Below are positions 1 through 64,000 of a DNA stretch of 64,000 bases, in pieces. Below the pieces are notes generated by a model. The model worked only from the letters and a program-made list of their open reading frames with translations, was not told the origin of the DNA and did not search any database. Position 1 is the stretch's first letter. The number at the start of each line of letters is the position of its first letter. Source of the DNA: Chiloscyllium plagiosum (taxonomy: Eukaryota); assembly GCF_004010195.1 (NCBI RefSeq), contig NC_057719.1, forward strand, positions 48,930,723 through 48,994,722, given 5' to 3'. A program made the translations under genes and the position numbers.

Positions 1-49
1 TTGAAAGATTTATACAATGAGTTTCCCTCTTCTGGTCCATTCCATATGA

Positions 50-540
50 TTCCATTCAAAGGATTTATCCAATACCCTTTAGAATAATATTATGGAGTAC
101 CTTTTCACCACACTTTCCAGATCACAGAAGCTGGCTGTGTACATTTTTTCAAGCTCGTATTGATCTGGTTCATTCGCAAATTATGTTAAATCCGTGTCCA
201 CTGGTCACTGACTCTTTTTCCACTGGAAACAGGTTCTTCTTGTTTGCCAACTCACAATCCTTCAAGTTTTATAATACTTTTATGTCAAATCTCACCATAA
301 TTTTCTCTGTTCTATGATGAACGACCCCAGTTTCTCTAATTTCTTCCAATAAGTAAAGTCTTTCATGTCACTACTACTACAGTCTCTTAAGTATGGTCCT
401 CAGAATTGAGCACAGAATTTCATATGACACCTAAAATATCCTTTGTAAGTTTGAACATAGCTTATTTGCTTCAATGCTCTATGCCCTTATTAATAAAGTC
501 AAGGATCTCAATGACTTTCTAATAGCCCTCTGAAACCATT
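50..540 (-). mobile_element. Old CR1-type LINE 3' fragment
   Basis: Degenerate reverse-complement similarity to CR1 RT C-terminus/3' region seen elsewhere in the window. Confidence 0.45.
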
Positions 541-574
541 CTAGCAATCTTTGAGAAGATTTGTAGCTAAGGTT

Positions 575-826
575 GATGATAAGTATGTAAGATAGCTCGC
601 TGAGCTGGAAGGTTTGTTTTCAGATGTTTCATCTCCATGACTAGGTAACATCATCAGTGAGATTTATATTTATTCTGTTATACTATATATTCTATTTATA
701 GAGAGCTGGGACATACCACCAGTGCTTCACTGTAGACTCTCACTGAAGATGTTAATTAGTCATGGTGACAAAGCATCTGAAAACAAACCTTCCAGCTCAG
801 TGAGCTAACTTATATGCTTACCATTC
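575..826. mobile_element. Penelope-derived inverted-repeat element with hammerhead-like cores
   Basis: ~85-bp arms 575-661 and 739-826 are reverse complements; the left arm (minus) reads CTGATGA...GAAAC ATC, the right arm CTGAAGA...AAAGC ATC. Confidence 0.75.
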
Positions 827-844
827 TAACAACTTAAAATCCGA

Positions 845-1128
845 TAGCTCAGTGGTTGGCTCTGTTGCCTCACAATGTCAGGAACCTGGGTACAATTCCA
901 CTCTTGGGCAACTGTCTGTGTGGAGTTTGCACATTCTCCTCATGTCGATGCAGGTCCTCTCTGGGTGCTCTGATTTCCTCCTACAGTCCAAAGATGTGCA
1001 GGTTAGATGGATTAGCCATGGAAAATGCAGGGTTACAGTGATAGTGTCGGGGGTGGGATGCTGTTTGGAGGTTTGGTGTGGATTCAATGGGCCAAATGGC
1101 CTGCTTCCACACTGGAGGGATTCTATGA
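845..1128 (+). mobile_element. tRNA-derived SINE (shark HE1-like)
   Basis: A-box-like ctcagtggttgg, B-box-like gggtacaattcc, core tgtgtggagtttgcacattctcc...cagtccaaagatgtgcagg, CR1-like 3' tail gggccaaatggcctg. Confidence 0.85.
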
Positions 1129-1224
1129 AATAAGTGTATGTGCATCGCAAACCTCTCATTCAAGTAAATCATTTATAATTGTACCGTATCATTTATATTG
1201 TCATGGGAAGGGGCAAGTGGCAGT

Positions 1225-1405
1225 TAGCTGGGCAACTGGTTTGCAATGCAAAGTAATGCCAACAGCATATGCTCAAATCCTGCACCAGCCAAGGACTTCC
1301 CCTTTCAACCTCAACCCGTGCCTGAGGCATGTTGACTCTCAGGCTAAATCTCCATCAGTCATAGAATCCCTAATGAGATAGTGGGACTGTGGTGACTTTA
1401 TCTCT
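1225..1405 (+). mobile_element. Degenerate SINE fragment (second family)
   Basis: tRNA-like head remnant and tail gggactgtggtgacttta; highly diverged. Confidence 0.35.
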
Positions 1406-1889
1406 ACATTTTCTATTGCCCCTCCACATCCTTCCCACAAAAATCAAGCATTTAATGCACCTTTCTGTGCATTAAATATAATCTGCCATGGGTCTACCCA
1501 TTTCACCAATCTGGTTATATCCTTCAAAAGTCTCTTTCAATGCCGTCTATTTAAAACATTCACTATAACCCTTTCTGTATATTCTGTAATCATTCTGGAT
1601 TACCACTAGATCATGAGCCCAACTTTCCTTGTCAGCCTCATTTTGCTGATTTGGCTCAAACTTATCAGAAATCAGCTAAGTGTCATTTTTGAGTGACTTT
1701 ATGGAGGTTTTCTCTCTGGGAGGTCCACTGGGTTTTCTCACATTATTATCCCAGACCCACCTCATTAATGCGTACCTTGCTTCTATGGCACCACACTTGT
1801 CCAATTCTCCGACTTGCTATAGATGGAAAGCTTCATCACTGCCAGAATAATCTGGGATCCTTGCTGCTGGCACCATGTTTAAAAGGGGT

Positions 1890-2800
1890 TTTAAGGCTAG
1901 TCCAGAGCTGTCAGTCCAGAGCTGTGCTGCATGGTTTATGACATTTACCGTTACTAATACGGAGCTCCGCTGTGCAGTCAGGGACCTGATGAAAATGGTT
2001 GTGAAGAGGAAAGCCACAATGCAAGACCCTGCCAGCTGGATCGGAGGTTGCCATCCAGGTCGGCACAGTCTCTACAATCCAGAGAAATTCCCAACAACGC
2101 TGTAAGAGAGTCAATGTCCTTTATTACTCAGCCAGGGTAAGTATCATCAGCTTCTTGGAACTGTTCTGACAAAGGATCACTGGACTCAAAATGTTGATTC
2201 TGTTTCACTCTCCTCAGAAGTTGTCAGATCTGCTGAGTTTCTCCACCACTCTACATTTTTGTTTAAGAAGCATTGTTATTTGCTCTGCCCCTCTCCCGTT
2301 AGCACCACTGTGAATGTGTTCAAAACAGACCACAACCTTTACCCTTCGTTTGTTCTCTCTTTTGTCTCCTGCGGGTACAAATGATATTACCACACTCTCC
2401 ATTGTCAAGTGAACAAGACATCACAGATGCTTCAATAAAATGCACCAGTCAAGCTGCCTTCTGCACCCTCCACCAATTCTGATTCCGGCATCTCAATGGG
2501 AACATTACCTAGAATCCTTCGCACATACTGATGAGTATGTCACAGCCAGGTTTCTCCAAGCAGGGAAAGACCTCATGGTGTTAGCAGTTCAGAAGCTCAT
2601 TGATGTGCGCAAGCAGACACCAGAGCAGCAAATACACTTTTCAGGGACATTGGACAACTTGACACAAAGTCTGCAGGACTGTCCCAATGCCATCAGAGCT
2701 GTGTTGCCTCAAGCATGTGACTATCTGGCTGCCTACTTGGACAGATTGGCAACTGCCAAGGAGAACCTGACCTAGCTGTCTCAGAATCTGCTCGATATGC
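1890..2800 (+). pseudogene. Decayed Harbinger-type Myb/SANT DNA-binding gene
   Basis: W-(frameshift)-EVAIQVGTVSTIQRNSQQRCKRVNVLYYSAR followed by a gtaagt donor (~2037-2142) fits the Myb/SANT trihelix of PIF/Harbinger ORF1; ORF 2440..2775 is a helical C-terminal remnant. Confidence 0.55.
2160..2265 (+). mobile_element. Penelope-derived arm with decayed hammerhead core
   Basis: gttCTGACAAaggatcactggactcAAAATGTTgattctgtttc...ctgctgagtttctcca, same family as 16437-16622 and 63665-63838. Confidence 0.5.
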
Positions 2801-3004
2801 ATGTAGACCTACACTCCATTGCTTTAGTCCATCTGGTGCTCAACACCAACAGCAAGATAGTAGAAAGATGAGTGATCTTGAGCCCCTTTCTCACTAGGAG
2901 ATAGGGTAGTGCCAGAGAAGCAACTACATAGAGGCCCCCAGAAGACCTCTTGTAGGACCCTCCAGAGGTAGTCACTTTGAGCCCTGTGGGAGTTCAAGCT
3001 TAGA

Positions 3005-3112
3005 TGTCACATGACACCCGATTATAGTCAAATAAACCTGTTGGACTATAACCTGGTGTTGGGTAACTTCTGGCTTTGTCCACCTCAGTCCAAAACCATG
3101 ACCTCTACATCA
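3005..3112. repeat. Short inverted-repeat element remnant (probably Penelope-derived)
   Basis: cacatgacacc..ttatagtcaaa pairs with ttggactataacctggtgttgggt, followed by a conserved-looking arm. Confidence 0.4.
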
Positions 3113-5566
3113 TGGAGTTCAAGCTGAGGAGGACACATGCATGCCTGGGCCCTCTCGCCACAAACACCCCGGGGGTCAACTGACAAAAGTGTCAAAGCAA
3201 ATGACTCCACTGTAGGGCAGACACTCTCCACCCCAGAACTATAGTGAGACATTGTGGGAAGAAAAGAGAGAAGATCTTGCAAGGACACATCAGTGCCATG
3301 TGTGTCAATTAATCATAAGTACATTCTCACATTTGTAAATATATGTTCTCTTTTCTTCATGAGCTGTGTGAGTGACTATCTAACCACAGCTACAACATTG
3401 AAGGTATAGAACCTAACCACCTTCATTGTTATATTGTGGTCCTAGGTGCAAAGAGAGCAGCTCCTGTACCATGCAGAGGTGAAAGAAACTTGGAAGGTGA
3501 TTGTTATTTTGGCAACTTGGGTTAATCTTTCCATGAATGAAAACATTGCTTATGCATTATAGCCATTAGTGGGCTTGATACCTGATGCTGTGTGATGTGG
3601 TCAAGAGTGCTTGAGGCAAGGATTTGGACTTCACTCAGGAGGTTAATGCCAAAGATTCACATAGCATGTCGTGCTCACAGGTGTCTTATACTTGTACTAT
3701 ATGGGTGTTTGTGAAATGCTTTTGCCCTTTGAAGAGCCTCACATTGCATGAAATTGAAGCTCCCCAAGTCACACAATGAAATACTTACCCTGCCCACTCC
3801 AAGGGTGGTCACAGCCATTTTCAACTCCATTTCACAGTAGTTATATACAGCATGAGGTAAGGAAAGAACAGTCTCCCCTCAACCAGTGAATTTCACACTC
3901 AGCCTTATACTATTGGGAAATGCCTCCAAAGTACACATTCCCTTATAAAGGCAAAATGCTGCATATGCTGAAATCGGAAACAAACACAGACAAATTTAAC
4001 ATTTCCAGTCCTGTATGACTGTTCTGAAGAAGAGTCCTTACTGCCCCTGAGTGGTTGACTGACTATGAGTAAGACCAAAGGACCTGTTTTGGAAACTGCT
4101 TTGACTTATTGTGCTGAGACTCCTGAAGGGTGTCTCCATTGACTTAACTGAAGTCAACTCCCCTTAGATTTTGCAACATGCTCACTCAGTTGAATCATGT
4201 GCAGCATGTTTGCCATATATAAGTGAGATTGATATAGCACAGTGCAAGACAACAACGTGTCGACCCGTTTGATTGATGACAGCTGACAACCATGACAAAC
4301 TGTTTGGCTTTGTGTCTGAGTTGAAACGCAAGGCAAGACAAAAGTACCGTGAGCCTTCAATCTCTGGCTGAGGGGATGAAACAAAAAGTATAGGAAGGCA
4401 GAGATCTTGTGAGCATTAGAGTGGGCACAAAGTGACTAAAAACAATAAGAGAACAAGCAAGGAGCTCTGACATGCACCCTGGTCCAATCCAAAATATCCT
4501 GGCAGCAGCGTTGTAACAATAGATGCCAGTATGCTTCAAGTGTGGCAGTGAAGTGCAGACGTGTACTATAAGTGGATCAGAAGTGTGCCATGATGAAGCA
4601 ATAAAACTGGCATAAGTCGACTATAGATAGGTGAGTGAGACCACTGCCCATGGAGTATGTCCTGAGATGCTGGTATCCAGTCAAGATGGAAGTCTGGCAT
4701 AGCAAACAGCAATAATTTGCCTTACAAATGAAGAATTCTTTGTGTTATCTATCCAGCAGATGGAGAATGGGAAACCAAACAGTAATTAACAATATTCTCT
4801 CTAAACTGCATAGCTGCATATGCGTGTAGTTGCTGCAAGAATCTGTACTTGGCAATGCCATTCACAGAATTGAATCCCAGTTCCAGAAATCACTGTCACA
4901 CACTAATCTCAGATGTCAATGCAGAAGATAAAGAAATTATTGGGCATGATGGTAATGAGGTAAGATTAAGTACAAACAACACTATTAATGAGGGATACTC
5001 CCTGCAAATTGGGTTTTTGCCACTCCCCAGCAAGAATTCTGACTCATTATCCAAAAATTGATTGGAAAATGGGACGTTTTGATCTTGACATCAAGAAGAT
5101 CCTCACTGGACATCTTACCCAATTTTCCCAACCATCTTATCATGACCTGCAGGGACTGTGAAAACTCTGCCAATTGAAGCTATAGACAGTCATCCAGAAT
5201 GGTCTAGTTTTGGATAGCCCTCTTTTCCCCTCAGTGGGAATGTGCCATCACAGTGACTGAACCATTTCTTCTCTGAAGGAAATTGCTAATTCATGATTTA
5301 TGTCCTAATCTTTGAATCAAATCCAAGCCAACTACATCACTTTGCAATTCATTAAATTTAACACTTGTTCAGTCAGATATATTCACATTTGCTTTTTCAT
5401 TTGTTCTTTTCCATATCTTAAAACTTAAAAATATTGTGATCACTGCATCTCAAATGCTTCCTCGCTCAAACACAATCATCTTGCCATACTTTATTACCCA
5501 GAAAGCAGATGCAGGACTGCTTCCATTCTCATTGGGCTAGAAATACATTGATCAAAAACTTATACA

Positions 5567-6055
5567 ATCATAGAGTCATAGAGATATACAGCACAGAAAC
5601 AAACTCTTCAGTCCAATTCTTCCATGCCGGCCAGATATCCTAAATAAATCTAACGCCTTTTTCCAGGATTTGACCCATATCCCTCTAAATCCCTCTTATA
5701 CATATACCCATCCAGCTGCCTTTTAAATGCTGTAATTGTACCAGCCTCCATTACTTCCTCTGGCAGCTCATTCCATACAGACAACACCCTCTGCATGAAA
5801 ACATTGCCCCTTAGATCCCTTTTAAGTCTTTTCCCTTTCACCTTAAGCCTATGCCCCCTAGTTTTGGACACCCCCTCCCCGGGAAAAAGACCTTATCTAA
5901 TGACACTATGCATGCACCTCATTATTTAATAAACCTCTATAAAGTCACACCTCAGCCTCTGGCACTCCAGGGAAAACAGCGCCAGCCCATTCAGCCTCTC
6001 CATATAGCTCAAACGATCCAACCCTGGCAACATCCTTGTAAATCTTCACTGAACA
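5567..6055 (-). mobile_element. CR1 LINE 3' end
   Basis: ORF 5650..5871 SKTRGHRLKV...VWNELPEEV (CR1 ORF2 C-terminus); (tcatagag)n tail. Confidence 0.9.
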
Positions 6056-8079
6056 CTCTTGTAAACATTTCAGGAATTCCTTTCCCTTAGCACAGTTCTT
6101 TTCCAATTTTATATTAAGTTAATTATCACCATTATCCCCCATTACCACTGATCAGTAATGCTTGCATCTTTCTCTGGTTTGCCTTCAAATTTGCTTCTCT
6201 ATCTTCTTCTCACTGTTTGCTGACCCAACAGCAGAGCACTTCTTTCACATTTCTTAATATAACCAAATAAATTGTTTTTGAAATTTCAAGTAGATCCTCT
6301 CTTTCTTGAGATGCAAATATGTCTTTGATCAATACTGTCATCCAAGCTCCAATTCTATTTCTCTTTGCCTAACTTTCCCAGACGACTGGAGGCCATCACT
6401 CCTATATTTGAGTCAGGCTTTTGTGAATGACAGTGACATGGCTGTATTTGTGCCTGAAACTGATCAACTTCATTTATCCCACTCCATTTACTCACATACA
6501 CTTTAACCCTTGTCCACTGAATGAGTTAATCCCCTGGTGACTTTGGAGTCAGGCCTATTGAAGTGGGGCAAATTCATCATGTGCAGTAGAGGTGATCCCA
6601 ATGCCCCAGGCATCAGAAAACTCCCTCTCACACCATTCCCACAACCTGTGTTAACCTAGATTATCTTACCCCTCATTTACCCAATTGCATGTATCTGAGA
6701 GTAATCCTGCAATTATTATCTTTGAAGCCATGTCTTTTAATATTAACCTTCCTTCTTTTTTTTCTGCAGTTAAGATGTCATGTAAAGTCATGGAAAGGAG
6801 CAAAACTGGAGGAGCAGTATCCAATGTATCAGTCCCCACACAAACAGAGAAGTGTGGAAATGATTGGCTTTGGCTTAGTCATAAGTATCTGGGAAGGAGA
6901 AGGCGATAACTTATCCAAGCACAGTGCTCAGATATTATTTACTTCCATTCATTCATCTCAGCAGAAATGGAGCATTCCTTCACATTTCTAAATGCTTTCT
7001 TGCGAGTTTCACCTATTTGTCCAGCTTCACTTTGTCTCTCATTCTTGCCCTCTTTTCTCTTCCTGCTCAGCAGCAGGAGGGTCATATAGAAGAAAAGACA
7101 TCTCAAAGATGATCCTCCTGAGGAGTCTTTATCTCAAGTTCCACTGTTTACTTGAAGCAGCTCCAATGGTATTCAGCCATGTTCAAGCACGCAGCTCCAA
7201 TGGGCAGCAGGAGCTACTGGTGGCAATAGGAGAGCTCAGTGGAGATGGAGTCCTAATTCAATCTCTTGCTAAGAACTACACAGTTGAATAAGTTGTGAGC
7301 CCAGCACAAAAGGGAAAATGTTTGGAATCACACAAGCAGTTATGCAAAGTGTGTCAAGGAGTTTCACAGCCTGGCTGGAGTGTAGAAGAATCTATTTCCA
7401 GCCTGGATGGTGTCATCTCCATGACAATGCCATACTGTATTCCAGCTTAGGGAGCATAGTCTGTTCCATGTTGTAGTCAGATATTCATACCAGTAGAACA
7501 TGAGGCAGAACTTGATATGGGTTGCACTGTTTGTGGGGTGTGAAGCTGGCGCAAAAAATACCATTTTAACATTGAGCAGCCTTTGCACAATTAACATTAG
7601 CATTCACCCCACAGTTAAACTGGTGGGGTCCATTGCAGATTTCTAAACATTAGGACTCTTCCACATGCAAATTAGGGATCTATCTAAGAGCCCCTTTTGA
7701 ATGTTCATCAGGGTTAAATGAGGTAATCATAAGCTGTGGAAGAATATAAACCAGAAGTTGCAGCTCACCATTTAATTCAAATAAAGTCCAAGTAACCCTT
7801 TGATCAAGGATGGGTTCTGAAGTAAGAATTGCCCACTTGGCTTCGATTTTGCCAGTGGAGCATTGATGGCTCACTGTTTGCCCAGCTTATAAATTTGATG
7901 GAAATTCGAAAAGCTGCCAGACAGATCCTGAACTACAGATAGATTGGCAGATTGAAAAAAACAAGAGAGAGTTTGAAGGAATCCAGTGCCATCCACTCTT
8001 CTTCAGATCAGAAGTACAGTAAATGACATCCTGCTTATGAGAAAAGTCAGCCTCGTGCACCTGTACACTTCCAATGTGT

Positions 8080-8920
8080 CACATCATTGATGTTCCCTGT
8101 GGCAACCTCAAAAGTTCCAGTGGCAAAACTTTAAGGGCAACTTTGACAGCCATAGGCATAGAGGGTCTCCCAGCAAATAGCTTGTCTCATGAAAGCAAGC
8201 CTACTGATGAACTAATTTTGAGAGAGCCCCAAACAGGTTTTTCTGAGCCAGAACATCACATGTACTGATATGATGTCCAATGAACTAGACTGTCAGCACA
8301 TTCACCACCATCAGCTTCATCTGCTGGTTTCTAAACTGAAAATCTCCTTCCATCCAGGATGGAGAGATAGGAAGGGCCTTCAGAATAAACAGACAAGGCA
8401 TACTGAGTGTGATAATGGCAGAAAATTCTAGTTGGAGAGTGATCGATAAGCTGCAAAATCTCCTGTAAAAACAGATAACTAAAAAGATTCTCTGACCTAT
8501 CAGCTGCACATGCGATCCCTTAACTTTAATGGAAAATATTGTCAATTAAGATGTTGATTGGTGTGATTAGAAATGGTGAATGTTTAAAGTAATTTTAAAC
8601 ATCTACATGTGGCATTCCAGGCTTTGGTCTGAGTTAAACTGGAGTTTTGTTTCTTTTAATGATGGAGATATTTGTGAATCTTAGTAGAAGGTAGCTGCAT
8701 GTAAACAATGGTGAAATGTCAGGATGAAAACAAGGTTATTACTAAACTCAATTATAGTCCATGTGCACAATGGAGGGCTGTACATGCGGAGTTTCGAATT
8801 CACCAGTGAGGGTATGACAGAGATGCCACCTAGTCTGCAAATCTGCATCACCTGCATTCTACAATCATCAATAATAAAGTTTATCAGTGTCCTTAGTTTC
8901 AATACAGAAGGCACCTTCTA
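8080..8920 (-). mobile_element. Decayed PIF/Harbinger transposase remnants
   Basis: MPMAVKVAL/FATGTFEVATGNI (8160-8090, frameshifted) and MPSVLKL..LINF...LGGIS (8914-8810) resemble the HARBI1-like HTH motif; KGSHVQL...WMEGD (8545-8330) resembles the DDE core. Confidence 0.45.
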
Positions 8921-9704
8921 AACACCATAAGCAATGTATTAAGAAGCAGCCACCTAAGGAAATAGCCATCACCATATTTCCTGCTGCAGCCATAGTGAGA
9001 TGCAGGAATGATATTCAGTTCCTGAATGCCCACATGTTGTAATGTCCCCTTTGACCTCTTTTCGCAGCCTGTACAGGTCTTTGCTGTCTTCCCTGCTGCT
9101 GCCCCTCCTCCTGATTTGAGAGCCACAATGCTAAGCCCAGCAGTGTTCCCATGTTGAACAATTCAGAACAAGCAAATTCTGTGAAACAGTTCTTGCTGCC
9201 CCCACCCCCCAAATCACTGCACCGAACTCTGCCAAAACAGCTAAAATTACAGACAGATAGCACTTCAGCAGCCTAAGTAATTAAGCAAAGACTTGCTTTG
9301 ATAGGAGGGAGGATTCCTTTCAATACTGCTTGGAAAATCTGCTTAGGGATTGTTCTTGGCATGATTTGCTGGGCGGATTAAGGAATTGACATTTTAGCCG
9401 TACATGGACATCAATTGAACAAAGGGGCCCTGCTTCAAGCGTAGGACCCTTTATGATCATATTGAAATGACGCCTATACTTGTTGGAGGCTGCTGGCATG
9501 GATAGCTTTCAATGTGGTATCACACATTTCCGGCTGTATTTCGGCTACCGCACACCTATTTTGGGCCTGGAAATCACAGGAGATGCATCATTATCATTTT
9601 CCCTTCATTCCCAAAAGGACCATTCTTAAAATCATTTGGTTCTGCATTGTTTGTGTCATATAAATGATAGTAACAATAAAATAAAATGAAATAAATATTT
9701 TCTT

Positions 9705-11495
9705 TCAAGAGATCAAGTGAACCCTTAGAGGAGTATAAAGGCAGTAGGAGTATACTTAAGAGGGAAATGAGGAGGGCAAAGAGGGTACAGAGCTTTGGCA
9801 AATGGAGTTAAGGAGAATCCAAAGGGATTTTATAAATACATTAAGGACTAAAGTTTGACTAAGAAGAGAATAGGGCCTCTCAAGATCAGCAAAGCAGCCT
9901 ATGTGTGGAGTGCAGGAGATGGGGGAGATATTAAATGAGTATTTGACATCAGTGTTTACTATGGAGAAGGACATGGAAGATACAGAACGTGGGGAAATAG
10001 ATGGTAACATCTTGAAAAATGTCCATGTTACAGAGGAGGAGGTGTTGGATGTCTTAAAATGCATAAAGGTGGGAAGTTAGGGAAGTGATTGCTGGACCCT
10101 TTGCTGAGATATTTGTATCATCGATAGTCACAGGTGAGGTGCCGGAAGACTGGAAGTTGGCTAACGTGGTGCCACTATTTAAGAAAGATAGTAAGGACAA
10201 GCCAGGCAACTATAGACCAGTGAGCCTGACATCGGTGGTGGGCAAGTTGTTGGAGGGATTCCTGAGGGACAGGATTTACATGTATTTGGAAAGGCTAGGA
10301 CTGGTTAGGGATAGCCAGCATGGTTTTCTGCAAGGTTAAATCATGTCTCACAAACTTGATTTGATTTTTTTGAAGAAGTAACAAAGGATTCATGAGTGCA
10401 GAGTGGTGGACGTGATCTATATGGACTTCAGTCAGTCATTCAACAGGGTTCCCCATGAGAGACTATTTGGCAAGGTTTTTTCTCATGGAATATAGGGAGG
10501 ATTAGCCATTTGGATACAGAACTGGCTCAAAGGTAGAAGACAGAGGGTGGCGGTGGACGGTTGTTTTTCAGACTGGAGGCCTGTGACCAGTGGTGTGCCA
10601 CAAGGATCGGTGCTGGGTCCACTGCTTTTCGTGATATATAAATGGTTGGGTGTGAACATAGGAGGTATAGTTAGTAAGTTTGCAGATGACACCAAAATTG
10701 GAGGTGTAGTGGACAGTGAAGAAGGTTACTTCAGAGTACAACGGGATCTTGATCAGATAGGCCAATGGGCTGAGGAGTGGCAGATGGAGTTTAATGTAGA
10801 TAAATGTGAGGTGCTGCATTTTGGAAAAGCAAATCAGAGCAGGATTTATACACTTAATGGTAACATCCTGGGGAATGTTGCTGAACAAAGCGACCTTAGA
10901 GTGCAAGTTCATAGTTCCCTAAAAGTAGAATTGCAGGTAGGTAGGATAGAGAAGAAGGTGCTTGGTATGCTTTCCTTTCTTGGTCAAAGCATTGAGTTTA
11001 GGAGTTGGGAGGTCATGTTGTGGCTGTACAGGACATTGGTTAAACCAATGGTTGGAATGATGCGTTCAGTTCTGGTCTCCTTCCTATTGGAAGGATGTTG
11101 TGAAATCTTGAAAGGATTCAGTAAAGATTTACAACAATATTGCCAGAGTTGGAGTCTTTGAGCTATAGGTGGAGTCTGAACAGGCTGGGACTGTTTTCCC
11201 TGGAGCGTCGGAGGCTGAGGGATGACCTTATAGAGGTTTATAAAATCATGAAGGGCATGGTTAGGGTAATTACATAAGGTCTTTTCCCAGTTGTCGGGGA
11301 GTCCAGAACTAAAGAGCATAGGTTTCAGGTGAGAGGGGAAAGATATAAAAGGGACCTAAGGAGCAACTTTTTTCACACAGAGGGTGGTGCATGTATGGAA
11401 TGAACTGCCAGAGGAAGTGGTGGAAGCTGGTACAATTACAGCATTTAAAAGGCAACTGGATGGGTTTGGAAGGATATGGGCCAAGTGCAGGCAAA
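9705..11495 (+). mobile_element. CR1 LINE ORF2 (RT) copy A, 5'-truncated; its 3' UTR continues at 13918-13946 and 15990-16060
   Basis: PEDWKLANVVPLFKK, NYRPVSLTS, GVPQGSVLGP, KFADDTK; frameshifted. Confidence 0.93.
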
Positions 11496-13917
11496 TTCTA
11501 CATCACTTGCCCTTCACTCCTTCCCAGAACATCTTGACAACAAGAACAGCTACATAAGAGTCCTGGATTAGTGGTGCTGGAAGGGCACAGCAGTTCAGGC
11601 GGCATCCGAGGAGCAGTAAAATCTGCAGTCATTGTTTTTACCTACATCAGAGTCCTACTCATTGACTACAGTTCAGTCTTCAACACTATTATCCCCTCGA
11701 GACTGATTACTAAACTTAGGGATCTCGGACTAAGCCCCACTCTCTGCAACTGGATCCTCAGTTTCCTGACCCACAGGCCACAATCAGTGAAGGCTGGGGA
11801 CAATATTCCATCCTCACTAATACTCAACACTGGAGACCCCCCAGCGGTGCGTACTCAGCCCTCGACTGCACTCACTGTATACCCATGACTGTGTCGCCAA
11901 ATACCAGACTAATGCCATTTACAAGTTCACTGATGATATCATCATAGTCAGTCGAATCTCCGATGGCGATGAAACAGACTATAGACGGGAGGTAGAAGAC
12001 GGTAAGGCATTCAACAAGGGTCCCCATGGGAGACTGATTAGCAAGGTTAGATCTCACGGAATACAAGGAGAACTAGCCATTTGGATACAGAACTGGCTCA
12101 AAGGTAGAAGACAGAGGGTGGTGGTGGAGGGTTGTTTTTCAGACTGGAGGCCTGTGACCAGTGGAGTGCCACAAGGATAGGTGGTGGGTCCTCTATTTTG
12201 TGTCATTTACATAAATGATTTGGATGTGAGCATAAGAGGTACAGTTAGTAAGTTTGCAGATGACACTAAAGTTGGAGGTGTAGTGGACAGAGAAGAGGGT
12301 TACCTAGGATCTTGACCAGATGAGCCAATGGGCTGAGAATTGGTAGATGGAGTTTAATTCAGATAAATGCGAGGTGCTGCATTTTGGGAAAGCAAATCTT
12401 AGCAGGACCTATACACTTGATAGTAAGGTCCTAGGGAGTGTTGCTGAACAAAGAGATCTTGGAGTGCAGGTTCATAGCTCCTTGAAAGTGGGTTGCAGGT
12501 AGATAGGATAGTGAAGGTGCGTTTGGTATGCTTTCTTTTATTGGTCAGAGTATTGAGTACAGGAGTTGGGAGGTCATGTTGCAGGACATTGGTTAGGCCA
12601 CTGTTGGAATATTTCATGCAATTCTGGTCTTCTTCCTATTGGAAAGATGTTGTGAAACTTGAAAGGGTTCAGAAAAGGTTTACAAGGATGTTGCCAGGGT
12701 TGGAGGAGCTGTGCTACAGGGAGAGGCTGAACAGGTTGGGGCTGTTTTCCCTGGAGTGTCGGAGGCTGAGGGGTGACCTTATAGAGGTTTACAAAATTAT
12801 GAGGGGCATGGATAAGATAAATAGACAAGTATTTTCCTTGGGGTGGGGGAGTCCAGAATTAGAGGGAATAGGGTTAGGGTGAGAGGGGAAAGATATAAAA
12901 GAGACCTAAGGAGCAACTTTTTCACACAGAGGGTGATACGTGTATGGAATGAGCTGCCAGGGGAAGTGGTGGAGGCTGGTACAATTGCAACATTTAAAAG
13001 GTATTTGGATGGGTATATGAATAGGAAGGGTTTGGAGGGACATAGGCCAGGTGCTGGCAGGTGGGACTAGCTTGGGTCGGCATGGACGAGTTGGACCGAA
13101 GGGTCTGTTTCTATGCTGTACATCTCTATGACTCTATGACTCTATGACCTGGAAAAATGATACACTGGGAACAACCTAGCTCTCAATGCTGGCAAAACCA
13201 AGGAACCCATTACTTACTTTTGATGAGATGTTACTCACGCCCCTCCGACACATTAACAGCACAGAGATGGAATGAGTGGAGAGTGTCAAGCTCCTGGAGG
13301 TGGTCATCCACAACAAACTTTCATGGACTCTTTATGTGGACGCACTAGTTACAAAGGCCCAACAAGGTCTCTTCTTCCTCAGGCAGCTGAGGAAATTTGG
13401 CATGACGGCAAATACCCTTGCCAACTTTTATAGGTGTGCCATTGAGAGCATTCTATCTGGATGTATCACTACCTGGTATGGCAACTGTACCATTCAAGAT
13501 CGGAGATGTTTACAGAGAGTGGTCAACTCAGCCCGGACAACCACAAAGGCCAATCTCCCATCTATAGAATCCATCTACCAGGCCTGCTGTCAAGGAAAGG
13601 CCACCAGTGTTCTCAAAGATCCACCCCACCCTGGCAATGTTTTCCTACAATCTCTACCATCGGGGAGAAGGTACAGAAGTCTGAACACACGCAGCAGCCA
13701 GTTTCGCAACAGTTTCAACCCTACTGTTGTTAGAATACTGAATGGGCTCACAAACTCTTAACATTCACCTGTACCTGTGTTTTTGTTTTTGCCGCTGTTT
13801 ACCTATTATTTACTTATCTATGCTACTTAACTCTGTGATCTGCCTGTATTGCTCGCAAGATAAAGCTTTTCACTGTGCCTCGGTGCACGTGACAATAAAT
13901 TCAATTTAATTTAATTG
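11496..13917 (+). mobile_element. Rex1/L2-like LINE 3' part, interrupted by CR1 copy B and a 77-bp insert
   Basis: [40 protein letters not shown]; resumes at 13149 with FFLRQLRKFG...FYRCAIESILSGCITTWYG; ends gacaataaa plus AT-rich tail. Confidence 0.88.
12001..13148 (+). mobile_element. CR1 LINE copy B (RT to 3' tail) nested in the Rex1-like element
   Basis: KAFNKVPH, KFADDTK, LVRPLLEY..QFWS, VWNELP; (ctctatga)3 tail. Confidence 0.93.
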
Positions 13918-13945
13918 AAATCGGACTAGATTAGGTTAGGATATC

Positions 13946-15990
13946 TTTTTTTTATTTCAAAAATAGATTTTATTCATAAAATTATTTGGACCTCTATACA
14001 ATTGGTCATGCCATTCTTGTGCACACATTACATTGCTTTACGTACAGACATCGAAATTTATTTTTCCTATATACAAGTCTGTACGTTTACTATCCAGCTC
14101 CTCTGCTGAGGCGTCAGCAGAGCCCAAATAAATGGGTGGGCCCCCTGTTCTTAGGCAGGCAGATGTTACACGGTGGTCTTTCCCCACCGCGCCTTGGCGG
14201 CAGCTGCCCCAAGCTTCAGCGCGTCCCTCAACACGTAGTCCTGGACCTTGGAATGTGCCAGTCTGCAACACTCAGTCAGGGTCAACTCCTTCAGCTGGAA
14301 GATCAACAGGTTTCGGACCCCCCAGAGAGCGTCCTTCACCGGATTGATGATCCTCCAGGCACTGTTGATGTTTGTCTCGGTGTGCGTCCCGGGGAACAGG
14401 CCGTAGAGCACGGAGTCTCGCTTCAGGGCGCTGCTTGGGACAAACCTCGACAAATTCCACTGCATTCCTCTTGACTTCTTCTGCAGAGGCATGTTCCAGA
14501 AGGAGGTGTGTGACAGTCTCGTCCTCCCCCAAGTCACTTCGAGGGCAGCATGTGGTGTGGCAGAGTCTGGGCCTGATAAAGGATCTCACAGGCAGAGCCC
14601 TTCTCACCACCAGCCAAGCCATGTCATGGTGCTTGTTGGAGAGTTCTGGCGGTGAGGCATTATGCCAAATGACTTTGACAGTCTGCTCAGGGAACCGCTC
14701 GATAGGATCCACACTCTCCTTTTCCCGAAGGGTCTCAAGGACACTACGTGCTGACCACTTCCTGATGGACTTGTGGTCAAAGGTGGTTTTCTTCATAAAC
14801 TTCTCCACGAAGGACAGGTGATACGGAACAGTTCAACTACTTGGCAGCGAGGCCAGACCCATCCTTCGCAACACCGGGGACAGATAGTACGTAGAGACAC
14901 TTGGTGTTTGCGTACCGGGGATCCACGCACAGCTTGTTGCAGCAAATCACAAAGGTGACCATCAGGGTGAGGGTAGCACTGGGTGTGTTTGCTCCCCCGT
15001 TGCCCAGATCTTTAAACATCGAGTCACTTCAGACGTGGTCCATCTTTGATCTCCATATAAAATGGAAGATGGCCCGGGTGACCGCAGCGGCACAGGTTCT
15101 GGGAATAGGCCAGACCTGTGCCACGTATAACAGCAATGACAGTGTCTCACACCCCAGGTTTTTTCCCATGCTGGAGAGTGACCATAGCTTCCATCTGCCC
15201 AGTTTTTGCCTCACTTTGCTGATACGCTCCTCCCAAGACTTGGCGCACACCTCAGCCCCTCTGAACCAAATACCCAGCACCTTCAGGTGGTCGGTCCTGA
15301 CGGTGAAGGGGATGAAGGATTGGTCGGCCCAGTTCCCGAAGAGCATGGCCTCAGTCTTGCCTTGGTTTACCTTGGCTCCCAAGGCCCGTTCGAACTGGTC
15401 ACATACCACATCAGTCTGTGCACGGACAGCGGATCTGAGCAGAAAATGGCGACGTCATCCATATACAGGGAGGCCTTAACTTGTAGACCCCCACTGCCAG
15501 GAATAGTCACCCCGCTCAGGCTCGCATCCTTCCTGATGGACTCAGCAAATGGCTCTATGCAGCACACAAACAAGGCAGGAGAGAGAGGTCAACCTGCCTG
15601 ACTCCAGATCTGACTGGGAAGCTATCTGATTCCCACCTATTGATTAAGACTGCACTGACAATGTTGGTGTAGACCAGTCTGATCCAATTGCAGATTCACT
15701 CCCCAAAGCCCATTTTGGAGAGAACACCTCTCATATAGCTGTGTGATATCCTGTCAAAGGCTTTCTCCTGGTCCAGGCTGATGAGGCAGCTGTCCAACCC
15801 CCTGTGCTGCACGTGGACGATCATATCCCTGAGGAGTGGGAGACTCTCAATGATCTTCCTGCCCGGTACAGCACAGGTTTGGTCAGGGTGAATCACCGAC
15901 CCCAGAGTAGACCTGATCCGGTTGGTGATAACCTCTGATAAAATTTTGTAATCCGCACTCAATAGTGAGATTGGTCTCCAATTTCTGATT
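13946..15990 (-). mobile_element. Tx1 (L1 clade) non-LTR retrotransposon, 5'-truncated ORF2
   Basis: DYKILS..HPDQTCAVPGR, SLDQEKAFDRISH, LYMDDVAIF, C-terminal CPR..GEDETVTHLL zinc motif; A-rich tail at 13946. Confidence 0.9.
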
Positions 15991-16436
15991 TAGGATGACT
16001 TGGACAAGTTGGACAGAAGTGTTTGTTTTCATGCTATACATCTCTATGACTTTCTGACTCTAAGTATCACTCCTTAAGAATGTATTTTAATCGAAACAGA
16101 ATTTAAGTGACATGTAATTCCACACTAAAGTCAAAATACCAACAATAAAGCAAACAGGTCTGAACCTGAAAAGGTGTTATGAGCAAAAGATTTAATCTAT
16201 TGAAGAAGGCACCCCGGTATTTTTGTTCTCACTTGGATTATGATAATATGCATTTTAAACTGCCAATCCAGTAGTCATTAAAAAATCTTTTTCAAAAGCT
16301 GCATTTAAAAATTGATCATCCTGAAGATATATTTCTGGATAATAGTGGAATTCAACCCTAATAAAAATGAAAGTTACAAATTTGTCTGAAAGCAAATTGA
16401 TTAGAAGATGAGGGTAAAGCAAATGTCTTCCTCATT

Positions 16437-16622
16437 GTAATAAAAACAGAAAGTTCTGGAGAAGTTCAGTGAGTCTAGCAGTATCTGTGAAGAGAGAAAC
16501 AGAATTAATATTTCAAATGCAGTATGACTGTTATCAGACTCAGAACATGAACTCTGTTTCTCTCTCTCCACAGGTGCTGCCAGATCTGCTGAGTTTTTCC
16601 AATACTTGCTGTTTTATTACAG
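16437..16622. mobile_element. Penelope-derived inverted-repeat (MITE-like) element
   Basis: Arm gtaataaaaacag...ctgtgaagagagaaacag pairs with ctgtttctctct..cacag...ctgttttattac. Confidence 0.65.
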
Positions 16623-16774
16623 GTTTCCACAACCCACAATATTTTGCTTTTATTTCAATGGCCTGGGTGATGGATGGGATGCCAAAGAAATTGAGTACTT
16701 CATTCTAAATGGTATCCACACAAGCAATTGTAAGTGTGTGAGTGATGCCTGAATTACTATTTCAATCATCCATC

Positions 16775-17990
16775 ATACCCAGACTAACCACATGGACACC
16801 TATCATTTGTGGCAAGGCTTACATGGCATAACGGGCTACAAAGTGAAGCCAACCAGAATCACGGGCAACAGTACATCCCCACACAACAAGCTCAATGCAA
16901 TCTACACTCACTTTGAACAGAAGATCAGTGTAATGATGTCACCTATTCCAATAGACTCGGCTGCACTTGTACCCACTGTCACCACCACAAGTGTTAGATT
17001 GGCCTTCTTGAACATTGACCCATGGAAAGCGACTGGCCAGGATGGAGTCCATAGTCATGCACTCAGATCCTGTGTGGACCAGCTGGCAGGAGTATTTAGT
17101 GACATCTTTAACCTTACTATGATCTGAAGTCCCCACCTGTTTCAAGAAGACCATTATCATGCCGGTACCAATGAAAATTCACACATTGTGCCTTAATGAT
17201 TACAGACCGATGGACCTGACCTCCATAATTATGAAGTGCTTCACGAGATTAGTAATGGCTAACATCAACCCCAGCCTACCAAATTACCTTGATCTTTTGC
17301 AATTCACCGACCTGTGCAACTGGTCCACGGCAGACACCATCTTCCTGGCTCTACACTCATCCTTGGAACATCTGGATAACAAGGACACCTACCTCAGGCT
17401 CCTACATATTGACTACAGCTCCACTTTAAACACTATTATTCCAAACAAACTCAGGAGGCTAAGGAAATCTGGCATGTCTACAGGACTCTTATCAATTTCT
17501 ATAGATGTGCCATAGAAAGCACCCTATTTGGATGCATCACAGAATGGTATGGCAACTGCTCTGCCAAAAACCACAAAAAACTACAGAGAGTTGTGAACAC
17601 AGCCTAGTCCATTATGCAAACCAGCCTTCCATCCATTGACTCCATCTGTACTTCCCACTGCATCCCACTACATAATCAAAAACCCCTCCCACCGTGGTTA
17701 TACTCTCTTCCACTCTCTTCGGGCAGAAAGTGTAAAATTTGAATACACATACCAACAGATTCAAAAACAGCTTCTTCCCCGCTACGATTAGACTTCTGCA
17801 CAAACCTGTCATATGTTAATTTTGATCATTCTCTCTGCAATATCTCTGTGGCTGTAACACTATTCTGCACTCTGTTCTACTACCCTGATTAACTTTGTAT
17901 AGTATGATCTGCCTATATAACATGCAAACAACACTTTTCACTGTATCTTGGTATATGTGACAACAATAAATCAAACTCAAACTCATTCAA
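16775..17990 (+). mobile_element. Rex1/L2-like LINE with internal deletion of the RT core
   Basis: KATGQDGV..LRSCVDQLAGVFSDIFN, CLNDYRP..LTSIIMKCF, LLHIDYSSTLNTIIP joined directly to LRRLRK; (caaact)n tail. Confidence 0.85.
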
Positions 17991-19823
17991 ACTCAAATTT
18001 ACATTACAATACTTCCATTTAGAAATATATTCCAAGGGTAGATGTAACAATTTAGATTGTATATCGAATAAAATGATTAGATCCATAAAGTTAAGTCATG
18101 ATATGTTTGCTTCTCTGCTTAATCAGTGAAAAAGATTAACTTAATTCTTGGATTATTGAATTAAGTTAGCTCTTATTCAGGAAAACAAATTCTTTTCGTG
18201 GTGACTTTAATCATCAGTCTGGATTCTTTCCGTAGACTCCTTCTCACCTCTAATTATATGGTTATCTTCTGATTTTGTTAAATCCAGTAAATATCTTCAT
18301 TGTCCTGTAGACAATACTACTTTATAGACTGATACATACAAAATACATCAATAATTAGGCTCCTTAATCTGCACTGTTGGGTAACACGTTAGCTTTTGTC
18401 CCGCTGAGATATTATGCCATGTAATTTATCTTAGAACTTGTGAAACTAGTTACACATATGGCAGGCAACTTCCTTGCCAAATTTTATTAGGGCTAGAATC
18501 TGTAATGTTCAGCACTGAGTCCATTTTCCTTTAATGTTTTATAACACTGAACACAATTTTTACTGGCATGTGTAAAATGATTTGGAACTACAAGGCTCTT
18601 AATGTTTTAACAAGAACTGAATTGTGCATGTTAATAATGCATTGTTTTTTTTCTGGAGTGCAGCAGAATTCAATAACTCTTTAAAAATATTTTCTTTGCA
18701 TGTCTTTATTAAATAAGATAAATGTTTTGACGGATTTACATTTTTCAGATGAGATGGATAGAGTTTATAAAGTCTGCAATTTATTATATTTCTCTTTTGT
18801 TTACATTAATGGACATATTGAAGTGATGATAAGCAAGTGTTATTTTATAAAAATATAAATCAAATGTTGAGTCACATGCAGCAACATTTGGATAAAGAAT
18901 TAAATGTGAATCTTGGTTCATTCCCTCTGAGCTGTGTAGCAACTTCACAGCAGAGACCCGGGCATCAATGAATTTTATCTTATAAATGAGAAAACCAAAC
19001 AATAGGCCTTGCTTGTATAATTCAGAAGACCTAGTGACTTGTAGGCACACTTCTCCCTACAGTGTGTCATTCATGGAATTAAACAATACAATTGTCCATA
19101 TCTTTCTTGGACACCGTAGTGATGATATTGAATTTTAATGCAGAAAGATTAAAGTTGCTCACATACAAAAACTGAAACTAAATGTAATTTATTTACCACT
19201 GAATCACTATTTGATAAAATTAAGCTTTTCAAATTCATAACTAGCATGCAGTTTAGATAATCGTGAATGTCAAAATGATCAGTCAACCTGTCATGTAAAG
19301 GAAGACTCTGACAGAGATTAAGAAATCAAAAACTCCATGCAACACATCATTTCCTAAAGGATCCTTTAAATGTCAAAACAAACTCAAAGAAAGGGGAATT
19401 CAGACCGGTGCCGAATTAACTAAGCGCTTGTTTATTCAGGAAGCTATTAAATGCCAGAAAATGTATTGTGCACAAAGAATATTTAATTACAATTTCTGTA
19501 TCTTAATTTTCTTGTTCCTGAACATATCTATGATGGCAGTGATGTTATCTTCCTGGGAACAACGTCAAAGTTTATTTTAGGCTCAGCTTTAACAAGTTGA
19601 CTGATTCTTTTCTTTCAACTTAGTCATTGCCATTTTTAAAAATTGTTGCCCTTCCATGGAGCTGGCACAAACACAACGGACTGAACAACCTCCTTCTGTG
19701 CTGCAACCATTTCATAAGTCTATGTTTCTAGGATGAACTTATTCCTGCCAGCTCGCGTAATTGTATCTATTATAACTCCAGCAAAGCCAGACAGACTCCT
19801 TTCCACTGGATGTGATATGGAGT

Positions 19824-20198
19824 TTAGATTAGATTAGATTATTTACATTGTGGAAACAGGCCCTTCGGCCCAACAAGTCCACACTGATCCGCCGAAGCAC
19901 ACCCACCCAGACCCATTCCCATACATTTACCCCTACACTAACACTACAGGCAATTTGCATGGCCAATTCACCTAACCTGCACATTTTTGGACTGTGGGAG
20001 AAACCGGAGTACCCGGAGGAAACCCACGCAGACAAGGGGAGAATGTGCAAACTCCACACAGTCAGTCGTCTGAGGCAGGAATTGAACCCGGGTCTCTGGC
20101 TTGTGAGGCAACAGTGCTAACCACTGTGCCACCGTGCCGCCCACTGTGCCACCGTGCCACCCACCCACCGTGCCGCCCACCCACCGTGCCGCCCACGG
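19824..20198 (-). mobile_element. Young HE1-like tRNA SINE with reiterated 5' end
   Basis: Minus strand ggcacagtggttagc (A box), gggttcaattcc (B box), (aatct)n tail. Confidence 0.92.
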
Positions 20199-20319
20199 TG
20201 TCAAGTCTGTCAAGTTAGTTACTCCCCTGCTACACCATTTAATTCTGAGATATGGATACTCCAAAAATGGCAGGTAATGTTTCCAGCCCCACTCCAGCCA
20301 GGTAGGGTATTCGCAAAAG

Positions 20320-20700
20320 CAGTGGTGCAGTGGTAATGTCACTGCATAGTAATCTGGAAGACCCAAGCTTAAACATTGTGGTGAAATCTCACTACAGAAG
20401 CTGGAGGAATTTAAATTCACTTTATAAACCCGGAATTAACAACTTGCCTTTGAAGTACTGACAATGAAACTATCATGATTTGTTGCAAAATCCATTTGGT
20501 TCACCAATGCTCTTCAGGGAAGAAAATCTGCCATGTCCAGTTGGTCTACCCCACCGTTGACTTCAGATCCATAGCAATGTGGTTGACGCTTAACTGCTAT
20601 TGAAAATGGCCCAACAAGTCATTCCGTTCAAGAGCATTTCGGGACGTGCAAAAAATGCTTACTTTGCAGCAACATTCACATCCCATTAAACTATAAAAGG
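20320..20700 (+). mobile_element. Second tRNA-like SINE family, sharing its 3' tail with the LINE at 60.9-62.3 kb
   Basis: ggtgcagtggtaatgtcact head, B-box-like gtgaaatctc, tail similar to 62190-62257. Confidence 0.7.
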
Positions 20701-21599
20701 AAGAGAAAAGATAGATGGTTTAACTTAACTTAGTGCATCAATAGATAAACACACTGCCAATTGTATTTCTCATGAATCAAAGATTTCCTTTGAGTACCTT
20801 TATAATTAAACCTGTCACATATTTTTGGAATTTGAGTATGTTTTCTTTATCTTGTGGTGAAATTTTATGCCCAAATGATTTGTCCATTTTCTATTTAAAG
20901 CTGACATCCTTATCCTAGGATGGATGTTTATAGTTGACAAACATAATTGGAACCTTTTCACTCCACTACACACTAAATTGAAGGATATTATGGGTAATAA
21001 CAATTTTAGATTGTGACATTTTTATTCAAGTGTCAGTTAATATTAAAACAGGAAATACAGGTCTAAACTGTATTTCTAAACTAGTTTCTAAACTGCAGAT
21101 TTATATTTCAGGCTATAAGCAATTTCTACAACTTTAATGGCACAACTCTTTCAAACCGACAAAGTTCTGTCCTCAGAGAGGCCTTTCTTATCTGAAAAGA
21201 TCTTAAATGCAACTGCAGCAAAATTTTGACCATGGTTGGCATTGGTTAGTGAGCTTTCTTCAAATCTTTGTTGAGATTTTATTGTCTATGCATACTCTGA
21301 GTTTTCAGGTTGATTGACCATAATATGTTGCTAACCAAGTGTGTAAAATTTATCACTGTCTCAATTATTCTCTTCTTTCCCAACTTTTCTATCTTGTCTT
21401 TCAGGCCAGACCTAAGGGCAACTAGAAGTCTTCCCAGCAGATGTTGAATTGAATTGAATTATCTACTTCAAACTGATATTTAGAAATATATCTAAGAACA
21501 ATAAAAACATCTTTGGAATCTTCTAGGATCTGTTAACCAGTCAATGATTTAGTGGCTTGCAAAATGCAGCAAATTTCTTCTGGCACATTTAAGGTTTAC

Positions 21600-22480
21600 T
21601 CGTCAAAGCTATAGACTTACTTCAGCTGAGATCAGTGGACTCTGCAATTGTGTTGGGCTTTCAGCTCCGTCAATTGTCCCAATTTCATATGATAGCCTCA
21701 CCCTTACCTTTGTGAGATTCATTTCTGACTTGTTATCTTGAGTGACTTTGCAGAGATCTGCAAAGCTCATGAAGCATCAATGCATATCTGACACTTGCAT
21801 TCACTTGATGCCCTCTTCCAGCAGTGATCACTCTAACAGCCACAAACCATCTATCACTTTTAGACCTGATTACACCAACCTATGTTATGATGTAAAGTGA
21901 GTCATCAGGATCTTTGGCTGACATCTCTCCAGTAGTCCTCTTTAAAGGCATGTTTTTCTTCTCTCCAGCTGAACACCTGCATCTAAAGTCTTTCACTTTC
22001 TGGCACTTTGAGCACTACTTCCCTCATGCTGGACATGCTTTTCTTTCTTTTATGACTTTATGTAATGTCCTTCACAATGTTTACCTTCTGTCCTATAACC
22101 TTGGTCTGGTTTCACTGCAAATTTCTTCTTTTTTTTCGAATTTGCTGCTTCAATTTGGCCTGGACCAGCTCTTAGCATAACATAGTCATCTGTTCTCCCA
22201 TTAATATTCACTAGCTGATTGTTGACTACCTCGGAGCTTGCTTGAGAATATGTTTCTACTCTATCAATGGAGAGTACGTTGGAATGGCAAGATCTCTTAT
22301 ATCTCAGACTATCTTATCTCTGATGAAGCTTTCTTTCAATTGTCCAAGCTCTCAGGAATCAGCTAGATGTATCACTGCAGTGATGTACAAATCAATTGTC
22401 TTACTCTCCCCTTGAGCTCACAGATTGAAAACACACTGTTTATGAGTAACATTAATATGGAGTTCAACATATGTCTTCAA
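21600..22480 (-). mobile_element. Gypsy-like LTR retrotransposon gag relic
   Basis: GQLKESFIRDKIV*DIRD (22345-22290) and zinc-knuckle-like CPA*GK*CSKCQK....C (~22040-21967). Confidence 0.6.
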
Positions 22481-24569
22481 AGCGTATAAAATCTTTGCAG
22501 TCTGGTTTTTCTTCTCCTCAAAGATTCGAGGTTGTAATACGAATTATAGCATTCTTTCTCCAGCCCTGATTGTAGGGTTATTACTCTTATTTATTTCAGT
22601 TCTTTTAATTAATTCTGTAGTTAGTTCTTGAATTTGCCACTGAGAGTGGAAAAAATTATAATTCTGGCTCATATCTTCTGTCCTTTTCAAATTAGCAGGG
22701 AATAGAAAATGCACAGCCATTTTGATGCATCCAGTAATTCAAAAGTTACTGACTTTTTTCTTTACTTCATTCTTGTTGTTGCTGTCAGAAGTTGACTCCC
22801 TTACAGCTTGAATAGCCCATACAATTTTAGCTATGCCACTCTGAAACTGTAAGTGAAGATTTTTAAATAGGTGTCACAAGACTATAGAAGTAGATGTCAC
22901 ATGACTGTGCAAAGTTCTCCAGTGCACTACGTGCAATTGCATTTCTCCAAATAACAATCATTACTGATATTCTGGTTAAATATATATTGCATTTACTTTT
23001 GAAAGAAATTGAATGTAGAATGTTAGACATTTTACTTTTACTCTACTTTTAAAATTGTAGAATAGTGGAAGTCTTGATCTGGAATTACATAGTTTTAAAA
23101 AAAAGCTCCCAGCATGCCTATCATTGTCTGTGTCTGGCCTGGTCAAACATTATAGGTTTTAACTCTAACACCCTGCTATCTGACAACTTTCAGCTTTTAG
23201 TTATAACGATGTGAATGCTATTTTGTATTAAGACCAAATTGCTTTGTTTTAAAATTTACATATGAACAAAATTACTTTAGGAAAAGCTATTATTTAGTAT
23301 GTAATTATTTTTAAAAATGTTTTAGCCCATTATTTGATTAATAATATTTTGATAATAAATCGTTGTACAGATTTAATTATCAAACTGATTATGAATAGCC
23401 TCAGCTGGTCTAAGACATTTTATGTTTCCTCCTGCATATTTTGAAGTTCACTTTCACTTGCTATGAGTCTAATATAAATTAGGTACACTTGCAAAGCTTC
23501 TGTCATCTTTTATTATAATGGCATTGCAAGAATCTTAGCTGAGTGTTATGAAGACTGAGGAGCCTGTACCGATTTTTTCTGGTGCAGGCTACATGCAAAC
23601 TTTGTGCCGTGACCTATTTACATAATAGTTGCAGGCAGTCCAACACTAAACGTACTGCTTTATGGCTGTATGCCTCATTATTGTGCTCAGTTTTGTGTGA
23701 GGATACCACTATATAAACTAAGCCTTAAAGGGGAGCTTCAGTCTGGGTTGGAGCAGATCGTGGTAGGGACTTGGGAGAGTGGTAGATATAGAAGAATCGT
23801 GACTTATGGCAGAACAACGTAGAAAGTATATCCTAAGGTTCATAGATACAATACTTGTCAACTTGGATGCAGAAGTTGAATAGGAGGAAAACGTTTATGT
23901 ATTCACAGGAGATCACAACTTCCAGATGAACTTTCAGGAGACAATGGAAACATATACCTAACACTGTCAATGTATGCAACATAACACAAAGAACATGGAT
24001 GTAGTGACAGAAGAACTTCAACAACCTGACACAAGTAGCCAAGGTTGGTGAATTCATCTTCAAATGGCATATTCTACCATCTGCACCATTATCGTCAGGT
24101 GACCCACACCTCTATCAATCACTTACTGGCAATCACAATCAATCAAACTTAGAACTCTCATTCAAATCATCATCTCACTCTCTCACACTAAGCACAGACT
24201 CGCATCGATATTTCCTAGCTTACATTTCTGCCTATTGATGCAACTGCAGCCAAATGATGCAAACCATATTCCTTTATAGACTGCTCTTATACGACAAAAT
24301 ACCAATTAACTATTACCAGCAACACCTAATTGACGAGGTGGACATAGATACATGGTCTTACCTCAATGGAGGAGATAGTGTTCATCATCATTGGAGGGGC
24401 CATAACAGAGGTTGGCCAGTGACACAGTGGAAACTATTGAAGATAACTATCTGCTCTTACTCAATCCTCCTTCTCTCTTCGCAATTCCCTATCATTGCAC
24501 AAACCCTTCTAATTTACAATTTGGAGGTGAATTAATGGCATACCACCAAGGCCTGGTCTCCACTTCCAG

Positions 24570-25365
24570 CATATCATTGTCAAACACTTCTGCCAACTCC
24601 AAATAGACCCCACCACCAAGAACATCTTCCCCTCCCCCACCCCTCTCAGCCTTCCGCAAGGATTGTTCCCTCCCACAGTCTTTGGTTCATGTCACCCCTG
24701 CCACTGAATCCTCAGGTATCTACCCCTGCAACCAGAAAAATGCAAAACGTGCCATACACCACATCCCTCACCTCTATCCAGGGCTGCAAACAGTCCTTCT
24801 AGGTGAGACAGAGGTTCACCTACCTCTCTTTCAACCTAGTTTACTGCATCAGGTGCTCCTGATATGGTCTTCTCTACATCGGGGAAACTGAACGTAAATT
24901 TAGGGAACGGTTCAGCAAGCATCGCAGTAAGGTCCGCAAGGGCTGACTGTACCGCCCAGTCACTGCCCATTTCAGTTCCCCCAATCACTCCCTTTCTAAC
25001 ATGACCATCCTTGGCCTCCTCCATTGCCAAAACAAACCACAGCGCCTACTGGAGGAACAGCACCTTATTTTCCACCTGGGTACCCTACTGCTCGGAGCAC
25101 TCAACAATGAGTTCTCCAATTTCAAATAACCTCCCTCCCCATTCCGCGACTCTCTTCCCAGACTCAACCCCCCTTCCACTGCTTACTGCCACCAACCAGA
25201 TTCATTCATCCCATTAACCAACCAGGTTATACCCTCTACCTGTCTTCATCTACAGTTCCCCCCATAACCACTCTCAGTCCTGAGGAAGGATTCCACCCAA
25301 AACATCAACTTCTACACCTCCTGATGCTGCCTGGCTTGCTGTGTCCTTCCAGCCTCCTGCCTGGA
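24570..25365 (+). mobile_element. Penelope-like element 3' end: GIY-YIG endonuclease plus terminal hammerhead-bearing repeat
   Basis: 24836-25129 reads LVYCIRCS*YGLLYIGETERKFRERFSKH...PVTAHFSS..HS..MTILGLLHC...LEEQHLIFHLGT...LNNEFSNFK*; CTGAGGA at 25280. Confidence 0.88.
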
Positions 25366-25419
25366 TACTACAGCCAGATATCTATAGCATGCATTGATAA
25401 AATGTTTGCACAGTTCCAG

Positions 25420-25952
25420 TTATAACATGCAAAACACAAATGATCAGGGGACAGTGGTAGTTTAGTTTAAGTTTCGTAGAATAGTTCTTTCAGTTCAAAA
25501 GAATCCTGGCAGCAATGCAGTTTGGTAGGTTTGTAGAATCTCTTGGTTGTGATGTTTCACATAAGTGCCTTGGCTGTCAGAACTGAAAAGGAAGCCAAGC
25601 TTTCAGAACTGGAAAGTAGTCTTAAAACTGTTTCAGGTGTCCTAGAGGGAAAATTGGAAAGTGTCAATTAAGTACAAAATCAAAGATTGGGATATGGATA
25701 TTGCTGCGAAACAAAGGTTGAATCTATGTATTTGCTGTTTTTGATAAGATCTTTGCAGATATATAGGGCTGTTTTGTTTTCTTTTGTGTCAGAATTTTGT
25801 ATCTCAGTGTTCACAAAACCTTAGCAGCTATGTGCACATGTTCAGTGACTAACCACCGTAGTAACCAATTGCAAAACTAAAAGAAAATCTGTCAATCCAG
25901 GTTTCATTCTGGCATCTGACTTATTGGAGTTATCTTCAGCTGGGGTCATAAC
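25420..25952. mobile_element. Possible solo LTR
   Basis: Ends ctggggtcataaca (TG..CA-type end); 5' boundary unclear. Confidence 0.25.
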
Positions 25953-26194
25953 ATGATATGGAGCATGCCTGCTGTCCTCTCTTAGAATAATATCATTCAA
26001 CTTTCTACCATCATCACTTTGTCAGCTAATCAGTAAGACTGTGTTCACCGATGCCAAAATGATGTAACTGGTACCCTTAGGACAAAATCCTACATTCTTT
26101 CCCAGCTGAAAATCAGTAGCCTTACACTCATCATGTTGTGGGCATTATGCAGGAGCACCAAGAAAAGTAAAAGAATACAGAAGGCTGTATTTTA

Positions 26195-26695
26195 TTGTGT
26201 TCAGTTCTGATCACCTCATCATAGGAATGATTTGGAAGCTTTAGAGAGAGTGCAGAGGAGATTTACCAGGATGCTGCCTAGACTAGAGGGCATGTCTTCT
26301 CAAGAAAGGTTGAGAGAGCTTCTCATTGGAGCGATGAAGGATGAGAGGTGACTTGATAGAGATGGACAAGATGTTGAGAGGCACAGATAGAATGGATAGC
26401 CAGAGACTTTTTCCTTGGGCAGAAATATCTATCACAAGGAGGCAGAATTTTAAGGTGATTGGAGGAAGACTTAGGGGAGATGTCAGAGGTAGGGTCTTTA
26501 CACAGAAAGTGGTGGGTGCATGAAATGCATTGCCAGCAGTTGTAGTAGAGTCAGATAGATTAGCAACTCTTGGATAGTCACATGGAAGATAGGACAATGA
26601 AGAGTATGTAGGTTAGTATGATCTTAAAGTAGGATAAAAGGCTGGCACAATGTCGAGGGCCAAAGGGCTGTACTGTTCGTTGTTCTACATTCTAA
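26195..26695 (+). mobile_element. CR1 LINE 3' fragment
   Basis: LERVQRRFTRMLP, MRGDLIE, FTQKVVGA; CR1 tail. Confidence 0.88.
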
Positions 26696-27215
26696 GACTG
26701 GCACAAGGGGAATGTGCAATGGCAATTTTGTCTGGAATTTTGAATGATTGCTTTGATAAAGGTTGTTAAAACTGTGGTGTTTTGTGATGCTTGTTTGTCA
26801 CAGGGGATTGAATTGTATGGAGATTAGATAGTCATTTCTACGACTGCAAATGAGACAATAGGTAAGTTTTCACCTGGTGCTTGGGTCAAGAGCGGCTACA
26901 GGAAATCCTGAAGGGGGAGCATGAACAGTCAGTAGTCTTGTTATGTATTATTACCAATTACACAGGCAAAAAGGGGGATGAAATCCTAAAAGCAAAATGT
27001 AAGAATTTTGGGAGCAAGCTAAGAAGTAGGAGCTCAATAAAGGTGATTTGAGGATTACTACCAAATTGTGTGAGCAGGAGGGATTCAGATTCCTGGGGGT
27101 TTGGGACTAGTTCTGGGGGAGGTGAGACAAATACACCTAATTAGGACCAGGACTGATGCCATGGGGTGAAGTTTTGCTCAAGTGATGATTTAAACCTCCT
27201 TGGCAGGGAGATGCA

Positions 27216-27570
27216 TGGGCAGCACAGTGGCTCACTGGTTAGCACTGCTGCCTCACAGTGTCAGGGACTTGAGTTCGATTCCAGCCTTGTACAACTGTCT
27301 ATGTGGAGTTTACACATTCTCACCATGTCTGCATGGATTTCCTCTAAGTGCTTCAGTTTCCTCCCACAATCTAAAGATGTACAGATTAGGTGAATTGGCC
27401 AAGCTAAATTGCCCATAGTGTTCAGGGATGTGTAGGCTAGGTGCATTAATCAGGGGTAAATGTAGAACAATATGATAGGGGAATGGGTATATTTGGGTTA
27501 CTCTTTGGAGCGTTGGTGTGGACTTGGGCCAAATGGCCTGTCTCTACACTGTAGAGTTTCTAGGATCTAC
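27216..27570 (+). mobile_element. HE1-like tRNA SINE inserted in CR1
   Basis: gggcagcacagtggctcactggttagc, gagttcgattcc B box, core and CR1-like tail. Confidence 0.88.
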
Positions 27571-29945
27571 GGTGAGTCAGACAAAGGGCATTCGAGGAAA
27601 AGAAGAAATGATAGAAAGAGAAATAAGAAAAGTGATAAGCAGAGTAATCAAAGGCCAGAATCAAACAAGGCCAAAGTACAAAATAATAGGAATGAAACAA
27701 AGAACTTTAAAGAAACAAGCCTTAAAACTTGTGCTTGAATACACAGAACATTTGAAATAAAGTGGATGAAATAATCATACAAATGGATGGAAGTATAAGA
27801 TATAGTTGGCATTGTGGAGACATGGTTTCAAGGTGACCAAGGATGGAAACTGAACTTGCAGAAATATTCAGTATTTATGAAAGTCAGACAAAAAGGAAAA
27901 GGTGGTGGTGTTGCATTACCTGTTAAAGAGGATATAAACACAATATTGAGGAAATATACTAGCTCAGACAATGAAGAGTGTGTGTGGGTAGAATTGAGAA
28001 ATATCAAGGGGAAAAAATATTATTGGGTTTGGTATATAGATGACCAAACCGTACTGGTGATGTTGGGAATAACATTAAACAGGAAATCAGAAATACATGT
28101 GGTAAAGGAACATGTGTTGTTATGGGTGACCTTAATATGAAATAAGTGACTCGAATTAATCGCAATACCATAGAGGAGGAACTCTTACAGTTTATATGGG
28201 ATGGTTTTCTGCAATGATACATTCTGGAACGAACAGGAGAACAGGCCATCTTAGGATGGATATTATGCATTGAGAAATAAATTGTTGATAATGTAATTGT
28301 GAGCAACCCCTTGGAAATGAGCAAGCATAATATGATAGAGTTCTTCATCAAGATGTAGAATGAGGTAGTTCATTCTGAGACTAAGGTCCTGAATCTTAAT
28401 AAGAGAAACTATGGTAGTGTGAGTCATGGATTGGTTATTATGGATTGGGAAATGTTACTGAAAGGAATGACAAAGGATAAGCAATGCCAAGCATTCAAAG
28501 AGTGAATAGATGATCTACAAAAAATAGTTTATTCCAGTCTGGTGCAAGAGTGCAAAAAAAAAGTGACCAAATCATGACTTACATGGAAGTAAGAGATATT
28601 ATTAGATTCAAAGCAGAGACATAGATATTGGCAAGAAAAAACATCAGGCCTGAGGATTGGGAACAGTTTAGAAGGCAGAAAAGGAGGAGCAAGGAATTGA
28701 TTAAAAAGGAATAAATAGTGTATGAGACTAAGCGTGCAGGGAACATAAGAACTAACTGTAAAAGTTTGTCTTGGATTGCAAAGAGAAAAAGATTGGTGAA
28801 AGCTAATATAGGTCCATTAAAGTCAGTAACAGTGAATTTGTAAATACATATCTGGTGAACTAAATTCATACTTTGCTTCTTCGGAGAGGAGACCATGAAT
28901 AATATACCAGAATTGGTAGGATCACGGGGTTTAATGAGAAGGAGAAATGGAATCAATCTGCATTAGCAGTGAAATGATTTGGAGAAATTGATGGGATTGA
29001 AAACTGATAAATCCCACACCCTGCTAATCTACCTCCCTGTACTTAAGGAAGTGGGCTATTGATAATAGGTGCACTAGTATTCATCTTCCAAAGTTCTGCA
29101 GACTCCATAACAATTCATACACTGAAGGGTAGATAATGTAACCCAAATATTTTAAAAGGGAGGTAGAGAGAAAACAGGGAATTATACACCAGGGAGCCAG
29201 ATGCTGACAGTGGGGAAGATGTTAGAGTCCTTTATCAAGGATTTTGTGGCAGACCACTGTGAAAAAAAGTGATAGAATCAGGCACAGTGATTGTGGATTA
29301 ACAAAAGGGAAATTGTGCTTGATAAATCTACTAGAACTCTTTGCAGATGCAATTAGTAGAATTGATCAAGGGAACCAGCGAATGGTGTTTTTGTTTGGAC
29401 TTTCAGAAGGCTTTCGACAAAATCCCACATATAAGATTAACATGTAAAATTAAAGTGCAAGGGATAATGGGTATTGGGTTGCGATGGATAAAAAAATTGG
29501 TTAGCAGACAGGAAACAGTAGGAATAAATGGGCTTTTTTTTCTGAATGGAAGGCAGTGACAAGTGGGATACTACAGGGATTGGTATTAGGAACCCAGCTA
29601 TTTACAATTTACCTGAATGATTTAAATGTGGGAACTAAAGGTAGTATCTCAAAATTTGCAGATGACACAAATCTGGGTGGAAGGATGAGCTATGAGGAGG
29701 ATGCAGAGATGTTGCAGTGCAATTTGGAAAGGATAAGTGAATGGTCAAATGCACGGCATATGCAGTATAATATAAATAAATGTGAGATTATCCACTTTGG
29801 TAGCAAAAATAGGAAGGCAGGTTATTATTTGAATGGATGTAAATTGAGCAAGAGGAATGTTCAACAAGACCTGGGTGTCCTTGTGCATCAGTTGCGGAAT
29901 AAAAGCACACAAGTGCAGCAGGCAATAAAGAAGGCAAACTACATC

Positions 29946-30893
29946 TTTGAAGGTTGCCACTCAGGTGGATAGAGTTTGTAAGAAGGCCTATGGAGTATTA
30001 TCGTTCATTAGCAGAGGGATTGAATTCAAGAGTCGTGAAGTGATGTTGCAGCTGTACAGGACCTTGGTTAGGCCACAGTTGGAGTACTGTGTGCAGTTCT
30101 GGTCGCCTCACTTTAGGAAAGATGTGGAAGCTTTGGAGAGGGTGCAGAGAAGATTTACCAGGATGTTGCCTGGAATGGAGAGGAAGTCGTACGAGGATAG
30201 GTTGAGAGTTCTCGGCCTTTTCTCGTTGGAACGGCGAAGGATGAGGGGTGACCAGCTCAGAATTCAAACAATAATTTGAGAAGTAACAGCTTTAAACTTT
30301 ATGGTGTACTCCAACTTACAATTATTTTCTTCATGAAGTTAACCCAACTTGTGTTTTGCTCTGGATCTGAAATCTTTTTCTTTCATCATTTGACTGTCTA
30401 GATATTTTTATTTATTAATAGAAATAACACACACTTAGTAAGTGCACTATCTTCAATAATTTTTCACAACACTTTAGAATGGGAGGGATTTCATACCCTC
30501 CCCCAAAGCAAGTTTGGAGGTGAGGGGCATTTAATCAGGCAAGAGGATGATGGCTGGAAAGTGTGCTACCTTTACACCATTGCCCTCATCAAGCCGGGAG
30601 CATGCAGGCTTCTGCTTGGCAGTCCCATCCCATCTGAAACTGAGGCACTTAAGTAAGCAATTAATGGTGGAGGGTATAGGGGAGATGTCAGGGGTGGGTT
30701 CTTTACCCAGAGAGTGGTGGGGGCATGGAATGCGCTGCCCGTGGGAGTGGTAGAGTCGGAATCATTGGCGACCTTTAAGCGGCATTTGGATAGGTACATG
30801 GATAGGTGCTTAATCTAGATTAGAAGTTCGGCACAACATCGTGGGCCGAAGGGCCTGTTCTGTGCTGTATTGTTCTATGTTCTATGTTCTATG
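29946..30893 (+). mobile_element. Younger CR1 3' fragment nested in the old CR1, itself interrupted at 30253-30666
   Basis: LYRTLVRPQLEYCVQFWSP; (gttctat)3 tail; tacatc direct repeats at 29940-29945 and 30894-30899. Confidence 0.9.
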
Positions 30894-33800
30894 TACATCA
30901 TGAGTACAGGAACATGGATGTCTTACTGCAATTATGCAGAGCAATGGTGAGGCCACACCTGGAATATCATGTGTAATTTTAGTCTCCTTATCTGAGAAAA
31001 GATGTTCTTGCTACAGAGAGAATACCGCAATTGTTTACTAAATTGATCCCTGGGAAGGCTGGATTGATGTAAGAGAAGAGATTAGGATGGTTTAGAAGAA
31101 GTGGGGGGATTTCGCAGAAACTTATAAAATTATAACAGGACTAGACATGTTAGATATAGGAAGGATGTTCCCAATGCAGGGGGAGTTTAAAGACAGGAGT
31201 CATAGTTTAAGGATGAGATCAGGAAAGAAAAATTCTTCACCCAAGGGATGGTGAGCCTGAGGAATTCATTACCACAGAAAATGGTTAAGGCTAAAACATT
31301 ATTTGTTTTCAAGAAGGAGGTGGACATAGCCTTTGTCACTAAAGGGAGCAAGGGATATAATAGGACAGTGGGATGAGGGTATTGAGCCTAATGATCTGCC
31401 TTGATCATATTGAATAACATAGAAGGCCCAAGGGGTTGGGTGGCCTACTCTATTCCTATCTTCTATGTTTCAGTGTTACTATGTCGTCAAAAAGACAATG
31501 TGGTGGTTCCCCTATACTAAATGGATGGTAAAATGTTGGACTGTTGTTGAATGGGAAAGTTGAGTTATATTCAATAGTATTATGATGAGCTGAACCAATC
31601 ATGGACAGCCCGATCAGAAAGAAAATATATCGATTGTTTTCTTCTTTCCTCTTTCTTAACTGATTTCCATATACTAGATGCTGTTATGCCCTCATTGATG
31701 ACTGTGAAGGATGCAACAGATCATGATGAATCATGACATGCTGTGGAAATGACTTTAGGTAGCAAGCATTGTTTAAACAACCCAATGGCTTGTAAATGAA
31801 TACTGTCTGCACGTGTGTTTTATACTGGAGACATGAGCCATAGGGTCAGGAGAAAGCACTTGGTCCCTAATATTCACCATCTGGTCTTTTCTATTGACTC
31901 AAATACTAATGGTACAGCAGATGACATGGAATAAAGGCTTTGTGATTGCTGCTTGCATGCTGGACAGTGAACTCCATGATGCTCACAGTCATATACCATC
32001 CCAACTGTACATTGAGAGAGTAGAGCACTTTACAGTCATAGTCCACCTCTGAATTTAAATCCAGCACAAGAAAAATTTCACACGTACAGTCGATGGCAGC
32101 CTGCACCATAGAAAAGCATGTTAGAGTTTAGTGAGCATTTCCTCACTGGAATGATTACATAAGGCAATGTTTCTGGTTTAGATTGTTAGAAGTGGATGGT
32201 CTCTCAACACTCTGCCTGAGTATAGCTTCCTGGTAGAGTCCCACTCTCCCTCCTCCTTCAATAAGGGGTTTGTCCTCCTGTGTCATCTTTTCTCATTCTT
32301 CCGGTCACTCTGCAGGTCCAATAGTACGGAAACTATCAGGTGCACGACTGGGAGCCAGAGGTCTGAGCAGAACCCTTGAAGTGAGTATCAAAGCCTTCAC
32401 CACAGGCCATACTATTCATTGAAGAATTCAGCAACTTAAAAAGCAGTACAAACCATCAATTACTTCTACTAAGTCAGCAACAACCAATAGAAAGCTAATT
32501 TGTACATTATCTATTATTGATAATTAAACAGGTAAACGTTGCAAGGCAAACTTATGTTTTGCTCACCGTTTGAAATGTGAATGAAAGAGCACTTTTTGAT
32601 TAATTGACATGTTATTCAGGCAAGAATCTATTTCCTCCAAAGTAAATGAAATGGAAAGGAATAGTTCCTAATTTATTCCTACATAGATACAATTTGCCTG
32701 TACATCATCCGGTGAAATTGTGAAATTCGCAATTAATCAAGTAAACTCAGGACAATAGAAAGTTTGTACATTACATTAACTCCTTCACGAGAATTCCAAC
32801 ATAAAGATTTTACTCCTTGCTCTGGAAGTGCGGTTCATCAGGTGATATCTTATTGTTTTGCATGGGTACAAAGGCACGGTGTAAAATAGCATCTGAACAT
32901 TTTTTTAAAAGTTATAATTAGAACAATAAAAATTAAGAGTACAGTTAGGAGTAAAGTGTACAATTAGGACAATTAATTGGGAACGATTCGCATGCATATC
33001 GAATATATATGATAGCTGTATATTGTAGTTGTGTCCGTGTATACAGGTAGTTTTTTTTTCAATCAAATAATAATTAACCTGCGCTCAGGGATACGAGTCT
33101 TGTTCCTTAGCAGATATCGCCTAAGGAATTAATGCAAAAGGCAACAAGGCAGGTTACGTTGGGTTTTGGGGAGCGCCTGTGCTCTAATCCTATAGTTCCA
33201 CCTAATTAATTTCTCTTCTATGGAGCAGCATTTCATGATTGTATCTTGTTTGAAGGAGATTAAGAGTCGCACACTTCATTAGCAAGGTGTAAATGATCGG
33301 CGCCCCTCTCCATCCACCTGCCTAATTGGGTTAATGAAGTGTCTCTGCGGAATATGCAGTAGAAACAAACCTCCCAATCCTCCCAGACTTGCTGCTCTGA
33401 AACATCCAATCCTACAACTGAACAAAGACTACATATCACCCAATAGAGATCGCAAGCCTTCTTTCTAAACTTGATTTAAGAGAACGTAGCTGATGTTTAC
33501 TTAAATTACTTCAAACTGCCTAATGAATACCTTGAACTGATTGCAGAGCCATTGAAATCATATTTTCTTCAAAGGCAGGATAAGATGCATCAATCTAATA
33601 GTAATTAGTATCGGTATTAAATCTGTTTTATTTGTTAAACATCCATTTGCTGTAGAATTGACGAGTGTCTCCATTTGTTCAGTATTGCATAGAGTCGCAG
33701 TAACGAACGGAAATCATATGAGAGAAACTATATTTTGAATTGAAGGAAATACTGAATATTCAAGCTAGTATCCAATAAATTCAAAATTTAAAATTAAAAC

Positions 33801-36800
33801 GTATGTAATATGTCATAACTAAACGGTCCTGATCAATACCAATGTTAGATTTAAAGAAAATGATTTTGCACTGAATTAAATATCAAATACAGTAACATGT
33901 TGCTGTGTGTCTTTCAAAAGAAATTCATGAGACCGTATGGTATTCTATTCAAAGTATTATGGCTAAAACAATATAGTTCAGATGACCCCTCCCTCTATGT
34001 AGAACACTACAGTCAGTACAAAGATAATTGTCTAATAGTAGGCAATCCGTGTAATGTTTATTGTCCAATGGGTGAAATTTCTGTTTTGACAGTTTGAATC
34101 AAAAATAATGTTTCTAGAGAAAAGAAACAAAAGCAAATTGTTTTTCCACTTTTTATTGTTTATTTAGGAAACTCAACATTCTTAGGCACAAACAACAAAT
34201 AAAACCCGGGCTCGATTAAGGACATTGGATTTAAATTGCAGTAAGCTGATAACCAAGCAGAGGGTTTTAAATCCAGTTCTTAACCGCTCCCACTTTCTGG
34301 GTGTTTAGAGAGAAAATATTTTACTATACACCATTAGAAGCTTGTAATCCGCCATCAAAGTACGTTACATCGATTTGCACCCACGGATAGGTTTTAATAG
34401 AAGCTCGTAGATTGAGTGAGTGAGAGTATGTTTGTATTGTGAAGCAGGTTTTGTTACTTTCGGGGCGTATGCTGTACACTTCCAAAACCTGATCAGTCGA
34501 GGGATTTTCTAAGTGAGTTCAGCACAACACCATCCTGCTCAGGAATGAACATCAATTCTCTAGAATGTAAGCTGTTCTGTCCTAAATTCTAATGTCTCCA
34601 AATGATGTGGGTTGTGTTAGAAATCGGGGCATTTTCCCCTTTGGTTTGATGGGCAAACGAGGACATTTGGTGAGACAAGTCACTTGGATCTCAATTTATG
34701 GGGATGTGCGAGGGTGGGGTTGCTGAGGCACAGTACATCTACAGGAGGACGATCTTTAGCAGAAAATGACAACACTGACCGTGTCCAGCGGAAAGGTCTG
34801 GGATAGTGAATCCTTGCACCCAGAAAGTTCCTGGTGATGCGTCCAGAAAGGCCACCTAAATCGCCAGATTACCGTTTGGACAGACAGAATTGGTGTCACT
34901 CATTTAAAATCGATTTTTTTTTTAAAACTGGTAATGCTAAAATGCTATTGAATTTATTCTGACCAATTTGTAGCGTCAGTTTAATCGTTTGCAGTGTGTT
35001 AAAAGTCGCAGTTATGATTATAATTAGACATATCGCCCCAGAAAACCCCGTTTATTTTTGCTATTAGAGGATACATGTTAAAGCAAGTGGGATATTATGC
35101 TCACTCACGGCCTGTGAGGATATTAAAGGTACTAGGTGGTTTAACCTGAATGTCGGAACGCCTCGTCCTTTCCAATCCCTTTTAAACCGCAAACTCGATT
35201 AAGGATCAGTATTTTCTGGTCTCGGAAACCAACATTCATATCCTTTTTCAGTTTGTACAATGCATTGCGAAATGTGTCATTGCTGCGCTATTTAATCGTT
35301 AATGCTTTTTATAACTATTACGGAAAACAGTTTTGCAATGCATGTGTACGCCAAATTTCTGTTGTGTATCTTGAATAGAATATGTTGAATTTACTCTGGG
35401 ATTTTAAAATAAAACATGATCCAGACGATGTCAAACAAGAATCAGCTGCTCATGTCCATATTTAAAGCAATCAGGCAATGCGGCAAAGATCTACACCAGG
35501 AATTTCAAAGTTAACGGAGCGTTCCGGCAAAACAGGGGCCCGAATGGAAGCTGGAATGGACAACTCAGAATACGAAGCGGATCGGACTGGAAGTGTATCT
35601 GATTGCCAATGCTCGATAAGTGATGAATGTAGGTTGTATTAACAAATGGACGAATAGAGAATACTGGAATCTGAACATTCCGTAAAAATATCAAAACCTC
35701 AAAACGAATAAACACACTTGCTTACTAAGAATTATGTAGCATATTAAATCTAAGAACGGACGTTAAGCAACATTTTAGATTAACGGATTCATTCAGGGTA
35801 AAAATGTGTTGTGTAAGGTTATAGCTGAAAACTCAACATTTAAATGCTTGAATATTATTCGTTTGAGACACGGCCATGAACACTGAAGCAATGCAGCAAA
35901 CAAGCCTTGTCCATGTTATGAATCTATTAGTAGGCAGCAGGACTTTCATTGCAGTCGCTGTATTTCAGGATTACAAGTGATACCATCAAATCCCGAATGG
36001 GACTTCTAGTTTTTTTTAATTTAAAAATAATTGTGTCTGATAAACTCAGTTAACTATATATAAGCTATTGAAATAATGTACTTCGTGTATTGATTGCGCG
36101 TTTCTACAGGCTGGGTGGTTTTGTTCGATGAAAAAGTTGAAATTATAATTTGCTAAGTGTACTGGAACCACTTGTGGCAAATCGATACAGTGAGCAGCGG
36201 GCACCGCCCGTCAAATAGGACGGTGAGACGCCAATGCCTGTAATGTGTAGCGCAATCAGTTAGACCGAGTGCAGCTTCATCCCTCCCAGCTTTGAGAGCA
36301 CTAACCAGATTCGCAATTAGCATCCTGATCCCATTCCTGTTTGTTAATGAAGAAAAAAAAGCTTCTCGATTATGTTCTAAAGTTTTGAAGTTTAGTTGCG
36401 ATTTGGGTCAAATCATTAAAAACATCTGCAGAATGCGGCTGGTTCACATACGCAAGTCTTTTGTTTTTGGAAATGTTCAGAATAAGACCAAAATCCCCCA
36501 AAAAAGTCACCATTAAGAAGTCCTAACTGCTCACAACAGATAAGCGTTGGAGCATGTTTGTATTTTTGCAAACTGCAGTATGGCATGTGTGAGAGATCAG
36601 GGACTGTCCTGGACTGTATTGTGCACCAATTCACCTCGATGTGCCCCTAGACGCTTGTTCAAATGCCAGCGAGAGCCTTGCGTTGACTTCCCAGTTCTTT
36701 GCGTGTGTTCATTTCTGACCAATATGACTGAAGTGATCATGTTCAATATTGCGAAAAAATAAAATTAAAGAAGCAGTATTGATACTTAAAGACATCACCC

Positions 36801-37611
36801 GTTTGCAAAACGCGTCGTAATAAAGATAACCGAGAAGATGTGTCCTGAGCATCCCCCCTCCCCCCCACCCTATCTCCCCATTATATTTCAATGTTTGGTG
36901 CAATCAACAAATATCCCGTATTCAACAGTGAGTTTAATTCTTAAACTTAGGGTTGGACGTAGCGAACAGTTTGATTGCCCGTTGATGTCAATTTATTGTT
37001 CCTGTTGTTTAAACCTGTAATGTGCTTCTCCGTGGAACTTCCACCGTCTATATGTTTTACAGGAACAATTGAAGTTTATTGTTGTCTGAAAAGATGCTGA
37101 TGACCGAATCTAAATGTTTCTGCAAATGTATCGGGTGTTAATGTGAGCGGACTGTGTCCATTCATCGATAACTCTTGTCTGGTGCTGCCTTTTGTTTTGC
37201 ATCGGATAATGAAGGGAGGAGCGATCACACCTTTGAAATTGCGGTCTTGATTCCGCTCTTGGTGCTGACTGCTGCGGTGGATTTCTGGGTGTCGACCAAT
37301 AACACCTAATATAAACGGACAGATTATTTGTAGGTATCAAATTAAATATCGGCCGGTATATAGCTTACATCATATTAGCACAGTACACACTTGCATTTTC
37401 ATCGGTGTTTCCTGGTGAAAAGAAGCTAGGAGCTACGACAACATCGCAGTTCTGTGCGAATAATTCTGCTGACGGGTCACTTTGAATTCAACGACAAAAT
37501 GTAACCTCGTCAATATTGTAGATCAAGTGAAGAAGAAAAGCAACATTCAGAGTTAGATTCCATGATATACCTGTATGTATGGTCGGGATTTCCGCATTTT
37601 TTATGGCATGC

Positions 37612-37892
37612 CTACAATTTGGAAGCAGGCCATTCTGCCCATAGAGTCCACGCCAATCCTCCTATCTACCAGACCCACCCCAGTCTGTACATTCTTGGAC
37701 ATTGTAGGCAATTTAGCATGGCTAACCCACGTAACCTACGCATTTTTGAACTGTGGGAGGAAACCGGAGTACCGAGTGGGAACCCACACAGACACGGGGA
37801 GAATGTGCAAACTCCATCCAGTCACCCGAGGCTGGAATCGAATTCGCGTCCTTTGCCTTGTGAGGTAACAGTGTTAACCACTGTGCCGTCCC
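37612..37892 (-). mobile_element. HE1-like tRNA SINE inside the otx2 CpG-rich domain
   Basis: Reverse complement of the same SINE family (gagaatgtgcaaactcc, ttaaccactgtgcc). Confidence 0.85.
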
Positions 37893-40800
37893 GTTTAATT
37901 AAATAGGAACATATTTAGATTCTAATTCATCCACCAGTTTTTAGTCCAAAGGTCCACATTCACAAGGTTGGACTGAGCTGCCTTAAGCTTTACCTTGTCT
38001 ATCGTTGAGTTTTGTTACTTTAAAGACTGAATCATCGCCATTCGGCTTGCACCTGGCATCTCTTGCTGGATTAATAGCGTTAATGTATCATATGTAACTT
38101 TCTTGAAGAGGATCGTGCACCATGTTAATCTTAGTGTCATTTGAACAGCTGAGATCGTTATTCACTCTAGTTAAAGATAGCACATGGACTGCTGGTCAAA
38201 TTACTTCCCACAGTCGCTTCTCGCGGTGATGTATTATCTATAAAATACCAGTAAAAAAAAATTGACCACATATCACGAAATGGAGAAGATTTGACAGTTC
38301 ATGTTAAGGCTTGCAAAACAAAGACACTGTTCGTGCAAATTATTGTGCTGAATGAATCAACTCCGCAAACATGGGGTCAATGTTTCTTCGCGTTTGGTGG
38401 ATATCGGGACAAATTATTCCAAAGTAATTTACTGTCCTGAATTATAGTGAATGACTTGTTCAACTCTTTCAACCGGGAGCATGTTAAAGGCTGAGCTTGT
38501 GAACATAGGCTACGTATTTTGGGTTAAATGGTTTGATTTCGGTAACGAGGGTGTGAATTATAAGTAGAATGGGTGGAGACCTAAGCGTCATTGCCGAAAT
38601 TGGAACATGTTGATGGCTTCGCTTTGATATCAACCTGTGTGTAGTCAGCTATGTGAGCTATGGTCAGCTCGAGTGAATAATACTAATGAAAACAAGATGA
38701 GAAAATGAAGGAAATCTCCAGAATTTCTCCTGTTGTGTATGTGATAAAGTGTGAAATGTTAAGGCAGTTGATCAGCAGCTGGTCGACTTTCTCGTCTGGG
38801 TCAGTTCTAAAACATTTTAAAATTCTCCGCTCATGCCCAGAAGCCTTCTGCTTCCCAAACCGTCATAGGAATGCGCAATATCACTATTGTCGCCAAAATG
38901 ATCAACAATGTGGGATAATGTTTAAAAGTGATGACAGAAAACGGAGAATAATATTTGAATGGAGGCTGATGTCCATGAATGTATCAGTTTAGAAGTTGTA
39001 AGATTCTGTTGGCTGTACTATACATATTTAAAAAAAACACAATAAAACTTTAGATCTGGCAAATGTTAATTTTCTGAATTCCAAAGATGCAATTACTTCT
39101 AACGTGACTGATTCCCAGAAGGACCAATTCCGCAATGAAATCGCCTTGATGTGAAGCACAAGTAGAGATTAAAGGGCAAAGACTCGATTCTTTTGGAATT
39201 CTAATTTCAACCGCCATTGTAATGGTCCTGTGACGATTTTACAGCCTGGAAGGTTCTATATAAATTAAGTTGTTTTTATCAGAGCAGTCAGCGGTTAGAT
39301 ATCAGTCAATAAATGGGAACCGGATATCACGCTCAGCTGAAACGATGCAGTAAAATTTGAAACCCAAAGATAAATAGCCATGCATACACCACAGACAATG
39401 TACCGTGAACAAATATATCTGGGTGCACCAGGGATACTACTTACCGACTGGAACGACAAACGTACAGACAACGCAGTGCGCCGGGGTGTTGGTGTGGGGG
39501 CGGTGGGGATTGGGGGGTGAGGGGAGGAGCGGGCAGGGAGGAGGGGAATCTTCCCACAGAATACAATGAAGTTTTTTTGCCACATAGATTGTTGGAGCAG
39601 AGTCGGGGTGTTTTAATATGGAAATAGACAATTGCTTGCGAAAGAGGAAAGTGACAGAGAACGGCCTTAGACTAAATGGTACAGTTGGATCTTTTTAAAA
39701 TATAGACTTGCTGGACAGAACGGTCTGTCACTGATGTAATATTCTCCAGATTTACACGATTATGATGTCCACTACCAACAAAACAGGCCTTTTGGATGGG
39801 AAATACTGATTAGCAGCAAAGTAAGTGGGCGTTCCACTTGCCTGAGGTCAAGTTTGCTGTCATTCTTCTCACTGAAGTTGGTTTAACTGATTCTACTGTT
39901 AAAAGGGTTTAATTAGAAAAGCCCCTCAGATTGCCTAGGTCAAAAACTGAACGGTGTTAATCGAAAGGTAGCATTTAGCAATTCCTTTCAAGACACTTCC
40001 CATAATTGTCCGCCCTTTCCTTAACCAAGGCGTCAGTCTCAAATATACCGAGCTCAAAGTTAAACTTGAAATTACAATTGATAGCGAAACAATTCCTGAT
40101 TCATAAATCATTTCGCAAGTAAATTAAATCTCCGAAACAACGGAGTGGCTATTTATTTGTTATCGATATATGAAGAACGGTGTGTTCTATGCTCTACTTT
40201 TGGTGTTCAGTCTCCATATTGGGTAATAATAAATTACAGTTAATCCAGCAGATATATGTTCTCCGAAAAATGACGGTTCAACGTAAGCAGGGAACAGGTC
40301 GGTTTTTGTGGGAAATAGTCTGTAGTTCGAACGGAGCAAATTACACAAAGTTTGTAGATCTGAATAGATGAAAGATTCTGAGACAAGGGCTCTTTAATTA
40401 ATTAATATTGTCAGCAGTCCGATTTGCTTTGAATGCTTTCCTTAGAGTGTGTGAGTAAAAAGGTCATGATTAACAATCCCCTTCAGGTCCGAAGGGTGTT
40501 ACTTAAACGCGTGTTTTATATGTTGAAAGTCAATTGAATAAAGCGGCCATTGCGCAGTTTTCTGTGCTCAGAAATAAAAGCTTGCTCAGTGACTTGGGAT
40601 CTTAGTGTATAATGCATTTAAAGATGAATGAGCCAAATAGTTTTTGGTATCCTAGTCCAAACAAAATAATTTAAAACGGTGAAAATGGCTGTACTGTGAG
40701 AGCTGAAATACACTAGTAGCTGTTTACACTCTTTGAATATATTTACCATCTCTCCACATATTTTTGATATTAGTAACGTTTGCACCAATCCAAGTCTTCT

Positions 40801-41190
40801 CGCAGTTAGAAGTGAGACTGAGACGTTGAGATTGTGCATTAAGTTATCTTTCAAAAAGAATAAAATCGGCATATATGGTGTCTTGTGGTGGATGAGATAT
40901 TCAGGCGCTCATAGGAACCACGCCAATGTTTGCAGTTGTGTTTGCAACAGATTCTGCATTTCCATCCAATTACATTGTTCGCATTCAGACACTTGATATG
41001 TGCTGTCACAATCATGTAATTCAAGAATAAATTTAAGTCTCTGCAAAACGTGTTAGCAAATATAGTACGCAGGTTCATACTAAATCCGCTTTAATCAGCC
41101 ACCAAATTAGGAGAGTAACAGCATAATGGGTGGGACCAGGATGGATGAGCTGGGCAGCTAATATTAACCAGTTCAGCAGCAAAAGTGATA

Positions 41191-42771
41191 TTTATTATAA
41201 AGAAATGATCGAAATTTCACAAGACCTTTTATCTATCATAAAATAAGCACTGTACATAACCGAATATTTATATGAATTAGTTGGACAATAAATATCTGAA
41301 ATGGACAAAAGTTCACGTGTAAAAAGCACAATTTATGAATCAATTTATATCTTACCTACATTTACATTGAAAACACTTACAATACCTAATAAAAAGGAAA
41401 ATAGGTGGTAGAGACTGGAATCCAGATCAAGCCCCGTCATTTTTACACTAAGAAGAAATACAAAAGTATCCTGTACATAAAAAAATCGATAAAATTTCAG
41501 AACTTTCAAGGAAAATAGACAAGTAAAGCGCCTAGCGTTTGTTTAGCTTCAGAAGTTGCAGGTTGGAGTATGTATATATTATATGATATATGTATACACA
41601 CACTCTAAGTCAGGCATCGTTTGTGCATCAGTTGCTACAAGAATTTGTCTTCTTCTCATTTTAAAACTTATAAACATAACAGCTTATATCTGTGCCTCTA
41701 AAATGAAAAAACAAAAGGAAAATAGACGTGGTACAGTGCAAATTTTCGCCACTCTAACAGATTGGCTGCAAGCTATAAAAGCACATTCTCACCCTCATGT
41801 CTTATGATGGGAGTGGAGGGGTGGGGGCTGGGGTTTGGTGGGCAGAAGGGAGGGAATGGAATTCCTGAACTGACATTATTTGGTAAACTAATGGACCCTA
41901 ATGGCAGACTCGAAGTCATGCAGTTTTGAACACACCCACTAAGTGCCATCGAGCCTCAGGATTTCCACTTTATTGAATATTGTTTCAGATTTAGCCGTGG
42001 AAGACAAATCTAAATTGTGCTAGAATGACTTTAAAATAGTCGTCCGTATCTGTGGACTCCAGTATGGTTGATGTTTATGCATATATATTACTTTATTAAC
42101 ACCTGCAAACAAAAGAACCAACTTCTGAGCACCTGACCCTCAGTGGGGTCAATACAACCGGCCATCTTTGAAGCTATTGGGTTCATAAGGACAAATAGTT
42201 TGAGCGCCCGTGTGAAAGATGCAGCTAGAGTCACGAAGTTTCACAGTTCAGCTTATGTTTGAAGGCGCTCATTTCAAACAATGGTGGGTACCTATTCCAA
42301 CAGAATTTAGCTCAATTTTAAACAACAGCAGAACCATGCCCACCCCTCCCCCACCGCTCGAGTTCAACAGCGACAAAGGGTTCACACACTTGCATACAGT
42401 ATAGCAGATCATACTTGCTTTGAGTCTAGCACAAATAAAAACACAGATGTACCACTGATATAAGACACACATTGATTGTCTCTCAGAACTACATATGGAA
42501 CCCTTATAAACATTTTCTTTTTAAATAAAGTAGTGCATCTGTGACACCAATCGCACAATTCACACAGCCCTGATGGTCCTTTTGTTTTGTTTTTAAAGGC
42601 CAACTTTAAAATGGCTACATTTGGAATGATTACAAATATCGTCCTGTCCATTCCAAAGGTTTAACCGGATGGTTGGCTACAAGAACTGGAATGACGGTAA
42701 GTCATGTGCTCTCCATTCCAAAGGTTTAACATTGGAATGATTTGTCCAATTTCAAAGAGAGTCCCAACACT
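41191..42771 (-). other. otx2: otx2 3' UTR (extent uncertain) with candidate AATAAA signals
   Basis: TTTATT on the + strand at 42092-42097, 41969-41974 and 41191-41196; AU-rich distal part. Confidence 0.5.
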
Positions 42772-44747
<1,976 letters not shown>

Positions 44748-44999
44748 CTACTCAGAGGAAGAGAAAAGGTTGATGAGAGGAGGGATCTAGAGGAGATGTT
44801 GTATCTCCGATCACTGGAAAGTATCTGATTCCTCAATAGATCTCAGCCTGTCTCTTTAAAGCATCCGGAGACCCCCAGCTGTCTTTTGGACCCAGGGATG
44901 GAGACCAGATAAATATGTCCCAAAAAACGTGCTACACCCATTCATAAAGTACGCCTTCCACATAACAAAACCCCAATGCCTGAAATGCACACAGCGCAT

Positions 45000-45075
45000 T
45001 GTTAGCAATGCAATTTGCATAGATCCCATTCGTTAGCACCAATCTGTTATCACGCTAATTGGCTCAAACAAAACT
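45000..45075 (-). promoter_or_regulatory. Candidate otx2 proximal promoter motif cluster
   Basis: Octamer ATTTGCAT 45013-45020, CCAAT 45039-45043, CTAATTGG 45055-45062 and Fox-like CAAACAAA 45065-45072, ~400 nt upstream of the ATG. Confidence 0.5.
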
Positions 45076-46091
45076 TGATTGTGGACCATTTGCAGAGACA
45101 ATGAGTTGCTGGCCCGGGAAGGAGAAAATCGACAAACTACCGATAACAAAGAGTTTATGCACAGGGAAAAAAAAGACGCAATGTTAAAAAAAAAGAGGTT
45201 CCTGTGTAGGATTTGCAACCGGACGCTAGCGAAGTTCTCCGTTTTATTTGACAGAGCTGAGAATACACCTGTTTGAATTGGAAGGCCAACATTTAGTGAG
45301 ACGCAGCACAACGCCTCAGCTCCCCGAGTCAATGAAGTGTCGAGGTTTCGCCGTACAGAATATCCACCTTAGTGGTGGGTTGCTCGGAGACAAAGCCAAC
45401 AAGTCGCAATTCTCAATGGGGGAGGGGGGTAGAGAAACATCGCCGGGAAATCAAAACTATTTGTGCTCAATTGTATTGCACCTGAATGCTAAAAACAAAC
45501 CAACATGATTGAAAGAAGAGTTTAGTGCCCAGTTTACACACACTGGGGTCAGATTCCTCAGTTGATTGGACAACTTTGGTCTAAAACGGTTTACCCGCGG
45601 AAGTCATATATTGTCACCTGATCAATTCTCCAAGAAATACTCCAAAAATCTCCTGCATCACAACAACAATGAAAATATTTTACTTGACTTTAGAATAAAA
45701 GTGGCGGCACCTGATTTGCGCCTGGCATCTTACTTTGAGGAGACGATGTTTAGGAAGAGCGAGCACACCTTCAAAATGGCGGAGGTGAGGGTTGCAATAA
45801 CCAAACTTCTCATTACAAAACAAAAACTAGGCAGTCGACTCATTCAGACGCTGACCTATTAAATATAGCAGACAGCATTCTACATAGCGTCTACTGGGTC
45901 CAGCCCGTGTTAAAAGGGGCTACTTCCAGAATATTTTAAAAAAAAACCAAAGCTGCAGAATAAGCCACATGACCCTTGGTGCAGTCTCAGACTTCAGCCC
46001 GAGTAACCCAATGCTCATTCATTCGATTGCTACTATTCACCGATAGAGAAATAAAACACAATCTTTGCCAGTTTCAAGTACAGGCCCTTAC

Positions 46092-46217
46092 CTAAAACAA
46101 AATGAATTGCAAGTTGCAGCCTTCCACTCCCGACCCGACTGGCCGTACCTGCAAGGCTGAAGCCACAGGGAAATTGCTTCCCTTGCTGACTGCGAGAGAA
46201 GTGGAACCAGTTATATA
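46092..46217 (-). promoter_or_regulatory. Candidate intermediate otx2 promoter and short first exon
   Basis: Minus-strand TATATAA (46217-46211), CAGT Inr-like motif ~26 nt downstream, donors CAG|gtacgg (46149) and TAG|gtaagg (46092); TAATCC at 46376-46381. Confidence 0.4.
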
Positions 46218-48518
46218 GAGAGCGGGTCGAGTCTGTCGGCTTCCCAGCACAATCTGTCACTTTTTGAAAGAATCCTATCTACCAGTTGCTCGGCATTCGG
46301 TCGATCGTAATTACCCCGCCGAGCATGCGGCCGAGAATTAATTATAATAAATGTTTTCTTGATAAATTAACGAGATAATCCGGGTGGCACACGTTCCTTA
46401 ATTACAGGACGCTGCAAAAACTGGGATGGCGAAGAACGCTTTCTCCCTCATCCCTGCTGCATTTGTTCTGATTAATTTTCTGCTTGATGGAAATGAAACA
46501 AAGCTATAGAGTCGAACTGTGTTTATTAAAAAAAACATCATTAACCTCATATAGGGCCCGGCCCTGCAACCTTGAGACTCGTGGGATTTCGAACAACTAG
46601 CATTTACTTTCATATTTGATACAGTATTTGTAACGTGTTATGGCCGCTGCTCTACTGCCACAATTTGAAATGAAGCGTGTTTAAACGATGATGGTAAGTT
46701 ATTTATTTCAAACTGCATTTAACCCTTCCTCTCGTCATCTCCTAACCTGTACGAAATGCAAAATGATGAACAGTTTTAAATTTAATGTTTACTGTAATTA
46801 GAGTTGTTCAAATTTTTTCGTTTAAATACGCGCTGTAGTTACGTGTCCGCAAGTTTCCAAACTTGTTCAGGGCTTACAGTTCCACGTTCAATGTACATGC
46901 AAGATAAGCTGGTGAGATGTGAGTGGCTTTGCTAAATGCGGCACCCGCTCAAATAGAATGAATGGTGGATCTTGCTGTTTACAGGTTTAGATACTCTTGA
47001 TGACTTAGACTCTACATTTACAGCGACAAGCTCTCCCGCTGGATAAATCTTAACGGAAACGTTTTCAAGATTCTTGCAATAAGGTTATGCAATGAGACAT
47101 TTAAAATCTTAATTTATATTTGCTTGAGGGATAAAAAGGGATCTGACTAATCCAACCGTTTGGGCATTAAATAATATTTCGAAATTAGTCAAAAGGTTAA
47201 AGCAATTATCTCACATGAGTCTAAGTATCAGGAGAAACTAAACGTCAATTAGAAAAATACTGACCTTAATTTCAAATATTTAAATGTGATATTCGTACGT
47301 ACGTGAAGCTGCAGACTAATACTGACTGGTTGTTTAGTTAACATTTCAACTTTAGCAAATAAAGCTGGCTTTTAGGTTTCAAAGACTTCTTTATAAATCT
47401 AGAAAATATCATTATATTAATTTTAAAATACGTATTCATTTATTTATAAACTTCAACTTCTTTGATTGAAGTATGTTATAGTAGGTTCCAGTTTTTACTT
47501 AAAAAAAAGACAAGATCCCTTAAACTTTTACTGCACGGACCAAGTGCTTCCGGAGCTGAGTCGAACGTTGGAATTGTTAAAGCTATTTTGTAAAATTACT
47601 GAACGCAGTTTTTGTTTTGGTGGAAAGTTTGTTGGAAACTCAAACCTTAGGTTTCTTTTTTTTTAAGCTATCCGAAATTTAAATAGATTTTGAACAAACC
47701 GCTTTGCATTGAAAAGAAAACCAAGTAGTTTTATATTCACGTCTAGAATTCGAGCGGAAAGCAGCGGAGGTTTTGTTCAGCGAGGTTTCTTCTCGGTTAG
47801 GTTATTGATCCGACCCTCTGCCAGGAAAGCTGTTCGTCAATAATTGGGAAGCGATCGATCTCATTCCAGTTTATTTGAACTGATAAACGCCTGGCAATAA
47901 ACATCTGCAGCCTCAAATGAGGATGTGATTGCAGGGGCAGATCAACGATATCAGGAAAAGAAATCGAGAGAAATCCACGCCTCCCCAATTATCCGTGTTT
48001 GAACATTCATGGGGATGAAGGGAATTTACTGGGATCCAGTAGCAAACCCAACACGCGCGAAAGAAAACTGTTTCCGCTCAATTCGCACACGACTGGGCAA
48101 GTTAACAATTATAAACCACATTTATTGGAGAAACTAGCAAACGAGCATATACTACGAAAACACAGGGCGAGACTTTTACTTATTTCTCTGCCATTTCATC
48201 CCCATCCAATCTCCCAGAACTCAGTGTATGTTCTTCAAAATACAAAACAAGCACCAAGATTTTCAGACTGGTCAGAACAGCCTTTGGACTAAAAAGCACA
48301 ATCGTCAACAAGCCGAATATACGAAAAGTCTTCTACTGCACGAATGACCACATCAAGCGGGATTCACCCCAGGGTAGATGTTTTTACACATTTGATATTC
48401 TATAGGAGGTCTTGCGCAGAGTTTGAAATCAAACACCCCATTCGGTACGAACATATTAACTAAGATTTTCGACCACAGAGGAAGGTTAAGTTGTGTTTTG
48501 TTTTGCAAAGAAACTCAC

Positions 48519-48591
48519 CTGTTTTACAGTGCTTAGGTCGAAGGAAAACCCCAAACAAGTCAGGCTTCCCCGATACTGGCGGCCTTTGTCC
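48519..48591 (-). other. Candidate non-coding 5' exon of otx2 (73 nt)
   Basis: Minus strand tttcttgtgtatttgctttcag|GGACAAAGG...AAAACAG|gtgagt: strong acceptor and consensus donor in otx2 orientation. Confidence 0.55.
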
Positions 48592-49685
48592 CTGAAAGCA
48601 AATACACAAGAAATAGGTTAGAAGTCTCCAGATTATCGATTGGCAAAATCTTTTCGTGTACAATTGTTCCAATATCAGCGAGCCAAGTCAGACTCTGTCT
48701 ATTTTAAGAAGAAGATGGGTGAACCTATTTAAAGCTGGTCTCTGATGTATGGAAATGGAAAATGATCGAGATTGCTGAGTTGTGCTGGTCTCTCTCTCTC
48801 CCCTTTCTCTGAGACTTGCTGAGAAAGCGCCTCTCTGGTAACTTTTTGACGCAAACTCCGCAGCCAATAGCAAAGGGAGAATGATTGACACATCTCAGCA
48901 GAACCAGAATGAGAGAAACGCTGCTCCGAAGGAGAGAGAGAGGAAGAGAGAGAGAGAATCAAAAACAGGGAGAAGTAACCCCAAAGCAGAAAATGAAGGA
49001 AAAGAAAAACAAGTAATGGCAGTTAAAATTTAGTAGCACTGAACAGGAGAGAGCGAGAGAAAAAGTGAGAGAGAATGAAACACTTTGAAAGCATTCACAT
49101 TCACCAGCCAGAATAACATGGAGACAGGCAGAGATAAACTAGGATTAAAACAAACATAATTAAAACAAGACGTATTAAATGACAATTCGGGACTGAGTTA
49201 AGAAGACAGATGGACAAGCAAGAATCATTTCGAAGGATATAGAAAAGGCATAAAATCACACCTATCGAGGGGTGGGAAGCAGAGAGACAGGGAGAATAAT
49301 TATGAAGGTATTAAACAGAGGGAGCAATCAGGTTAGTGATTTTGGGTTGAACCAACAAGAGAACCGAGTATGGATAAGAGTAACCCGGAGTTACACTAGC
49401 AAGAATGCCACAGCGAGAAGGCATTAAGTAGAATAATTTAGGATAACTGACGCAGGGAATAATAACAAACCCGGCTACAACTGTCATAGGGCCAGAGAAC
49501 AACCAGTGATGAACCAGAGTGTGAAGAATTCATAATTATACAGGGAACTATGCAACTGAAGGTAAGAACACATCATTTAATATCAATAGAAAAGGCAGAC
49601 TAGCTTCAAGGACAAGTATTAAAACAAACGAAAATATAATCATAATTTAAACAACAGTGCAGTAAATTATGGGTTGGTAGTTGGT

Positions 49686-49722
49686 GATAGATAAATAGAT
49701 AGATAGTTAGACAGACAGACAG
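49686..49722. repeat. (GATA)n/(GACA)n microsatellite
   Basis: gatagataaatagatagatagttagacagacagacaga. Confidence 0.8.
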
Positions 49723-52700
49723 AAAGCTCGAATAACACCACTCCAATTAAATGAGTTTTATCAGTGCGATTAACCTGTGGCCTAGGATCCAATTTCCGTG
49801 CTTTGAAGTAGAAACAATCTTTCTAGAAATACGAATAGCAGGCCTAGCACACGTGGAGAATAAAGACTTCAAAATCAGACCAAGAATGAATTAGCGATAC
49901 TAAAAAGGGAAATAACAACACTCTAGGTCGATTCACTTGGCCAGGATAACCCGTTGTTTCCGTACATCGAGATGTGCGTGCGGCATTTCATTGCACCTCA
50001 CTTGCAGCGTCCATAATGGAAAAATAACTACACCAAAGTCGCCCAAATATTGCCTGAGAGAAAACAAAATTTTCTTAAACGCGCGCTTAAAGCTCGCAGA
50101 TAGACTGAAGGGAGAATAATCAGATTTTTTTTGAAGACTGGAGACAATTAGTAATTTCAAATAAAACAGAAACTCTTTGGTTGCGGAAAGAGTGCAACTG
50201 GAGCAAGAACCGAGATCAGTCAGAAGGGGGAATGTGGATTCTAAGAGGAAAATGATAGAAAACTGGTGAAAATGTTGATCAACATTAAGGTGTGCCCAAT
50301 CCAAATATTTTCATGTACAACTGTGCAAATGGTGTTACCACTTTGTGGTCAGTACCGTTTCTAAATGTTCCGGTTAAGAGCACGGCCCACCATGTATAGC
50401 AATAATCCGGCTTCAAGTAGTCTACAACACGACTCAAAAGGAATCATATTAACAGATATCATCAGTTTTCTTAACCCAATATACGTAATTGTTTGAGATG
50501 CCGCTGGCTATCAACAACAACACCCACAGTTACACGACTCCTAGTGTCAACAGATGTCTTAAAATGGGCTCTTCTCTGGCAAACAATTAAGGAGAGAATG
50601 GCAAGAACAATTCAAAGAAATACCGAATGGATTGAAATGGACTAATTGCAAAGTTAAGAGTAATGGATTTCTAGGAAATAGAGAATGGCAAAGGCCATTC
50701 ATTCAAGCAACCACCAATTGATCTCAGTGAAACTCCCCACCTCTCCCACCCCCCCGCGTTTGGCTTTGCAGACTTTCTGCTGTAATGTTTCAATGCGAAT
50801 GAAATTGTTGTGAAATTCAGAGGAAACTGGAGGAGCAGCATCGACTATTTTTATTCAATAACTATAAAAGCACAACAGCGCCACACTGGTCACAACACTT
50901 AGGTGGCCGAATCAAGCGCAAAAAAAAAACACAAAACTTCACAGATTCAAAATTGGAAACTTTGCAGAAGCCATGCTTCAAGGCTTCAACCATGCTGTTG
51001 AACTGCAGGCAAAGTAAATGTTTAGTTTTAATGTCCGTGCCTCATTCCTTAACGAAGACACAGCCAGACCCGAACACAAACCACATACAGCAAGATCCTC
51101 AGTAAGAATACACTAATGGCAGAGATAGAATTTTGGGAAAACTGATTTTCTTAAGCTGATGACAAAAGTCAACATATTTCTGCCAGATTGGTGGCGTATA
51201 TTAGAAATGATTTGCTGTACGATTGTTTTATTGTTACATTTTAATAATTTCGACAATCACTTTCCGTGATCTTATTTTAGAAAACCCGTTTGAAGTGTTA
51301 ATGGGAACGACATGTCAGTCAGCACTGTCTAGATCGAACTACTGCTGCAGTTAATATGGATTGATATGGTCTTTTATCGAAATTTAACATGTTTATCGCA
51401 TTTTCTTTGCCCCGGTCAAATTATTATGCACAAGATCCCCTTAGCAATCAGTTGCGAAATTATTCGAGGGAAGGTGGTTATTTGTTTCTGTTGCGTATTG
51501 TATGTATCAAAGAGTATCAAAGAGTGGAAAATGACCTCGCTGAGGTGTATCACTGGTTCAATTTGAATTCGTTGTCGTTCTGCACCTTGAATGATGCCCG
51601 CACGATAAATCGCCTTCGTTTTTGGATGTGACGGACCACAGTAGATTCCTTGAAATTCATTTATTTATTTTAAACAAGACATAATCGTTTTGTCGCCCCA
51701 TGAAAGGCACTACAAGAATAAATTTTCTTTGAAGTGCTTTATCTCTTGCATTTCGAATGAAATTATTTACATCAAGAAAATAACTCAAATCTCGATAAAA
51801 GTTCCACGTTGTTCCAATGCTTCCTCAAACCTCTATACAATTGATGTTCGGAGTGCAATATTTCTACGAGAAAGGATAAACCCAATCATCTGAAATCTAT
51901 TGGATTTTAATTGCCTTCTCTTTAGTTTTAAGATATTCGTTTTACTTAAGTTAAAACTTTAAGAGTTGAGCTATAAACATAACAGCCTGAGTGATATTGG
52001 ATCACTTTTTTCCATGTCGATAAAAGTATTGTGAATTGAAATGTTGAATTGTCAATTCAACTTACAGCAAAATATGAGACAAGTATTTTCTTAAAGACCA
52101 ATGGCTAGGCTAAACGAAAACAATCCTGTGGAAGCGTTGAAGAATTGACCAGCTTTAGCTAAGTCTTTCTGTGATATAATGGGTCACAAGGTTGGATCTT
52201 ATAAAAACAAATTGGATGCTAGTTTTTGAAACTTAAAAAAGAAACATTGCATTAATGGGTGATTGAACAGTTTACACGACCGTCAGTGCTTTACTTTCTG
52301 AGTAAAAGATCTGATTAACTGCTCATGTTAATGTTCTAGGTGTCAGCAAATTATTAGTGAGTTGGTAAAGTGACATTAAAACAAAACTGGGGAAGAAGAT
52401 CTCAGCATTGTACTCTGGAGCGAAACAAAAAGCTAATCTAAAAATGATCATTATTTGAAATGTTACACGTTGAAAACTCGCAAGGTACTGATCACCTACA
52501 CATATGTAGTGAAATATGTATGACCCGTTGATATTAAACTTATAAATCAATATTGCAGCACACCGCACTGGGCGGCTGATTTGACACCTACATACGCAGC
52601 CTGATCCGCTTGCTTTTTTTTAATACAAATCAATGTTACAACAAAGCAAAGAAGTGGCAACATAGAATGAAAAAGGTGTTTTACCCGGTGTCTTACACCC

Positions 52701-53545
52701 TGTCAATTGTAGTTCATCGGACGATTTACTATTACAGTTGCTAACCTTCTGTCCCACATTACGTCAAATTGATAGTTCAGTTTCTGAATAGATACGACCG
52801 CATTTGCCCAGTATCTTTTATATCGTGAAGCCAAGATGTACTCTTTAGAAAACAGACTGCACTTCCTGAACAGAAGAAATGTGGGAGGAGTCGTATAAAT
52901 CAAAGAAAATCTGGATAGATTTGTGTCTAAATATGTTATCACCACAGAGACAGTCACGCAAAAACTCAAAGAAGGCAAAGTCATCGAACATCATTCGATC
53001 ACAAACAGCAAAATCAATTAAACCGGCCTCTTATTTCTCCCCCTATAGTCACACGTCAATATATTGTTATAAGTTGGTTAGTACAAGTATATCACGAGTT
53101 TTAATTAGCAAGGAAATCTTAAAGACCTCCCACCTCACCTGGAGTGGAAAGGAGAGTCGTGAACTGTGAGATTCATTTCCCAAATTTCGCAGGAATATCT
53201 CGAAAACCAGTCGTCAATGCAAATCAAAACAGAATAAGCGAGGGTTGGGGGATGGGGTGGGGGTGGGGGTGTTCGTGGTGCTGTACTGTATGACTACTTT
53301 CAAAGGGCAGTGGCGAGTGGGGGCTCGGGAGCATCAGCCAGGAATCATTTTTTCATTGCTTTTCATCGGGTTAAAGTTGTGTTGTGAACAGCGCGGCGCT
53401 GCAATCAGCCTCTGACTCAGTTCTGGAGCAGATGACTGTTTTCCAAATTATACAATTTAATCCCTTCACAGCAGCGAGCTGCCAACAGAAAAAAGAACGA
53501 AACACGAGCTGAGTGGAAAAAATAGCAATCTAAACCAGATCCAAG

Positions 53546-53580
53546 TGTGTATGTGTGCGTATGAGAGAGAGAGAGAGAGA
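53546..53580. repeat. (GT)n-(GA)n compound microsatellite
   Basis: gtgtgtatgtgtgcgtatgagagagagagagagaga. Confidence 0.75.
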
Positions 53581-56500
53581 CTTCATTCGCTCTGTCACTT
53601 TATCCCAGTACTTTCTGCAGTCTTATCACCTTTTGCCAATTTCATTCTTGTCCTTTGCCAGTTTCCCATTTCCATGACTCTCTTGGACAGTTATTATCTT
53701 TGAACTGCTTTTGAATATTTTAACCCTTTCAACGCGAGATGCCGCTTTTACACAAATTCATGTCAATTTTTGGAGATCTCTGAAGTTGGGAATTTGTAAA
53801 TTGGACTATCAATAAATCTGTGTTATATTTACCTGCTGTTAATAAGACACCATGGAATCGATGCTTATAGCGGTGCTCGCACGCACCATACTTCGCAAAT
53901 AAAAACAAACCACCGCCAATATTAGTAATCTGAAACAAAACAGGAAAAGGCTGAAAGTGTATCTTAGGCCGATGACCTGTCAAAAGGTTGTCTGTTTCTT
54001 CGCCACAGCCGCTGCCCGAACTGCTAAATACTTCCAGCCTTTTATTGCATCTTATCTCAACTTTTTAATGTTCCAATATGTAGGAGACGGCTACTACTTT
54101 TGTGAGTCAAACTTTTTTTATTTTACCCATCTACACCAGAAACCGACCAATCGCTTAAAAAGAACAGACGTTATGGTGTTATTTTAAAACAAAGCAATGC
54201 GGCATTTGAACGGAATCCACTCAGTGTGGTGGTGGTCTGTGGATGACTGGTCCAGAAAGGCTGCAACACCTGGAAGCGCCCTGCAGTTGGCTGCCATCTG
54301 TACTGTCCCTCTCCCTCCCCAGTGCATTTAATCGGAGCGATTGCAAATATTTAGCCACAGACATCACAAGCGGAATTGGGCTGGAATCTATGAAAGATGG
54401 GCAGTGATTGAAATTCACTTTTGACATGCCTTCGGTCGGAACATTTACAGTTGAGCTCCAGAAAGCCTTTAATTGAAAATCTGCTGTATTTCAATAGCAT
54501 TGCAACAGAAGATGATTAAATACTTCATCCAAACGCACACACAATTGCTGCTAAGATCGAAGATGCCCACCGAATACGCGAAGGCATTTGTTTCAATATA
54601 CTGGGTTAACATGCTAAGTGTTTGCTGAATTTGATTTTACAAAATAGATCCACTGGCAGTCAATAAATAACCAGGGAAGTGGCAGATAAAGCGGTGAGCA
54701 CATCTGATACACAAACATAGAGTCTGTGAGAGATTCCTTTTACAAAGATAGACGAGTTAGAATATCTGTAATGGCTGTAGTCCCGATGAAGAAACTTGGA
54801 CAATATAATAACTGCTTTAAAAATATCTCTGCGTTACTATTGTTCTTGAAAAGAAGATAATTTAAAACAGCTATCCAGAGTATGTTAGACTGAAGCTTTT
54901 TTTATTGCGTTGAGTTACCGTCTGCATGATAGAATGTAAATCATTCTGGTCTTTTTAAGTGTTGGGAATGAAAGTGACTTATCCGACAAGACTCATGGCC
55001 GGCAATGGGAAATCCGATACATTAAAATGTATTCAATTTAAACCTTACAATAGATTTGTGGCTGTCTGTGCAAGTTGTTACAATTTGAAATCTAGACAGA
55101 AGAGAGCGCAACAACAGCAGCAGTCGAGGCTGGGGTCTCGGCAGAGACAATTCTTCATGAAATTCGGATTGTTTATACTCAGTTTTACCAGGTTCTCTAA
55201 CACAGAACACATTCGTTATCCGTACGTTCGCTTTTTCCCACCCCTACCTCCTCCCTTCTCTCCCAAGTTCGTCTTTACTGTAATAGCGAGAGATCACAGC
55301 TCTGGGAAAGTTATCTTCCTGAGTATTATGTTCGATCAACATTAACATTGTAAACAACTTATGAATGATGCAAAGGGAGCCTAACCTCACATAATACCGG
55401 CAGCAAGCATGTTAGTTAATACATAACAAAACATTCGAGGCGTCGTTTGCATGATCTCTGACTGGGAATTTGTTGTCCTATCTACTAAGAGCAATAGCTG
55501 GGAGTACCAGTAATCCTTACAGTTAAAAAGGCGAGGAACACAATCGATTCGAACGTTGCTTCCATTGGTTACGATGGAACTATTACATAGAGAGACTCAG
55601 TAAAATCACCATACAACTAAAGCAAAGTTTCTTAACAAGTCACAGTTTATGAATTACGTTTAAATCTGCATTCATAATACATCTTTAGAGTCAGATCAGC
55701 AATGTGGGACTTTATTTGGGTTTGGCGAGTAACTCCTCCTCATCGCGGGATCAAGTTACCTTTATTATTAAAACACTGTAAACTTAATCCGACCTTCGGC
55801 TATTAAAAATATTTGACGGGGAACAAAGTATGACTTCGATGCATAATTCACGTTTGCAGACTTGGAGTTACACGCACCCTGTAGATATGAGCAAAATATA
55901 GCAACGGAGTTCACAATGAGGACAATTCTCAATCAAGTTTGATTCAGCTTCATTTCAGATAAGTTTAAAAATAATCACAGAAACTGAAAATAAATATGGA
56001 TTGTGTACAATAAGACAAAATAGATGCTTGGTTTAGTATTTATTTCTGTTAAATTAAAATGAGATTCAAACTAAGTCACGAAGGCTAAGATTCCATTGCA
56101 TTACAGTGGCGGGTGTGGGTTTACACTGAACAATTTTTAGAATTCAAATATCATATTGACATGATTCGTAAATCACCTGGAATGATTGTAAATTTTCAGG
56201 ACATTATCCAGATACAAGAAATTGAACAAAAATGTTTAATTGAAAGAACACTTATCAGAGACAGATCCTCTAACTTCGGACTAGTCTAGATGGTGTACAG
56301 TGTAGAGATTAAACTTGCCCCTCAGGTGACTTACCACAAAAATACACTGCCAATCTAACATTTCCTGTGCATTATTTGTGGTGTAACCTTTTATATTACT
56401 CTAACAGAAACTTGTACAAAGCGATCTATTAAAGCTTGTGCAATCTTTAATTTAAATCTTTCTTGGCGTCATAACAGTTTACAAAGTGTGAGACTATATT

Positions 56501-57934
56501 CCTCCGGCACTTCCACATTAATAAACAAAAGTGCAATTCCTGTGAAGCATATCATGAACGAAATTGTATAGTCCTTGAAATCAAATTTTCCAGTTTCTTA
56601 GTAATTGCTTTAGATGGACGTTTGTTAATTGTCATTAAAATATTAAGTAGGTGGAACAGACGAGGATAAATGGAAAATATCCTTACCCACCATCCCAATA
56701 ATTGCAGGCTTTTAAACAAACGCTTGCAAAACATTCATTCAGGACATTTGCTTGTATTCATGTCTAGAAACTAGGAGGACTTGTCGCATTATCAGATTAA
56801 AGTTTAGGCGTGGCATTTAAAAATTGCCAAACCTCTGAGTGTTTCAGTGCATTTTAAAAAAATATTAAGTTCGAGGCAGAGTCACCGGTGAAACAAATAT
56901 TATTACAAAGAATTTTGATGTGCACTACTCTGTCAATTCAAACTTCCCGAAAGTTTAAAATCATCTGAAAGCCACTTTACTGTACATTTTTACTCGGATT
57001 ACTTGGACTTAAATATTAAAGGAAAATATGAAATATCGTGCACACATTCATTATACTTAAATGAAACTCTTCAACAACAGGAAAGTTGAATACAGTGCTT
57101 GTGCACATTTTAATAAGCATTTTCATTATCTGCTTTGTACATCGATATTATTATAGATTGGGCTAGCAACTGAACGGAGACAAAACAAACTTTAAATGAA
57201 ATGTAAAAAAGAGTCAATTTTAACAACTCAACAAACAATTGTTTCATATTAATTGTCACCAAAGTTGAAATGTGCAGACACTTGTATAGGTATCTAACTG
57301 TAATAAAATCTATCATATGCAAGGCAATACACAGTAGTCTCATGTTTAATTCATGACATCAAACTAGCTTTGACTTCCTATTGCCCATATAACAATTTAA
57401 AATTCATTGGTTTTTAGAAAATACAAATGCATTTATTTTGCACACTTTAACTATATTATTCGCATCACAACGAAAGTTAACTTCAAAACATCACTGTAAA
57501 TGCAAAGTCTTTGTTGAACAAAGCACAGGGATAAGGAATATGAGTCTCACTTTAATCCTTGAAGCCTTCCATTTTCATTTGGAACTAGCCAGATAGTAAT
57601 GTTTATTAATATGTAACACTTGCCCATGCAATGATATTTTGTGAAACTTGAGTGTTAATTGATGTGGAGTATACAGACAACATCCAGTGTTTTTCAACAC
57701 CAGTGATTTACATTGTAACTGAAGAGATCGATTGGTGTGGTATTTCAGCACATAATACAGACAATGCTATACCTTTTAAATGCCATCTTCTCCTTTCATT
57801 GAACAAGAATCTCTGAATTGTAGGAGGATGGAATTTGCAGCACAAACAATTTCCAGATCTCTTCTGTGTGTCGAGAAAGTACTACCCACAATAATGCACT
57901 TGTTAGCTTTCCCTCTTCTTAAGAATGTAGTAAC

Positions 57935-59510
57935 ACTCAAGCAGGAACAGGTCCCTTAGCTGCTCAAACCTGGTCTACCATTCTTGATCATGGCTGATCA
58001 CCTGTCTCAATGTTATTTTTCATCACCATCCCCATATTCCTTGTTGGCATTAGCAACTAGAAATTTATTAGTCTTTGTTTTGAACTTATTCAATGACTAA
58101 GATTCTACAGTTCTCTGGAGTTGAGATTTCTAAAGATTTACTTGGATGAAAATATACCCTTCCACATTTCTGTCTTAAAGCGGCTGACCACTTATTCTGA
58201 AGATTGTGTCCCCGGTCTTGATCCCACAGCTCAGAGAAACATCTTTTTGCACAAACTTTAAGAATTATATAAATTTCAATGAGACCACCTCTCATTCTTC
58301 TAAACTGTAGAAAATACAGGCCCAGTCTCTTCCATTACTTCTCATAGCACATTCAAGGAATCAGTTTGTTGAACATTTGCTGTGTTCCCTGCATGGCTGG
58401 TACATCATTCCTTATGTAAGGGGACCAAAAACTACACACAATACTCCAGATGCAGTTTTACTGAAGTTCTGAATAATTGAAACAAAAATCTTTATTCTGA
58501 TAGTCAGATAATCTTGCATTTGCCTTCCTAATTGCTTGCTGCACCTGTCATGTTATCTTTCAGTGACTCACAAGGAAGGAAAACCAAATCCCTTTGGATA
58601 TCAATGCTTTCCAATATCTCATCATTTAAGGAATAATCTACATTTGCATTCTTCCTACCAAATTGAATAAGTTCAGTCATTCATCTTTTTTTCGAACTGC
58701 CATGCTCTTGTCTATTCTTAGTCTGTTCAAATCTTCTTTGAGCCCTGTTTGCACCCTCATTACTGTTCATATTCTCACCTAGTTTAATATTATCCAAAAC
58801 CTTTGAAATATGACATTTGGTCACAGATTGTGATGGTTAACAGAAATAAAGCAGTATGTAGGAGTAATGGGCCATTCACACATTGACAAGCTGAGACTGA
58901 TCAGGTACTGCATGTGGTTGATCACTATTTTCTTTCTGTTAACCAATACACTAAGTATGTACTTAATCTTATTAAGTGAATTTATGTATGAGACTTTATT
59001 GAAAGCCTTCTGAAAATCCAAATGCATCACATTCATAGCTCTCCCTTATTTATTCTGCTGTAGCATCCTCAAAAATAGAATTGTCAAATATGACATACCT
59101 TTCATAAATCTACATTGTCTCATATTTTGTAAATATCCAGCTATCACGATGTTCACAATAGATTCAAATATTTTCCCAATTATTCATGTCAAGTTAACAG
59201 GCCAGAATTTCCTGTTTTCTCTCTCCCTCCTTTCTTAAATAGTTGGCTTACATTTGTAATCTTCTATTCTGCAGACATTACTCCAGAATTCATAAAATGT
59301 TGAAAGATCACCAACGTATCTATTATCTCTTTATCAACCTCTTTCAACAATCCAGGATATGGAAATTTAATCTTGGGGCAGGTTTGTCAACTTTAATTCC
59401 ATTGTCCAGTACTACTTTTATTTTATTAATACCATTTTCTTTCTGTTCCTCATTCTCATTAGACCCTTGGATTCCTATTATTTCAGGGAGATTCTCGTAT
59501 CTTGCTCCCT
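57935..59510 (-). mobile_element. Old CR1 LINE RT to 3' end
   Basis: MHLDFQKAFNKVSY (ORF 58821..59036), MRGGLIEIYIIL (ORF 58086..58295). Confidence 0.8.
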
Positions 59511-59874
59511 GAAGATGAAAAAATAATATACTATTGGGTCAAAACCAATAAATATGAATTTTAAATACAAGCAAGAAGAATCATGTTTCCTAATTTACTT
59601 TTGCCTCAAAATTAGTGTTCATAAATATTCCCTTCAATCATAAATTTTGAACATAAATAGCATGTCATTTATGTAGTATGTGGGATTGGAGGTTCGTCTT
59701 ATAGAGCTAGCTTATTGCTCAATGATACTCTGGCACTATAAACTGGTAAATTGAAATTTAAGGGACAAAACCTTAGTCCGGTTGGGCTAAAGTCATTAAC
59801 TCCTGCCCCTTCAAGTTTGAGAACCAATTATCTAAATGTTTACTTTTTATACCCTCAAAGACAGCAATGCTACT

Positions 59875-60295
59875 TAGAGTCATAGAGTCATAGAGATGTA
59901 CAGCACAGAAACAGACTCTATAGTCTAACTCGTCGATGCTGACCAGATATCCCAACCCAATCTTGTCCCACTTGCCAGCTCTCGACCCATATCCTTCCAA
60001 ACCCTTCCTATTCATATACCCATCCAGATGCCTTTTAAATGTTGCAATTGCACCAGCCTCCACCACTTCCTCCGGCTGCTCATTCCATACCCATGTCACC
60101 CTCTACGTGAAAAAGTTGCCCAGTAGGTCTCTTTTATACCTTTTCCCTCTCACCTTAAACCTATAACCACTAGTTCTGGACTCCCCCACCCCAGGGAAAA
60201 GACTTTGTCTATTTATCCCATCCATGCCCGTCATGATTCTATAAACCTCTATAAGGTCACCCCCTCAACCTCCAATGCTCCAGGGAAAACAGCCC
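59875..60295 (-). mobile_element. CR1 LINE 3' end running into the assembly gap
   Basis: VWNEQPEEVVEAGAIATFKRHLDGYMNRKGLEGYG; (gagtcata)n tail. Confidence 0.9.
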
Positions 60296-60795
60296 NNNNN
60301 NNNNNNNNNNNNNNNNNNNNNNNNNNNNNNNNNNNNNNNNNNNNNNNNNNNNNNNNNNNNNNNNNNNNNNNNNNNNNNNNNNNNNNNNNNNNNNNNNNNN
60401 NNNNNNNNNNNNNNNNNNNNNNNNNNNNNNNNNNNNNNNNNNNNNNNNNNNNNNNNNNNNNNNNNNNNNNNNNNNNNNNNNNNNNNNNNNNNNNNNNNNN
60501 NNNNNNNNNNNNNNNNNNNNNNNNNNNNNNNNNNNNNNNNNNNNNNNNNNNNNNNNNNNNNNNNNNNNNNNNNNNNNNNNNNNNNNNNNNNNNNNNNNNN
60601 NNNNNNNNNNNNNNNNNNNNNNNNNNNNNNNNNNNNNNNNNNNNNNNNNNNNNNNNNNNNNNNNNNNNNNNNNNNNNNNNNNNNNNNNNNNNNNNNNNNN
60701 NNNNNNNNNNNNNNNNNNNNNNNNNNNNNNNNNNNNNNNNNNNNNNNNNNNNNNNNNNNNNNNNNNNNNNNNNNNNNNNNNNNNNNNNNNNNNNN
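60296..60795. other. Assembly gap (500 N)
   Basis: Run of n. Confidence 0.99.
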
Positions 60796-60899
60796 CAATG
60801 CATAAGTTTTCTGCCACATTGAACACTTTTGAAGGATGCACTGAGGTTTGGAAGGGCACTGAATGTATTCTGGGTAGGGGCTTCAATGCCCATCACAAA

Positions 60900-62260
60900 G
60901 ATTAGCTTGGCAGTACCATTATTGATGAAGTTAAAGAACATAGCTGCTAGACTGCATCTCTGGCAGGTATTGAGGGAACCAGCAAGAGGGGGAAACCCAT
61001 TTCAGGTTGTCTTCACCAATCAATCTTTGGTTGATACAGCTTTCTATGAGAGTACCAGTAGCAACACTATAAAACTGGACTTAATAGGAATCAAAAAGAC
61101 CTAGACCAAAGGAAGATGTTTGTTTTTGTTAGAGGACAACCACCTAAGGCACACATTATCACTCCAGGAATTCAACAAGGTTGTCTACTTTACACAACCA
61201 TCTTCAGCTGCTTCTATAAGGTGAGAAATAGGGATGTTTGCTGATGATTACCATATGTGCAGCATTATTCATGAATCTTCTTATACTGAACCAGAGCATG
61301 GAACAGCACAGCAGGTCAGGCAGCATCCGAGGAAAAGGAGAATCGGACTTTTGGGCATAAGCCCTTCATCAGGTTTATGTCTGAAATGTTGATTCTCCTG
61401 CTCCTCGGCTGCTGCACCACACTCTCGACTCTGATCTCCAGCATCTCCAGACCTTACTTTCTCCTCCCTTAACCAGAGTATGTCCAAATACAGCAAGACC
61501 TGAACAACACTCAGGCTTGGACTTACAAGGGGCAAGTAACATTCATGTTGCAGAGGTGTCACACAACGACCAGCTCCTTTTCAGAATCTAACCATTGCCC
61601 CATGACATTTAATGGCATTACCACTTCTGAATCCCACAATAACAATATATTGGATGTTACCATTGATCAGAAACTGAACAGGATTGGCTATATAAATACT
61701 ATGCCTATAGTAATGGGTCAAAGGCTGAGTTTTCTACTGTGAGTAACTCAGCTGCTGACTACTCAAAGCCTGTCCAACTTCTACAAGGCACAGTCAGGAG
61801 TCTGATGGACTTCTTTCCATTTGCTTGGATAAGTGCAGCTTGGACAACATTCAAGAAGCTCATCACCATCTAAGGGAAAGCAACTCACTTGATCAGCACC
61901 GCATGCACCTCTTTCAACATTTAGTCTGTCCACCACCAATGCATAGTAGCAACAATATATAGCATCTACAAGATGCACGCACTTTCAACAGTTCTTTCAA
62001 TCATACCTTCCAAATCTTTAGCATCACCACCTGAAAGTACTGCTCCAAGCTACATACCATCCTTCCTCTTTCACTGTCACTGTCACTGGATCAAAATCCT
62101 GGATATGTTCCCCCACTTCATCCAGCATTGTGGCTGTCCCTGGACATCATTGACTTCAGCAGTTCAAGAAGGCAGCTCACCAACACCTTCTGAACAGCAA
62201 CTAGGAAAATAAATGCTGGTTTTGTCAGCATTGCCCACAACCCAGGAAAATAAAAAAGTC
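60900..62260 (+). mobile_element. Decayed CR1/L2-group LINE
   Basis: GIQQG..., MFADD (gggatgtttgctgatgat), DVTIDQKLN, FYKAQSG; tail aataaatgctgg...cccacaacccagg. Confidence 0.7.
61290..61470. mobile_element. Penelope-derived inverted-repeat insert with hammerhead core
   Basis: gcagcatccgagga..aggagaatc pairs with gattctcctgctcctcggctgctgc; minus strand CTGATGA AGGGC TTAT GCCC AAAAGTC. Confidence 0.75.
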
Positions 62261-62439
62261 CACAATATTCTGCAAAACTATAATAGATAATACAAAACCT
62301 TAAAAACATCAATTCACAAATATGATTTAAGAGTTGTTAGAGGCACATTTTTAAGATTGCATAGGAAATGCAGCACTCAGACATCTGATATAAGTATATT
62401 TGTTCTTTAAAGTGACAATTTATTCCCAGAAAGCACTTT

Positions 62440-63530
62440 CAATATAATAACAATGTCTCATAGTGCTTCTGAGGAGCATATCCCGCCAAATATGGAACCT
62501 CACCAAATAAGGGAATACTTTAGATGAGATGACCAAGGGCTTGATCTGGAGATAAATATTGTAGTGTCTTAAAGGAACAAAGTGAGCTAGACAGGCTGCA
62601 ACACATAGGGAGGGAACAACAAAACTCAGGCCTGTGGCAGCTGAATGCATGGCCATCAATGATGGAGTGATAGAAAAATGTAGATAGTTCAAAAGGTTGT
62701 TTGGTTGGAGGTGATTACAGAGATAGGGAGTAGTAAGGCTCTGGAAGGAGTTGAAAATGATGATGGGAGTTTGAAAATTGGGACATGTATCAGTGACTGT
62801 CAGAGGTATTGGATGAACAGGGGTTTCTACATGTTAGAACCCCATCATTTGGGTGATCTGAAGTTTCTGGAGTATGAACTATGAGAAGTCAGCCAGGAGT
62901 GCATAGAATATTCAGATCTTGATGCAAAAAGAAATGGATGAAATTAGCTGAGGCAGGGACAGATCAAGCGTTGCTATGGGGGTGGAAATAGACTGGATAT
63001 ATGTTGGGAATTCATCCCAGGGGATAAATATTCTCCAAGTTTGCAAACAGCCAGATTCCACTTAGCAAACTTGTTCAGGAAGAGGGATGTTAACTAGAGA
63101 CTGGATCTTTGGATGAAGCCACATCGTTTGCCTTCTCATTTTTCAGTTGGGTTGCTGGCCAGCAGACTGACAATATGAAGATGGGCTAAGAAGTATAGTG
63201 GTAAAGTTTAGTGGTCATCAGTGCATGCAGAAAATGATGTTAACGGCAGCATGTAGATGAACAATAAAATAAGCCAAAGATAATCCTTCAGGGTTATCAG
63301 ATGTATTCCAGTAAGAGTGGAATGAGTGGCTGTTACAGGTAATGTTTTGGGTATGAGTGGATAGTTAAGAATGGAACCAAGCATGTGCAGTCCCAACCAA
63401 CTAGAAGAAGAAAGTGTGGTCAACTTTGTGCCAAAGGTTGCAAGTGGTGAAGAGGATAAGGAGGCATAGTTGATCTTTGTAATAGTCAGTTGTGTTGGTT
63501 TTATTTGTGAGTTTGTGATGGGCTGTATTG
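62440..63530 (-). mobile_element. Old L2-like LINE RT/3' fragment
   Basis: Minus strand tttctgcatgcactgatgacc (decayed YADD motif) and L2-like downstream sequence. Confidence 0.45.
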
Positions 63531-63664
63531 CTACTGTGACCTATGAAGGGGTTCCAGTATTCATGTACCTTATACAGTGTACAAATCAACAGTATACATT
63601 TTGAAACAATGTACATCAAATACTTTTAAAATTAAAGCAGAAGTCTCTAGATGCATAAAATCCA

Positions 63665-63838
63665 TAATAAAAACAGAAAATCCTGGAAAAACTCAGTACT
63701 TTAGAAATTAGAAACAGAGTAACTATCTTGATTTTAACAAAGAGTCATATTGAACTCCAAATGTTAGCTTTGTTTTCCTTTCCACAAATAATGCCCAAAC
63801 TCCTGAATTTTCTAAGCATTTTCTTGTTTTTATTTAAC
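63665..63838. mobile_element. Penelope-derived inverted-repeat element (decayed)
   Basis: ataaaaacagaaaatcctggaaaaactcag pairs with ctgaattttctaagcattttcttgtttttat. Confidence 0.5.
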
Positions 63839-64000
63839 AAAATTACCCAATTTTCCAAATGCAGCTTGAGATAGATTGTCAGAAAACGTGAAAAGAACAA
63901 TGATTTCAGCTATTGTAATCCATATACACTGCAGTATTATGATTCCAGTTCTTTCCATTTTGTTTTAGGGGGTATCTATTTTTCTGTGATGAAATTTATT

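Follow-up and report, generated by a model that had tools for sequence, protein, structure and literature searches.

Organization of the otx2 locus

The 64,000-nt stretch of DNA analyzed here, referred to as the window, holds the otx2 gene of Chiloscyllium plagiosum on the minus strand, as established by translation of its last exon. Over this exon the protein is 100% identical to OTX2 of Chiloscyllium punctatum, 94–97% identical to seven other cartilaginous-fish OTX2 proteins, and 88% identical to a mammalian one. No relatives of the exon-3 protein were found in metagenome, prokaryote-genome or viral contigs. A duplicated module lies 30–160 nt past the otx2 stop codon in the same exon, upstream of AATAAA signals at three mRNA-strand positions (41191, 41969, and 42092, minus strand); the module therefore is part of the 3′ UTR by position. 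This UTR is ~1.6 kb long, and the positions of the AATAAA signals suggest alternative otx2 3′ ends. Two features frame the module:

42772–43398, minus strand: otx2 last coding exon, identified by translation and ending in the stop codon TGA at 42772–42774
42403–42579, minus strand: adjacent UTR block outside the module, far better conserved than the module

A separate coding repeat with a 54-nt period (42788–42828 and 42842–42882), which specifies the duplicated DCLDYKDQ Otx tail, is located directly upstream of the UTR duplication.

A degraded tandem duplication with alternating CATTCCA motifs

The module is a degraded tandem duplication with a period of 62–65. A direct repeat pairs 42622–42665 with 42687–42730 (77% identical over 44 nt, spacing 65), and copies of TGGCTACA, in plus-strand letters, start at 42612 and 42674 (spacing 62). 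These spacings bear out the original prediction of a tandem duplication of ~63 nt; the second copy is real, but it starts at 42674 and not, as had been stated, at 42675. On the mRNA strand TCATTCCA is present three times, with CATTCCA heptamers at 42733–42739, 42687–42693, and 42622–42628, and TTTGGAATGGA is present twice (42712–42722 and 42647–42657). With S denoting CATTCCA and A its reverse complement, the order on the mRNA strand is S1, A1, S2, A2, and S3, which confirms the predicted alternation of three CATTCCA sites with two reverse complements. The elements are listed below in this order with their predicted pairing and their state in organisms C and D, two of the relatives described in the following section:

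42733–42739, minus strand: S1 CATTCCA site, predicted to pair with A1; no change listed for either C or D
42712–42730, minus strand: copy 1 of the 19-mer, GTTAAACC plus A1 (42714–42720), the first part of which forms the loop of predicted hairpin 1
42687–42693, minus strand: S2, the middle CATTCCA site, with no partner in the dominant predicted fold and half paired in a small hairpin
42674–42681, minus strand: copy 1 of TGGCTACA (plus-strand letters), inside the unchanged run 42671–42686
42647–42665, minus strand: copy 2 of the 19-mer, GTTAAACC plus A2 (42649–42655), inside the unchanged run 42641–42666
42622–42628, minus strand: S3 CATTCCA site, predicted to pair with A2
42612–42619, minus strand: copy 2 of TGGCTACA (plus-strand letters), not conserved, changed at 42612 and 42618 (D) and at 42619 (C)

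Sites A1 and A2 each lie within an identical 19-mer. The repeat unit consists of this 19-mer, a diverged 17-nt spacer, and an identical 8-mer that holds S; the 10 mismatches between the copies cluster in the spacer, leaving the 19-nt identical run (P = 0.009). Across the 64-kb window, the 19-mer (42647 and 42712) is the sole exact, non-low-complexity direct repeat of at least 19 nt whose copies lie no more than 200 nt apart. Neither a repeat of this kind nor three CATTCCA copies within 130 nt arose in any of 40 order-3 Markov simulations. When all non-low-complexity 7-mers of the window were considered, five copies in 130 nt were found only for this 7-mer and for a repeat cluster near 20130, which comprises short CACCGTG-containing repeats (20121–20200). 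The repeat and its motif cluster are beyond chance.

An origin of the module from a transposon was rejected: self-BLAST returned only the module's own copies below E 0.01. Elsewhere in the window some copies of TCATTCCA lie in a dispersed repeat whose flanks are unrelated to the module. The copies at ~5768, 11396, 12945, and 60080 share a stretch containing TCATTCCA with similar flanks and probably represent a transposon. Intron 1 of otx2 contains a short inverted pair (GGAATGA...TCATTC, 44414–44441) that includes a match to CATTCCA. Inspection by eye also revealed that the last codons of otx2 (W-K-F-Q-V-L-stop, 42772–42793) contain adjacent TGGAA and TTCCA sequences, and that S2 with its 3′ flank (42678–42692) reads F-Q-F-L-stop. 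As judged by eye from these likenesses, the UTR repeat unit might perhaps have descended from a copy of the otx2 gene end.

Conservation of the module in related genomes

The relatives used were the four most distant of 24 candidate runs, of which three, organisms C, D, and E, covered the module; the fourth gave no alignment, which does not prove absence. Likeness was 90–95% for C and D and under 90% for E. The counts given here take in C and D only, E having been left out as its substitutions are mostly unlisted, with 36 substitution rows and 17 indel rows of the comparison lacking. In the main pieces 28 letters differ in C and 34 in D; for D the listing takes in 28 of 32 substitutions, all 24 in C were counted by kind, and the few that are unlocated could shift the counts slightly.

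Across C and D, 18 of the 129 module positions (14%) are substituted, which is close to the rates at third codon positions (5/49) and in the linker (6/36). None of the 18 changed positions falls within the 19-mers (38 positions, P = 0.001) or within the two 9-bp stem cores described below (36 positions, P = 0.002). As eight changes common to C and D probably arose on the C. plagiosum lineage, and as the 19-mers were defined by identity in the C. plagiosum genome, the changes were recounted with the 10 that are independent of that lineage. None of these lies in the 19-mers, in the stem cores, or in the two sets combined, which span 56 of 129 positions (P = 0.026, 0.033, and 0.0025, respectively). 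Stem positions are conserved beyond background in the two relatives counted, with 0 of the 10 off-lineage changes in the 36 core positions. The GTTAAACC sequence alone is not significantly conserved (P = 0.08 with all changes and 0.25 in the recount), and copy 1 of the 19-mer is contained in a run without listed change in C and D (42705–42748).

Site S2 is destroyed in organism C by two substitutions and one insertion, and has no listed change in D. Organism E is missing about 9 and 3 letters in two middle bins; if contiguous, these missing letters possibly remove S2. No change affects the four heptamers with a predicted pairing partner, and the heptamer destroyed in C is the sole unpartnered one.

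The module aligns in all three runs that contain otx2, while in D and E the nearby UTR at ~42250–42345 has given way to sequence that cannot be aligned. The duplication had been described as ancient; the comparison supports this only in that the duplication predates the split from C, D, and E. A search for orthologous UTRs gave no match to plasmids. Stop-codon readthrough into the 36-codon open frame that follows the otx2 stop was rejected, a 1-nt insertion being present there in organism C.

The adjacent block is ~ten times better conserved than the module, with substitutions in C and D at 2 of 173 positions (42403–42575) compared to 18 of 129. A 15-nt inverted repeat (42442–42456 and 42529–42543) closes this block, whose folding (z +0.53) is no better than that of shuffled sequences. 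A 22-nt pattern of the downstream block had no match in metagenomes.

Predicted folding of the module

Both stems that the original prediction named, 42620–42628/42649–42657 and 42714–42721/42732–42739, are real complements. They had been proposed to be mutually exclusive, but the S1:A1 and S3:A2 stems have no bases in common and both are contained in the minimum-energy fold. The following hairpins were predicted:

42713–42740, minus strand: predicted hairpin 1 (S1:A1), 8–9 bp with a 10-nt loop, pair probabilities 0.89–0.98
42691–42705, minus strand: small middle hairpin of 5 bp, private to the C. plagiosum lineage
42617–42660, minus strand: predicted hairpin 2 (A2:S3), a 9-bp core (42649–42657/42620–42628) with weaker extending pairs

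Pair probabilities were calculated in 24 folds, comprising eight sequence contexts at three temperatures. In all 24, predicted values were 0.69–0.99 for S1:A1 and 0.40–1.0 for S3:A2. Values for the alternative registers did not exceed 0.022 for S2:A1 and 0.20 for S2:A2, the highest (S2:A2 at 0.14–0.20) occurring in unrestricted folds of 375–800 nt at 37°C. When S1 or S3 was held open, pairing of S2 with an antisite still was no higher than 0.23. Forcing an alternative register cost 4.4–5.5 kcal/mol in one local window and 2.1–3.2 kcal/mol in another, such that the alternatives lie 2–5.5 kcal/mol above the dominant fold in local folds of the actual sequence. Two coexisting fixed hairpins, S1:A1 and A2:S3, are predicted to dominate, and would keep two of the three weak miR-1/206 matches closed. 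Masking of seed sites, as had been proposed, is upheld by these predictions to the extent that two of three sites are buried, but the alternative pairings on which exposure would depend have the higher energies given above.

A different balance emerged when pairs at 42695–42704 were forbidden, which is a crude proxy for relatives without the small middle hairpin. At 37°C the probabilities then were 0.25 for S1:A1, 0.40 for S2:A1, and 0.28 for S2:A2, and at 25°C they were 0.52, 0.15, and 0.24, respectively. Examination by hand showed that four of the five pairs of the middle hairpin involve positions that differ in C and/or D.

The module as a whole folds with a z of −2.79 (1/200 shuffles), and a sliding window over it has the lowest z (−2.88) among 37 along the UTR. 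The value drops to −1.41 in a 175-nt window with 40 more bases. The opposite strand of the module yields −2.0, and the module z is inflated because the inverted motifs themselves raise the score. Taken alone, hairpin 1 has a z of −1.3 and hairpin 2 of −2.8. Rfam returned four weak rows (E 0.9–4.5) in 41000–43000, none over the module.

Covariation had been suggested as a check on the structure. By hand, seven of 47 non-core paired positions are changed in C and D, all breaking the pair except for one wobble in C, and none of the seven changed pairs is compensated. Similarly, 0/9 pairs are changed on both sides between the two repeat copies. In hairpin 2 the core is unchanged and three flanking pairs are disrupted in one or the other of C and D. 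Outside the cores, paired positions show no better conservation than unpaired positions (7/47 vs. 11/46 changed, P = 0.30). The stem cores never vary and so cannot distinguish structure from motif.

Candidate roles of the module

The interpretation that we favor, tentatively, is that the module is a conserved, static twin hairpin with a 19-base motif that may act as a protein-bound element restraining otx2 translation. Selection would act both on the two stems and on GTTAAACC. GTTAAACC is retained in copy 1, where it lies in a loop, as well as in copy 2, where it lies in a flank; this points to a sequence-reading RNA-binding protein, for which GTTAAACC would be the binding site. The predicted-paired heptamers and the bases around the antisites would be held by selection and the unpartnered site released, the middle site S2 being a spare from the duplication that is free to decay. 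The restraint on translation is suggested by reports on whole otx2 3′ UTRs rather than on the module stretch.

The same motifs can be read at the level of DNA as an enhancer with five TEAD (MCAT) sites in alternating orientation, the hairpins then being a by-product of inverted motifs; two of the MCAT sites would be fused to the site of a second factor, GTTAAACC, in the last exon. We consider this unlikely, although it explains why the motif occurs in both orientations, why the 19-mer is fixed, why covariation is lacking, and how the loss of a site is tolerated, and five sites in 118 nt constitute the only such cluster in the 64-kb window. The original prediction identified CATTCCA as the TEAD motif; each of the five heptamers fits the MCAT element, given as CATTCCA/T (PMC9117765). 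Against an enhancer, the literature search gave no pointer to TEAD elements within the Otx2 3′ UTR, and there is no expectation that the lost site should be the unpartnered one, which would be a 1-in-5 coincidence. TEAD prefers a purine before the CATTCCA core, but the five sites here are preceded by T, T, T, C, and C. A neutral leftover, in which a duplication decays slowly in a slowly evolving genome and its arms were perfected by template switching or conversion, appears improbable to us. The match of the substitution density to third codon positions and linker, the few relatives of which two are fully readable, the letters missing from organism E, and the presence of another tandem duplication, the Otx tail, in the same exon all are compatible with neutrality. 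It is at odds with the avoidance of the 19-mers and stems by the changes (P = 0.0025) and with alignment of the module in every run with otx2 when part of the nearby UTR is unalignable in D and E.

Two further readings involve miR-1/206. The module may be an ordinary cluster of target sites, in which weak seed matches multiplied by duplication confer mild repression and there is no switch; there are three CATTCCA matches in 120 nt, and targeting of mammalian OTX2 by miR-206 has been reported (PMC3900797, PMC3688919, PMC5596602, PMC4045889). The original prediction of miR-1/206 sites holds for these three seed matches, but all are of the weak type without ACATTCC, and an ACATTCC-type match is absent throughout the ~1.6-kb UTR. 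The effective miR-1 motif is given as ACATTCc/RCATTCc in PMC2872879 (Table 3). Opening any of the CATTCCA sites is predicted to cost 5.1–5.9 kcal/mol at 37°C, the conserved sites are predicted to be paired, organism C has lost the very site that no antisite locks, and the two antisite 19-mers are left unexplained. In addition, miR-1/206 is absent among the 42 candidates of a Xenopus screen, the screen having used stringent cut-offs and a sensor fragment perhaps without the homologous region. A simple target cluster has, in our estimation, a low probability. A miR-221/222-type match in the distal copy (42614–42620, minus strand), which we take to be of this type by its seed, was rejected as it is broken in organisms C and D.

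The second microRNA reading is the structural switch originally envisaged, in which registers S1:A1 and S2:A1 or S2:A2 would alternately expose and mask miR-1/206 sites via a trans factor. The description of the antisites as miR-1-mimicking segments is circular, as any reverse complement of a seed match resembles the seed. The alternative registers are sterically possible, they become near-isoenergetic once the lineage-specific middle hairpin is forbidden, and S2:A2 attains its modest probability in the long unrestricted folds at 37°C. However, one fold dominates the actual sequence at the energies noted above, the two named stems are compatible, S2 gains little pairing when S1 or S3 is held open, no compensated change is seen in the stems, and the pivot S2 has been destroyed in C and may be deleted in E. 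A switch in C. plagiosum is unlikely, and we regard this account of the module as very doubtful. With the middle hairpin forbidden the registers are near equal, and the ancestral sequence may for that reason have paired in alternative ways: a twin hairpin shared across jawed vertebrates would have sampled three near-equal registers, a GTTAAACC-reading protein would have picked the open miR-1/206 site, and some shark lineages would since have been locked by a new hairpin over S2 or by S2 loss. We view this scenario as a long shot. Overall, the module likely is a modest control element of the otx2 mRNA rather than a microRNA-hiding switch.

Relation to known systems and implications

The Otx2 3′ UTR controls translation in mouse (PMC2204009), and in frog the Xotx2 3′ UTR represses otx2 translation and acts as a timer (PMC1540709); related Xotx2 work names miR-129/155/214/222 (PMC3760135). 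The frog system and the shark module both involve the otx2 3′ UTR. The Xenopus work used the whole UTR, and no duplicated hairpin is described in its available portions; the shark miR-221/222-type match moreover is broken in C and D. More generally, the Otx2 UTR literature, in the parts available, names miRNAs and describes no RNA structure. A conserved translational control element of ~140 bp reportedly was described in the mouse Otx2 3′ UTR by Boyl et al. in 2001, in Development 128:2989. This element resembles the module in being conserved non-coding sequence in the 3′ UTR of the same gene with a proposed effect on translation. It is 42403–42579, not the module, that has the length and conservation expected of the mouse element, and for this reason the adjacent block, rather than the module, is the likelier home of that element.

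Targeting of mammalian OTX2 by miR-206 (Wang et al., 2012) and the shark module have in common 3′ UTR seed matches for the miR-1/206 family, but the module differs in that its three matches are of the weak type without the preferred purine and two are predicted to be buried. The literature search found no test of miR-206/otx2 targeting in a shark. In mammalian OTX2 the downstream block presumably is retained, together with a single strong miR-1/206 site and degenerate remnants of both repeat units. In the p27 3′ UTR a hairpin switch triggered by Pumilio exposes miR-221/222 sites. The shark module is similar in that a hairpin masks a seed match, here by prediction; its pivot site, however, is not conserved. 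Homotypic clusters of TEAD MCAT elements (PMC9117765) likewise are resembled by the five exact CATTCCA motifs in both orientations, but those of the shark are exonic with a pyrimidine before every core. No description of the otx2 UTR duplication was found in the search results and passages covered.

The module is a genuine duplicated element with a conserved core, located in a UTR that already is known as regulatory. Head and eye development depend critically on the dose of Otx2, and a small duplicated and conserved module is a compact target for mutagenesis, although the adjacent block at 42403–42579 probably is a more rewarding target. If the module is static, it would be one more conserved UTR element. 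If instead its ancestral form switches, the module and its relatives would offer a rare chance to follow, as an evolutionary series, the locking of a UTR switch.
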